In this document: in pieces, positions 1-47,433 of the stretch
Position numbering within the stretch: position 1 is the stretch's first letter
How the letters are laid out: each line of letters begins with the position of its first letter
Virus record (IMG/VR): IMGVR_UViG_3300011906_000001
Coordinates: 186,001-233,433 of that record
Direction: 5' to 3' (one strand)
Source: an uncultured virus (IMG/VR IMGVR_UViG_3300011906_000001)
Lineage: Duplodnaviria; Heunggongvirae; Uroviricota; Caudoviricetes
Length of the DNA: 47,433 nucleotides
Program-made: the position numbers and the translations under genes
The notes under the pieces: generated by a model
Databases searched by the model: none
The model's input: the letters and a program-made list of their open reading frames with translations, nothing else
What the model was told of the DNA's origin: nothing

Positions 1-1
1 C

Positions 2-1354
2 GATGCCGGCCCGCTGGTGGTCCCGACTGACTTCGACTTCAAAGACAGCCTGAAGGCCACTGCGCTGCTGGTCTCCTCGGTTAACCGTTGCGATGACATC
101 ATCGCCAAGCTGGTGGGTGAAACCCCGTTCAGCGTCGCGGCTATCAAAGGTCAGGACGAGTTCTTCACCAGCCGTATGGACCTGACCGGTGCTCCGAAGT
201 ATGACCTGATGGGTAACCCCAAGCGTTCGGATATCGTCATCTCCATGGGTCGTTCTTCCAAGAACACTCAAGGTGCTGATGACTTCTACGATGCTGACAC
301 CAGCTTCAACAGCCTGTCCTGCTTCGTAAACCTGGAGTACACCCCGCCGCAGGCTCAGCCTCAGGGTCCATGGAATCCCCAGCCGGTTCCGACCCAGCTG
401 TTCACTCCGACCATCGTAGTGACTGACGTCAGCCAAGCCGAATGGATCACCGCCAACACCGCTGAGCTGTATCTGCTGGCCCTGTCCAACGCTTACCGCG
501 TAACGGCCAACACTCAGTGGGCGCGTGCTTTCCTGCCGGTTATGGGTAAGAAGAAAGATCCGCGTGACATCGGTGCGCTGGGCTTCCTGGTTCAGAACCA
601 GAACGGTCAGCCGGGCACCAAGATCAAGACCAAAGGTGAGTCCTTCACCGATGCTGATTTTGTGACCCTGATGCAAACCCTGATCAAGCCGCTGCCGTCC
701 TTCCTGATCGACATCGACCCGATGGGTGAGAATGCCGCGATTGAAGGTCTGTTCCTGGAAGCTGCTGGTAATGGTCCGAACAAGGCCAAAGCCTCTGAAG
801 CCATTCTGCGGGCTGCCAACAACCTGACCAACAACGCCATGAGCGAGTTCTTCGATCACACCAAGTTCCCGATCGTTGTTCCGTACAACGTTGATGTGAA
901 CCTGGGCTACTATTTCGACGAGCATTCTGAGCGTCGTGATATCCGTGATCTGGGTACGCTGGAAATGCTGAACGCCACTGATGGTGATCTGGGTGCTTTC
1001 ACGGCCTGGTATCGTACCATGTGCGACACCTCCATCCCCACTGATCTGCGCATGAAGCAGCGCGCAGGCTTTGAGGAACTGTACCTGGGCTCCAACCTGG
1101 TGCGCACGGGTGTGGCTACTCGCATCATGTTCCATCCACAGTTCATTCAGGCACTCGATGCTGCATGCAGCAAAGTTGGCGTTAACGTCAACTTCGAGAA
1201 CCTGTCCACTGTGTTTGGTGTTCAGCGCTTCACCGGCAACGACCTGGTCGGTCAGTACACCGTACAGGGTGCTGCTCAGATCAACTACGCAGGTGGTCAG
1301 CAGCAAGCAGGCTATGGCATCAACAGCAACTACAACCCCGGTCGGATTTACTGA
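2..1354 (+). CDS. chmA: Chimallin (phage nuclear shell protein, phiKZ gp54-like), 5'-truncated by the window edge
   Basis: The frame is open from base 2. It lies directly upstream of the gp55-like RNAP subunit, the conserved position of chmA. The segment GYYFDEHSERRDIRDL and the Gly/Gln/Tyr C-tail match my recollection of ChmA. Strongly C-ending codon usage suggests very high expression, and a strong terminator follows. Confidence 0.85.
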   Translation, partial: DAGPLVVPTDFDFKDSLKATALLVSSVNRCDDIIAKLVGETPFSVAAIKGQDEFFTSRMDLTGAPKYDLMGNPKRSDIVISMGRSSKNTQGADDFYDADTSFNSLSCFVNLEYTPPQAQPQGPWNPQPVPTQLFTPTIVVTDVSQAEWITANTAELYLLALSNAYRVTANTQWARAFLPVMGKKKDPRDIGALGFLVQNQNGQPGTKIKTKGESFTDADFVTLMQTLIKPLPSFLIDIDPMGENAAIEGLFLEAAGNGPNKAKASEAILRAANNLTNNAMSEFFDHTKFPIVVPYNVDVNLGYYFDEHSERRDIRDLGTLEMLNATDGDLGAFTAWYRTMCDTSIPTDLRMKQRAGFEELYLGSNLVRTGVATRIMFHPQFIQALDAACSKVGVNVNFENLSTVFGVQRFTGNDLVGQYTVQGAAQINYAGGQQQAGYGINSNYNPGRIY

Positions 1355-1373
1355 TCGGTTTGAGCGATGCCTC

Positions 1374-1406
1374 AAGAGAGGAGCCCTTCGGGGCTCCTCT
1401 TTTTTT
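1374..1406 (+). terminator. Rho-independent terminator after chmA
   Basis: AGAGGAGCCC-TTCG-GGGCTCCTCT followed by a T-run. Confidence 0.9.
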
Positions 1407-1438
1407 GTTTATCAATCCACGCAAGAGGATGCTTAACT

Positions 1439-2899
1439 GTGGGGATTTATGCCGAAATGGTCGATATGGACGAGGCGTTTAACGCCTTGCCTTATGACCC
1501 TATCCTGGTTAATCAGTTCAATATCAGCATCCCGGAACAAAAGGAAGAATTCCGTCGGCATCTGTATAGCCATTATAAGGACGCAGAATCGATTGACACT
1601 GCTGCAAGCTGTCACTGCGGAACGATTCGGGATGTGCATCGAAAAGGGGTGATCTGTGATGTCTGTAATACCCCTGTCGAGATCACCAATGAAAAGGCCA
1701 TTACGCCTTCGATGTGGATCAAAGCCCCAGAGGGCATAGCAGCGCTAGTCAGTCCTGAAATATGGATCATGTTGGATGGGGCATTGAGTTCTAAGGAATG
1801 CAATTTCTTAGATTATTTAACCAACACCGACTATAGCGTTCAAGCCGATAAGATTTCTTCTAAGGACACTAAGAAGAAATATGACAAACTGGTTGAGAAG
1901 AACCTAGGACGAGGACTTAATAACTTCATCGAACGATTCGATGAGATCATCGAGTTTCTGTTCAGTGCTAACATCATCGACACGAACAAAGGTGAATTCT
2001 GGGTCTTCATTCAGGAGAACAAACACCTGTTCTTCCCCCAGTATATTCCGATCCCCTCAAAGATCTGTTTTGTAGTGGAATCGACCACCTCTGGGGTGTA
2101 CATCGATGAACCAATCGCACTAGGGGCGAATGCGGCGCACACCATCGCTAAGATCTATTCGAGTGCAACAGCGCTTAAATCGATCAAGCTTCAAAACCTG
2201 GTGGCTAAAGCGCTTAAATCGATCAGTCAGTTCCATGAGGTGTATGACAGAACTCGGATTGCGAGAAAACCTGGAATCATGCGAAAGCACGTACTAGGTG
2301 GTCGACTCGACTTCACTGGACGAGCTGTGATTACATCGATTTCCGTACCCCACAAGTATGACGATCTGTATCTACCTTGGGGCTTATCGGTTCAGCTCTT
2401 TAAATACCACATCATCAATAAACTGCTTAAGCGTAACAACCCATTAACCGGTTTGCCCTATAGTCCAAACGAAGCCTTGAACTTTGTGTACAGTAATGTA
2501 CTCCAATATAACCTTGAGTTGGATAACATCTTTAAGGAGTTGATTGCAGAAGCAAATGGTGGTCGTGGTCCCACGACGTTGCTCGCACGAAATCCAACGC
2601 TTCAACGAGGATCGATCCAACAGTTCTATACCGCCAAGATCAAAAGTAATATCGAAGATACGACGATATCTTTAAGTGTCATCTGTCTCAAATCTCCAAA
2701 TGCTGACTTTGACGGAGATCAGCTTAATTTGACTTTGATCTTGGATAATAAACTGGGTGATGCATTCAAACGACTAGCCCCACATCTATGGGTGTTATCG
2801 CTTGAAGAGCCTCATGCCATCTCTAGTAATCTGGAGTTGCAAGGACCTGGGGTGGATACCATATCCAATTGGCTTCATGCTGATTATTTAACCACTTAA
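1439..2899 (+). CDS. Non-virion RNA polymerase beta'-like catalytic subunit (phiKZ gp55/56.1-like), uninterrupted
   Basis: It has the catalytic motif NADFDGD, an N-terminal Zn ribbon (CHCG...CDVC), and GGRLDFTGRAVITS and RNPTL. GTG at 1439 with AGAGGA upstream is the preferred start, because ATG 1367 lies within the terminator region. Confidence 0.93.
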   Translation: MGIYAEMVDMDEAFNALPYDPILVNQFNISIPEQKEEFRRHLYSHYKDAESIDTAASCHCGTIRDVHRKGVICDVCNTPVEITNEKAITPSMWIKAPEGIAALVSPEIWIMLDGALSSKECNFLDYLTNTDYSVQADKISSKDTKKKYDKLVEKNLGRGLNNFIERFDEIIEFLFSANIIDTNKGEFWVFIQENKHLFFPQYIPIPSKICFVVESTTSGVYIDEPIALGANAAHTIAKIYSSATALKSIKLQNLVAKALKSISQFHEVYDRTRIARKPGIMRKHVLGGRLDFTGRAVITSISVPHKYDDLYLPWGLSVQLFKYHIINKLLKRNNPLTGLPYSPNEALNFVYSNVLQYNLELDNIFKELIAEANGGRGPTTLLARNPTLQRGSIQQFYTAKIKSNIEDTTISLSVICLKSPNADFDGDQLNLTLILDNKLGDAFKRLAPHLWVLSLEEPHAISSNLELQGPGVDTISNWLHADYLTT

Positions 2900-2916
2900 C
2901 CCAATCGAGGTAAACC

Positions 2917-3531
2917 ATGTCAATGCATGCATCTCTAGGCACCGATTTGATCGATGTCTATGCAGGGGGGCATTTGGATCAAAATGCAATTGCCTATCTT
3001 GATGGAAAATCTCAAGAGTTAAGGGCAACTGTTGGAGGTGAAGCCGCCCAGTTCTTTAACCAGGCGCGTAACCTCTATCAGGTCATCAGTGCCACAGATG
3101 CGACTCAGGTGCTTCGTAACCTTAAGAGTAAAGTCGATAAACTGTGGGCTGATAATACCATCACCAACCATTCCACACTGGCCTCCATTCAAACTGCTGG
3201 GACGGTAATGCAGCGATGGATCATGGCCCATCCTGGTATCAGAGGGATGTATCTGAATCAGGAAGTGGAAGGGTATAGCGGTAGTTATGTGAACTATCAT
3301 GGCGAAGCCATTGGGGCGTCACATTATGACTATCGCCGTGTGGTCGATGGCATTGCATTTGAAACAGAAGAGGGTTATCGGTATACGCAGTATCATGAAG
3401 CGATTACCGAGGATGATCCAGAGCTTACCTTGCACCAAAAGGTGGATATTCTAAACACCTGGAAAGCTGTTGAACATTATCTAGATGAAGCCGATGAGGA
3501 CCCCACTTCGGCTGTAGGTAATAAACTTTAA
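2917..3531 (+). CDS. Conserved phiKZ-like hypothetical protein (gp59-like by synteny)
   Basis: 204-aa ORF with a GAGG SD, positioned after the gp55-like gene. Confidence 0.7.
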   Translation: MSMHASLGTDLIDVYAGGHLDQNAIAYLDGKSQELRATVGGEAAQFFNQARNLYQVISATDATQVLRNLKSKVDKLWADNTITNHSTLASIQTAGTVMQRWIMAHPGIRGMYLNQEVEGYSGSYVNYHGEAIGASHYDYRRVVDGIAFETEEGYRYTQYHEAITEDDPELTLHQKVDILNTWKAVEHYLDEADEDPTSAVGNKL

Positions 3532-3543
3532 AACCCAAACAAA

Positions 3544-3579
3544 CATAAACAGGGAGAGCCTTAATGGCTCTCCCTTATG
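3544..3579. terminator. CATAA...TTATG-flanked hairpin
   Basis: AGGGAGAGCC-TTAAT-GGCTCTCCCT, a 10-bp perfect stem. Confidence 0.7.
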
Positions 3580-3588
3580 GAGGGTGTT

Positions 3589-4101
3589 ATGATGCATTCG
3601 ATGGACGATGATCAAGAACCTGAATTTGCAAACCTGATCATTGAGGATCTGGAGGTTCATCCTGATAAACTTGAAGGGCAACTCATTGAAGAGGAGCGCC
3701 CGGATAAACGAGAGTTTACCAAAGAATCAGACGGACAGTGGTATTGTGACGATAAGCCTGTTACGGTTGATTTGGGTTTTGTCGGGATAACCGATCTTTC
3801 CCAAGCCCAAACTCCTATCTCTATTGTTATCAGACAAGATGATGAAGATGAGGTATTGGTTAAAATCGAAGAAGGGGTGATTAAGCAAGCCTTAGTTAAC
3901 TCAAGTGGATTGGTGATTGATCTTAAATCCTTTAAGATTGCCGATGATTCTTATGCGGCTAAATTCTTTCTGACAGGCACCGCTCAAGAAAAAGCTGAGC
4001 AAAAGCTTAAATGGAAAGATGATACGGATCTTGATCTTCACATGGGATACATCCCAGTTGATTACGATGATCCTGACGATGACGAGCCAGAACTCGTCTA
4101 A
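3589..4101 (+). CDS. Acidic hypothetical protein
   Basis: D/E-rich ORF. GGAGG at 3579-3583 favours ATG 3589 or 3592 over 3577. Confidence 0.7.
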   Translation: MMHSMDDDQEPEFANLIIEDLEVHPDKLEGQLIEEERPDKREFTKESDGQWYCDDKPVTVDLGFVGITDLSQAQTPISIVIRQDDEDEVLVKIEEGVIKQALVNSSGLVIDLKSFKIADDSYAAKFFLTGTAQEKAEQKLKWKDDTDLDLHMGYIPVDYDDPDDDEPELV

Positions 4102-4117
4102 CCCTAAGGAAACCCCA

Positions 4118-4465
4118 ATGTCTTTTTATCACCTTGCTGTGTTTCACAACCAGTCATTGTCTTATGTCTTTGAAAAAAGGCCCGATGGGGTTTATTACAA
4201 AGAGGCCAATCTGCTTATTTATCTGGATTGTAACTTTGAAGGGTTTAAAATAAGAAGCTGCCGTCAAGCATTGGATTTTGAAATCAAATCAGATGAGAAG
4301 ACATTAAAACTGAGCACTGAACCGGCATTCAATAACCGACTAGGCTTTTTCAAACTGGAAAACAGTTACCAACTAAATGAACAGGGACTCTGGACGGAGC
4401 TTACCGAGTTTGAATTGCCGTATGAACACCCCATTGTTCAACGGATGGTGATCAAGGCCTTCTAA
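4118..4465 (+). CDS. Hypothetical protein
   Basis: AAGGA SD before ATG 4118, in frame with the 4019 ORF call. Confidence 0.65.
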   Translation: MSFYHLAVFHNQSLSYVFEKRPDGVYYKEANLLIYLDCNFEGFKIRSCRQALDFEIKSDEKTLKLSTEPAFNNRLGFFKLENSYQLNEQGLWTELTEFELPYEHPIVQRMVIKAF

Positions 4466-4505
4466 CAATACTTCGTCACCTCATTATGTGTTAGGGCTAA
4501 TTCCT

Positions 4506-4547
4506 CATAGGAGCTGCCTTAGGGCAGCTTCTTTATTTTCTTTTTTT
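4506..4547 (+). terminator. Terminator hairpin with T-tract
   Basis: AGGAGCTGCC-TTAG-GGCAGCTTCT followed by TTATTTTCTTTTTTT. Confidence 0.75.
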
Positions 4548-4567
4548 CATGATAAGAGGTCTTTAGC

Positions 4568-4975
4568 ATGACCACCTCCATTCCCACCTTAAGTTCAATT
4601 GGCTGGGTGAGCACGATCGAGAAGAAAGCCGATTATGTCCTCTCAACCTTTATTACCTGCAACCATTCGCAATCGATTCTCTTTGCAGGCAATACCACCT
4701 CGCTTCAATACCTGATCAAGCGCTATGCAGGAAAGCAGGTTGAATTTCAAGAGCAGCTTTATTCGGTATTAGATAATTTAATGACAGCGGCATTTAAAGA
4801 TGCCACTGTTGATGTTACGGTGGATGTGACAGTCCCAGACGAGTTAAAACCAACTGAACTCTGGATCAGGTTCAACTGTGTTATAACCGTAGAAGGGGTT
4901 GCGTACACCGTCGGAAAACTGGTTCAATCCATTGATTCTAAAATCACTCAAATCAAAGCCCTTAATGCAGGTTAA
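4568..4975 (+). CDS. Conserved phiKZ-like protein (gp62-like by synteny), possibly gp25-like fold
   Basis: 135-aa ORF with an AGAGG SD. The helix-then-beta-strand pattern is inferred. Confidence 0.7.
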   Translation: MTTSIPTLSSIGWVSTIEKKADYVLSTFITCNHSQSILFAGNTTSLQYLIKRYAGKQVEFQEQLYSVLDNLMTAAFKDATVDVTVDVTVPDELKPTELWIRFNCVITVEGVAYTVGKLVQSIDSKITQIKALNAG

Positions 4976-4977
4976 TC

Positions 4978-5388
4978 ATGACGCAATCAACCGATGTAAC
5001 AGAGATCCTCATGACGCGTCTGGCCATTCTTGAAAAGAAGTATGACCAGCTTGAGCGTAACATCCCCAAAATCTGCATGGGGGTGCTTCAGATGTTCTTT
5101 AAAGCTGCCGCTGAAGCGCGCAACAACCCTGGAGAATTCGAGTTCGAACTGTTTGATGTAACAACCGACAGCCTCGTCGATTCCATGCTGATCACCCTTG
5201 AGGAGGACACCCTCAAAGCGTTCACCTATGGTGGTCCTGACCAATGGGTTGAGGTGGATTGGATCATGAAAGATTCGATCATTTGGAATAAAGCGGTTCA
5301 CTTTCTTAAAACCAACAACATGACCGTGGCGTATGTTAAACTGGTGATGATTGAAACCCTGGGCGTTAAGGAGGATTCTCATGAATAA
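4978..5388 (+). CDS. Hypothetical protein
   Basis: 136-aa ORF tightly packed between its neighbours. Confidence 0.7.
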   Translation: MTQSTDVTEILMTRLAILEKKYDQLERNIPKICMGVLQMFFKAAAEARNNPGEFEFELFDVTTDSLVDSMLITLEEDTLKAFTYGGPDQWVEVDWIMKDSIIWNKAVHFLKTNNMTVAYVKLVMIETLGVKEDSHE

Positions 5389-5941
5389 CAAAGCCATTAA
5401 GTCGCATGAAGATATCCTTCTGGGCAATTCGCTTGAAACCATCTTAAGCTACAACGATTACATTCCAAGAATCTCGGAATATCAATTCCAACGCGATGTG
5501 TTGTTCTTGCTTAAAAACCCCTTTGATAAGCAAAACCTCATGCGGTATCAGCCATATGTACAAGAACTCACCCGGCCACTTAATGTTGTAGCCAATGACG
5601 ACCATAGCAAGGTACTGTTCCAGATTCCAGCCTTGATGATGAGTCCTAAGACCACCATTGCTAAAGGCAATGGGATGACGGCTGAGAACTTCTTCCAGTC
5701 GCTTCGTCGTGAATATGAGCTGGGGGGCAAACTTGTCAATGAGAAGATTGCCTTCTTCATGCAGAAAATCACGGTAGTACCCGATGTTCAAGAACATGTC
5801 ATCAATCCCCTACGTCAGATCCTAAATCAATACGGTCAGGATTTCGATGTGCCTGGATTGATTAATCCAACCGCCGCACAGGGTGCTTCTTCGATTAATG
5901 TTAATCGGGGCAGTTCATTTGAAAACGAGTATGAAGACTGA
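5381..5941 (+). CDS. Conserved hypothetical protein (gp64-like by synteny)
   Basis: AAGGAGG SD before ATG 5381; overlaps the stop of the upstream gene. Confidence 0.75.
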   Translation: MNNKAIKSHEDILLGNSLETILSYNDYIPRISEYQFQRDVLFLLKNPFDKQNLMRYQPYVQELTRPLNVVANDDHSKVLFQIPALMMSPKTTIAKGNGMTAENFFQSLRREYELGGKLVNEKIAFFMQKITVVPDVQEHVINPLRQILNQYGQDFDVPGLINPTAAQGASSINVNRGSSFENEYED

Positions 5942-7082
5942 TCGTTGTAAAGTCCCAGGTGAGTTTCGGTATATAACCTTTGGGGATGTCCATTTAGGGC
6001 ATCCCACTACCCCCACTAAACACACGCTTAAGGCATTAACCCATTACATCAATGACGATCTTATTAAATCAGTTGACATGATTGTCATTGAAGGGGATCT
6101 GTTTGATCATCTGTTGCATGCTGAAGACGATAACTTATACCTGATTCACCGCTGGATGACCTTCTTGTTGTTCAAGTGTGCAGCGTATAACACCATGCTG
6201 CGGATTGTAGAGGGGACGCCTCTGCACGACCGGCATCAGTCCAGGTTTTTTGTTGAACAAAAAAACAATGCTAAGATTGATGTCGATCTTCATTACGCCC
6301 AAGAGCTTTCGATTGAATACATTGAAAAGCTTGATGCTCATTTTTTGTATGTGCCTGATAAATGTAGGCCTCACACGGACGATATTTTAAGAGACGTTCG
6401 TGTGCTCTTAAAAGACAAAGGACTTACTCAGGTCGACTTTGCCATCATGCATGGCGCTTTCTCGTACCAATTGCCGGATGTGGTCACTGAACCGACCCAT
6501 GATGAGCGGTCCTATTTGGACATGGTTAAATACTTTATCATGATTGGCCATGTGCATATCAGAACGTCCTATGAGCGCATTCTAGCGGCGGGAAGCTTTG
6601 ACAGGCATTCTCATGGGGATGAGATCGAAAAGGGCTTCTACGACGTTACAGTGCGTTCTAGCGGCAACCATTCGATTGTCTTCAAAGAAAATAAGCTAGC
6701 CAAGCGATATGACACCATTGAATGCCATGGATTAGACACCAAAGCATTAAACGTCAAGATTCGTCAAAAGCTATCGACGTTGCCTAAAGGAAGCTCCATC
6801 AAGCTAAGGTGTAATGCCCATGATGCAGCCACAGGCGACATTAAGTTCTATCGTCAAGAGTTCCCTCAGTATGAGTGGGTAACCCCTCACATTGAAAAAG
6901 CCACCAAACCCAAAGAAAGCGTGGCTAATGCATTGGCCTCGTTTGATTTGTCTGAATTTATTCCCATTGACCCGCATTCCATTTTAAACCTGATAGAGCC
7001 TGAGCTGTTAAAGCAAGCGAAAGGATCTGTTGCCTGTGTAGCGCGGTGTAAACAATTGATGGGTGATCTTATTAAGGCTTAA
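5931..7082 (+). CDS. sbcD: SbcD/Mre11-like metallophosphoesterase nuclease (gp65-like)
   Basis: Calcineurin-like motifs in order: GDVHLGH, EGDLFD, EGTPLHD, MHG, GHVH, AGSF. Confidence 0.88.
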   Translation: MKTDRCKVPGEFRYITFGDVHLGHPTTPTKHTLKALTHYINDDLIKSVDMIVIEGDLFDHLLHAEDDNLYLIHRWMTFLLFKCAAYNTMLRIVEGTPLHDRHQSRFFVEQKNNAKIDVDLHYAQELSIEYIEKLDAHFLYVPDKCRPHTDDILRDVRVLLKDKGLTQVDFAIMHGAFSYQLPDVVTEPTHDERSYLDMVKYFIMIGHVHIRTSYERILAAGSFDRHSHGDEIEKGFYDVTVRSSGNHSIVFKENKLAKRYDTIECHGLDTKALNVKIRQKLSTLPKGSSIKLRCNAHDAATGDIKFYRQEFPQYEWVTPHIEKATKPKESVANALASFDLSEFIPIDPHSILNLIEPELLKQAKGSVACVARCKQLMGDLIKA

Positions 7083-7086
7083 TATC

Positions 7087-7923
7087 GTGGATAAAGAGCT
7101 TGTAACCCGAGAGGTTGGACAGTTTCCTTTAAGCATAGGCACAAGCCTTGCCTTAGAAGCTGTCCTAGGACTTCACCCCAACCCTCCCAAACAACCGGCT
7201 GGTTATAAATCCCTACAAAGTCTTTGGATTAATTTAAGAACCTTAACCCGCAATCTTTATCAGGCCATGAAAGCCGATGAAGCGAAGAACATCAAGTTCA
7301 TCAATGCGGTGATTGTGCTTTTAAATGAAATCCAATCGATTCCTCAAGTGTTGAGTAATGCAGGGTCTTCCATAAAACCTGTGCTTTATGTAGAGGACAT
7401 GAATGAGTTTAAATGGCTGTATCCCCATGCCAAACTCAAGGTGCCTAAAACCGATAAACAGGTTCACTACAAAACCTATGAAGACATGGTGTTGGCCATG
7501 CTTCTTGAGCATTTAAAAGAGGAAAAGATCCCTTTTACGGTCGTTAAGAGAAGACCCCCTGCTCAACATGTTCAAGCCATGATGCTCACGCACGAACCGC
7601 ATCAATTGTTATGGAAAGAAGCATTCGACCGATTGATGCTGCTTGAGTCCCATACTGGCAAGCTTAAGTTGTATAACAACTGGTACACCAAGCTCAACAC
7701 CAACACTGACGAATCAGTGTTTCCGTTCAACCGGTATACGTTACAGGTCTTTGGAGACGGATCTCTGTTTGATGCTCAAGCTCGAAACATCAAAGATGAA
7801 TTAAAGCAATTGGCTTCGTACAAGAGATGGACGGGGTTGACCTCATACGAAAAGATGAGGTCAGATATATTCAATGTAGGCTCTCAAGCACTTAAGAAGA
7901 ACTACGCTGAATTGAACCCTTAA
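7087..7923 (+). CDS. Conserved Chimalliviridae core protein (gp66-like)
   Basis: Long ORF between sbcD and chmC. GTG 7087 avoids overlap with the upstream gene. Confidence 0.75.
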   Translation: MDKELVTREVGQFPLSIGTSLALEAVLGLHPNPPKQPAGYKSLQSLWINLRTLTRNLYQAMKADEAKNIKFINAVIVLLNEIQSIPQVLSNAGSSIKPVLYVEDMNEFKWLYPHAKLKVPKTDKQVHYKTYEDMVLAMLLEHLKEEKIPFTVVKRRPPAQHVQAMMLTHEPHQLLWKEAFDRLMLLESHTGKLKLYNNWYTKLNTNTDESVFPFNRYTLQVFGDGSLFDAQARNIKDELKQLASYKRWTGLTSYEKMRSDIFNVGSQALKKNYAELNP

Positions 7924-8043
7924 CTAAAGAAATACTCACACCCTTATCATGTGAAGAAATCACCCCACACGTGCCAGAAAAGGACATAGTTCCTTTTAAA
8001 GGGTATGATCGCAACCTCACTTAAATAAATGGATGAAGCCATT

Positions 8044-8772
8044 ATGAGCGATAACCGCAAACCCATCAAACTCACTGTCTTTGATGTCATGTCCAACTGG
8101 ATCTTTGCATCGCCTGTTCAAGGGGGCACCAAGCGTCCTAACCTGCGCATCAAGATTCTGGGTAACGTTCCTCGCATCACGGTTAAGACTAACGTGGATG
8201 GGGACAAGCAGTTTGGCAAGATTGATTTCCAAACCGACCTGCCGACCTTCGCTGCTGCCATGTACAAGCTCAAGGAAATGGCTGAAGGCCGTGACACCAG
8301 TGATGGTTACAACTTCGACTACGAAGATGACTTCCTGGCTGGCAAGAAGCTTGACAATAAGATCATTATCAGCACCCTTCAAATTGGTCGTGATGCCAAT
8401 AGCGGTAAGCTGTACATTGCTGTTCTGTCGGGGGATAAGAGCCGTCCTCGTATTCAGTTCTTCTTCGGCCCAAGCAAGTACCACAACATCCGTCGCCGTG
8501 ATGGCAGTGCCATTACCGAAAAGGAAATGAGTGAAGCCTACGCCATCGGCTTCCTGAAGCCTGCCTGCGATCTGGTTTACCAGTACCTCATTGAAAACTT
8601 CGATGAAGACGCCAAGAACGTACCGAAAATGCAAGGTGCTCCAGGCGGGTACGGTGGTGGTAACAATAACAACCGGGGTGGCGGTAACTACAACAGCGGT
8701 GGTTATAACAACCAGAGCCGTACTCCAGCGCCTGCTGCCGATGGTTTTGATGATGATGTACCTGACTTCTAA
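8044..8772 (+). CDS. chmC: ChmC-like nucleus-associated nucleic-acid-binding protein (Whirly-type domain plus G/N-rich disordered tail)
   Basis: Lies directly upstream of the gp68-like gene, as ChmC does. The beta-rich N-domain is followed by a GGYGGGNNNNRGGGNYNSGGYNN tail and an acidic end. Codon bias suggests high expression. Confidence 0.75.
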   Translation: MSDNRKPIKLTVFDVMSNWIFASPVQGGTKRPNLRIKILGNVPRITVKTNVDGDKQFGKIDFQTDLPTFAAAMYKLKEMAEGRDTSDGYNFDYEDDFLAGKKLDNKIIISTLQIGRDANSGKLYIAVLSGDKSRPRIQFFFGPSKYHNIRRRDGSAITEKEMSEAYAIGFLKPACDLVYQYLIENFDEDAKNVPKMQGAPGGYGGGNNNNRGGGNYNSGGYNNQSRTPAPAADGFDDDVPDF

Positions 8773-8785
8773 TTAAGACAACATA

Positions 8786-8812
8786 TTCCCCAGGGTCTAA
8801 TGCCCTGGGGGA
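8786..8812 (+). terminator. Hairpin after chmC
   Basis: TTCCCCAGGG-TCTAATG-CCCTGGGGGA. Confidence 0.7.
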
Positions 8813-8831
8813 TCTGTCCTTTAGTGGGTTC

Positions 8832-8858
8832 CAAATAAAATAAAAACTATATCATTAG
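8832..8858 (+). promoter_or_regulatory. Candidate phage promoter (copy 1) CAAATAAAATAAAAACTATATCATTAG
   Basis: Near-identical to 13833-13860. Both copies precede nvRNAP subunit genes, and the TATATCAT core resembles the TATTAC-type early promoter of phiKZ. Confidence 0.65.
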
Positions 8859-8910
8859 TCTGAATGAACCCAAACCCAATCGGGCGTTAATGTCAAGAGG
8901 AGCTCATGCT

Positions 8911-10476
8911 GTGCATCTCGAAGTCAGTCAAGTTAAGAACGGCGGTTTTGTTGAGGTGGCTACCCACCATAAAGGCAAATCGCTACTATGGCCTACCAAG
9001 GCATATAGCAAAATAAAACTTCAACAACCTGAGCGGGTGTTTGATGAGATCAATGGATTTCTAAAGACCCTTCCTGCTGAGGCTCAGAATCAGATCTGGG
9101 ACAGTTATTGCCAGATCAAAGAGATTTTGGATATTGTGGCGGACAATATCCATATTGGCAACACCATCAGGCATTATGTCAGTCAGATGTATGCGGTAAC
9201 GCCCATGAATGAATTTCATAAGTGGCTGCTGACTCAAGGGAATCTGTTCATCCCAACCGATGTTCAAGAAACCATGGCTGATAACAGTCGATATAAAGGA
9301 ACAGATAAAACCTATCTGAAATCCTCGTATGTAAATTTGGCCACATTGGGTTTGGCCATGCGTCTAATGGTTCCGATCTGGGGTGAGTTTATTGATCAGG
9401 CCACCGAAGGGGATTATAAGGAAGTTGAAGCCGTTGGCCTGATTGATAATACTGAACTTAAAAGCTGGCCTGAAGATGAACCCACGTGGGACAAACTTCA
9501 CAATTACATTCGTTATTTCAGTAATGACCCAAGTGCTTTGATTGGTAACCTCTGGAAAGGGCTTGGCAGTGAAGAAATACCGGATGTGCTCCAGGCTAAA
9601 GCCGTTGTCAGACGACTGACCATTGTTCCGCTGTCTGATCATAACAGCCATTCGATCATCGCGAACATCTTTCGTTATGTCAAGACCAACACAAAACCCC
9701 AAGATCGAACCAATCAGGATCGAGTTAACAGAAAGCGTCCTGATGAAGGCGGGGGTGGTGAGGATGATGATAAGATCTCCATTGCCGAGAGCTATAAGCT
9801 AAAGCAGCGGGTATCAGATGGCGATGCGGTATTGTTCAATGTTTCGACTCGCAACATGATTGGCCTGTGTCAGATTGTTGACCCCACAGTTGATCTGAAT
9901 AAAGTCATGGCCTGTACCTATCGGGAACAGCTTAACAAAGTGGCCTTAATTGGCGAGTTTCAACCGCACCAAATCAGATTGGCTCAATGGGTCATGGCTA
10001 AAGCCTTCCCACCCCGCGCTTTTCATCTGATCGATGCTTTGTCGGTAATCAGGCTCTTGGGTTGCACTCAAGCCTTGCTGTGGCATTGGGGGTATTTAGA
10101 CCTTGCCGTCTTGATGCAGGTTGAATTGCTTAATCAATCCGATCAGCTCAACCTCACCGCAGCTAAACAGGCTAAGAGTGGCGCGAGGATCTCCAGTAAG
10201 TATAAAGAAGCATTAAACCTTCTGTATCCTTACGTAAAGCCTCAACGTATCAAAGCTAGCAGTCAAGAAGGAGATGAGAATTTTGTGAACACAGCGGCCA
10301 TTGCGATTAACAATGTGACCTCTGATATTAAAAGTTCTAACTGGCTGTATCATGGTCCAGATGGACTCTATAACGAAGCAGGCCTCCCAGAAGGCCGCAA
10401 TGTGGTGGTGATTCCCCAAACGATTAAAAACACCATCACCGAGATGGTCATGCATTTGGCTAAGCTCAACCAATAA
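8911..10476 (+). CDS. nvRNAP fifth (sigma-like promoter-specificity) subunit, phiKZ gp68-like
   Basis: The N-terminus GFVEVATHHKGKSLLWPTKAYSKIK...RVFDEIN and the segment LMVPIWGEFIDQ match gp68 as I recall it. GTG 8911 has an AGAGGA SD. Synteny agrees. Confidence 0.85.
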   Translation: MHLEVSQVKNGGFVEVATHHKGKSLLWPTKAYSKIKLQQPERVFDEINGFLKTLPAEAQNQIWDSYCQIKEILDIVADNIHIGNTIRHYVSQMYAVTPMNEFHKWLLTQGNLFIPTDVQETMADNSRYKGTDKTYLKSSYVNLATLGLAMRLMVPIWGEFIDQATEGDYKEVEAVGLIDNTELKSWPEDEPTWDKLHNYIRYFSNDPSALIGNLWKGLGSEEIPDVLQAKAVVRRLTIVPLSDHNSHSIIANIFRYVKTNTKPQDRTNQDRVNRKRPDEGGGGEDDDKISIAESYKLKQRVSDGDAVLFNVSTRNMIGLCQIVDPTVDLNKVMACTYREQLNKVALIGEFQPHQIRLAQWVMAKAFPPRAFHLIDALSVIRLLGCTQALLWHWGYLDLAVLMQVELLNQSDQLNLTAAKQAKSGARISSKYKEALNLLYPYVKPQRIKASSQEGDENFVNTAAIAINNVTSDIKSSNWLYHGPDGLYNEAGLPEGRNVVVIPQTIKNTITEMVMHLAKLNQ

Positions 10477-10503
10477 ACGTATTCACGTACTGAGGTAAAT
10501 TCG

Positions 10504-12105
10504 ATGTTTGGCATTCAACAGAACACTGAAGTTAGCATTAAGCATTTTCTGCTTACCCAAAGCGGAACCTATCAAGAGCAGAACCTACGACCCTTCACTA
10601 CTCGGATTGATGCCAGCGTGATTTCACGCTTGGAAACTGCAACCGCTGGTGGGCGTAACATCGGGGTTGGGGCTGTTCAGAATATTGCAGCGGATGTGAT
10701 TCAGCCTTCGGCCACTCCAGAAGGAATGGTAAACATCGCCAATGGATGGCAAGCGCGCCGGTTTCGCTTCTTGATGCATGTTGTTGAAAAGCATCCATTC
10801 AGCGTCGGCGAAACCATCAACCGCATCTTCTTCGGCTACACCGATAACAGTGATGCCTCTCTGAATTATCTTGATCCTGAAATGCGGATCTATTTCAATT
10901 CTGAAACCATCATCAGTGAGGTGATTAAAAACACCATCAATGGTCCTGTGGCTCAGGCGATTGTATCGGGGTCTAATCAGATTGTATCCCCCTGCGATTT
11001 CACAGGGCAGGGCAATGGCCTCTATCAGACGCCAACGAGTCATCTGATTCGTCCTGAAGATGTGTTCTCCATTGGACAAACCAACCACACCATCGAAAGC
11101 TTACAACGGACAGGACAGTTCACCGGCGGTATTCAGCACAAAATCGATTATCGGACCATGGTGGCTCAGGGCGGTCAGTACAAGTATTCCATGCGGCGCG
11201 ATACTTCGCCGACTCGGTATTTGGCTGATACCTTGGGTGCTTATCAGCATGCTGTTAAAGAAGCAGCCTTGAGCAACACAGGGTTTGATTCCGATGGCGT
11301 TAACATGGAGTCGGTCTATTATGAAGCTCAATCGATTGCCTCTAACCAGGACATTTCCAGTAATACCTTCCTGGGTCGATTGAAAGATCACGTTGGGTAT
11401 ATGGAGAAAGGGTATATCACCTACCGTGAACTGTGCTCGCTGTTCCCTGAAGCTGCTGACTATGATCGTTGCACCAAGTTCTCCATGGACACTGGTCAGT
11501 CGATCCGTCGCACCAACCACGCTGATCAAGCGATGCATTGGAACGGTTCTGAACCCATCACCATTGCAGCATCGCTCCTGGCTCAAGTGATTCCTGCGAT
11601 TATGATGGATAACTTCATTCGAACCATCAGCTTCGCTGCGACCAATGGCATGGGCGCTGGGATGTATCGGATTGAGATTCACCCACAGTCCACCAAAATG
11701 TTGGTAGGAAGCTTGGATGCGATCAGTTACCTGAACGAGTTTGAACGTCGGTTGATGATTGATGTGTTAAATACCATCACCCATAATAACCAGATGCCTT
11801 TCTCGATCAGTTGCTTTGCAGACTTGGGTGAAGACACCATCATCGACATCGCATTGGGTGCAGAACCTGTTCGTCGATATGTGGCACCAACCTTCACTGA
11901 TAGCTTGTTCAGTCCGATGATCACCCGCAATGACCAAGCACTTCAGAGTGTATCGTCTGACTTGCTGTATCTCGTGGGTAATGTCATTCCGAGCGCTACT
12001 CATGCTCAACAAGCGCCTAACTACCAACCTCAGTATCCTGCTGCTCAACTCACTCCCCAATCTCAACCATCGGTGTCGTATGATGCTGAATTCGGATTGC
12101 TGTAA
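10504..12105 (+). CDS. picA: Nuclear protein import factor PicA/Imp1 (phiKZ gp69-like)
   Basis: 533 aa, immediately after the gp68-like gene (conserved synteny), with a GAGG SD. Confidence 0.75.
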   Translation: MFGIQQNTEVSIKHFLLTQSGTYQEQNLRPFTTRIDASVISRLETATAGGRNIGVGAVQNIAADVIQPSATPEGMVNIANGWQARRFRFLMHVVEKHPFSVGETINRIFFGYTDNSDASLNYLDPEMRIYFNSETIISEVIKNTINGPVAQAIVSGSNQIVSPCDFTGQGNGLYQTPTSHLIRPEDVFSIGQTNHTIESLQRTGQFTGGIQHKIDYRTMVAQGGQYKYSMRRDTSPTRYLADTLGAYQHAVKEAALSNTGFDSDGVNMESVYYEAQSIASNQDISSNTFLGRLKDHVGYMEKGYITYRELCSLFPEAADYDRCTKFSMDTGQSIRRTNHADQAMHWNGSEPITIAASLLAQVIPAIMMDNFIRTISFAATNGMGAGMYRIEIHPQSTKMLVGSLDAISYLNEFERRLMIDVLNTITHNNQMPFSISCFADLGEDTIIDIALGAEPVRRYVAPTFTDSLFSPMITRNDQALQSVSSDLLYLVGNVIPSATHAQQAPNYQPQYPAAQLTPQSQPSVSYDAEFGLL

Positions 12106-12118
12106 GGATTAACAGTTA

Positions 12119-13414
12119 ATGAAAATTCTAGATTTCTATAAAGGCCTCCTAACGACACTTCGTTATCAGTTCAATGACGATGGATTGATTTCGATCTCCA
12201 CCCCAACAGGCAGTAGTAAACCGGCCACGGTTGAAGGTAAGCGTCTGGTACTACCCACCAGTAAGTTTATGCGCGATGGTTTTGGTGAAGACTACCAACC
12301 GTTCCATCCGCTGTCTGAATCCATCGCACGGCGCGGTACCTCGCCCGTGCTTCAACATCTTCAAAGACAGGCTAAAGCAAACCTTGCCCACAGCTTCGTC
12401 TATTTGGCCCAACAGCTGCTCACTGTAGCGGCAGAACCGGCTCTTCATAAAGACCTTCCGCCAGATTGTGCCGATTTTCTAAAGAAGCTCTCCAATGCTG
12501 ATAAGAAAACTGTTCAGATATTCGATCAGGTAGTGAGGGCTGCCATTAAGAAGAATAAGCTGATTACAGTTTATCTGAAAAATGGGGGCAAATATAACGG
12601 CAAACCTGTCAATCGCATGGCGGTGATTCGATTCCCCATCATCGAGTTGATCGATCAAGTGGATGACACCGAGCTTGGGGTTGAGATGAGCAAGAAGCAT
12701 CGTCAAACCTTAAGTGCGTTGTTCAGGATGGTCATGCCATTTGGTGACTCGCCTGAGGAGTACAGTGCCGGTTCTAACAACCGTACAGCGCCGTACCTGC
12801 ATGCATTCCTTCAAGCCTATCGTAAGGTAGCGCTTCAGATGAATCGCATTATAGAACGCTATGGCAAGCCGCTTGAGCTGTCTCTCTCGGTTTTCGAGCT
12901 GTATAGCGAGAAGAGCTTGGCAGGCTTTGGTGAGATGTATGACCAGCTGCCGGTTCTGTCGGGAAATGAAGGCAAAGCCCATGAGGAGGATGAACAGGAG
13001 GTTGAAGAAGTTAAGGTCAACCGTTCAGGTCCAACCGATGTGTATGAGGCAATGGATCATAAACCGTCCAAACCTGCTGCTGCACAACCTAAAGTCCTGA
13101 ATCAGCCTGCAACTGCTAAAGCTTCTGAAGGAATTGAGCTGAGTGATTTGCTCAAGCAAATGAATATTCAGCCTCAAGCGCCACAGCCTCAGTACAACAC
13201 AGGCTATCAGGCTAATCAAGGCTACCATCAAAACCTGTATCAATCCTACCAACAGCCCAACCCTTTGGCGCAGCTCAATGCCATCGCAGGCGGTGGTCAA
13301 GTGATGCAGCAACAGCAGCCCATGAATCCTTATGCGCAGGCTGTTATGTCCCATCAACAATCCACTATGCAGCAACCTGTTAATCACGGTTACACGACTA
13401 ACAGCTTGCTGTAA
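12119..13414 (+). CDS. Conserved core protein (gp70-like) with Q/N/Y-rich C-terminal tail
   Basis: 431-aa ORF with an AAGGA SD and the segment FHPLSESIARRGTSPV. Synteny agrees. Confidence 0.8.
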   Translation: MKILDFYKGLLTTLRYQFNDDGLISISTPTGSSKPATVEGKRLVLPTSKFMRDGFGEDYQPFHPLSESIARRGTSPVLQHLQRQAKANLAHSFVYLAQQLLTVAAEPALHKDLPPDCADFLKKLSNADKKTVQIFDQVVRAAIKKNKLITVYLKNGGKYNGKPVNRMAVIRFPIIELIDQVDDTELGVEMSKKHRQTLSALFRMVMPFGDSPEEYSAGSNNRTAPYLHAFLQAYRKVALQMNRIIERYGKPLELSLSVFELYSEKSLAGFGEMYDQLPVLSGNEGKAHEEDEQEVEEVKVNRSGPTDVYEAMDHKPSKPAAAQPKVLNQPATAKASEGIELSDLLKQMNIQPQAPQPQYNTGYQANQGYHQNLYQSYQQPNPLAQLNAIAGGGQVMQQQQPMNPYAQAVMSHQQSTMQQPVNHGYTTNSLL

Positions 13415-13419
13415 GACGA

Positions 13420-13454
13420 CATAAGCGGGAGTCCTTCGGGACTCCCGTCTTATT
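13420..13454. terminator. Bidirectional terminator between convergent genes
   Basis: CATAAG-CGGGAGTCC-TTCG-GGACTCCCG-TCTTATT. Confidence 0.8.
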
Positions 13455-13815
13455 ACCTTTTTTTGGTCAGGTACAAGGCTCTGATATTGGAAATGGCATT
13501 GGGGTTGGGATGAATCAAGTCAAAGACCACTTCACGGTTCTGAGGGTCACGCATGGCTTTCCCGAATTGATTAGGGTTTTCCATTTCGTTGACCCGCAAA
13601 TAAATCCAATGAAGGTTAGCGGCAACCCCCAATTCATTTAAAAGGCCGTAGAAGTTCCCTTCAAACTGATAGACCTTGTCATTGCTAATGCGTTCAAGCT
13701 GGACATTAGACCGCTTTAGGATATTAAGATGCGTTTCAATCACACGCCTGAATTCTTCTGTGTAATAAAGCGGGTCGCCTGGATTGGTTGCCAGCGACAT
13801 GACGGTTAAAGCCAT
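13453..13815 (-). CDS. Small conserved protein, possibly LysM/T4 gp53-like baseplate component
   Basis: GAGG SD before ATG 13815. The motif LHWIYLRVNEMENP resembles the W-I-x-L-x-x-N-x-x-x-x-P of gp53/gpX proteins (inference). Confidence 0.7.
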   Translation of the reverse strand: MALTVMSLATNPGDPLYYTEEFRRVIETHLNILKRSNVQLERISNDKVYQFEGNFYGLLNELGVAANLHWIYLRVNEMENPNQFGKAMRDPQNREVVFDLIHPNPNAISNIRALYLTKKR

Positions 13816-13832
13816 TGAAAGAAGCCTCTGAT

Positions 13833-13860
13833 CAAATAAAAATGACACCTATATCATCAG
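13833..13860 (+). promoter_or_regulatory. Candidate phage promoter (copy 2) CAAATAAAAATGACACCTATATCATCAG
   Basis: Repeat of 8832-8858, located ~40 nt before the beta-subunit start. Confidence 0.65.
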
Positions 13861-13900
13861 GGTGTATAGGAATCAGGTAAACCCTCGTCATTGGAGTAAT

Positions 13901-16042
13901 ATGATGGGAACTAAAAAAGGTAATCGTGAAATCCCAATGTCTCTGCTGGGACAAACTGCACTTGATCCATATTTTGGAACCACGAGTGCTGCACGGGGAG
14001 CTATGATGAACACCCACATCGGTCAAGCCCCGATTGTGGAAGACAATGAACCCAGACGGACCTTTACTGGCGCAGAATTGCTGTATAGTCAGAAGACCTT
14101 TGACATCAGATTTCCGTGTGATGCTCAGGTGCTCCATGTCTTAAGAAAATATCCCACAGGCATGGGTGGGGATTCGATTAAACGAAACCCTATCACAACC
14201 ATCATTTACGAAGAGTATTATGATGTTTATAAACGCGTAGGCGTTATCCACGTTCCTGAATTTAATTCCCTGCATCAAGATTTCGGTTATAAGTACGAAA
14301 AGAATCAAGATGTGTGGGAGCAGATGGGACGTCAGGATGCAGTGTTTGAAAAGGACACGGTTCTAGCGGCTTCTACGGCCGTTAAGAAAGACGGTCAATA
14401 TGGCATGGGTCTTAATGCCACTGTAGCCTTCATGAGTCATCCTGGCACCATTGAAGATGGCTTTGTGATGAGTGAGTCCTTCACCGAACGCACCAAGCCT
14501 CGGGTGTATAACACCGCCATTGCGAACTCTGGTCGTAAGGCGTTCATGCTAAACCTCTATGGAGATGACCACACCTATAAACCCATGCCGGATATCGGGG
14601 ATAGAATCCGTGACGATGGGGTGATCTTTGCCCTAAGGGACATTGATGACGATCTGACGCCAGCGGATATGACCCCACGCGCACTCAGGACTATTGACCG
14701 GGCATTTGACAGACCGGTTATTGGAAAACCTGGAGCTCGGGTGGTTGATATCACGGTGTATCATGATAACCGCACCAATCCTCAATCAACCCCGATGGGA
14801 ATGGACAGGCAGCTTCGGAAGTATTACGATGCTAACTGTGCGTATTATCGTGAGATCTTAAAGATCTATAACAGCCTTAAGCGACGTGGGAAACAACTCA
14901 GGATCACCCCTGAGTTTAACCAGCTGATTGTTGAGGCGATGGTGTATCTCCCAACCCCTGAGAGTGACCGTAAGCTGACACGCGTCTATCGCCTTGAAAC
15001 ATTGGATGAGTGGCGAGCGGAATTGACGTATGAAACTATCCTAAAACCGGCTGAAGCATTTAAATATACAGATTTGGCGGGAGGCAAAGGTGTCAACTGT
15101 CTAACGGTTCCAGATGATCACATGCCCGTGGATCAGAATGGCAATCGAGCAGAAGTAATCATCTATGGTTCCTCAACCAATAGACGATCGAACTTCGGAC
15201 GACTGTATGAACATTTCACGAATGCTGCTTCTCGTGATCTGTTGTGTCGGCTAAGGGCACAGTGTGGATTCCAAACCCACACTAAACCCACTCTTCATCA
15301 ACTGATGCAGCTTAAAAGCCAACCGGAGTTGATTGAGAACATCTTTGCAACGCTCATGCGATATTATCAAATCGTCGCCCCGAAGCAGCATGCGCTACTG
15401 GTGGATGATACGGATAAGTATCGTCATGTAGCGGCTGTTCTTAAAGACGGTGATTTCAAGAAGCCTGGGATCAGTCTCTGGACACCCCCTGATAACGATG
15501 TGAATCTTCTTGACATGACCCGTACCTTGGTTAAAGGAGAGTTCTGTCCACATTATGGACCTGTCACCTATAAGGACACCGAAGGCAATACCGTGACAAC
15601 GGCTAATCCCATTCTGATCGCTGATCTTTACATGATCATGCTCGAAAAGGTTGGAGAAGATTGGAGTGGTGTGGCATCTGTTAAAACCCAACATTTCGGA
15701 TTGCCAGCGAAAGTCACAAGTGCTGATAAGTCAAGCACTCCAGGACGGGAACAGCCGGTTAGGACCATGGGGGAATCTGAAACCAGATCCACCATCTGTA
15801 CGGTTGGACCTGAAGCCACCAATGAACTGCTGGATCAAACCCACAACCCAGCAAGCCACTGCTTTGCGGTAGAGAACATTCTAACGGCAAACCGACCGAC
15901 TGATATTGATGTGGTTGTCAATCGCAACAAGGTGCCTTATGGAGGCTCTCGTTCGGTGGCGCTCTATCAGCATTTGTTGGAATGTCGTGGGATTCGCTTT
16001 CGGTATTTGAAAGATCAACCTGTTATTGTTAAGGGCAAATAA
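13901..16042 (+). CDS. nvRNAP beta-like subunit, C-terminal half (phiKZ gp71-73-like), uninterrupted
   Basis: Motifs IEDGFVMSES, KYTDLAGGKGV, RSNFGRLYE and VRTMGESETR correspond to RpoB C-terminal conserved regions. GGAG SD precedes ATG 13901/13904. Confidence 0.92.
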   Translation: MMGTKKGNREIPMSLLGQTALDPYFGTTSAARGAMMNTHIGQAPIVEDNEPRRTFTGAELLYSQKTFDIRFPCDAQVLHVLRKYPTGMGGDSIKRNPITTIIYEEYYDVYKRVGVIHVPEFNSLHQDFGYKYEKNQDVWEQMGRQDAVFEKDTVLAASTAVKKDGQYGMGLNATVAFMSHPGTIEDGFVMSESFTERTKPRVYNTAIANSGRKAFMLNLYGDDHTYKPMPDIGDRIRDDGVIFALRDIDDDLTPADMTPRALRTIDRAFDRPVIGKPGARVVDITVYHDNRTNPQSTPMGMDRQLRKYYDANCAYYREILKIYNSLKRRGKQLRITPEFNQLIVEAMVYLPTPESDRKLTRVYRLETLDEWRAELTYETILKPAEAFKYTDLAGGKGVNCLTVPDDHMPVDQNGNRAEVIIYGSSTNRRSNFGRLYEHFTNAASRDLLCRLRAQCGFQTHTKPTLHQLMQLKSQPELIENIFATLMRYYQIVAPKQHALLVDDTDKYRHVAAVLKDGDFKKPGISLWTPPDNDVNLLDMTRTLVKGEFCPHYGPVTYKDTEGNTVTTANPILIADLYMIMLEKVGEDWSGVASVKTQHFGLPAKVTSADKSSTPGREQPVRTMGESETRSTICTVGPEATNELLDQTHNPASHCFAVENILTANRPTDIDVVVNRNKVPYGGSRSVALYQHLLECRGIRFRYLKDQPVIVKGK

Positions 16043-18007
16043 ATGAACCGCTATCGGGCTGAAGACCTGCTGGCAATGGATGAGGATCAACTGTGGGCGC
16101 TCCCGGAGGAGCGCCATACGGTTTTATTCACCGATGGTGAAATCCAGACCCATACCAGAGCCACCATCATGAGTGTGTACCTGTGGTATCCCTTCAAGAT
16201 GGTACCAGGTGCTCCTTTGATGATGAACCATCATGTGGGCGATGCATGGATCAGTGGGCGTAAGATGCTGAACATGATCAATCAATGCATCTGGGATATC
16301 CATAGCCACAGTGGAGAGACGCACGATCCTGAACATCTGTCTAAACTTGCGATTGAAACCATCAACCGTATCTATAATCAGATGACAGTGAGACTAAGTG
16401 CTCACGTCACCACGTTATCGATGTTTGACATTCTGGAGGTCATGGACCATCCTGAAATCAAAGCCGCTAATACCGAAGTTGAACCCACGACGGTCTCGAT
16501 TGAAAAGATGGCTTATCCACGGATCATCAAGGCGTTGAAAGACCCTGATTCGTTAAAAGGCAATCCCATCGCGCTAGGGGTTAAGGTGGGAACCCTTAAG
16601 AGCGATCAGCTCACTCAATCGTTCGGTCCACGAGGCAAGCCGACTGATATCAATGGTGATATCTTTCAAGAACCCATCATGACAGGGTTTGTGGAAGGCA
16701 TCTGGGGGCTTTATGAATCCATGGCTGAATCTCGATCAGGCTCTAAAGCCTTGCTCTATAACAAGGAGCTTCTCAGGTCAACTGAATACTTCAACCGAAA
16801 GACCCAGTTGATTTCCCAGTATGTCAGTAACCTTCATCGAGAAGATTGTGGCACACCTCACCTGATTGACTTCCCGGTCTTTGAATCGATCCTGCCTCAA
16901 ATGAAGGGTAAGTATTACCTCAAAGAAGATGGCACGCTTGATTGGCTCAAAGGCGATGAAAAGCACCTCATTGGAAAGCGCATTAAAATGCGTTCCGTAA
17001 TAGGCTGTGTTCATCCCGATCCGTCTGGGATTTGTCAAGTGTGTTATGGGCGGCTGTCGTACAACATTCCGTTTGGCACTAACATTGGACATGTCAGTGC
17101 CGTTCATATTGGGGATAAGATCACCTCCAAGGTATTGTCCACTAAACATACTGATGCATCAGCTAATGTGGATCGGTATCAACTCCATCAAACTGAAGCG
17201 AAATATCTGAAGTATGGTGCAGCTGAGGAGGTACTCTATCTTCGAAATGTATTAAAGGGTCGTAAAGTCACGCTGATGCTTGAGCGCGATGAAGTGCATG
17301 CCTTGGCTGATGTGCTGATGATTAAAGACCTCACCGCTTATCCTGTAGGCAATGCCAGTAACCTCACAAAGATCGGAATTCGAACGGAAACAGAACACGG
17401 GACGACTCAGGATATTCTGAATGTCTCGCTGTATAACCGTAAGTCTTCGTTGTCTCGTGAAGTGCTTGAACATATCCAAAAGCATCGTTGGACGCTTGAT
17501 GATCGTGAAAACGTCATTGTTGATCTGACAGGCTTTGATGTGAACAAGCCGTTCCTTGTATTGCCCTTTAAACATGTGAATATGTTTGAGGTCATGAAAC
17601 GCATTCAAAGCTTCATGCATTCAGGCGCAGAAGGTGAGAAGCCAAAGCTTGGACGAGGTGGATTTACGGGCAGAACTTATCTTAAGAACTATCGTGATCC
17701 AGTCGAGGGGTTGGCCGTCTTTGCCTCGATGCTCAATGAAAAGCTAACGGCTAATCTTGTGCATTGTGAAGTCTTGATGTATGCCATGATGGCTCGCAAT
17801 CCAAGCCAGAAGGATTTCAGGCTTCCCGTGCCTGGCATCTCTGGGGTCTTTGAGAAATACAGCAGGCTGATGCATAATCGGTCGCTGTCTGGAGCCATGG
17901 CATTTGAGCGTCAACATGTGCCATTGAATAACCCTGCAAGTTTTAACTATAAGTACCGTAATGACCACCCGTATGACACTGTGATCATGGGTGGCGCTAT
18001 GGATTGA
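16043..18007 (+). CDS. nvRNAP beta'-like subunit, C-terminal part (phiKZ gp74-like)
   Basis: Beta' Zn-site cysteines (EDCGT; RSVIGC...ICQVCYG) and NIGHVSA...VLSTKH in the trigger-loop region. Abuts the beta gene. Confidence 0.9.
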   Translation: MNRYRAEDLLAMDEDQLWALPEERHTVLFTDGEIQTHTRATIMSVYLWYPFKMVPGAPLMMNHHVGDAWISGRKMLNMINQCIWDIHSHSGETHDPEHLSKLAIETINRIYNQMTVRLSAHVTTLSMFDILEVMDHPEIKAANTEVEPTTVSIEKMAYPRIIKALKDPDSLKGNPIALGVKVGTLKSDQLTQSFGPRGKPTDINGDIFQEPIMTGFVEGIWGLYESMAESRSGSKALLYNKELLRSTEYFNRKTQLISQYVSNLHREDCGTPHLIDFPVFESILPQMKGKYYLKEDGTLDWLKGDEKHLIGKRIKMRSVIGCVHPDPSGICQVCYGRLSYNIPFGTNIGHVSAVHIGDKITSKVLSTKHTDASANVDRYQLHQTEAKYLKYGAAEEVLYLRNVLKGRKVTLMLERDEVHALADVLMIKDLTAYPVGNASNLTKIGIRTETEHGTTQDILNVSLYNRKSSLSREVLEHIQKHRWTLDDRENVIVDLTGFDVNKPFLVLPFKHVNMFEVMKRIQSFMHSGAEGEKPKLGRGGFTGRTYLKNYRDPVEGLAVFASMLNEKLTANLVHCEVLMYAMMARNPSQKDFRLPVPGISGVFEKYSRLMHNRSLSGAMAFERQHVPLNNPASFNYKYRNDHPYDTVIMGGAMD

Positions 18008-18013
18008 TAACGG

Positions 18014-18040
18014 CATAAGAGGAGGGATAACTCCCTCCTC
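18014..18040. terminator. Hairpin between the gp74-like gene and the helicase
   Basis: CATAA-GAGGAGGGA-TAAC-TCCCTCCTC, with no T-tract on the + strand. Confidence 0.55.
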
Positions 18041-18061
18041 GCATTAACCAGTGAAGTTGTT

Positions 18062-19584
18062 ATGGAACCGTTACTGAAAGCGGAGCATTACTCTCACGGA
18101 GTGAGGCTCATGGGCTTTAACCGTGAAGTGTTTTCAAAGATGACGGCTTTCTTGGAGTCGTTAAGTTTAAAAGAACCTGTTAGAAGTCAGTTTGGTCATA
18201 TGACCATGGAATTGAAAAAGCGCTACTATGGACTCACCGCAGACCATAGAGAGCTTTTCATTCACCGCAACAGTTTTCCTGACCTTGTTAATTTTTTAGC
18301 CCATCGTGGCATTGATCAATCCCGCATAAGCCAGGTGCATATCCCAGCACCGGCTTGTGTGCCTGTGGACTATGTCGTCCTTCCACAATATGTCTTAAGG
18401 GACTATCAAGAAATCATCGTTGAGGAACTGGCAGACTTATTATATTCTAGGAGGCTCGATCTCCAAACGGGAAAGGAAAGTCCCTCAGCGCGTTAGCTGC
18501 TTTAGCGCGACTGAGGGTTAAATGTGTTGTAATGGTAGCCCCCAAGTATTTTGGGATCTGGGTTAAAGCATTAAAAGAAACCTATAAAGACATCGATGAG
18601 CGATATGTAACGATCTCTGGAAGTGAAGAGCTTAAAATGCTCATCAATCGAGGACTTAATAACGACCTCCCTTTTGATTTTTTTATTGTCTCAAATACAA
18701 CCTACCGTGCTTATCTGGATAATTATGAAAAGTACGGAATGGGGATTGAGGAGTTAGGGTATGGTGTTCCACCTTATCGGTTTCATGAAACGATAGGGGT
18801 TGGATGTCAAATCGATGACGAATATCAGGATGATCCGGCATTGTCATTTCGCATCGACATGTACACGAATATCCAAAAGAAGATCTTTCTGTCAGCCACC
18901 CCCTTTACAGGAAACCCTTACGTTAGTCGAATGATTAATGTGATGGTCCCTGAAGAAACCAAATGCACTCTCCCCTCGTACGATGCGTATGCCAATGTCG
19001 TCGCCTTGCTGTATAGCGACATGCATATCAAGCCTAAGGATTACCTGACGCCTTATAAAAACACCTACAATCACAGCCGTTATGAAAAGGTTATGATGAA
19101 CCATAAGGGTCGGCTAGCCACGTACTTTGCGATGGTTAAACGGATCGTTAATGGCGTTTATGTCAGGGATCGTATTAAAGGTCAGAAGCTGCTGATTCTG
19201 TGCTCGACGGTGGTGTTCATCCATGCCCTGACTAAATACCTTAAAAAGGAATTCCCAGAGCTTGAGATCAATGCGCACGTACAAGGGTGCGATGCAACAA
19301 AACTTCAAACCAATGATATCACGGTCTCGACGATTAAATCATCGGGTACCGGTCAAGATATTATTAACCTAAGGGAGGTCATACTGCTTCAAGCCACAGG
19401 CTCTGAACGAGACGGTGAACAAATCAAAGGTCGACTCAGGAAATTAAGAGATTTCCCAGATGTCAGCCCGCGATTGACTTACTTAGTATCTGCTCACATC
19501 CCTCAACATCAACGTTACCATGAACAACGCATGAAAGATTTCGAGGGTAAATGTAAGAGTCATCGGTGTATGCGACTGGGGTAA
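18062..19584 (+). CDS. SF2 helicase (phiKZ gp75-like), 507 aa if joined by a -1 frameshift at 18469-18475
   Basis: ORF1 has the Q motif LRDYQ and LQTGK. The -1 frame continues GKSLSALAAL... into ORF2, which has DEYQ, SAT and QIKGRLR. Confidence 0.88.
18449..18517 (+). other. Candidate programmed -1 frameshift signal (internal SD + G_GGA_AAG + stem-loop)
   Basis: AGGAGG at 18449-54, heptamer at 18469-75 in the zero frame, 6-nt spacer, hairpin at 18482-18517. Confidence 0.75.
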
Positions 19585-19601
19585 TTGTACTCAGCCGCTA
19601 T

Positions 19602-19638
19602 TTTATGGATGTCAGGGTAGCCGTTAGACATCCATAAA
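19602..19638. terminator. 12-bp perfect inverted repeat after the helicase
   Basis: TTTATGGATGTC-(13 nt)-GACATCCATAAA. Confidence 0.6.
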
Positions 19639-19699
19639 CCCCCACAAGGATGTAATCTTCCTCTAACAACTATTTCAATACCAAAGGACGTTATAGCAA

Positions 19700-19903
19700 A
19701 TGGATGGCAATCTGCTTCCGTACATGTTAACCGTAATGATCATCGCAGGCTCTCTAATGGGAGCAGGTGGTTTATCGCTTTCATCCATTGCCTCAATGGA
19801 TGAAGTCCCTGCGATTAACATCAGGCGGTATATAAACAAAGCCCTTATGGGGTTGGTTGCAGCGGTGGTAGCAATGGTGTGGTTAATCATAAGCTTCGTG
19901 TAG
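19700..19903 (+). CDS. Small membrane protein with two predicted transmembrane helices
   Basis: Two hydrophobic stretches flank a charged loop. AAAGGA lies upstream and the gene is bounded by hairpins. Confidence 0.55.
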   Translation: MDGNLLPYMLTVMIIAGSLMGAGGLSLSSIASMDEVPAINIRRYINKALMGLVAAVVAMVWLIISFV

Positions 19904-19917
19904 CAGCCTTAAGCAGT

Positions 19918-19952
19918 CATAAGCCCCTCCCTTAATTGGGAGGGGCTTTATG
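19918..19952. terminator. Bidirectional terminator hairpin
   Basis: AAGCCCCTCCC-TTAATT-GGGAGGGGCTT between convergent genes. Confidence 0.85.
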
Positions 19953-19964
19953 GCCTTTTTTCTT

Positions 19965-20408
19965 TTATCGATTATTGCTTAAGTCGCGTTCCAAGTTGGC
20001 AATTTCATCTCGTGTAGCCCGTTCCTGTGAGCTTAAGTTCTCGCTGGTGCTTTTAACAAGCTCATAGAGAAATTCAGCGCGGTAATAAGGCATGGCGAAA
20101 TACTCATCCAGACTCATGTTAAAGAGCGTAGCATACCGGTGCGCATGATAGCGCCTAATATGCGTCAGTTCAGGCCCACCTTCCCAGACATCTTCTTTAG
20201 CATGCATCATGACCGTGGCTAAAGGATGCTTGTGAGGGTGGGTATGATCGTAGATGCCATATTCAGATTGGTAGGCGGCTTTGCTTAATCGTTCAGCGGT
20301 GGTTGGTCTTACAGCCGGACAATCACGAAGCAGTGTATCAAGCTCTCCCCATTGTCCAACTTTATCCAAACCAAACCCTAACATCGACACATGAGCATTC
20401 GGATTCAT
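19965..20408 (-). CDS. gp76-like ORF, probably the -1 frameshift extension of the upstream gene (tail assembly chaperone GT-like part)
   Basis: The frame stays open 38 codons upstream of its ATG, into the end of the 20477-22048 gene. MSLDEYFAMPYYRAEFL resembles chaperone-extension motifs. Confidence 0.7.
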   Translation of the reverse strand: MNPNAHVSMLGFGLDKVGQWGELDTLLRDCPAVRPTTAERLSKAAYQSEYGIYDHTHPHKHPLATVMMHAKEDVWEGGPELTHIRRYHAHRYATLFNMSLDEYFAMPYYRAEFLYELVKSTSENLSSQERATRDEIANLERDLSNNR

Positions 20409-20476
20409 GTTCCCCTCGCTGTCCTGATAAGGTAGCGAGAGGCGTGAGAATCGTGCATCTGTGTTGACGTTAGGGC

Positions 20477-22048
20477 TTAGCTGAGCTTCCGGCTGGCCAA
20501 CATAAAAAACAGCGTCAACATGTCAAGCGGAACCAGATGTTGGAAGCGCTCATGGAACTTAGACGCTGCTGGGGTATTGCAAGATGGACAGTTCCAAGAA
20601 GGAATCGCCACCATGGACACCATGGAATCTTCGATGAAGTCTTTGATCTTCTCAAAGAACGATTCAGCAAAGTCCTCAGTGGACATGACATCGCTTAAGA
20701 ACCGATTGATCACCTCAGTGTCTTCAGAGATTACACGATATCCTTCAGCGCTGTCCTCATCTTTATCCAGAATGGCTTTAATCCAATGCGCATACTGGCG
20801 AGCCGTTGTGGTTTGGCCAAGTTGGCTGATGTAGCGATTGCGGTTGGTTCCATGAGCAGGCTCATTAAAAGCCCCTTGCGTCATTTCAACAATCGAATCA
20901 ACCCACGCCTCTCCGGCTTCTCGTTGATCCATCAGCGACGGCGTACCCAGTCTTAAACCGATGTCATTAAACCAGACAACCCGCTCACGCCCTGAGCGAT
21001 GTTCACTTTTGTATTTAGCCAATTCATCATCATTGACTTTATTAAAGCGACGGCTCATCAGGTTCACTTGGTACTTGGACAAGGCCAAGGTATCGACCTG
21101 AAGCAGTGCATACATGTTAAGCTTGGCCTTCATGATGAAGGAGCAGTCTTTAACATCCGACACACAAGGCGTCGCATACGGCAAACCACCAGGGAACATG
21201 GTGGAAGCCAGTCCCAATAATACCGTAGGAGCGTCTAGGGCATCGATCTTAGCTTCAAGATCGGCAGGTGTCTTGAATGGAACACTGGCATCAATGACAA
21301 ACTGCAAGGCGAAGTTAACCGCAATATTTGTCAAGGCTTGGCTGGTGTTAGAGAACGCCATGCCTTTGGTTTCAGTGCCCAACTGAACGCGTTTTTGAGC
21401 CAACTCATGTTGCATCGTGACGATGTCAGTCAACGAAGGCGAACGGAAACGCAACCAGATACCCGAATGCCACAGGGGGTATTCAAAGGTAGTACCCACC
21501 CCAGCGCGCTTGGTCAGATAACTTAGAAGCTCATCGGGGGTATGGGAGCCTGCACTCAAGCTTTGACGAGGTTGCCCGCCACGCAACAACTTGCCATTGG
21601 TTTCAATCCCTTGTCCCCAGAGGCTGTCTTCACGCTCACTGGCTTTAAGACCAATGTTATCAAGCCGTGCGACCGACAAGGTATCCATCAGTGTGCGGAA
21701 CCAGGCATTGCCATCTTCATCTTCGACCAGCTTGCCCTTTTGGGCATAGGCTTTGGCCAAGGCGTTTTCAAGCTTATCAAGGTTCTCCATGTATTCACTA
21801 TGGTGTTCCATGACTGCCGTTGCCGTGCGTTGGGATTCACGCAGGATGGCGACACAACCTGCCAGTTCGATATCAGCATCGAGTGGCTTATCGAGTTCAA
21901 CATCCTGTTTGAAATTAACCTTAGGTTGATTAGGCTCAAAAGGAGTTTCTTCAGAGGCTTCAGGTTTTTGCTCTGAAACCTCATCTTCCGGGACTTCTTG
22001 ATCAGTCGGGACGTTGTTCAGCTCGTCATCGTTAGGCAGATCGCTCAT
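20477..22048 (-). CDS. Conserved core protein (gp77-like), putative tail/baseplate-hub assembly chaperone
   Basis: 523 aa with an acidic N-terminus, Cys pairs (CVSDVKDC, CPSC) and a terminal FF encoded by TTT TTT. Confidence 0.8.
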   Translation of the reverse strand: MSDLPNDDELNNVPTDQEVPEDEVSEQKPEASEETPFEPNQPKVNFKQDVELDKPLDADIELAGCVAILRESQRTATAVMEHHSEYMENLDKLENALAKAYAQKGKLVEDEDGNAWFRTLMDTLSVARLDNIGLKASEREDSLWGQGIETNGKLLRGGQPRQSLSAGSHTPDELLSYLTKRAGVGTTFEYPLWHSGIWLRFRSPSLTDIVTMQHELAQKRVQLGTETKGMAFSNTSQALTNIAVNFALQFVIDASVPFKTPADLEAKIDALDAPTVLLGLASTMFPGGLPYATPCVSDVKDCSFIMKAKLNMYALLQVDTLALSKYQVNLMSRRFNKVNDDELAKYKSEHRSGRERVVWFNDIGLRLGTPSLMDQREAGEAWVDSIVEMTQGAFNEPAHGTNRNRYISQLGQTTTARQYAHWIKAILDKDEDSAEGYRVISEDTEVINRFLSDVMSTEDFAESFFEKIKDFIEDSMVSMVAIPSWNCPSCNTPAASKFHERFQHLVPLDMLTLFFMLASRKLS

Positions 22049-22575
22049 GCTTGAGTCTCCTGATCCATGTCGCCGTATTGAGTTTGAACCACGTCGATGA
22101 GCGAATACAACAGCGGATCAATGGTGGTTTCAAATACAGTCAATACCTCGTGGTATTCATTGCAGATGCTAAACAGGAAGGGAACCTCTTCATCCGAAGG
22201 CGTCCCTTGTTTACCTTCATGCTTCTTGCCAATCGTGCGCAGTGTGCGGGTGCACAGATCCAAATCCGAACACAGGGTTTGAAAGCTCTTTTGAAACCCG
22301 GTCGGATCGGTAAGCTTCAACAAGATGGCTTCACGGTGTTGAAGTGTGGGTACCACAAACTGACTGGTGAACAGTACCCGCTTCAAGGCCTGTCCATACA
22401 ACTCCTGGGCAATATCCCAACCTTTGGGGGATCGGAGCAACCCTTCGGCAACTTCTGCTTGCATTTCTTTTACCTTTTGATCAACTGAAGCTTTCTCTTC
22501 AGGGCTCATGGCGGCGTATTGTTCCGGGGTGACTTTAAGAACATCCGACTCGGTCTGTTCAAATAACTCAGACAT
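22045..22575 (-). CDS. Hypothetical helical protein
   Basis: AGGAG SD; ATGA overlap with the downstream gene. Confidence 0.8.
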   Translation of the reverse strand: MSELFEQTESDVLKVTPEQYAAMSPEEKASVDQKVKEMQAEVAEGLLRSPKGWDIAQELYGQALKRVLFTSQFVVPTLQHREAILLKLTDPTGFQKSFQTLCSDLDLCTRTLRTIGKKHEGKQGTPSDEEVPFLFSICNEYHEVLTVFETTIDPLLYSLIDVVQTQYGDMDQETQA

Positions 22576-22696
22576 TATAAACTCCTAGTGTATAAAAAAT
22601 AGCCAAAGAGGACATATATTAAGCGCCGGTGCGTATTTTTCAACTCACAACGCCTAACCCTATAGCACCGCTCTTTATCAACCCAAGGAAAATCCC

Positions 22697-23539
22697 ATGC
22701 GTGATTTAATTGAAAAAGCCCTAAGGGATGTCATAGGCACTGAGCAACTTCACCTGGTTACAGACTCCGTTGCCTTATTTGAAACCATTGGGTTGTCCAC
22801 GCCATCAGATGAACTGCAAAGCATTTTAGAACGACAAGACGGCGTATCGGATACCGCGTTGTTTGTGTCAAGAATCAATGATATTATTTTCATTGCCTAC
22901 GATGAAGTCTTCAAACGCTTTGGGGTGACGGTGATTGATGAGGCGCCCTTGGCGTTTAAGATCGCCCTTTTAGAAACCTTAACCTCGCTTGAGTATTACA
23001 TCATTCCAGAGCAAATTCAAATGCTCTACAAAGCGCCATTTACCAATGAAGAAATCATTGCGCATCTGATTCCGATCTTCTCAACCTTTAACCTTGAGCA
23101 GTCGATGGATTATTTGGAATCGGTCAGTGATGCCACTGTTGAACGCTTGGCATTAATCATTGAAAATAAACTCATGCAAAAAGATCCTGAAGGCTTAAAT
23201 CCGCCGGCGGATAATACAGCGCGTTTAGCCAGGCTTAATAAGCTCATTAAATTCAAAGGCGCTCAAGAGCTCTCTATCGTCTATTCCCTGGCCCAAGCTG
23301 GGGTTAGGGCAGGCCGCCCCCTCAAAGCCCTCCTATCGCAGCATATAGAAGCCTTAGAGGGCCTTGAGCCTCAACGCCTAACCACCGAGTTGCTCGCCCT
23401 CACCCTCTTCTCAGACACCTCCCTTGATCACGTCAAAACGCAAACGCATGAATTGATCAATGAATTTGAAGAAAACATCGGCAGGTTAAGGCAGATGGAA
23501 ATGGCCCTTAACCCTCTGATCCAAGCTATCGAGTATTAA
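22697..23539 (+). CDS. Conserved hypothetical protein (gp79-like)
   Basis: AAGGA SD; directly upstream of the gp80-like gene. Confidence 0.8.
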   Translation: MRDLIEKALRDVIGTEQLHLVTDSVALFETIGLSTPSDELQSILERQDGVSDTALFVSRINDIIFIAYDEVFKRFGVTVIDEAPLAFKIALLETLTSLEYYIIPEQIQMLYKAPFTNEEIIAHLIPIFSTFNLEQSMDYLESVSDATVERLALIIENKLMQKDPEGLNPPADNTARLARLNKLIKFKGAQELSIVYSLAQAGVRAGRPLKALLSQHIEALEGLEPQRLTTELLALTLFSDTSLDHVKTQTHELINEFEENIGRLRQMEMALNPLIQAIEY

Positions 23540-23543
23540 CCCC

Positions 23544-24890
23544 ATGAACAAACGTGATTATTTTATTAAAGCCCTGCATGCTGGGGCTTTTAAACGAAGG
23601 GCTTGGCTTAATGCGGCGTTTTCAATTATTATCCAAAGCGTTCCTAAGTCCTTAAAGCCTTATGACCTTGTGATTAACGAGCAAGGGTTTTTCTTTATGG
23701 ACCCTGAGAACAATGAGTTATCGCCCATTGAAGACGCTCAATCAGGACAGGCATTATTTAACTACCTAGACCCAATTACCATCGCCCCCTATGAAATTGC
23801 AAACCATGTAGGGAGTGAGCCTCTGTTAACCACCTACGGCAACTGCCTGGTGAATCAGATCCTATTAGTCACCCCCTTTGGGACTACCATCCCTTTTATC
23901 ACCGGGTATTTCAGCCTTCGCTATGTTGAGTCCATCATTGCGGAAAAGCTGATCGACAACCCTGAGAATGATGATGGGGTCTCTAAAGCCCCTGATGGAA
24001 AGATCTATGTCAGGCAGTATTTGGAGTTTGCAGATAACGCTTTCTTTCTAACAGCGCTTTCAACCTTTAACGTACAAAGCACCAGCGCCAAATCCCTTAC
24101 CCATCACCCTGATCGGGATAAAGTGCGGGCGAAGCTGTTAGAGGATAATAAAGACAGACTCACCGATCCTGCTGTTATTGCTCAAATTGGCAATGCGCTT
24201 GAAGCCCTTGATCGCCAATGGCTCTCTGATGATCCTACGATGCAGTTTTATTTGTCCAAAGAAAGCAAACTCTTTGGCAATGCTCGCAAGCGAATGCATT
24301 ACATGTTTGGCGGAGAGTCTCCGTTCCAAGACGGTACCTCGATGCAGTTGATTGTACCCTCGCTTCAGGAAGGGTTAGACACCACTCATATGCCTGTGAT
24401 GAACAACTCCCTTCGCTACGGCACTTACAGTCGAGGCAGTCAAACCCAGTTAGGGGGTGAGACCACCAAGACGATTTACCGCATGCTCGGAACCGTACAG
24501 ATTCAGGAAGATGATTGCAATACTCCAATCGGCATTCCCACGTTTGTGACCGATAGTAACGCTAAAAGCCTTATTGGCTTTTGGGCCTTTACGCCTAAAG
24601 GAGAGCAACTACTCATTGATAAAGATAATGTTAACACCTTCAAAGGACAATTCCTACGGATGCGCGGACCGATGGTGTGTAAAACCGGTCGGAACGTCGA
24701 CGAAGGGATAGCCGGTAAAGGCAAACACATTTGTAAGCGCTGTGCAGGCCAAGCCCTATCCGCACAACCCGGTGGAATGGCCGCTGCCGCTGCTGGGGTC
24801 GGCGGAAAATTCCTTTCACTCTTTTTAAAACGGATGCATGGTAGCGCGTTGAAAACCACCAATTGGGACTACAACCAGCAATTGTACTAG
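23544..24890 (+). CDS. Virion RNA polymerase beta'-like subunit (phiKZ gp80-like)
   Basis: Bridge-helix-like SLRYGTYSRGSQTQLGGE, EDDC, RGPMVC...ICKRCAG Zn site and LFLKRMH trigger-loop region. Size and synteny agree. Confidence 0.88.
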   Translation: MNKRDYFIKALHAGAFKRRAWLNAAFSIIIQSVPKSLKPYDLVINEQGFFFMDPENNELSPIEDAQSGQALFNYLDPITIAPYEIANHVGSEPLLTTYGNCLVNQILLVTPFGTTIPFITGYFSLRYVESIIAEKLIDNPENDDGVSKAPDGKIYVRQYLEFADNAFFLTALSTFNVQSTSAKSLTHHPDRDKVRAKLLEDNKDRLTDPAVIAQIGNALEALDRQWLSDDPTMQFYLSKESKLFGNARKRMHYMFGGESPFQDGTSMQLIVPSLQEGLDTTHMPVMNNSLRYGTYSRGSQTQLGGETTKTIYRMLGTVQIQEDDCNTPIGIPTFVTDSNAKSLIGFWAFTPKGEQLLIDKDNVNTFKGQFLRMRGPMVCKTGRNVDEGIAGKGKHICKRCAGQALSAQPGGMAAAAAGVGGKFLSLFLKRMHGSALKTTNWDYNQQLY

Positions 24891-24970
24891 CTCCAAGGTA
24901 GGAGAAAGTTTATCAACTGTCATCCCGAGCGTATGTAAAGACTTTTTAACATGTATTTAAATGTTAGAAT

Positions 24971-25015
24971 ATGTATATCCTATGAAGAATTGGTTAAAGT
25001 CTCATAGGAGAACAT
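24971..25015 (+). promoter_or_regulatory. RBS-sequestering hairpin with embedded TATG (candidate late promoter)
   Basis: TCCTATGA at 24978-85 pairs with TCATAGGA at 25002-09, covering the AGGA of the SD; outer ATGT/ACAT pairing extends it. Confidence 0.65.
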
Positions 25016-25016
25016 T

Positions 25017-26207
25017 ATGCTAGACCATCGACTCGAACGCTTCAGTGATATGGTTTATCTTGACCGCAAGCCTGGGCTTACGCTGATTCGGCATAAGCCT
25101 TCAGGCTGCTTCTTGTTGGCCACAGGCGATGTGAGAAAAGTCATTCGAGATAGCCTTAACTATTTAAAGACAGGGCGCTATCATAACCCTAAGCTTCAAG
25201 CGCTCTTTAAACACGAGGATGAGATCGAATACGAATACAGCTACACCGATGATGCACGAGGCTTGCGAGCCACGATCATGAAGGACTACTATGGCGATCA
25301 TCGGATCTTAAACAATGCAGATTGGCCAAAATGGAATGGCGCTTATAAGCTCGTCCATAAACCCTCTGGATCGTTTTATGTAGGGGCAGTGACTGATTTG
25401 ATCAAAGCACGCTCCTATCAAGCCACCCTGCTCAGAACCGGCAAGCATAAAAGCCAAGCCTTTCAAGCCCTGTTCGATGAATCAAAATCCTTTGATGACA
25501 TTGGATGGGAATGGGCAATCTGTTCAAACATCGAAGAAGCTGAATCGGTGGCTAAGCTATGGAAGGCTGAGAATGATGAACTGTGCTTAAACAGCAAGCG
25601 GTTTCATGGAGGTGTGGGTAACCTTGGGGTGTATGTTATTAAACATGACGTTACCGGTTGTTATTATGTTGGGAGCGCGGCTAACCTTAGAGGGCGATGG
25701 TCAACCCATCAATACCACTTTAAGAATGGAACCCACGTCAATGCCCGGCTAAAAGCCCATACAAAAAAGCATGGAAACCTTTGGTCTGTTGAATACAGTC
25801 CAACAGAAACCCGCGAAGAAGCCTATCACCTAGAACAACTTCTCATTACACGCGGAAAGCGAGATCCACTGATGCTCAATCTGTCAGATAACGCTAAATC
25901 GTCGATTACATTCGTTATGAAAGACCCCAGAATCAAACGACGGGCTAAAGCATTAGCTGCTTTAGCAATGAAACGCCCCGAAGTGATTGAAAAAAGAAAT
26001 AAATCATTAAGGGACCGATGGGCTAATGATGAGACTCTTAAAGGAAGTCGTACAGGGGCTTTAAATCCATTTGCTAAAAGGATCATGGTCAATGGCGTTG
26101 TATGGGGTTCTTTGAACGATGCTATTCGAAGTGGGACTGTTAAAGAGAGTTTTCTAAGAAAAGCCCTTAAAGATCCCACCAACAAGGATGTTTATTACTT
26201 AAGTTAA
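25017..26207 (+). CDS. Free-standing GIY-YIG homing endonuclease with three tandem GIY-YIG-like modules
   Basis: The modules are GLTLIRHKPSGCFLLA, GAYKLVHKPSGSFYVG and GVYVIKHDVTGCYYVGS...LRGRW...LEQ...LN, followed by a basic C-terminal DNA-binding-like region. Confidence 0.85.
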   Translation: MLDHRLERFSDMVYLDRKPGLTLIRHKPSGCFLLATGDVRKVIRDSLNYLKTGRYHNPKLQALFKHEDEIEYEYSYTDDARGLRATIMKDYYGDHRILNNADWPKWNGAYKLVHKPSGSFYVGAVTDLIKARSYQATLLRTGKHKSQAFQALFDESKSFDDIGWEWAICSNIEEAESVAKLWKAENDELCLNSKRFHGGVGNLGVYVIKHDVTGCYYVGSAANLRGRWSTHQYHFKNGTHVNARLKAHTKKHGNLWSVEYSPTETREEAYHLEQLLITRGKRDPLMLNLSDNAKSSITFVMKDPRIKRRAKALAALAMKRPEVIEKRNKSLRDRWANDETLKGSRTGALNPFAKRIMVNGVVWGSLNDAIRSGTVKESFLRKALKDPTNKDVYYLS

Positions 26208-26361
26208 AATACCCATCTTCACGATCTTATGGATATAGTTTGCATAATAACTTATAAGGGCGCTTACTTCGAGCGATGGTTAAAGCCGCCTAAGATCGCC
26301 AACGCAGAACCGGTTGTAAAAGGAGTTTAACCTTTTATCTATGCAATCGATGGAGGCCATC

Positions 26362-26847
26362 ATGGCTGATCAAGACCAAAACGCTCAGAAGACCCAACAG
26401 CAGCAGGAAGAAGAACAGCGTCAACACGACGATCAACATCAGCGCCGACAAGAGCTAGAAGCGCAAAATGGGGATCAATCCCAACCGGATGACCACACCC
26501 AGCAGCAGGGGCAGGATAGCACTCAGAACGTCACTGAGAACCCCAATGAAGTTGAAGTGCCCAATGACCATCGTTACCATGGGGCACGTGGGGCACAAGG
26601 CAATCCTGCTCAGCCTGAAGAGGCTCCGAACCCTGATGATGTCCCGCTGGGTCAGGCTTCGGCTGCTCCACAGGGTGAAAACACCCAGATCTATTCCGAC
26701 ACGGCTACAAGCCAGGATGGTATGAACAGCAGCGATCCAGCTGAGGCGGCTAAGCGCGAAACGGATGCTCAGCGTGAAGCGCTTGGCATGGACGCTGAAG
26801 AAATGCGTGAAAAGCAAACCGAGTTTGAAAAACAGCAATCTAAATAA
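26362..26847 (+). CDS. Q/E/D-rich intrinsically disordered protein
   Basis: GGAGG SD before ATG 26362; almost no hydrophobic residues. Confidence 0.8.
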   Translation: MADQDQNAQKTQQQQEEEQRQHDDQHQRRQELEAQNGDQSQPDDHTQQQGQDSTQNVTENPNEVEVPNDHRYHGARGAQGNPAQPEEAPNPDDVPLGQASAAPQGENTQIYSDTATSQDGMNSSDPAEAAKRETDAQREALGMDAEEMREKQTEFEKQQSK

Positions 26848-26868
26848 CACGAGGCAATCGAGGTAACT

Positions 26869-28101
26869 ATGGCCAAGTCTTCCGTTGATGACAACACCGA
26901 AGCCTCAGCAAACAACGCTGAGCTTCAATCGCAACAGGCTAAGGATGGGTCTTCAACTGAGGGCTTGGCCCCTCAGAATGAAACTGAGGGTGCTGCTCCT
27001 GAAGAGCTGGTTGAACAAAGCCCGAATGAGACAGCGTCTTTGGTGCGTGAACAATATGGCATTCCCGATACCTGGAGCGCAGAGCAGGTTAACCAGTGGT
27101 TTGTAAAGGTCGCTGATCTGCCTGAAGGTACTGAGGTCTCTAAAGATGGGGTCTTCTTCAATGACCCGACGCGCGATAAGCGACCCTACGACACCTGGAG
27201 TTCCGAAGAGTTGTTGATGGCCCTTAAGGGCGACCTTGAGATCTCTGACAATAAACTCTCAGGCGTGATCAAGGAATACCGCAAGCGCTCTGAAGAGATT
27301 GAAGACGCCTGGAGTTTCCGTCAGGTGCTTGATTTCTATCGTGAAGGCGTTATCCCTGAGAAAACCGCATCTGGGGTTTGGGTATTGGATGTGACACGCA
27401 ATGAACGTCAACCATCCTCCTGGAGCACTCAGGAACTTGAAGCCTGGGCTAAAGGGGAAATCAAAGCAACCAGTCGGGCGCCTGATAACAAACTGGCTGT
27501 TGAGCTTAAGAATCGCCTCAAGCTTAACTCCAAGAGCAATAACCCGGCGGATGTGATTGCAGCTTATAAAGGCGCAACCCAGCGCGCCGAGCAATCCCCA
27601 GAAACGCCTCAAACGTCAGCAGTTAAAGCCACCCAACCTTCCGCTTCCTCCCCTGCTTCTCAAGAAACTGTTAAAGGGCTTACCCACATGAACCTGTCGT
27701 ACATTGACAGCACCTTAGAGCGCTACGCCGACGCTGTCAAGCCTGGCAAGCCGGTCAGTGAACAAATTGGTGCTTCTGAAACCACCAAGCTTGAAAACAT
27801 GTTCCAATACGTGATCAAGCTTGAACCTGAAGGCATGGTTGCCGGCCTTGAGCGCATTAAAGCGTTTGTGACCAAGCACCGTGAAGGACTGTTCAGTCCC
27901 TCCAATGCTCACCGCTTTGATCACATGCTGCGCAAGGAAGGCGATTTCAAAGAGCGCCACATCAACTTTGTTGAGCTGCTCATGATCTACACCGATCCGA
28001 ATAAGGACGTGCGTCAGCAATGCGATATTCGTTATCTGTTGGCCAAGCAACCTGAAGATCGTCAAGACATGCTGGTGGAATACTTCACCAAAGTGGCTTA
28101 A
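26869..28101 (+). CDS. Hypothetical protein with tandem Trp-Ser (WSxxQV/WSxxEL) repeats
   Basis: 410-aa ORF with a GAGG SD and an internal two-fold repeat. Confidence 0.85.
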   Translation: MAKSSVDDNTEASANNAELQSQQAKDGSSTEGLAPQNETEGAAPEELVEQSPNETASLVREQYGIPDTWSAEQVNQWFVKVADLPEGTEVSKDGVFFNDPTRDKRPYDTWSSEELLMALKGDLEISDNKLSGVIKEYRKRSEEIEDAWSFRQVLDFYREGVIPEKTASGVWVLDVTRNERQPSSWSTQELEAWAKGEIKATSRAPDNKLAVELKNRLKLNSKSNNPADVIAAYKGATQRAEQSPETPQTSAVKATQPSASSPASQETVKGLTHMNLSYIDSTLERYADAVKPGKPVSEQIGASETTKLENMFQYVIKLEPEGMVAGLERIKAFVTKHREGLFSPSNAHRFDHMLRKEGDFKERHINFVELLMIYTDPNKDVRQQCDIRYLLAKQPEDRQDMLVEYFTKVA

Positions 28102-28113
28102 GCGTCAAAACAG

Positions 28114-28148
28114 CATAAATCCCTTCCCTTAATTGGGAAGGGATTATG
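28114..28148. terminator. Bidirectional terminator hairpin
   Basis: CATAA-ATCCCTTCCC-TTAATT-GGGAAGGGAT-TATG. Confidence 0.85.
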
Positions 28149-28267
28149 TCCGTGCGTAAACAGTAGCCTTAAAAACGTCTATAACGCGATTTAAGAAGGA
28201 TTCTCTTGTATAGCTAAGGAAAGCCTAAGGTCATGGTCTTTCATCGCGTATAGCGTCATACAGAGGC

Positions 28268-28663
28268 TTACTCAAACAACCGATTAACCCGAGTAGTCTG
28301 ATTAAGCAGTTCAGCTAAAGCCCTGGCCTGGGAAACAGGGCCTGAGGCAAAGCAATCAGTTAATAGCATATTGTGTTCACACACTAACACACGAAGTTCA
28401 GCGAAGAGCACCTCGTTCTCGGTTACCCATTGAAGCCAGAGCGCTTTATATTCAGTATACAGATCGACTGAAAGATCAAGTGGCGGTTTACCTTTGCCGA
28501 CCCTCCAGTCATCGCTGTATACCCGATAGCCCTTAACGTCTAACTGATACGCCTGTTCTATTGTTCGGCCATCTGATAGACGCGCCACTAATGCTGAAAA
28601 CCGTTTATCACCTTTCGTGGAAACCTCAAATCCTCCTACGCCACGCCTAGCCCAGGTAAAGAC
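28268..28663 (-). CDS. Start-less ~131-aa domain (NADAR/YbiA-like motifs), probably made as a -1 frameshift extension of the DNA polymerase subunit
   Basis: The frame reads VFTWARRGVGGFEVSTKGDKRFSALVARLSDGRTIEQAYQLDVKG... There is no ATG/GTG/TTG between the in-frame TAA (28684-82) and GTG 28588. Confidence 0.7.
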   Translation of the reverse strand, partial: VFTWARRGVGGFEVSTKGDKRFSALVARLSDGRTIEQAYQLDVKGYRVYSDDWRVGKGKPPLDLSVDLYTEYKALWLQWVTENEVLFAELRVLVCEHNMLLTDCFASGPVSQARALAELLNQTTRVNRLFE

Positions 28664-28684
28664 TTTTTTGAACGATGGTCCTTA
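28635..28684 (-). other. Candidate programmed -1 frameshift signal (TAAGGA + A_AAA_AAG + hairpin)
   Basis: SD-like element at 28684-79, heptamer at 28669-63 in the polymerase frame, 6-nt spacer, imperfect hairpin at 28656-35. Confidence 0.6.
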
Positions 28685-30558
28685 TAGGCTGCTAAGAGGG
28701 CATCAAGCTTAGGCATCCCCATGATTTTCTGACAAATCTCAATCGCATTTGTCTTCCCGCCCGTTAGGTTAACTCCTATCTCACGCTTCCATCGTTCAGG
28801 AATGCCCTTGATAGCCGAGAGTTCCATTACACAAGTTTCTCGTGCAATGTTCAATATTTGCGAGACATTTGGATAAGTTGATACGATATCGAGGTCAGCC
28901 ACATGACAGTAAATTAATGACTTATAATGGGGCATCTCCTCTATGCAACGCATACCCTCTGGCGCGACCATATACGAAGGCAGCGTTATAATCCAGTCTT
29001 TATGACTAACCACCAAGGCATCGAGCTCGGTGAGCATCTGATCAGAGGTTGTACCGATGACGCAGGGTTCTTTTCGGTTCAAGTACCAAAAGTGCATGTC
29101 GTCAATCAAACGCTTAGGGTTTGAGTTAAAGTTCTTATAATCGGAGTTCTTAGAATACATCGAGATGCTAGAGGCCAGATCTTTGGTCTTCTCATCCAAC
29201 TGTTCTAGTCGAACACTGTCAACGATGTTATAAATACCGTATTCGATTTTGTAGTTGGATTGCATCTCTTCATGCCAACGCAGTCCGGTGAGGTGATCGA
29301 CTTCAGGGAACTTCAACTTACGGTAATCAACCTCAATCTCAAATTCGTCGCCTTGTGCCCAACTGGAAAAGTTATCCGTCTTGTTGAGGAGTTCTCCATT
29401 GCGATATAGGTAGATAAAGCCGCCCCGATGTTTGACCAATGCTTCATCAACGGCTTCTTTAAATTCATCCATGTCCGCTTGGGTGTTAACCACAACGGAT
29501 TTATCGTAATTGAGTTCTTTGCTCAAAATGGCATCAAGGGCATAACTGCTTTCTTTACCATCTGCCAATCGTGTGATGCGATAGGTGGTCATGGCATCAA
29601 TAGGCTGGAAGGTAGCCGGACAAGTCACCCAGTTCCAAATGTCTTCAGGGCCTTTGGTTTTATCTTTACCCGAGGCCGTGGTCATTTTAGATTGACCTTT
29701 TTTATATTCAAAGAACTTATACCGATCAGGAACGGTAGGGTCAGTGAATACATCGGCGGGGTTTATATTCTCACTGTTCAAGGCCCGCAGAATTTTGCTC
29801 ATGTCAAAGTCCATGTTCCAGAACGACCAGAAATCTGGCTTCCATTCATGAAGCTTATCGATGCACATCGTGACGATTTGAGCGGGGGTGTCGGCTATCA
29901 ACACTTCAATGGAGAGGTTTCGCTCTTTAATCAAATCCCCAATGAGTGCTTGAGCTTTTAGATGAGTCTGCTCAATCGGGTTATCAATATCAGCGACCCA
30001 GTCTTTTAAGTAAACAAGTCTCACCTGTTCCTTATGACTGACGCTCATGCAGATGATAACATCCTCACCCCCTCTAAATGAGCGCACCACGTTGGTCTCA
30101 ATATCACCGCCTGCGACCAAGTTAAGACTCATCACGTTGGGATATTTTTCATGATAGTCGTTTTTAAGCAAAGCGGATGAGGATATATCTGCCCCGTACA
30201 AATACGGACTGCGAGCCAATTGACGCAAGTAGGGGTTAGGCCCTGCTGAGAAATTGCGGGTCACCTGAGCGATGCGTTTGGTTAGTTCGAACTGCTTACA
30301 CTTGTATTCCTGAAGATTAGATAACAACTCATAATCTTTCTTTTCTTGATGGTTCTGCAAGCCTTTATGCGTGATCCAAAAAGGCCTTTCATAATCTTCT
30401 TTTAGCTTTAATCGTGGAACCTTGGTCCCATCTTTAAGGTGGATAACCTCTTTAACCACCAAACAGTCATGCTGTCCATCTTTCTGATCAAGGACATAGG
30501 TGATGTGCTTAGGTTCAATCCCAAGCACATCTTCACGTTTAATATTAGGGCGATCCAT
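28636..30558 (-). CDS. Split family B DNA polymerase, exonuclease plus motif A subunit (phiKZ gp82-like)
   Basis: ExoI DIET, ExoII WNMDFD, ExoIII YNIVD and PolB motif A DLDIVSTYPN are present. Motifs B and C are absent, consistent with the known split polymerase. Confidence 0.88.
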   Translation of the reverse strand: MDRPNIKREDVLGIEPKHITYVLDQKDGQHDCLVVKEVIHLKDGTKVPRLKLKEDYERPFWITHKGLQNHQEKKDYELLSNLQEYKCKQFELTKRIAQVTRNFSAGPNPYLRQLARSPYLYGADISSSALLKNDYHEKYPNVMSLNLVAGGDIETNVVRSFRGGEDVIICMSVSHKEQVRLVYLKDWVADIDNPIEQTHLKAQALIGDLIKERNLSIEVLIADTPAQIVTMCIDKLHEWKPDFWSFWNMDFDMSKILRALNSENINPADVFTDPTVPDRYKFFEYKKGQSKMTTASGKDKTKGPEDIWNWVTCPATFQPIDAMTTYRITRLADGKESSYALDAILSKELNYDKSVVVNTQADMDEFKEAVDEALVKHRGGFIYLYRNGELLNKTDNFSSWAQGDEFEIEVDYRKLKFPEVDHLTGLRWHEEMQSNYKIEYGIYNIVDSVRLEQLDEKTKDLASSISMYSKNSDYKNFNSNPKRLIDDMHFWYLNRKEPCVIGTTSDQMLTELDALVVSHKDWIITLPSYMVAPEGMRCIEEMPHYKSLIYCHVADLDIVSTYPNVSQILNIARETCVMELSAIKGIPERWKREIGVNLTGGKTNAIEICQKIMGMPKLDALLAAYKDHRSKKSLPGLGVA

Positions 30559-30676
30559 GATAAATCCTTACTGGATAGGTAACTCGTGTAAGATAACAGC
30601 GGTGGGTATTTATTGGTCGATTGCCCGTAACTGTATGACCGATCCACTGTTAACCTAGCCATTTAAGGGCTGTCCC

Positions 30677-31990
30677 ATGACTTCTGCATTGACGGTATCC
30701 AATGAGGTGATTAGCGTAAGTAATAAACGGCTGTTAGGGTCTTTATTGCTTGAGGTGATCACCCGCATCAAAGAAGACCTTTCAGGCCCTAAACGTACCT
30801 GTAAGGACAGCGATCTGAACGACATCATGACGATCGTTAAAGCTCAAACGGGCATTGTGATTACAAGCGTCACGATAAGACCGCGTGAGATGGCTAACGC
30901 AGGCGCGATTGTCTTCACCATGGGCGGTCATGCCACCAGTGATTATTCGTTCACTAAAGGCAACCTGTGGGGCTTTAAAGGCGAAGACGTTGACAAGGTG
31001 ATCTTCAATACCGTGATTGACCTTGATAACGCTAAAATCAAAGGTCCGATTACCCAACACCTCACCACTAAATTGGTCTTTAATGAAGGGCTTTTTAATG
31101 GGGATGTTAATCTCACCCCTGAAGAGATCACCGCCATCACCCTTCACGAAATAGGTCACATGTTCAATGTCTTTTTGACCTTGGGTGATTATGTGTGGCT
31201 TAACTACTACCTTTCGGATGGAGTTGACATCGTCCTTGGGAAAAAGCCTAACAAATACAAGCTTGAGATATTGACGCCTCGTGGACTTGAAGCGGCTATT
31301 AAAGACCCTAAAGACCGGGAAGAATTTAAGAAAGACCCCACTAAAGCCAACACCCGTCGGGCACTCTTAACCGCTTTTAGGATGAAGCCCAGGCATTATC
31401 TTCACTCCAAAGAACTCAATACCACCATCCGGCGGGATGAACAGCTGGCGGATCTTTTTGCTTCACGCATGGGATTTGGACGGGCTTTTGTAACCGGTAA
31501 CGATAAACTGGACCGTTACTATGGAAGTCATTATATTCAGTCTAAGTCAAGCTTTCTGATGACGGAGGCGTTTAAGACCGTTTCAACCATCATTGGCGTG
31601 GGTCTGCTTCCCATTTATGGTTTGGGGTTGATCTGGTTGGTGGTGGCGTCAAACTTCTATGCTCATGATGTCAATACCCATCCACGGTATGACAATCCTA
31701 CAGAGCGCGCTAACAAGATTAGACGCGATTTGATCGCTCAACTTAAAGCGTTCTCCAACGACCCTCATATGAGGCAGTCATTAAATGACGATATCAAGGC
31801 CATTGATATTCTGCTTAATGATTACCATCAAAAAAGAACCCTGTGGATGGTATTGACCCAAGTGTTTTCCACAGACAAAAGAAGGCAATGGCAAGCCAAG
31901 CAGCAAGAAGAGGTTCTAGAGAGCCTGCTTCACAATGATCTGTTTGTTGCCACCCAGCGTTTTGATCAACTTAACCAATCGAGAGTTTAA
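30677..31990 (+). CDS. Virion protein (gp84-like) with HEXXH zincin motif and hydrophobic segment
   Basis: EEITAITLHEIGH, DEQLADLFA, YDNPTERANKI and a hydrophobic stretch IIGVGLLPIYGLGLIWLVVA. Confidence 0.8.
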   Translation: MTSALTVSNEVISVSNKRLLGSLLLEVITRIKEDLSGPKRTCKDSDLNDIMTIVKAQTGIVITSVTIRPREMANAGAIVFTMGGHATSDYSFTKGNLWGFKGEDVDKVIFNTVIDLDNAKIKGPITQHLTTKLVFNEGLFNGDVNLTPEEITAITLHEIGHMFNVFLTLGDYVWLNYYLSDGVDIVLGKKPNKYKLEILTPRGLEAAIKDPKDREEFKKDPTKANTRRALLTAFRMKPRHYLHSKELNTTIRRDEQLADLFASRMGFGRAFVTGNDKLDRYYGSHYIQSKSSFLMTEAFKTVSTIIGVGLLPIYGLGLIWLVVASNFYAHDVNTHPRYDNPTERANKIRRDLIAQLKAFSNDPHMRQSLNDDIKAIDILLNDYHQKRTLWMVLTQVFSTDKRRQWQAKQQEEVLESLLHNDLFVATQRFDQLNQSRV

Positions 31991-31994
31991 TTCC

Positions 31995-32441
31995 ATGCAA
32001 ATCGCCTACCAACTGGCCCGTCAACTTAAGACCATCCAATCGCCGAACAACAATGACCGCCTCGCACGCGCCATGTTCTTGGTTAACGCGGTGGCGTATA
32101 GCACGCCTATTCCACAGAACATTTCAGGCATTCAGTTTATTGAAGATACCCTGCCGACCTTCAAGAAGCTTGTCAGCGAAATCAATGAGACGACTCCCGT
32201 TGATCCCAAGCTGTGTTTGGCGCTGTTTACTCAAGCACTGCGTATTCGCTATGAGTTGGTCAATCGTGTCAGCGACCCGGCTATCATCTCCATGGCACTG
32301 CGTTCACTGACCGCTGAAGACCATCAGAATGCTGAACAACTGGCCATGAGCGAATGGTTGACCAGCCGCCCTGAGTTCACTGCTCAACAGAACCTCATGA
32401 GTCAACTCATTGAAGAGTTCAATGCTGACACTCAACAATAA
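31995..32441 (+). CDS. Putative virion protein (gp85-like by synteny)
   Basis: ATG lies 4 nt after the upstream stop, within the structural gene block. Confidence 0.7.
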   Translation: MQIAYQLARQLKTIQSPNNNDRLARAMFLVNAVAYSTPIPQNISGIQFIEDTLPTFKKLVSEINETTPVDPKLCLALFTQALRIRYELVNRVSDPAIISMALRSLTAEDHQNAEQLAMSEWLTSRPEFTAQQNLMSQLIEEFNADTQQ

Positions 32442-32451
32442 GGATTAGATC

Positions 32452-33732
32452 ATGCAAGATACCCTACATGAACCCGAAGTTCAGGAAGAGGTGCTTGAAG
32501 AAGCACAAGAGCCTGATGCAGGTGAAATTGAGCAGGCGATTGAAGAGCAAATCACTGGCGATGAAGTGCCTCCGACTGAAGCTGAGGTAGAAGCGTTGGT
32601 TGAGAACGTCACCTCCTTGGAATGGTTGGTGGACCTTCAGTACACCATCTCCAAAGAAGGCGTGTCGCAATCGGATATCCACACGCTTAATCAAATTCGA
32701 GAAAAAGCCCTTCAGCGAGGTTTTGACCTTAATCCCTGTGCATCGCTTGAGCATTACAGCACAGGCGGTTTTACTCAAGACCGAAGCTTTTTGAATCTTA
32801 ACGTCTCTCAAGAAGGGATTGGTCAAACAATCCTTGAGCTGATTAAAGAATGGATCAAGCGCTTTAAGGAATGGGTGATTAAGGCCATCCGTTACGCCAA
32901 GAACCGTCAGCACATGGACGCTAAGGTTAAAGCCAAGCTGGATCGGGTGCTGGGTAACTTAGATGAAATCCGTGAGGCCTCGATTAAATGGCGTGCCATG
33001 TCGCCAGGCGTTCGGGATCATGGTGATGAGTTCCAAGCCAATGCTGAAGAAGCGGCTAAGAATCCTAAGCTCAAACGCTGCGCTGTAACCCTGGGGTTCT
33101 TTGGACACACCTTCTATTGGACGGATCTTAAAGAACTTCAGATCAAAGCCCGCCGTCAAGTGACGGGGTTGGAAAAAGCCATTGACGAATTTAAACAATT
33201 CGTTAAAGGTTCAATTGACACCCCTAATACCAATGAGCATGTATTGGCAGGGTTTAAGGAAGTCAATGAGTCGGCGCAGCGGATGTTGATGGATGATCCT
33301 AACCCGAACTACCTGACCAATGAGCTGACGGTGGAGGTCTTTGAAGCCCCCATTATGAAGATGCAGCGGATGTACATCGGTTATGAGTTCTTGATCGATG
33401 GCTATACTCAGGCCAGTGATTTCCTGCGTGAGCTCAATTCCGTTCGGGCAACAATCGATCAAGATCACCAATCGGCGCACATCACTGGAGTGATTCAGGT
33501 GATCAATGATTGCTACCTTGAGATGGAGAAGCTGATTAACTTCTTTGTTGAGGCTCGCAAGATCCAGATTGCAGCCGTGAATGCCTATTACCAATATTGG
33601 AATAAAGCCTTCACGATTGCCTTTAACGACATGATGCCTAATAAGCTTGTGCCGGATCTGGTTAAAAAGCAAGCCATGAAAACCAAAGACTCGATCAATA
33701 GCTCGCTTCGTTCAGCAGGCGTTGTGTTTTAA
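32452..33732 (+). CDS. Internal head protein (gp86-like) with acidic propeptide
   Basis: Glu-rich N-terminus; S-x-E sites TSLE, ASLE and VSQE, the prohead protease motif known in phiKZ. Confidence 0.75.
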   Translation: MQDTLHEPEVQEEVLEEAQEPDAGEIEQAIEEQITGDEVPPTEAEVEALVENVTSLEWLVDLQYTISKEGVSQSDIHTLNQIREKALQRGFDLNPCASLEHYSTGGFTQDRSFLNLNVSQEGIGQTILELIKEWIKRFKEWVIKAIRYAKNRQHMDAKVKAKLDRVLGNLDEIREASIKWRAMSPGVRDHGDEFQANAEEAAKNPKLKRCAVTLGFFGHTFYWTDLKELQIKARRQVTGLEKAIDEFKQFVKGSIDTPNTNEHVLAGFKEVNESAQRMLMDDPNPNYLTNELTVEVFEAPIMKMQRMYIGYEFLIDGYTQASDFLRELNSVRATIDQDHQSAHITGVIQVINDCYLEMEKLINFFVEARKIQIAAVNAYYQYWNKAFTIAFNDMMPNKLVPDLVKKQAMKTKDSINSSLRSAGVVF

Positions 33733-33738
33733 GATGGA

Positions 33739-33773
33739 CATAGTCCCCTCCCCAATCAAGGGGAGGGGTTATG
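33739..33773. terminator. CATA...TATG-flanked hairpin
   Basis: CCCCTCCCC-AATCAA-GGGGAGGGG. Confidence 0.8.
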
Positions 33774-33806
33774 CTTATTTGACCTGAGAATTAAAGCGAG
33801 GCAATT

Positions 33807-34223
33807 ATGCTAGAGGCGATGGTAGGTAATATCCCACCTAGACGAAAAGGTAGAATCTATTCAACCACTGTTCAACCGGTTAAGTATTTCGATGCCGCTG
33901 ATAGAATGGGAGCAGGATCTTGGAGACCTACTTCGGTTCTATCTGCCATAAGACTGAACATGGACCCTCGCTATGATGACTTAGTCTATGCTATGGAATG
34001 GGGTTATAATAATTTCCATAAAGGTCCTTTAGGTTGGTTTACCATTCAATTTCGGGGCCAGTCGGCATTTGAAGCTGATTGGCCTAAAATTGCCTACTTC
34101 GATGATCAACCTATGTTTTATGTTGGAAAGGAATTGTTTAGCGATACAGTATGGCGCGTCTGGTATGTCCCTCTTCGAAGCATGCCGTTTGATGAAAATC
34201 GAATTTATACACTTGAGATCTGA
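33807..34223 (+). CDS. Hypothetical aromatic-rich protein
   Basis: GAGG SD; 138 aa; sits between two related hairpins. Confidence 0.7.
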   Translation: MLEAMVGNIPPRRKGRIYSTTVQPVKYFDAADRMGAGSWRPTSVLSAIRLNMDPRYDDLVYAMEWGYNNFHKGPLGWFTIQFRGQSAFEADWPKIAYFDDQPMFYVGKELFSDTVWRVWYVPLRSMPFDENRIYTLEI

Positions 34224-34258
34224 CATAAGCCCTCCCCAATTAAGGGGAGGGTTTTATG
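34224..34258. terminator. Bidirectional terminator hairpin
   Basis: CATAAG-CCCTCCCC-AATTAA-GGGGAGGG-TTTTATG between convergent genes. Confidence 0.85.
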
Positions 34259-34262
34259 CCGA

Positions 34263-37151
34263 TTAGGCCTTTTTCTTATGTTTCAAGAAGTTAATGTTAA
34301 TATCATCCTCAACCATCAAATCATTGTTCGCAAGCACGGTGAGTTTCTTACGAAGCGATAACTTAACCGCAGGGTCTTCAATCGTGATGATGGGGAAGTT
34401 ATTCACGCCCCCCAATCCATTGATCTCAATCCCTGTGACATCATCACCCCCATTGGCTTTCAAGCGCTCGATAATATCCGAGGTTGAAATGGTGGTGTTG
34501 CCCAACATGGCATTGATGATCTCTTTGGTGCTCTTAATCATCGGTGCTCTAAGGGCTGGGCTGTTATAGCTTTTCTCAGGCATGTAATAGGTGATGTTAA
34601 GCGATTGGTCAATGGTGATGGATGACGACAATCCATCACGAACCGTGGCTGTAGTATCCCCAAAGGTGGTGGTGGGATAGACATACAGTTCACAACGCTC
34701 AAGCAACTGATCGTTAATGGCACTGATGTCCGAATTAATCCAGCTAATGATCTCAAGGGCAATGCTATCACGATACGCCACAGATTGGGCTTCTGTGGTA
34801 AAGTAATAAAGTCCATCGACCATAAACATCGTAAATTCCCTTAGGATCTTACGAGGACTGACCAACACCGGGTTGCCTTTCTCATCAAGCTTCACATCCC
34901 CTTTGAGATACCGATAGACAGGCGCGCCGTTGGCATCATAGACCTGATCACCCCGGTTATGTTCAACCTCATACTTAAGGCTTTTATCAGGATTGATCGA
35001 AATGATGATCTGTCCGTTCTCATCGCGCTTATAGAGCGTTTCTTCAAAGAGGTATGGAACATTCTCCTCCCATTTCTGATAACTGGCTTCACTGAGCAAC
35101 GTACGGTTACGATGCCACAGATCAGTCAGGTCATAACCGAAGACCACCGTCAAGCTTTCCCGACCAATGACCATAAATCGATTCATCAGGAGATGAGACT
35201 GAACCAGCAAGTCCAAATCTCCTGCTTGATAGCCTGGGGTAATGGAATCATTGACGATCACACTGATGTCAAGGTCATGAGTAAGCTTTAAGGAAAATTC
35301 CACTTGGCTTTCATCGTACATCGACAGGTTAGTGGTAAAGAGGTTGCCTTGGCTGTCGATATCAAAACGCGTATGGATATCAAACTGATAGACACGCTCA
35401 TCTTCATCAATCCCAATCAGGTTGCCATTAATCGAGGCGTAATTATTCTCCCCAACAGGCTTATATCCTAATTGAACACTTACCAATTCATCTTCAATGG
35501 CTTTAAAGCGGTCAGATGACTTAAGCTTAACCGTAATCCTAAACCCATCGTCAATCCGCTCAATCTCATAACTATCGACTGAAGCTTGAAGCTGCGTGCT
35601 GTCATTCTCCCCAATAAACAGCTTTCGGGTGATCTTAGGTTGATCAAGATAGTAAGGTCTGACATCAAAGTTGTCATTACCGCTATCAAGCACATAATGG
35701 AAGGGACTGTAGAGATAACGGTTTTCTACAGTAGAGCGGGCAATGGTTTCAGCCGAGGCTGACAAAAGTCGATCAAGAGCTGCATCGTTCATCATCAACA
35801 CTTTACCATTGACATACTGGTAAAGCTGCGAGGGAAGAATGGTCAAACGGGTGCCGTTATCCTTAACATGCTTTGATGCTGAGATCTGCTCCATAGACAA
35901 TTGAAGCTGACTCATCAAGCACCCCGCCCCTGAGATGACGTTAGCATCCACCGGGTTAGACAATCGCCTTGAGGCCAAGAATTGACGATTGGTGATGTTA
36001 TCGATGTTACTCACCAAGTTGTAACCTTTGTTACTTAATGCCGTGGTGAGCTGTACATCGGTAATAGGCACTTTGTTAGCGCCAGTTGAGTTGTCAATGA
36101 TCGAATTGCGGAACGTTTCAAAATCAACCGGATCAGATCCTCCCGTTACCCGATTAGGGTTTAGGGCTTGAAGTTGGTTGAAGGTATTGAGTGGAGAAGT
36201 GTATTGGGTGTCATCGTCAATGTCGTTAAAGACCACATTAACCAACCCGTAACTACCCAAGTCAATGTCAACGACCCCGCGAGTCGTGTACACATCAATT
36301 CTAATCTCGCCATCGACCGCACCGGTCGAGTTATAGATCACAGGGATGGTGACGCGAAGATTAGACCCAGACACCTTAAGGACGGCTGTCAGGTTATTGG
36401 GGTCATATACCTGATCAGAATGGGTGGTCTTAATGGGTGTCCATCGATTTCCATCGCGGATGAAGACCCGTGCAAAATAAAACTGATCACTGAAGCTGTA
36501 ATCTTGATCGAAGACTGACGTGGCATTAAGGGTTTCTTGGTAGGTCGTCACCTCAACTTGCAACGCTTGAAGTTCAAGCATGAGCAAAGTGGTATCGCGT
36601 GAAGTGATTTCTTTAAAAGTAACCAGATTGGTTTCAAGTGCCTGAATAGGAGAGACATCGGTTGCGTCATACACAATCTGCATCCCCCCATGCTGCATCA
36701 CCCGAAGTTCAACGGGATACTGCATGGTGAACTTAAAGCCTGCCACTTCAAATTCAGTGAGGCGTGGAATGATCAACTTACGAGACCCTGCATCTCCATA
36801 AGGGACCGCTTTTGCAATCACCTCTTGTTTGTTGATGTACAACTCAAAGGTAGTACGCGCAGGGCTTGAGAACCTGCCAATGAAATCATCATCACTCAAA
36901 TGCAGGTATAACTCATCCATGGTCAAGGCCATTGCTGGGTATTGCTTTCTCAGCAAGGCATGTGACTCACTCATGGCCAGTGAAGAGGTGACCGTAGCCG
37001 TTTCAAGGGCGTACACGAAAGGGTTAGCCGCATCAGGGACGTCAAAGCTACCCTTACCCGTTAACTGACTTTCTAGTTCATTCAATGCCACGTTAACCAT
37101 TAGGCCTGGGTTGAATCGGACTGCTTCCAGTTTATCTTTAAATTCGCTCAT
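34263..37151 (-). CDS. Large virion protein (gp87-like), probably baseplate wedge subunit (T4 gp6/BplJ-like)
   Basis: 962 aa. GGSDPVDFETFR resembles the GG-x-D-x-E-x-x-E-x-x-R motif of baseplate J/gp6 proteins. Synteny agrees. Confidence 0.75.
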   Translation of the reverse strand: MSEFKDKLEAVRFNPGLMVNVALNELESQLTGKGSFDVPDAANPFVYALETATVTSSLAMSESHALLRKQYPAMALTMDELYLHLSDDDFIGRFSSPARTTFELYINKQEVIAKAVPYGDAGSRKLIIPRLTEFEVAGFKFTMQYPVELRVMQHGGMQIVYDATDVSPIQALETNLVTFKEITSRDTTLLMLELQALQVEVTTYQETLNATSVFDQDYSFSDQFYFARVFIRDGNRWTPIKTTHSDQVYDPNNLTAVLKVSGSNLRVTIPVIYNSTGAVDGEIRIDVYTTRGVVDIDLGSYGLVNVVFNDIDDDTQYTSPLNTFNQLQALNPNRVTGGSDPVDFETFRNSIIDNSTGANKVPITDVQLTTALSNKGYNLVSNIDNITNRQFLASRRLSNPVDANVISGAGCLMSQLQLSMEQISASKHVKDNGTRLTILPSQLYQYVNGKVLMMNDAALDRLLSASAETIARSTVENRYLYSPFHYVLDSGNDNFDVRPYYLDQPKITRKLFIGENDSTQLQASVDSYEIERIDDGFRITVKLKSSDRFKAIEDELVSVQLGYKPVGENNYASINGNLIGIDEDERVYQFDIHTRFDIDSQGNLFTTNLSMYDESQVEFSLKLTHDLDISVIVNDSITPGYQAGDLDLLVQSHLLMNRFMVIGRESLTVVFGYDLTDLWHRNRTLLSEASYQKWEENVPYLFEETLYKRDENGQIIISINPDKSLKYEVEHNRGDQVYDANGAPVYRYLKGDVKLDEKGNPVLVSPRKILREFTMFMVDGLYYFTTEAQSVAYRDSIALEIISWINSDISAINDQLLERCELYVYPTTTFGDTTATVRDGLSSSITIDQSLNITYYMPEKSYNSPALRAPMIKSTKEIINAMLGNTTISTSDIIERLKANGGDDVTGIEINGLGGVNNFPIITIEDPAVKLSLRKKLTVLANNDLMVEDDININFLKHKKKA

Positions 37152-37168
37152 TTAACAGGTCTCTTAAA

Positions 37169-38266
37169 TTAACCATTAGCTGAAGTGGCATTGACATCAC
37201 CGTAGCGAATAACCCCAGCTTTCTGAGATTCATAAAAGGCGCGCGGCACCCACCATTCAAGCTCCATCGACGCAGGATTAATCCTGGGGTAGCTTTTATA
37301 GTTAAAGTAGTTTCGCTCCCAAGGTTGGAGTTTAACCATCGGGGAGTTGGCACCTTCATCCCTAACTCCATCTCGCATAGAGGGGTTCGCATCGGAAACA
37401 CAGGTATTAAATTCATAGATCAAAATATGATCGTAGTAGGTAAATCCCATGGCCCTGAAGGTGAAGGTGATCTGATCATTAACTGTTTGGAAAGGCGATT
37501 CTGATCCATCGCCTGTAAAGTCCGCATGGCGTCCAATAGGGGCTGTGATGGGGAATGATGCCCCACAGGCAAAGATCCGCGTGACGTAGGTTCTTGAGAC
37601 GTCAGTGACCAGGCGATAGACGCGGGTGTTGTAGTCAATGACATTATACAACACGTTCTCAGGGTAGGGCATTAAACGCCCTTCATATACCAGCCCCTGA
37701 TACCAGCCCCATAGCAGCAATGCCCATGTTATGGGATCGCCTGTGACGTTTCGAAATGTGGCCTGTAGGTCATAACTGTCGTAGCTATAGGGCACATCAT
37801 CGACGTAGGAGTACGCTTCGCGGTAGAGTCCAGGTTGTGAAGTGTGAGTCCCTAATGTGAAATCAGGCCATCCGGTTAAGGTGACCAGGTTATTACTCAG
37901 TAAAGGCATAAAGGGATTTAAAGGATCAACTGCGGCGCAAGGCACCTTAGCTTCAGGGCTTCGATGAGCCCTTGGATCAAGGTAACTTCGAATGATCCGT
38001 TGAATACTGTTTTGCCCATTGATCAGACTACTGGCTTGATCACTTAGCAATAAGGTTGACATCACACGATCAACCTGAAGGTTATCGTATGACAAGTTCA
38101 AATCAGGACGTGTGAAGAAGGTAAAGCCATGGTTCTCTGTGTTTAGGGCAATCGGGGCACCACGACCATTGATGTTGATTCCGTAAATGGAATCATAAAT
38201 CGCACGGTCTCTGGGCATCTGCCCAATATTTTGTACAATCTGATTTAAATAATCTTCATACGCCAT
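37169..38266 (-). CDS. Virion structural protein (gp88-like), probably baseplate/tube-associated
   Basis: 365 aa with an AGGTGA SD, co-oriented with the gp87-like gene. Confidence 0.75.
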   Translation of the reverse strand: MAYEDYLNQIVQNIGQMPRDRAIYDSIYGININGRGAPIALNTENHGFTFFTRPDLNLSYDNLQVDRVMSTLLLSDQASSLINGQNSIQRIIRSYLDPRAHRSPEAKVPCAAVDPLNPFMPLLSNNLVTLTGWPDFTLGTHTSQPGLYREAYSYVDDVPYSYDSYDLQATFRNVTGDPITWALLLWGWYQGLVYEGRLMPYPENVLYNVIDYNTRVYRLVTDVSRTYVTRIFACGASFPITAPIGRHADFTGDGSESPFQTVNDQITFTFRAMGFTYYDHILIYEFNTCVSDANPSMRDGVRDEGANSPMVKLQPWERNYFNYKSYPRINPASMELEWWVPRAFYESQKAGVIRYGDVNATSANG

Positions 38267-38295
38267 CTATATCACCTGAAAAACATGAGGAATTA

Positions 38296-39426
38296 TTGAC
38301 CATGGCTATCATTCTTCCAGCCGTTGCAGCAGCAGGCGCTGCTGCTGTCCCAGTGCTGGGCCAGGCAATTGGAAAAACCACCGGACATTTAATTGTAAGC
38401 TTGAGTAACCTGGTTGCAAAAGGCAATTCCATCAGTTCGCTTGCAGACCTGTCTCGTCCTGCGCGAGTGGAGCCTTTGGTCCTGGTTGAAAAGTCGCTTG
38501 AAGGTCAGCCTTATATGGAAGACCTGATGAAGTTTGGCTTGACGACCTTCACCGGCTATTACATGCAAGCGGTGAGTATGATTACCAATGTCGGTAAAAT
38601 CGACACACTTAAAGTCTTTGACAGCCTGAACCCTTACCGGTCGCAAGGCTCTATCAAAGATGCGGTCTGGTCCAATGAAGCGTATCAAGATGGCCTGCCC
38701 AAGCTTGAAGCCTTTCATCAGCCCTTGGAAAAGAAGCTGGTCGCATCGCTTGAAGATGCCGATCCAAGCATTAAAGCTGAAATCCCCTCCAAACTCTTTG
38801 AAGCCGATAACTTAGCTGTAGGCAAGCTCATTAATGTTGAGCTTAAAGACGGTGACCACACCGCTAAGATCCCGGTACTCGTCAGACTGGTTCCTGTCAC
38901 GGTTCCGTCTCAGGCCTTGTCTCATATCTTTACTGCCGGGGGTCGTGATTCCTGGGGGGATCGTTATCGGCTATGGAAAGGCGGCCAAATCAGTTTCGTG
39001 CGTGATTTGATCTTTGGTATGGACATGGTCGATCAGCACCGGAAGGCGTTGGCGAACGATTCGTCGGGGGCATTGAGTGAAATCACCACCCGTCGTCGCA
39101 ATAACATTCGCAAGCAAGCCATGACGGGAACGGCCTCGATGGCCGATGCGTCTAATATCGCTGTGATCACCAAGCAGACTGCTAAAGAGATGGGTCGTGC
39201 CCTGTACGGCAAGCTTGAAAACAAAGCCATCCGCGATAAGATCTTTGACAACAGCTACCTGCTGGTCTTGATGGTGGTGGACGATCAGTATGAACGTGTC
39301 ACTGTGTACCATCGGGGTGTTGACCTTGTGACCAATTACAGTTTCCGTGAAATCAAAGGCATGGAAAAGAACAAAGGTCAGGACGTCACTGAGATGTTCA
39401 AAGTCTTCCATCAAATGATGGGCTAG
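38296..39426 (+). CDS. Inner body/head protein (gp89-like)
   Basis: Contains ARVEPLVLVE and LAVGKLINVEL, plus SNE and SLE processing motifs. Synteny agrees. The start may be TTG 38296 or ATG 38302. Confidence 0.75.
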   Translation: MTMAIILPAVAAAGAAAVPVLGQAIGKTTGHLIVSLSNLVAKGNSISSLADLSRPARVEPLVLVEKSLEGQPYMEDLMKFGLTTFTGYYMQAVSMITNVGKIDTLKVFDSLNPYRSQGSIKDAVWSNEAYQDGLPKLEAFHQPLEKKLVASLEDADPSIKAEIPSKLFEADNLAVGKLINVELKDGDHTAKIPVLVRLVPVTVPSQALSHIFTAGGRDSWGDRYRLWKGGQISFVRDLIFGMDMVDQHRKALANDSSGALSEITTRRRNNIRKQAMTGTASMADASNIAVITKQTAKEMGRALYGKLENKAIRDKIFDNSYLLVLMVVDDQYERVTVYHRGVDLVTNYSFREIKGMEKNKGQDVTEMFKVFHQMMG

Positions 39427-39452
39427 TCGATTCTTATAAGGCATTAACGCAC

Positions 39453-40349
39453 ATGGAAACCATTCTAAGTTACATCAAAACCCTTGCCCCTGTGTATGAG
39501 CGCCGTGACCTTCTAGCGGCCTTGAACCAGATTCAAGAAGAACACAGCGCAACGGTTACCCCCATTGTTCAAACCTTCCGTGAAACCATGCAGGGTTTTG
39601 AATACAGATCACCGCTGAATAAGGCCTTCAACAGCCAGTTCGCCAAAGTGGTTAATCACGGACGCAATGTTCCGATTGTACTGGTATTGGATTCATTGGA
39701 TCAGTTGCAGTCGAACTACCCGTTTCTTGAAAAAGAGATTCGTCGTCTGTTCTCCATTCAGTTCACCACCACCGCTATCAGCTATGATCGCGTGAACATG
39801 CTTCGCTACATTGAATCGATTGCCTTCTATGTTCGCTATGCCCGAAAGCTGTTGCTGAACATTGTCGCCGATGAAGCGGCTTTGCTGGGTGGGACGAAGA
39901 GCGACTGGTCTAAAGCCGAAAAAGCATGGATCGTTGATAACATGCCCAACTTCTGTGGGATGTTTGATGCCATCAATAAGCCTGAGGGGCAATTGAAGTC
40001 CGTCCTCTCCAGCGTTTCCTCGGCTGAGATCGATGAAGCCACCGTTGAGCTCGCCAGCAAGAGCTTGGGTCAAAAGGGTATTGATCCCATGCGTTTGGCT
40101 CAATTCTCCCCTCAGCGCAATCCCCTGCTTTCGGTGGGTAAATGGATGGCTGAGCTTCAGGTCAAGCGTCATAAAGCGGCTAAGGAAGAGCTGTACGCCC
40201 TTCAGCTGCGCCTTCAAGAACTGCGTGAGATTCAAGCTGAAGGCAAGGTCAAACCCAACCTCCAATTGTTTATCAAGCAAACAGAAGACCGCATTGGAAA
40301 ACTGGATTATCAAATTGTTCAGTTTGAAGAAGCTAACGCTTACGAGTAA
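39453..40349 (+). CDS. Inner body/head protein (gp90-like)
   Basis: 298 aa with a C-terminal coiled coil. Synteny agrees. Confidence 0.75.
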   Translation: METILSYIKTLAPVYERRDLLAALNQIQEEHSATVTPIVQTFRETMQGFEYRSPLNKAFNSQFAKVVNHGRNVPIVLVLDSLDQLQSNYPFLEKEIRRLFSIQFTTTAISYDRVNMLRYIESIAFYVRYARKLLLNIVADEAALLGGTKSDWSKAEKAWIVDNMPNFCGMFDAINKPEGQLKSVLSSVSSAEIDEATVELASKSLGQKGIDPMRLAQFSPQRNPLLSVGKWMAELQVKRHKAAKEELYALQLRLQELREIQAEGKVKPNLQLFIKQTEDRIGKLDYQIVQFEEANAYE

Positions 40350-40360
40350 GGGGATCACCT

Positions 40361-40897
40361 ATGACCATGCCCAATGTGGTTAAACAACACCACCCAGGCT
40401 ACAGTGGGGGTCAGGCAAGCTCCAGTGTGCGCTATGACACCCGTGAAGGCGATCCTGAAATCGTTGAGCTGATGAATCGTTACACAGGTCCTGAAGCCCA
40501 TTCGACCACCTGGGAATTCCGACGCCAGGTCATTGCAGCGGCTGTTCGTCTACTTAAAGGCAATAGCAATTGGTTTATCTTACAAGATACCAATCCGATG
40601 GTGCAGGAATACAACTACCTCTTCCTGCAAGATACCCTTCGCTATATCGCCACAGGACATCGGCAGCTTTCGGTCTATGCATGGCAAGACCTGCTGACAC
40701 ACACGCCTGAAACGGCTTTGAAGGATGTTAAGAGTCGTCATGAGATCAGTGACAAGTTCAAAGAACTGACCTTGTCAACATCACTGACGGCTTTGATTCA
40801 ACGATGGTTGAGTCATCCCAAAGGCTTTGATGATTTCATGTTCTCGCTCCATCTCATGTTTGGGCGTATGGACATGCGCTACGAATACAACGATTAA
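40361..40897 (+). CDS. Putative virion protein (gp91-like by synteny)
   Basis: 178-aa ORF with an AAGGGG SD. Confidence 0.7.
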   Translation: MTMPNVVKQHHPGYSGGQASSSVRYDTREGDPEIVELMNRYTGPEAHSTTWEFRRQVIAAAVRLLKGNSNWFILQDTNPMVQEYNYLFLQDTLRYIATGHRQLSVYAWQDLLTHTPETALKDVKSRHEISDKFKELTLSTSLTALIQRWLSHPKGFDDFMFSLHLMFGRMDMRYEYND

Positions 40898-40918
40898 TCC
40901 TTAAGGAACGCATTTCCC

Positions 40919-42160
40919 ATGTCTCTTAAAACCTTTATCTCCAGCGAGCAGTACGACGAACCGACTGTCGCGATTGATGGCCCTGTTGAAGAAAACGACA
41001 GCGTTGAAATCACCCAGGCGCCTGAAGCCATCGAAGCGGTCACCAGTCAAGATGCCATCCTTGAGCAGATTGAAGACACCGAAGAGGCCATCGTCACGGT
41101 TGAAGCGTACTGTGGAATTCTCAAGCGCTGCGCTAAAACCGGCATCTCGGCAGAATCGGCCGCCTTTATGCAGGTTGGTCTTGAGCGCTTTGAACACCTG
41201 TTTGATAACGACCTCAAGCAAGTGCCGTCTCTGGAAGCCTTTGGTGGAACGGCCTCGCGTCAGATGTCTACTCAGGTCTCGTTGGAGGCATTGAAGGACC
41301 AGGCACAATCTTTGTTGGCGAAACTTAAAGCACTCTTTAAGATGCTAATGGATGCGGCTAAAGAAGTGTATCGCCGCGTGGCTGAAGATGCCGAGCGCTT
41401 GGTGGAGAAACTCCAGGCGCTTCAAACCAAAGCCCGTAACCTGGCCAACGATGAACCTCAGAAAGACAAGGTCTCGATTCGCAATGCCGGTTCCTTGAGC
41501 GTAGGCTCTGAGTTCATGGGTAAGGACTCGACTGCCATTGCAGGTGTGGTGGCTTACCTGGCCAATATCTATCCTTCTCAGCTATCGACCTACATCACCG
41601 AAATTGCCGGCGTAATGCGCCGCACGGCGCGTGATGGTGCGAGCAAAGAAGAAGTCTATTCGATGCTCAACAGCCTGCGTTCCCCTGAGTCCCTCTTTAA
41701 GGGCAATGCTGATACGCTGCCAGGCAATGTGAAGCTTGTCTTTGAAACCCCTGAAGGGGAGAACATCAAGAAGTTCTTGGGTCAGCGCATCAAACTTGAA
41801 AAGGTTGAAGGTGCAGATGCGGGCGCTATTGAAATTGATGTCAGTGCTCCTGCTGATCTGGTTCGTCGTATCAATGCCTTGGTAAAAACCACTCAAGTGT
41901 TGGCTCGAATCAAAGAGATCAGCGCAGGCCCTGTGTCCAATTCTGGGAAAGTGCTTGAAGCAGCCGATGAGCTGGCTAAAAACCTGGAAGCTGAGAAGTA
42001 CGAAGGCGACAAAGCTGAAGGGCCAGCAGAACTGGTTAAAGAAGCCAGTGGTATTCCGAAGATGGCAGGGCCCGCCATGACGGATGCGATCAGCTACTGC
42101 TACAAGACATTGGCAGCTTACGCGGCTGTTATTAACCACGAACTCAATGCTTACGGCTGA
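40919..42160 (+). CDS. Internal head protein (gp93-97 paralog family)
   Basis: Acidic pro-region, with VPSLEAF and VSLE processing motifs. Confidence 0.8.
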   Translation: MSLKTFISSEQYDEPTVAIDGPVEENDSVEITQAPEAIEAVTSQDAILEQIEDTEEAIVTVEAYCGILKRCAKTGISAESAAFMQVGLERFEHLFDNDLKQVPSLEAFGGTASRQMSTQVSLEALKDQAQSLLAKLKALFKMLMDAAKEVYRRVAEDAERLVEKLQALQTKARNLANDEPQKDKVSIRNAGSLSVGSEFMGKDSTAIAGVVAYLANIYPSQLSTYITEIAGVMRRTARDGASKEEVYSMLNSLRSPESLFKGNADTLPGNVKLVFETPEGENIKKFLGQRIKLEKVEGADAGAIEIDVSAPADLVRRINALVKTTQVLARIKEISAGPVSNSGKVLEAADELAKNLEAEKYEGDKAEGPAELVKEASGIPKMAGPAMTDAISYCYKTLAAYAAVINHELNAYG

Positions 42161-42176
42161 TTGACAAGAGGCACCT

Positions 42177-43292
42177 ATGGCCAACGATGAAGACTTCTTT
42201 GACAACCTGATCAAGGGGGAGGTTGATGAGACACCTCAATCGACCTCACATCGCTTGGCCAATTTGCTCAGTGATGATGAAAGCGGTGATGAACTGCTAC
42301 GACTGGTTGAAAGCGTCGAAGCGTACAACACCCGTCAAGACCATGACTTGTTATTGCCGACCTTGAGCCTTGAAGCCTTTGGACAAACCGATATCAGTTC
42401 GATGATTAAGGCCATTGTTGAATGGCTCAAATCGTTGATCGATGCGATGTTTGATGAGATGACAGCCTTAGGGGTTACGGCTTATCATCTCAAACGAAAA
42501 GCTGAAGACTTAAAGATCTTGTCACGTGACAGGCGGCTAAAGCCTGTGAGCCAATCAAGCTTTGTGGTCAATACGCGGACGGTAAACTTACATGTTCGCT
42601 ACAGGCCGATCACGACCGTTTATGAGCTGATGACGCAGTTAAAGGTTTTAGCTGAAACGGTTAAGGTCTTTTACAACTATGACCCCCTAAGTCAGGTTCA
42701 ATCGGTTGTTGCAACGAGCCTGCAACCCGATTCGGTTTCAGCACTGGTGGCTAAGCTTCACTCGGTATCGCCTCACAACCTGACCGTGGGTAATCGGGTC
42801 TTTACTCCACATTCATCCATTGACGGTTGGTCGGTATCGCCTCAACTGTTGGGTAATCATCGTCTCCTGATCAAGAACCGCTTGGAAGGGACTGACTATG
42901 AAAAGATCAATGGGGCGTCGGTGAGGCTGGTTCATGCTGAAATGAATCCAAAGCCTGTCTCCCTTGAGATCGAGTTTACCCGATTTGGTTTAAGCCAATC
43001 GGATCAGTGCTTGAATTTGATCAGTAGTATATGTGACACCCTGATTGATGCAGGGTCCATGGCTTCACGTTCAAAACGAAGCCAGGCCCTTAATCAAGTG
43101 CGGTCAGCCTTAGATCGGTTGATGCAAAAAGCCAAGATCACAGGCGATGAAGGCAGTGCTGAAATAAAGCAAACGGTGGCCTTGCTTGAGCAGTATATCA
43201 ACTGGAGCGTTAATCCTTATAACGGATTATATGGCTTAACTTGCCGTAATTTAAAAGCTGCACTTAATGTGTGTGCTCTTAACACTCAGTAG
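42177..43292 (+). CDS. Internal head protein paralog
   Basis: LSLEAF is followed by an amphipathic helix (IKAIVEWLKSLIDAMF), as in neighbouring paralogs. Confidence 0.75.
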   Translation: MANDEDFFDNLIKGEVDETPQSTSHRLANLLSDDESGDELLRLVESVEAYNTRQDHDLLLPTLSLEAFGQTDISSMIKAIVEWLKSLIDAMFDEMTALGVTAYHLKRKAEDLKILSRDRRLKPVSQSSFVVNTRTVNLHVRYRPITTVYELMTQLKVLAETVKVFYNYDPLSQVQSVVATSLQPDSVSALVAKLHSVSPHNLTVGNRVFTPHSSIDGWSVSPQLLGNHRLLIKNRLEGTDYEKINGASVRLVHAEMNPKPVSLEIEFTRFGLSQSDQCLNLISSICDTLIDAGSMASRSKRSQALNQVRSALDRLMQKAKITGDEGSAEIKQTVALLEQYINWSVNPYNGLYGLTCRNLKAALNVCALNTQ

Positions 43293-43349
43293 GATCGGCC
43301 ATCTTACTGATTTTATTATTTGCCCCTCTGTACAGAAGGTTAATGTCCC

Positions 43350-44729
43350 ATGCGTATGAAAAGTTTGCACCAATACCTGTCGACTGAAGAATTCGACGAG
43401 TCCGACGTTGCCGTTGTAACCGAAGCTGAAGAAGGCCCTCAATTGGACGAAGACGTTCAGAGCGCGCTGGACGAAGCTGAAGTTGAAGTGCCTGACGTTC
43501 AGGACGAAGTCACTGAAGATGCCGTGATCGAAGCGGAAGACGACATCGAAGAAGCCGATGAGGAAATCGAAGAAGAAATCGAGGAACTCGAAGAAGCTGA
43601 AGAAATCGCGGAAGAAATCGAAGAAGAGCAAGCCTCGGTTGAGCATTTCATGACTGTTCTTCAGCATGGTATCAAGACCAAGACCTTCTCGCCGCAGTTT
43701 GTGGCCACCGCTCAGCATAAGCTTGATAAGCTTAACGAGACCTTCGGTGGTGAAGTGGGTGTTCCATCGCTTGAGTCCTATAATGGCGACAGCCTGGAAG
43801 ATTACTACACCGCGTCCCTGGAATCCTTCCAAGGCTTCATGCGTCGCCTCGGTGATGCGGCTGAACGCCTGGAGCGTAAGGTTTTCGGTAAGCTGGTTAA
43901 CGCCGGCGTGATCGAGCGGTTCAAAAAGAAAGGCGCTGCCGTTAACACCCGCGCCGATGACCTGGTCGCCAAGCTGAATGCCTTGGGTAATGCCGAAGAG
44001 GGTTTCACGGTTGGTAAAGCGCCGAAGAAGCTGTTGGTTGTAGGCAGTGACAATATCGTCGCGAGCTTGAAGGCTGACCTTAAGCTTTCGACCGCTATGA
44101 CCACCAGCGTCCTTAAAGCCTCCGAAGGTTTCATCCAAGGCGTCTTTAAGGTCCTAGGTGAAACAGCAAGTGCCGGTGGTGAAGGCAAAACCGGTCCGAT
44201 CATCGCCAAAGCCTTGAACCTTAAGAAGCCGTATGAAAGCTTCCCAAGCGAAGCATTCAGCAGTGGTTTTGTGGGTGGTATGGTCTTTGAGAAGATTGAA
44301 GTCACCGGCGACAGCGATATTGCCAAGATTAAGAGTCTGGTTAATAACGCCTATCCAGAGGATGACTCCAATAAAGTCTCCGCCCCTGAAGGAATGACTT
44401 TGAGCAAAGCCGATCTGTCGGTTCTGCTTAAGCTTGCCAAATCCTACGGCGCCCTGGCGATTAAGACCGCTGAGAACTCGGGAAGCAAATCCATCGAACA
44501 GTGGGATCTTGGTTACGATAAGAAGTCCCAAGCTATCAGTGGGGCTGCGAATACCTCGTGGGAAGAAGGCAAGAGCCTCGATGCCTTGGCTTCGGGTGTC
44601 TTCGGTCTGGTCGTGAATCACCATCATCTATACCTGACCATGGTCCATCACGTTGCAGATGTTGGTGATGATATCTGTAACTTGGTTGAACGCCTAATCA
44701 AAAGCTACAAGCCTGCTAAAGCTGAGTAA
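43350..44729 (+). CDS. Internal head protein with very acidic propeptide (gp93-97 family)
   Basis: An E/D-rich tract of about 85 aa, with VPSLESY and ASLESF motifs and high-expression codon bias. Confidence 0.8.
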   Translation: MRMKSLHQYLSTEEFDESDVAVVTEAEEGPQLDEDVQSALDEAEVEVPDVQDEVTEDAVIEAEDDIEEADEEIEEEIEELEEAEEIAEEIEEEQASVEHFMTVLQHGIKTKTFSPQFVATAQHKLDKLNETFGGEVGVPSLESYNGDSLEDYYTASLESFQGFMRRLGDAAERLERKVFGKLVNAGVIERFKKKGAAVNTRADDLVAKLNALGNAEEGFTVGKAPKKLLVVGSDNIVASLKADLKLSTAMTTSVLKASEGFIQGVFKVLGETASAGGEGKTGPIIAKALNLKKPYESFPSEAFSSGFVGGMVFEKIEVTGDSDIAKIKSLVNNAYPEDDSNKVSAPEGMTLSKADLSVLLKLAKSYGALAIKTAENSGSKSIEQWDLGYDKKSQAISGAANTSWEEGKSLDALASGVFGLVVNHHHLYLTMVHHVADVGDDICNLVERLIKSYKPAKAE

Positions 44730-44742
44730 TTAGCTTTACGTG

Positions 44743-44771
44743 ATAAAGGAGCCCTTCGGGGCTCCTTTATG
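44743..44771 (+). terminator. Terminator hairpin
   Basis: ATAAAGGAGCCC-TTCG-GGGCTCCTTTAT, with the same core as the chmA terminator. Confidence 0.85.
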
Positions 44772-44816
44772 CCCGAAGCGGGATCTTATAGTTGACCTTC
44801 TCTTAAGGATGGACCT

Positions 44817-46478
44817 ATGCCACATGCCCTTCTCCCGCTCCCTGATGTTTACGAATCTGTTGTTCGAAGGGTAGCTGTCGCTGTAACTGCACGCCTTGCG
44901 CGGATCATGCACTTGCCTGAACAGACCCTTGTTTATCTTCCAGGCAATACCGACTCAGTTCCCATGAATGAAGGTGAGTTTGGAAATTGTTGCTTACCCA
45001 ATATTCGTTATCCAGCCGATTCACGCCTGGTCGTGCGTTATCAGGAAGAAGCCAATGATAACGTCACTTTGGTGACCCCTGTTAATACCAAAGAACATTT
45101 ACCTATTTTTGAAGATTCCATTCACGATGTGGTGATTCGCCCCGTATGGCGGTATGTTAACTTCACCGTGACCTTGGAGTACACCTCCCCTAATATCGTT
45201 GTGGCTCAGCGGTGGTTAGATGAGCAGCGTGCTCGCATTTCTATGGGACGGGCTGAGCAATACACTGAAGTTGAATACCACTACGCCTTACCCAGAACCC
45301 TCATGGCATTGTTTAAAATCCTTCATGATACCATGGAGAGTTCTGAATTCCCAACTGGGATTCCATTTGAACAATGGCTAGCTAGTCACATCAAAGTACC
45401 TACCACCAACATTGCAACCTTGATTGGTACTAATGAACAATTGGCTGTGGTTGAGAAACAAATGGAGGTCATTGGCTGGTTTGACTTTACCGATACCCCA
45501 CCAACCCCCGAACGGGACGCTAATGGCGTTGGGACCTATACGGCATCGATCAACTACACCTTCCGTTACAGTAGACCTACACATGTTGCGTGTAAGTTTC
45601 CTTTTTTAATGAATCAAAATCCAATCCCTAAAAATTTAAGGGAACGGGAAGGTTCTGGAACATATCAACAACAATTAAGGCGCGTATCTAAAACCAAAGG
45701 GGCTTTTGATTCACTCCTTAAAAGTATGCAAGCTAAACGGCTTCCTTATATCCACTATCCTGAATCGGATGACTGGATGCCTCCATCAATGCCCAAGCGC
45801 AGATTGACCTTTTTCACAGGCCTTGTGGTTATTAGTAAAGAAGATCTTCGAAGCATTGTTGATCTTTCGAATATGGGAACCTTACAGTTTACTCCTTTTT
45901 TCTTGGAATACTTTTTCCATCAAGGGAACGCGATTTTTGAGAAAGGCCTTTCATTCATTGAACTTAGCCTTTATGAAAACAATACGCGATTGGAAGGCCA
46001 TCCTTTAGAGATGGTGGAAGGAACAACCTTAGTTCGGTCAAAGGTCGATCTTGATCCTAACAAATATTACCATGTTCAAATGAGCTTGGTGCGAAACTGG
46101 TATGAATTAAAGCCTTCGGTCTATGAATGCTTAAGACGGTATCCAACAGTGCTCTATAACGCCCTGAGAGCGCTTGGAGTGAGTTTAAGCGACTCACCCC
46201 TTACCATGCCCTTCATTGCTAAAGATTTCGATCGTGAAGCCTCTGTAGAGTGTCCTGGGGAAGGCAGTCTATTATGCCAAGGTACGCATCCTCAATTGCC
46301 TTGGGCAAACCCAATTGATGAGACCTGCTCGTTAGTGATTCGAAAAGGGATTGTCAAACGTAAAACCCTTGAAGAGGCTATCGAGCAACTGGACACCATC
46401 AAGGACAATTTGGTTAATCAGAACACCATCGGTCCTGTCACTGTACTGTATGCCGACATCCTGACCTTTACCCGATAA
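44817..46478 (+). CDS. Virion structural protein (gp98-like), possibly neck/head-tail joining
   Basis: 553-aa ORF following the head-protein block. Confidence 0.7.
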   Translation: MPHALLPLPDVYESVVRRVAVAVTARLARIMHLPEQTLVYLPGNTDSVPMNEGEFGNCCLPNIRYPADSRLVVRYQEEANDNVTLVTPVNTKEHLPIFEDSIHDVVIRPVWRYVNFTVTLEYTSPNIVVAQRWLDEQRARISMGRAEQYTEVEYHYALPRTLMALFKILHDTMESSEFPTGIPFEQWLASHIKVPTTNIATLIGTNEQLAVVEKQMEVIGWFDFTDTPPTPERDANGVGTYTASINYTFRYSRPTHVACKFPFLMNQNPIPKNLREREGSGTYQQQLRRVSKTKGAFDSLLKSMQAKRLPYIHYPESDDWMPPSMPKRRLTFFTGLVVISKEDLRSIVDLSNMGTLQFTPFFLEYFFHQGNAIFEKGLSFIELSLYENNTRLEGHPLEMVEGTTLVRSKVDLDPNKYYHVQMSLVRNWYELKPSVYECLRRYPTVLYNALRALGVSLSDSPLTMPFIAKDFDREASVECPGEGSLLCQGTHPQLPWANPIDETCSLVIRKGIVKRKTLEEAIEQLDTIKDNLVNQNTIGPVTVLYADILTFTR

Positions 46479-46494
46479 ATGGATTATTAACACC

Positions 46495-47433
46495 ATGCCT
46501 ATCTTTGAAGAAAAGCCAGAGGCGTCTATTGAGGTTCCCGTCAATCCGATTAAACTTAGGATTGACCCACCCAGCTATGATGGCATTACCATTGACACCA
46601 AGTACACCCCAAGCTCGGCAGTATTGACCTGGGCTGAAGGGTCTAACTGGACGGTTGATTATTACTCTCAAGTGTTGGGTAACTCATCCGAACCCACACC
46701 ACTGGCCTTAGAACGTGAACCGATCTACCAACAGTACCGATTGATTAAAGGAATGGTACTTAAGGTCACTGACGGGTTGTCGTTCAGTCAAGATGCCTCA
46801 ACCCGCATCATGGAAGTCAGGGGTTCTGGGTGGACATTCCCCTTCCTAACACCCAACGTGGGCGATATGTTTGTCGCCAACATTGGCGATGGCAGGTTAG
46901 GGCTCTTTACCCTTACCTCCGCCATGCGAGCTACGATCCTTAAGGATTCGGTGTATAACGTCGAATGGGTGATGGTTGGGGAATTGACGCAAGAACGCAT
47001 CAATAACCTTAAAGCCAAAACCATCCAGACGTTCTATTACTCTCACTCCTCAATGTTGGGCGGGTGTGGACCTTTTGTTACCTTAGAAGATCAAAACAGG
47101 ACCCAAGATTACAGCGGCCATTACAAGGAAATCCTAAAGCGGTACCTCACTGATTTCCTAAGCCTTGAGCATTCCACCTTCTTGGTGCCTGATCAATGGC
47201 AAAAGACCTATGACCATTTTGTCACCAAGGCGTTCTTGACCATTGTCTCAAGTACCGAAGACCCTCGTGTACGCAAGGTTAAACTCCTGAACTGTACAGG
47301 CGTTAACGTCATGGGGCAACCCACCGTCTTTGATGCGGTGTTAAGGCAAGCCCCCCCCCGCCTCTATGGTTCTACTGAGCGTGCTCATCTTGTATCCACC
47401 AGGTTGTTTCGTGGCGCCCCCACGCTTCAAGCC
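46495..47433 (+). CDS. Virion structural protein (gp99-like), 3'-truncated by the window edge; missing from the ORF track
   Basis: Translated by hand as MPIFEEKPE...EGSNWTVDYYSQVLG...PNVGDMFVANIGDGRLGLF..., open for 313 codons to the window end. Confidence 0.8.
   Translation, partial: MPIFEEKPEASIEVPVNPIKLRIDPPSYDGITIDTKYTPSSAVLTWAEGSNWTVDYYSQVLGNSSEPTPLALEREPIYQQYRLIKGMVLKVTDGLSFSQDASTRIMEVRGSGWTFPFLTPNVGDMFVANIGDGRLGLFTLTSAMRATILKDSVYNVEWVMVGELTQERINNLKAKTIQTFYYSHSSMLGGCGPFVTLEDQNRTQDYSGHYKEILKRYLTDFLSLEHSTFLVPDQWQKTYDHFVTKAFLTIVSSTEDPRVRKVKLLNCTGVNVMGQPTVFDAVLRQAPPRLYGSTERAHLVSTRLFRGAPTLQA

Follow-up and report, generated by a model that had tools for sequence, protein, structure and literature searches.

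In the dnaX gene of E. coli, from which tau and gamma are produced, the slippery heptamer A_AAA_AAG is accompanied by a 5' SD-like element and a 3' stem-loop. Lambda G/GT requires both of its products, the shift lengthening the protein close to the end of gene G; to our knowledge this site needs no strong 3' hairpin. In IS911 the catalytically active protein of the orfA/orfAB pair is made only by the shift. This protein is the transposase of a mobile element, the heptamer is A_AAA_AAG with a more elaborate three-way-junction stimulator, and the two overlapping ORFs are each ancient, rather than one conserved ORF that has been split. The slippery site of lambda G/GT is GGGAAAG (PMC3296357, Table 1) and, when phased as G_GGA_AAG, the same heptamer is highly shift-prone in E. 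coli (PMC5009743). A different kind of precedent is given by the G-run 'savior' indels of herpesvirus thymidine kinase, recurrent events in which slippage makes up in part for a real indel in the gene of an enzyme (PMC5009743). In thymidine kinase the slippage is low-level, occurs on a homopolymer and lacks a dedicated stimulator.

The locus described here lies in a window of 47,433 nucleotides (the whole stretch analysed, positions 186,001 to 233,433 of the uncultured-virus record IMGVR_UViG_3300011906_000001), all features being on the plus strand. It contains a helicase gene divided between two reading frames, and comparison of the sequences makes a real programmed -1 ribosomal frameshift at G_GGA_AAG in this gene likely. 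The helicase DNA most likely does lack one base in the P-loop, among its GK-GK codons, as judged from the relatives. As in dnaX, the heptamer is in phase and ends in AAG, a simple stem-loop follows at about 6 nt, the two predicted products have the same N-terminus and, in the window, an internal SD-like element lies upstream. The gene differs from dnaX in encoding an XPB-like SF2 helicase instead of a clamp-loader subunit, in using G_GGA_AAG, in having the site within a catalytic motif and not between domains, and in that the SD-like element is not conserved. It is closer to the 'reversed' dnaX of some bacteria, where the long functional product is the shift product and the zero-frame stop is close (PMC5009743). 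With lambda G/GT it has in common the identical heptamer, read by bacterial ribosomes on a phage mRNA (PMC3296357, PMC5009743). Only the heptamer is common to both; the gene is a helicase and not a tail-assembly chaperone, and the shift falls in the first third of the enzyme and would be needed for any activity. IS3-family IS911 is likewise a bacterial -1 frameshift with a heptamer ending in AAG and a 3' structure (PMC5009743). As with the 'savior' indels, the non-shifted product is probably useless; unlike them, the helicase carries a canonical heptamer and a lineage-specific hairpin, which points to selection for efficiency. No description of such a helicase frameshift was found in the literature.

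The gene product is an XPB-like SF2 helicase of the phiKZ gp75 / PhiPA3 gp068 family of nucleus-forming jumbo phages. The upstream reading frame, ORF1, matches PHROG_16 'DNA helicase' on profile positions 66-213 (E 9.7e-10) and the downstream one, ORF2, matches the same profile consecutively on positions 300-607 (E 7.7e-15). Homologous proteins form 91 clusters, the PhiPA3 'DNA helicase' among them, phiKZ PHIKZ075 is matched at 59.6%, and the helicase family is present in 298 phage records. An AF2 model of the unsplit relative P0002, which is 68% identical to the window protein, has a pLDDT of 90.8 and finds as its best PDB matches XPB in TFIIH (E 1.8e-15, TM 0.61) and archaeal XPB; the presence of two RecA-like domains and an XPB-like fold is read from this predicted structure of the homologue. 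The Pfam search returned no family at E <= 0.01 for ORF1, ORF2, P0002 or P0084, a sequence-profile search of the PDB gave one marginal match only (3h1t, E 0.0055), and the phage collection contained no megablast match to the gene. When viral contigs were scanned with a single protein, one locus only was recovered, which is unsplit.

The frames, as read from the sequence, explain how the gene is divided. ORF1 (18062..18496, 144 aa) occupies the zero frame and comprises the N-terminal domain, the Q-motif helix, strand beta-1 and the first half of the P-loop (..RRLDLQTGK), these secondary-structure landmarks being taken from the AF2 model of P0002. At the site it reads CAA ACG GGA AAG GAA AGT CCC TCA GCG CGT TAG, so that QTGK is followed by six out-of-frame codons (ESPSAR) and the stop. 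The continuation in the -1 frame (18475..19584, 369 codons plus stop) encodes GKSLSALAALAR.. and provides the rest of the P-loop and then the remainder of both RecA-like helicase domains; its identity to unsplit relatives is 60-68%. The annotated ORF2 (18532..19584, 350 aa, -1 relative to ORF1) has its start further on, at the ATG at 18532. No stop interrupts the -1 frame between 18451, just beyond a TAG at 18448-50, and its end at 19584, and ORF1 stops at 18496; thus a shift must fall within 18451-18496. A -1 slip gives QTGK-GKSLSALAALARLRVKCVVMVAPKY, with the restored motif QTGKGKS, and the trans-frame product computed from the coordinates has 138 + 369 = 507 aa, which is the length of P0002, the closest unsplit relative. 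The frames and coordinates therefore agree with the sequence-only reading, which had proposed that a -1 slip restores Walker A in a protein of 507 aa in total. In the window, motif I (the P-loop) is intact only in this trans-frame product.

The two pieces might instead be a true two-polypeptide split, in which ORF2 is initiated independently and assembles with ORF1. Annotators do call two CDS in the Pawinskivirus records, and in this lineage the -1 frame contains a TTG, 33 nt ahead of the heptamer, that would give ..ANGKGKT. In the window and in the metagenome contig L046, the -1 frame upstream of the heptamer holds no ATG, GTG or TTG, so that in these two there is no other route to an intact P-loop. 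The first ATG of ORF2 (18532) is located downstream of the P-loop and of the start of helix alpha-1, and a product begun there would consequently be without Walker A. When a P-loop is cut between GK and GKT, neither of the resulting pieces can bind ATP. We consider independent initiation of ORF2 extremely improbable.

The slippery heptamer GGGAAAG occupies positions 18469..18475 in the codons ACG GGA AAG, and is thus phased as G_GGA_AAG (X_XXY_YYZ). It is separated by a 6-nt spacer, GAAAGU (18476..18481), from a hairpin at 18482..18517 which is the putative 3' stimulator. The arms of the hairpin (18482-96 and 18502-09 / 18511-17) form 15 pairs (9 GC, 4 AU and 2 GU), the A at 18510 being bulged and the loop 5 nt long, and the last three bases of the 5' arm are the zero-frame TAG (18494-96). 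Both the phase of the heptamer and the 15-bp stem with one bulge and two GU pairs, 6 nt downstream, had been noticed beforehand and were confirmed here. The MFE of the region is -23.3 kcal/mol, with z -4.19 on 45 nt and none of 200 dinucleotide shuffles as stable; when synonymous codons were randomised with the peptide kept, 0/500 sequences folded as well as the window. A survey of 205 long ORFs over the entire 233-kb record found 134 in-frame X_XXY_YYZ heptamers, among which the site has the most stable 3' 50 nt (-23.3 against a mean of -9.3, sd 3.8, the next best being -19.2). The terminator and promoter scan found nothing at the hairpin, which is not terminator-like, and no Rfam family was found there, the only match being a chance-level one elsewhere (E 5.7).

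The geometry of these elements also bears on transcriptional slippage, in which the phage RNA polymerase would slip on GGGAAAGG and insert one base, the transcript then being translated in the ordinary way. Phages of this group transcribe with unusual multisubunit RNA polymerases of their own, and in relatives the neighbouring upstream gene carries the annotation of an RNA polymerase beta subunit. Moreover, transcriptional slippage is a known alternative route in Thermus dnaX (PMC5009743). The homopolymer runs here are only 3 nt long; for bacterial transcriptional slippage, runs of 9 A or T are cited (PMC5009743). An in-phase X_XXY_YYZ with a hairpin following at 5-6 nt is the arrangement of ribosomal and not of transcriptional slippage, and we regard the transcriptional route as highly improbable.

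On the 5' side, AGGAGG is found at 18449..18454, 14 nt before the heptamer, where the sequence-only reading had placed it. It is an SD-like element inside the coding sequence, formed by two Arg codons, and a possible 5' stimulator in the window phage. Its anti-SD duplex reaches -10.2 kcal/mol, against a mean of -3.0 in unsplit genes; the value is -7.3 kcal/mol in L046 (9 nt spacing) and -3.9 in the Pawinskivirus phage PA1C, like unsplit genes. AGG AGG accounts for 2 of the 176 Arg-Arg dicodons in the whole record, and the six unsplit relatives with the same SRRLDLQ peptide all encode Arg-Arg as CGN CGN. The element is strong only in the window and the full three-part dnaX architecture is not conserved across split lineages. 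The previous assignment to that architecture is hence right for the window, where SD, heptamer and hairpin are all present, and does not extend to PA1C as far as the SD is concerned.

An alignment of homologues, which the sequence-only reading had suggested as a check, revealed the same split in six Pawinskivirus PS119XW isolates and in L046, all broken at the codon of the window, and 24 unsplit genes without the heptamer. ACG GGA AAG G followed by a hairpin 5-6 nt downstream is present in all six isolates and in L046. The isolates (PA1C, HHBS36_1, BRkr, phiLBG22, phiHQ and PS119XW) belong to one species and were independently sequenced; four of them originate from Poland, Japan, Russia and France (PMC11591403) and the other two from Germany and Pakistan (GenBank records). 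They differ by only 1-4 nt in 1541, so that they were counted as one lineage and their dN/dS is without power (7 variable codons, 3 synonymous and 4 non-synonymous changes).

The comparison at the DNA level thus involved three split lineages (window, Pawinskivirus and L046) and 24 distinct unsplit loci. G_GGA_AAG occurs in 3/3 of the former and 0/24 of the latter; the Thr codon is ACG in 3/3 and 3/24, and the first Gly codon GGA in 3/3 and 2/24, respectively. The 3' 50 nt of the split lineages have MFEs of -23.3, -19.2 and -18.1 and those of the unsplit loci average -12.75 (sd 3.9), which places the split lineages at ranks 1, 3 and 4 of 27 (one-sided rank probability 4/2925); a comparably stable fold was found in one of the 24 unsplit loci (L011, -22.0). 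Each split lineage has a single hairpin after the heptamer, with spacers of 6, 5 and 6 nt. The stems, of 15, 15 and 11 bp, are unlike in sequence, and their 3' arms are out of register across the three lineages, the comparison being one of pair lists and not an ungapped covariation alignment. They arise largely from synonymous differences to near unsplit kin (PA1C vs HPP-Temi; L046 vs L028). The statistic is weak for the hairpin of L046, a fraction of 0.136 of the synonymous randomisations folding as well, and some unsplit genes also fold well by this measure (PhiPA3 0/500, L026 0.024).

These data have to be set against an assembly or sequencing error, by which the true gene would be unsplit (its GK-GK codons having, for example, one further G or A) and the cassette would be there by coincidence. 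The source is an uncultured IMG/VR contig, 78% complete by CheckV, and one public run, with no RNA run among the matches listed, shares a small part of its words; a comparison with three runs gave one contig piece of 245 nt, which covers 19225-19469 and not the site. The two closest relatives of the window, P0002 and P0084, are unsplit, as are all 28 other IMG/VR loci. The heptamer, the 15-bp hairpin 6 nt beyond it and the AGGAGG are lacking in unsplit relatives and would not come with an error, nor would an error account for the same architecture in six isolate genomes and L046; the remainder of the window consists of densely packed, long intact ORFs. We therefore hold an error to be very highly improbable.

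Beyond these three lineages, five further N-terminal fragments (P0093 to P0096, and P0097) stop directly after QTGK, and back-translation of their tails yields GK[T/S] when read in the -1 frame. For five to seven lineages only protein fragments were compared (P0018, P0056, P0063, P0077, P0090 and P0093-P0097, from Logan or ENA contigs, were compared as proteins), and the heptamer and hairpin are seen in three lineages only. Of the 91 C-terminal clusters, seven are 349-361 aa long and begin at or just before the Met of VMVPPKY. On the tree of the 91 homologues the eight split rows require eight changes of state; well-supported branches force at least seven, and the 5-95% bootstrap range is 8-8. 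The break thus appears, from the sequences compared, to have arisen independently and repeatedly at the same spot, a recurrence that would be explained by the coding of the GK-GK repeat (GGN-AAR-GGN-AAR). A frame-broken D-L-Q-T-G-K pattern matched 29 times in metagenome contigs, one match being a helicase, L046, and among its five matches in viral contigs and 29 in genome contigs none was a helicase; the pattern requires D-L-Q-T-G-K and misses lineages such as P0097 (LYLQTGK).

Every split lineage on the tree is a tip with a close unsplit sister, a distribution equally compatible with a mutation that is tolerated for a short time and with an adaptive device. It is also in line with a pseudogene, that is, a real one-base deletion which inactivated a dispensable helicase and left the two ORFs as remnants. 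Replication in these phages is said to rely on another helicase, which is DnaB-like (bioRxiv 10.64898/2026.09.30.755723), so this enzyme might be non-essential. Other breaks do occur, P0100 diverging about 25 residues upstream and P0122 stopping before the P-loop. Random lesions would nevertheless hit anywhere in about 1.5 kb, yet six of the eight short N-terminal proteins (P0092-P0097, not P0100 and P0122) end directly after QTGK, and the break in PA1C and in L046 falls at the same codon. Neither half carries a second lesion, enrichment of the heptamer and hairpin is confined to split lineages, and the family occurs in 298 phage records. Judged from its sequence the gene is not decaying: both halves match PHROG_16, and the 51 columns that are invariant among 30 aligned homologues, window included, are kept. 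We consider inactivation very unlikely.

Thus, we propose that ribosomes in the zero frame decode ..Q-T-G-K and that a fraction of them would slip back by one base, with tRNA-Gly and tRNA-Lys moving in tandem on G_GGA_AAG, owing to stalling at the 15-bp hairpin 6 nt downstream; in the window phage the internal AGGAGG may assist. The slipped ribosomes would read GGA AAG TCC.. and produce the 507-aa enzyme with an intact QTGKGKS, and those that do not slip would stop seven codons later at the TAG within the hairpin, releasing the 144-aa N-terminal fragment. In this mechanism the coding of the P-loop is decisive: GK-GK is encoded as GGN-AAR-GGN-AAR, so that a one-base deletion at the slippery GGA-AAG is exactly offset by a -1 slip. 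The slippage itself, its efficiency and any role of the short product we infer from these features, as we do the fixed ratio of full-length enzyme to the 144-aa product that had been put forward earlier. A more far-reaching proposal is a repeatedly selected throttle, by which chimallivirus lineages would delete one base and tune a hairpin, sometimes an SD as well, and so keep the full-length enzyme at a low or fixed dose compared with a free N-terminal XPB-DRD-like domain, for escape from a host defence that detects this helicase or is set off by it, or for coupling of helicase supply to the translational state of the infected cell; we find this doubtful. P-loop recoding might also be a general, overlooked phage means of gating ATPases.

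In at least five GenBank records the gene is annotated as two unrelated-looking CDS, and the correct product would be a single helicase of 507-510 aa; the two pieces should be joined in gene catalogues and whenever the core genes of nucleus-forming phages are counted. If the proposed frameshift is true, it lies inside the catalytic motif of a conserved enzyme, of which only the shifted product is able to work. Documented cases of one recoding site arising independently many times are rare, and this would be one of them (eight changes on the 91-taxon tree); the recurrence would provide a natural experiment on the birth of frameshift cassettes, from slippery codons to deletion and then hairpin. 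The cultured Pawinskivirus phages, which have a laboratory host, make the frameshift directly testable. As a separate observation, the P-loop of this helicase is also an intein target in sister lineages.

The helicase gene of the window is found in two pieces, ORF1 and ORF2, placed head to tail on the plus strand at 18062-19584. The window makes up the final 47 kb of an uncultured IMG/VR virus record of 233,433 bp (completeness 78%, CheckV). ORF1 (144 aa, zero frame) terminates in ..LDLQTGKESPSAR*, while ORF2 (350 aa) starts with the ATG at 18532 in the -1 frame. Since the -1 frame is stop-free from 18451, the overlap of the frames is confined to 18451-18496, and within it lies the slippery heptamer GGGAAAG (18469-75) in the phase G_GGA_AAG. 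A -1 slip at the heptamer gives QTGK-GKSLSALAALARLRVKCVVMVAPKY.., with motif I intact, in a protein of 507 aa that equals in length P0002, the closest unsplit relative. An SD-like AGGAGG (18449-54) is located 14 nt 5' of the heptamer, and a 15 bp hairpin (18482-18517; MFE -23.3 kcal/mol), which contains one bulged A and two G-U pairs, is located 6 nt 3' of it. The sequence-only reading had proposed a dnaX-style -1 frameshift cassette inside the Walker A motif of an SF2 helicase; our analysis confirms the observation, with the frames, heptamer, AGGAGG and hairpin each at the positions it reported, and supports the frameshift interpretation.

ORF1 and ORF2 align with successive segments of the PHROG_16 profile ('DNA helicase'; 66-213, then 300-607), and a Pfam search returned no direct match. 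At E <= 1e-20 the homologues fall into 91 clusters, mostly of 504-537 aa and including PhiPA3 gp068; phiKZ PHIKZ075 matches at 59.6%, and a match is present in 298 phage records. Directly upstream of the helicase, the window has genes (13862-18007) whose counterparts in relatives are annotated as RNA polymerase beta subunit. In the AlphaFold model of P0002 (68% identical to the window protein; pLDDT 90.8), an N-terminal alpha/beta domain (~1-95) precedes a helix that holds the Q-motif region, after which come strand beta-1, the P-loop and helix alpha-1. This layout places the shift site in the first RecA-like domain, precisely between beta-1 and alpha-1. The zero-frame product comprises the N-terminal domain, an orphan strand and one half of the P-loop. 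The top PDB matches of the model are XPB in TFIIH (E 1.8e-15, TM 0.61) and archaeal XPB, followed by Chd1/Snf2 remodellers and T4 UvsW. For a helicase resembling XPB, the TFIIH translocase, a role in phage transcription and not in replication is conceivable; a 2026 preprint (bioRxiv 10.64898/2026.09.30.755723) assigns the part of replicative helicase in these phages to a DnaB-like protein.

The elements of the cassette exceed what chance would give. The hairpin has a z of -4.19 and was equalled in stability by 0/200 dinucleotide shuffles and by 0/500 synonymous-codon randomisations with the peptide fixed. The whole record contains 134 in-frame X_XXY_YYZ heptamers (Y = A/T) across 205 long ORFs, and the 50 nt that follow the helicase heptamer fold most stably among them (-23.3; runner-up -19.2; mean -9.3, sd 3.8). 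AGG accounts for 10% of the Arg codons of the record and AGG-AGG for 2 of its 176 Arg-Arg dicodons; CGN-CGN is used by all six unsplit relatives having the identical SRRLDLQ peptide. Long intact ORFs densely fill the remainder of the window; indels are therefore not a general flaw of the assembly. An assembly error in the record is unlikely, because heptamer, hairpin and AGGAGG are found together solely where the gene is broken.

The same break was found in other phages. In the phage collection, Pawinskivirus PS119XW is represented by seven records from six isolates of one species (PA1C, HHBS36_1, BRkr, phiLBG22, phiHQ and PS119XW), which either show the helicase as two CDS or lack an annotation for it. 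Four of these isolates, from Poland, Japan, Russia and France, are described in PMC11591403 as >95% similar, and the records of two further ones give Germany and Pakistan. In the alignment CAAACGGG-AAAGG is common to the window and all six isolates, with a one-base gap versus PhiPA3 and versus HPP-Temi, an unsplit phage of the same genus with ~80% nucleotide identity. A pattern scan of metagenome contigs for a frame-broken D-L-Q-T-G-K yielded one extra split case, L046 (GAC CTA CAG ACG GGA AAG GGA AGA CCC..), whose -1 frame gives GKTLSALAALARKGCRCVVMVPPKYFGIW; the other IMG/VR loci comprised 25 unsplit and 3 with a large in-frame insert (0/28 split). ACG GGA AAG G is present in 3/3 split lineages with visible DNA (window, Pawinskivirus, L046) and G_GGA_AAG in 0/24 distinct unsplit loci, of which three have ACG and two have GGA as the first Gly codon. 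Restoration of the frame by transcriptional slippage is very improbable at runs of merely 3 nt. An independent start of ORF2 is also very improbable, as the window and L046 have no -1-frame start codon ahead of the P-loop; the Pawinskivirus lineage alone has a -1-frame TTG at -33 from the heptamer. In PA1C (~1483-1515) this TTG comes right after a TGA, and a start there, which would yield ..ANGKGKT, is a possible alternative absent in the window and L046.

Among proteins, ORF1 as query retrieved four more short ones of 140-145 aa, P0093 to P0096, ending in ..QTGKEKLSPV*, ..QTGKERP*, ..QTGKAKPSVL* and ..QTGKARP*, to which an exhaustive search added P0097 (..LYLQTGKERAWVR*). Provided that Lys is encoded by AAG, the tail of each of these five would back-translate in the -1 frame to G-K-(T/S). 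Eight short N-terminal proteins were read (P0092 to P0097, P0100 and P0122; P0103 and P0105 were left out), and the stop directly follows QTGK in six, P0092 (the window's own ORF1) to P0097. P0100 (139 aa) diverges ~25 residues ahead of the P-loop and P0122 (120 aa) ends ~15 residues ahead of it; both may reflect plain errors, the ends of contigs or breaks of another kind. On the C-terminal side, 7/91 clusters are of 349-361 aa, with a start at the Met of VMVPPKY or slightly ahead of it. P0093 and P0077 (longest contig 14675 each) are probably neighbours, as are P0094 and P0018 (2912 each).

A maximum-likelihood tree of the C-terminal region was built with 91 rows, dropping P0091 (no anchor) and rows with <300 aa of the region. 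The 8 split forms on it require 8 changes of state (bootstrap 5-95% range 8-8), with at least 7 forced by well-supported branches, and a quick version of the tree was concordant. Close to every split form the tree places an unsplit one (P0006/HPP-Temi, L046/P0024, P0056/P0072, P0090/P0089, window/P0002). Therefore the break arose or, less parsimoniously, was repaired many times, always in the same codon. A dead gene is an unlikely explanation, since the breaks gather at one codon, second lesions are absent and the break is carried by viable cultured phages.

A single hairpin is located 5-6 nt 3' of the heptamer in each of the three split lineages with DNA, with stems of 15, 15 and 11 bp (-23.3, -19.2 and -18.1 kcal/mol), and the zero-frame TAG begins 19 nt after the heptamer in all of them. 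All three stems start at the CCC of (T/S)-L codons and carry a bulged A in the 3' arm, with differing inner sequences. They arise largely through synonymous differences versus close unsplit relatives, as in PA1C CTC ACG AGC .. TTG GCT TCG versus HPP-Temi CTA ACA AGT .. CTT GCC TCG, or L046 TCG GCC versus L028 AGT GCT. The 3' folds of the split lineages rank 1, 3 and 4 of 27 (24 unsplit loci, mean -12.75, sd 3.9), a one-sided rank probability of 4/2925 by our own arithmetic. In the synonymous test with a fixed peptide, equally stable folds made up 0/500 randomisations for the window, a fraction of 0.014 for PA1C and one of 0.136 for L046. However, some unsplit genes also fold stably, which weakens the specificity of the fold: L011 reaches -22.0, and the synonymous test gave 0.024 for L026 and 0/500 for PhiPA3. 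The PhiPA3 fold (1497-1560; -23.1 kcal/mol) lies close behind the P-loop codons, beginning ~13 nt downstream, without an in-phase slippery heptamer, and could be a relic or precursor of the Pawinskivirus cassette. The SD-like element is clear only in the window and not general among split lineages, with anti-SD duplex energies of -10.2 (window), -7.3 (L046) and -3.9 (PA1C) against an unsplit mean of -3.0 and minimum of -7.0.

Programmed -1 ribosomal frameshifting at G_GGA_AAG is the best-supported reading of these sequences. In dnaX a stem-loop is likewise found ~6 nt 3', with or without an upstream SD, the same arrangement as in the helicase cassette. The heptamer is the lambda G/GT site (PMC3296357, Table 1) and is described in PMC5009743 as highly shift-prone in E. 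coli; according to the same source, the long dnaX product is the shift-dependent one in some bacteria. Because the P-loop repeats GK (GK-GK), a ribosome slipping by -1 on its first GGA-AAG would re-read G and restore GGN-AAR, so that a one-base deletion in these codons would be invisible in the shifted protein. A short evolutionary path, from slippery synonymous codons to deletion and then hairpin, would explain the recurrence of the break. The split state may be adaptive, as dose control or as a 'savior indel', a notion found in PMC5009743. Alternatively, slippage may sustain a mutation that is mildly deleterious; split forms occur only at tips, which is compatible with both. A known kind of mechanism would here act in a new gene, at a place that is unusual, and what is remarkable is its convergent recurrence. 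In full-text literature on jumbo-phage and Chimalliviridae frameshifting, PS119XW and PA1C, a description of the site was not found; the frameshift mentions in PMC11849849 refer to an engineered mutant of another gene.

The loci L007, L008 (open frame 71-2692) and L032 (122-2710) contain an in-frame insert of ~345 aa directly past GKGK of the P-loop. The insert begins with Ala and ends in ..THN, the next residue being Thr or Ser, and LAGLIDADG-like motifs lie within it; these boundary residues and motifs make it resemble an intein that carries a homing endonuclease. Of the matches of the exhaustive search, 10/29 were of 692-862 aa, the size expected of insert-bearing forms, and the fragment P0114, the sole one of these read, has the same insert start.

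Follow-up and report, generated by a model that had tools for sequence, protein, structure and literature searches.

Does the gene for a DNA polymerase subunit in a phiKZ-like jumbo phage also yield a longer protein, by running on into a domain that has no start codon of its own? The question arises on the minus strand of the window, by which we mean the whole stretch of 47,433 nucleotides that was analysed. The window is part of a 233-kb viral contig from a phiKZ-like jumbo phage, which is metagenome-derived and has an estimated completeness of 78%. The polymerase ORF ends here inside a second open frame, and a first-pass annotation made from the letters alone had proposed that ribosomes slip from one to the other on an A_AAA_AAG heptamer. 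The features of the junction are as follows.

28636..30558, minus strand: 0-frame ORF of 640 aa, a phiKZ gp82-type DNA polymerase subunit by its match to PHROG 3011
28679..28684, minus strand: Shine-Dalgarno-like TAAGGA, ending 9 nt 5' of the heptamer; past its TAA the -1 frame meets no stop until 28268
28663..28669, minus strand: slippery heptamer A_AAA_AAG, read TCA AAA AAG in the polymerase frame
28635..28656, minus strand: imperfect hairpin of 22 nt, CCTGGGCTAGGCGTGGCGTAGG, beginning 6 nt past the heptamer and including the polymerase stop TAG
28637-28631, minus strand: AGGAGGA, as read from the letters of the window
28268..28663, minus strand: -1 coding part entered at the heptamer, 131 aa, from GTC (28663-28661) to the stop (28270-28268)
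28595..28621, minus strand: most conserved motif of the domain family, S21 T K G24 D25 K R27 F28 S29, with invariant columns in alignment A2 and lying upstream of GTG 28588
28586..28588, minus strand: GTG, residue 32 and sole canonical start of the -1 frame

Around the junction the minus strand reads ...TAT AAG GAC CAT CGT TCA AAA AAG TCT TTA CCT GGG CTA GGC GTG GCG TAG, in which 8 sense codons separate the AAG of the heptamer from the polymerase stop TAG (28638-28636). From 28681, 12 nt 5' of the heptamer, the -1 frame runs open to its stop at 28268, and its translation begins GPSFKKVFTWARRGVGGFEVSTKGDKRFSALVARL...; mechanical ORF calling, which begins at the GTG, gives a product of 106 aa. 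The letters and coordinates of the first-pass annotation all proved correct, including the placement of A_AAA_AAG in the polymerase frame and the lack of a canonical start in the -1 frame before GTG 28588. The arithmetic of its two predicted products also holds, with 640 aa in the 0 frame and 632 + 131 = 763 aa after a slip.

The 640-aa ORF matches the PHROG 3011 profile, 'DNA polymerase', with an E-value of 1.2e-217 (ORF residues 5-631 on profile positions 3-570 of 576), and is homologous to PHIKZ082, gene 082 of phiKZ. Its last 220 residues show 63-70% identity to nine relatives. The ORF carries exonuclease motifs plus a DLDIVSTYPN stretch, which we take to resemble motif A of the family B polymerases. 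The polymerase of the phiKZ group is described by Iyer et al. 2021 (PMC7824862) as a divergent family B enzyme with its 3'-5' exonuclease on a separate protein. In the table of a phiKZ antisense knock-down screen (PMC12571901) the entry 'DNA polymerase' stands for 050 as well as for 082, and the phiKZ homolog 082 scored in that screen.

The same stretch of the polymerase is interrupted in some relatives. In PhiPA3 (L003 1930-2270) the polymerase-subunit gene is split by ~340 nt between ADLD and IVSTYPN, and the annotation ends there; distant homologs, several of them in the protein collection, likewise break off at ...DLDV (P0319, P0333, P0334, P0351, P0364 and P0373). This suggests that intron-like insertions are common at this site. 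In the window itself, at a distance of 2.4 kb from the polymerase gene, Pfam recognises a GIY-YIG catalytic domain (E 3.6e-11) in a plus-strand ORF of 396 aa (25017-26207), which also matches PHROG 314, 'homing endonuclease'. Between this endonuclease-like gene and a gene for a virion structural protein sits a further plus-strand ORF (26341-26847) of 168 aa, of low complexity and with a very high content of Q, E, D and N.

Judged by its homologs and by its predicted structure, the start-less stretch of the -1 frame is coding. The -1 translation gives a full-length match to PHROG 9995 that begins at F8 (E 1e-43, profile positions 2-122 of 124). The window domain was aligned with 79 stand-alone homologs of 119-147 aa, picked among 120 listed, and in 56 of the 80 sequences of this alignment (A2) the conserved aromatic comes after no more than 1-5 residues, usually in the form M-F-T-W or M-Y-T-W; the window reads V-F-T-W, with GTC in place of the ATG of the stand-alone homologs. 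As the first-pass annotation had anticipated for a coding stretch, homologs align through the start-less TWARR...EVSTKGDKRFSA, and the stand-alone ones begin there, not at the equivalent of GTG 28588. Fourteen columns of A2 are invariant and six of these (S21, G24, D25, R27, F28 and S29) precede GTG 28588; the window copy retains every invariant family residue. The AlphaFold2 model of the domain has a mean pLDDT of 94.6, and the blocks covering residues 11-30 have means of 97-98. With the invariant motif and this part of the model both lying upstream of it, a product initiated at GTG 28588 would lack an integral, and the most conserved, part of the fold.

To compare the junction among relatives, we collected 12 annotated phage records and 25 viral contigs, the latter found with an alignment of polymerase C-termini, and classified the junctions by script. 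One of the 12 records, Cygsa01, has the domain without an adjoining polymerase. The other 36 loci, together with the window, gave 29 distinct junction sequences, 8 loci being duplicates; these 29 stem from a few clades and are not independent events. They fall into three groups.

Group B, 8 junctions (window, Noxifer and six contigs), -1 relation: A_AAA_AAG, 8-32 codons before the polymerase stop
Group A, 12 junctions (phiKZ, PhiPA3, 201phi2-1, PS119XW, Phabio, Viktualia and others), -1 relation: C_CCA_AAG (11) or G_GGA_AAG (1)
Group C, 9 junctions (D6, RVTF4, Psa21 and six contigs), +1 relation: no heptamer

All 20 junctions with a -1 relation, which represent about two clades, carry an X_XXA_AAG in the polymerase frame inside the open overlap (AAAAAAG in 8, CCCAAAG in 11, GGGAAAG in 1), so that the heptamer and -1 relation of the first-pass annotation are retained in relatives; the heptamer is found in none of the 9 junctions with a +1 relation. 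Away from the junction, an in-frame X_XXA_AAG occurs about 7 times in ~18,300 polymerase codons from the 29 loci. In 15 of the 20 -1 junctions, a scan that begins far upstream and runs to codon +21 of the domain meets no ATG, GTG or TTG, and group B as a whole has no start codon in this region. The group A heptamer lies at, or one codon from, the polymerase stop. In five of the 12 junctions in that group an ATG or GTG coincides with or adjoins the first residue of the domain, the other 7 having ATA, GTA, ACT, ACA or GTT at that residue. Past the heptamer, the window's clade keeps the -1 frame open, while its 0-frame tail shows no conservation and varies in length between 8 and 32 codons.

The first base of the heptamer is constrained at the nucleotide level, being the wobble base of a codon whose amino acid varies. 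In group B, the codon holding the first base of the heptamer is TCA, GCA (four times), GGA (twice) or CTA, with A in the wobble position in 8/8. In group A, the codon before CCA is AAC (four times), CCC, TCC (twice), GCC, CTC or GTC (twice), with C in the wobble position in 11/11 while the amino acid varies among Asn, Pro, Ser, Ala, Leu and Val; the junction of L022, for instance, reads GTC CCA AAG TAA. The sole junction with GGA (L029, GGGAAAG) has CTG as the preceding codon and thus G as its wobble base. Background third-position frequencies in the polymerase ORFs are 0.19 for A and 0.26 for C. As a reading of these sequences, selection on the protein does not account for the wobble-base pattern, whereas a P-site tRNA that re-pairs in the -1 frame does.

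The domain itself is, going by substitution patterns, under purifying selection, with dN/dS at ~0.16. The median is 0.16 for the start-less lineages of group B, where 8 of 28 pairs were computable, and 0.15 for start-less group A (6 of 15 pairs); the remaining pairs are saturated at synonymous sites, with the frame nonetheless intact.

Group C stands apart. The codon at the first position of the domain is GTG in four junctions, TTG in one, CTG in two, ACG in one and CGG in one, a mix which argues that the start is not conserved there either, and the junction could work by its own initiation or by a +1/-2 recoding event. With ATG or GTG present in five group A junctions, and with group C having no heptamer and GTG or TTG in 5/9, the domain is probably made on its own in some relatives. 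All nine group C loci (L005, L007, L010, L024, L026, L028, L030, L031 and L032) have an invariant GAA AAG AAG ~20-30 nt before the polymerase stop, despite a variable 5' flank, which in the frame of the domain is read AAA AGA AGx.

The first-pass annotation had also pointed to elements on either side of the heptamer, and these fared less evenly. The hairpin is present and folds, at -12.9 kcal/mol over 50 nt, but no better than shuffled sequence (z -0.39, with 65 of 200 shuffles equally good). In the same test Noxifer gave a z of +0.65, with no counterpart hairpin, and phiKZ -1.13, so that no conserved 3' structure was found when window, Noxifer and phiKZ were folded against shuffles. TAAGGA does end 9 nt upstream of the heptamer, but it is absent from the other seven group B junctions, which makes its role as a stimulator uncertain. 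A stop codon abutting a heptamer may itself promote slipping, the arrangement known as 'shifty stops', and the sister clade (group A) has its 0-frame stop directly behind the heptamer.

Transcription across the junction bears on all of these readings, and one further feature belongs here.

28118..28145, minus strand: terminator-like hairpin with an 11-bp stem and a T-rich tail, 3' of the domain, the sole strong one

There is no terminator-like hairpin between polymerase and domain. For phiKZ, the time-course table in the RNA-seq supplement (PMC12571901 supplementary file 4) shows PHIKZ082 and the downstream stub PHIKZ_p28 sharing a time course. PHIKZ_p28 also figures in the RNA heat map of a Grad-seq study (PMC8545117, file 5). 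With the only strong terminator after the domain and with these matching phiKZ time courses, polymerase and domain are one transcription unit. The hairpin at 28118-28145 sits where the minus-strand polymerase/domain unit converges with a plus-strand gene (26869-28101) and has T-rich tails; from its sequence it is likely a two-way terminator. No tRNA genes were found in the window.

How, then, could the domain be made? One answer is that it is a separate protein, begun at a non-canonical start or by termination-reinitiation after the polymerase ORF, the heptamer being incidental. Several relatives lend themselves to this: a TAATG stop-start overlap is present in PhiPA3 and L021, GTG stands at the first residue of the domain in 201phi2-1 and Viktualia and one codon before it in PS119XW, and the third clade has GTG (four), TTG (one) or CTG (two) at that position. 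A stand-alone gene for the domain is known in N4-like phages and Sphingomonas phage PAU, and the window has both AGGAGGA (28637-28631) and TAAGGA (28684-28679). In the window itself, however, the codon that corresponds to this first position is GTC, ATG, GTG and TTG are all absent before residue 32, and any start behind AGGAGGA would remove conserved residues W10 to E19. The codons of relatives at that position (ATA, GTA, ACT, ACA, GTT, AGC, CAA, TCC, AAA, GGC) make the pattern of an internal residue. Reinitiation is ill-suited as well, the polymerase stop in the window's clade lying 8-32 codons past the heptamer and sometimes 58 nt inside the domain, and neither the wobble constraint on the heptamer nor the switch from CCC to GGG is explained by a separate start. 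Such initiation fits the five group A junctions, and perhaps group C, but not the window nor 14 other junctions, and for the window we consider it improbable.

Slippage might instead occur in transcription, with RNA polymerase stuttering on the six A and adding one, such that some transcripts encode the fusion in frame. All eight junctions of the window's clade do have A6 then G, where one extra A would bring the domain into frame, yet in the sister clade CCCAAAG or GGGAAAG, neither of them a long homopolymer, goes with the same relation of frames, and a wobble base that matches the next two bases (X_XXY) is a requirement of tRNA re-pairing, not of stuttering. Six A are also short for transcriptional slippage, and we regard this route as very unlikely. 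Least credible of all is that nothing is made, the -1 frame being either a gene that used to be separate and is now decaying or the product of an assembly error in the homopolymer. It is true that the frame has no start codon, that the contig is metagenome-derived, and that the sole public DNA run found, which holds a small share and has no RNA counterpart listed, has one contig on this stretch, covering 28300-28498 and stopping short of the heptamer. Selection and independent assemblies contradict both forms of this explanation: the frame is intact in 29/29 distinct junctions, which come from a few clades, dN/dS is ~0.16, the window copy retains all the invariant family residues, and the same frame relation recurs in cultured, independently sequenced phages, namely Noxifer, phiKZ and dozens of near-identical isolates.

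Programmed -1 frameshifting, with products of 640 and 763 aa, is in our judgement the best reading of these sequences, and one that we hold to be very probable. Of the features expected of such a site, the window has an X_XXY_YYZ heptamer in the 0 frame and an open -1 frame that encodes a conserved, selected and start-less protein, and relatives keep both the heptamer and the frame relation, down to the wobble base; as a stimulatory element, the hairpin and TAAGGA are uncertain candidates. Most ribosomes would decode TCA AAA AAG without slipping and stop 8 codons on, giving the 640-aa protein. A minority would slip back one base on A_AAA_AAG, two Lys tRNAs re-pairing on AAA AAA, and would read on through GTC TTT ACC TGG... 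to give a 763-aa protein, in which the polymerase subunit would be joined directly to a 125-residue domain without a start codon of its own. The slip itself and the existence of two polymerase isoforms are what we infer from these comparisons. In the phiKZ mass-spectrometry table for early infection (PMC12571901 supplementary file 8), gp82 is represented by one peptide and the stub has no entry.

What the added domain is can be said best at the level of fold. The model is NADAR/YbiA-like in its predicted fold, which makes the domain a candidate member of the NADAR superfamily. The top PDB match in Foldseek is E. coli YbiA, with an E-value of 1.3, and the predicted fold has the helical core and two small flanking sheets by which the YbiA-like fold is defined (PMC11125620). 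Neither the domain nor any of the 80 A2 sequences matches Pfam, PF08719 included, a hmmsearch with the family profile against PDB sequences returned no NADAR, hhalign against an alignment of 50 YbiA homologs gave a non-significant probability of 0.05%, and NCBIfam holds no match for the window's domain.

Compared by eye with the YbiA consensus, the order of motifs is FSAL for FSNF and DGR..T-I-E-Q-A-Y-Q..K for DGK..T-S-E-H-Y-F-Q..K. Within E-x-x-Y-Q the Glu, E42, never varies; K50 follows at a spacing of 8 with a conservation of at least 90%, the equivalence of both to the NADAR residues being judged by eye. NADARs have a catalytic Glu with a Lys 7 residues later (E43/K50 in PnNADAR, E88/K95 in E. 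coli C7, E36/K43 in T4 AdfN), and they strip ADP-ribose from guanine in DNA, as T4 AdfN does against DarT1 (PMC11543638 and PMC11825919). An invariant D109 stands directly past the last predicted strand of the domain (106-108); NADARs have a conserved charged Glu, Asp or His in the last strand. Against the superfamily (DarG1 antitoxin, E. coli YbiA, T4 AdfN/gp30.3; PMC11543638, PMC11125620 and PMC11825919), the domain is shorter, at ~125 aa versus 150-220, has neither a PF08719 match nor profile-profile similarity, and has a Glu-Lys spacing of 8, not 7.

Two other identities were considered and set aside. DUF4326 (PF14216) was rejected, the Pfam model mapping beside the domain in P0020, P0010, P0043, P0007 and P0012; in P0020, for instance, DUF4326 occupies residues 141-226 and the PHROG 9995 domain residues 3-126, as neighbours. 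The EF-hand-type leads from the protein atlas all scored below 0.9 and were treated as chance. By comparison with PHROG 9995 and with the proteins named A1S_2505, the window domain is a full-length PHROG 9995 member, differing in that typical members are stand-alone proteins of 119-147 aa with their own ATG, which the window copy lacks. The NCBI name 'A1S_2505 family phage non-structural protein' is carried by one relative, P0019.

The domain occurs once in the genome to which the window belongs, and that genome contains no canonical NADAR gene. Elsewhere the domain is a stand-alone gene, as in the N4-like phages and Sphingomonas phage PAU, or part of a longer protein, of which 72 were found. 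Its fusion partners include RecD/Pif1-type helicases, RNase H, AlkB-like oxygenases, DprA-like/SLOG, KH and phosphatase domains. In many metagenomic proteins (P0008, P0016, P0028 and others) the domain is N-terminally fused to fragments of T7-type RNA polymerase (PF00940). Taken on these sequence matches, the domain is a widespread accessory module of nucleic-acid enzymes, without a Pfam family of its own.

The first-pass annotation had suggested looking for in-frame polymerase fusions in relatives, and one exists: P0044 (698 aa) holds PHROG 3011 at residues 29-541 and PHROG 9995 at 560-677 in one frame. Such fusion is rare, P0044 being the only case when the clade of its polymerase was sampled by the 150 best representatives, and no viral-contig loci related to P0044 as a single protein were found. 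An alignment of the P0044 clade, made up of more distant jumbo-phage polymerases, returned 80 loci, of which 4 have the domain within 2.5 kb, and these 4 domain-bearing loci are contigs of the window's clade that had been counted before. As these sequence searches have it, polymerase and domain are linked only in the Pseudomonas phiKZ-like clade and, independently, in one fusion.

The expectation that standard gene callers would truncate or miss the domain ORF is borne out in annotated records: the two frames are joined in 0/13 phiKZ-like GenBank/RefSeq records examined, the domain is unannotated in HUST_1 and Wadjak 2, and it is cut to a stub or fragments in phiKZ (38 aa), Noxifer, D6, RVTF4, PS119XW, Phabio, Psa21, Viktualia and MKR2. 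Full-length annotation of the domain is seen only where a start exists, in PhiPA3 and 201phi2-1, and for the window's own record the public protein collection holds the 106-aa form (P0075). Among the papers searched on phiKZ, PHIKZ082, jumbo phages and Chimalliviridae, we found none that describes the frameshift.

As for function, the domain would most likely be a replication-borne NADAR-like hydrolase that would remove ADP-ribose or a similar adduct from nucleic-acid bases, and a counter to DarT-type host defence would be a reasonable example of such a role. We also put forward, tentatively, a more specific idea: that the frameshift fixes a small share of replication complexes with a NADAR-like de-ADP-ribosylase, that DarT-modified DNA in the phage nucleus is repaired at the fork by the polymerase carrying it, and that selection acts on the tether and not on the free enzyme. 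On this fork-repair idea, the union of polymerase and domain by several routes would argue for selection on the tether itself. These routes would be slippage on A_AAA_AAG, C_CCA_AAG or G_GGA_AAG, in-frame fusion, and possibly a +1/-2 event at the group C GAAAAGAAG.

The nucleus-forming phiKZ-like phages are model systems and therapy candidates, and their replication proteins are poorly understood. Should programmed frameshifting hold true, one of their core replication genes yields a second, longer protein that is missing from current annotations, and dozens of genomes carry a conserved enzyme-like domain that their annotations reduce to a stub or fragments, or leave out. DNA replication would then be physically coupled to a NADAR-like activity, with a link to counter-defence against ADP-ribosylating toxins, and the junctions would form a natural series for how slippery sites, start codons and fusions replace one another in evolution.

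Two known systems invite comparison with the proposed frameshift. The dnaX gene of E. coli makes its tau and gamma isoforms by a -1 frameshift on A_AAA_AAG, with a Shine-Dalgarno-like element ~10 nt upstream. The window shares with it the heptamer, the Lys tRNAs, a place in the gene of a replicative DNA polymerase subunit, and a Shine-Dalgarno-like element upstream (TAAGGA, 9 nt), and would likewise yield two isoforms from one gene. It differs in that the shifted dnaX product is the shorter one, whereas that of the window would be longer by a whole enzyme-like domain, and in that strong 5' and 3' stimulators are defined for dnaX, whereas the hairpin of the window does no better than shuffles and its Shine-Dalgarno-like element is not conserved. 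The tail-assembly chaperones G and GT of phage lambda come from a frameshift on G_GGA_AAG. Like the shift proposed here, it is a conserved phage -1 shift near the end of an ORF, placing a C-terminal extension on a minority of the product, and its heptamers are likewise interchangeable across relatives, GGGAAAG itself occurring in L029. Unlike the lambda case, the window's junction lies in a replication gene and not in one for morphogenesis, and the part that it would add folds independently and exists elsewhere as a stand-alone gene and in many other fusions.
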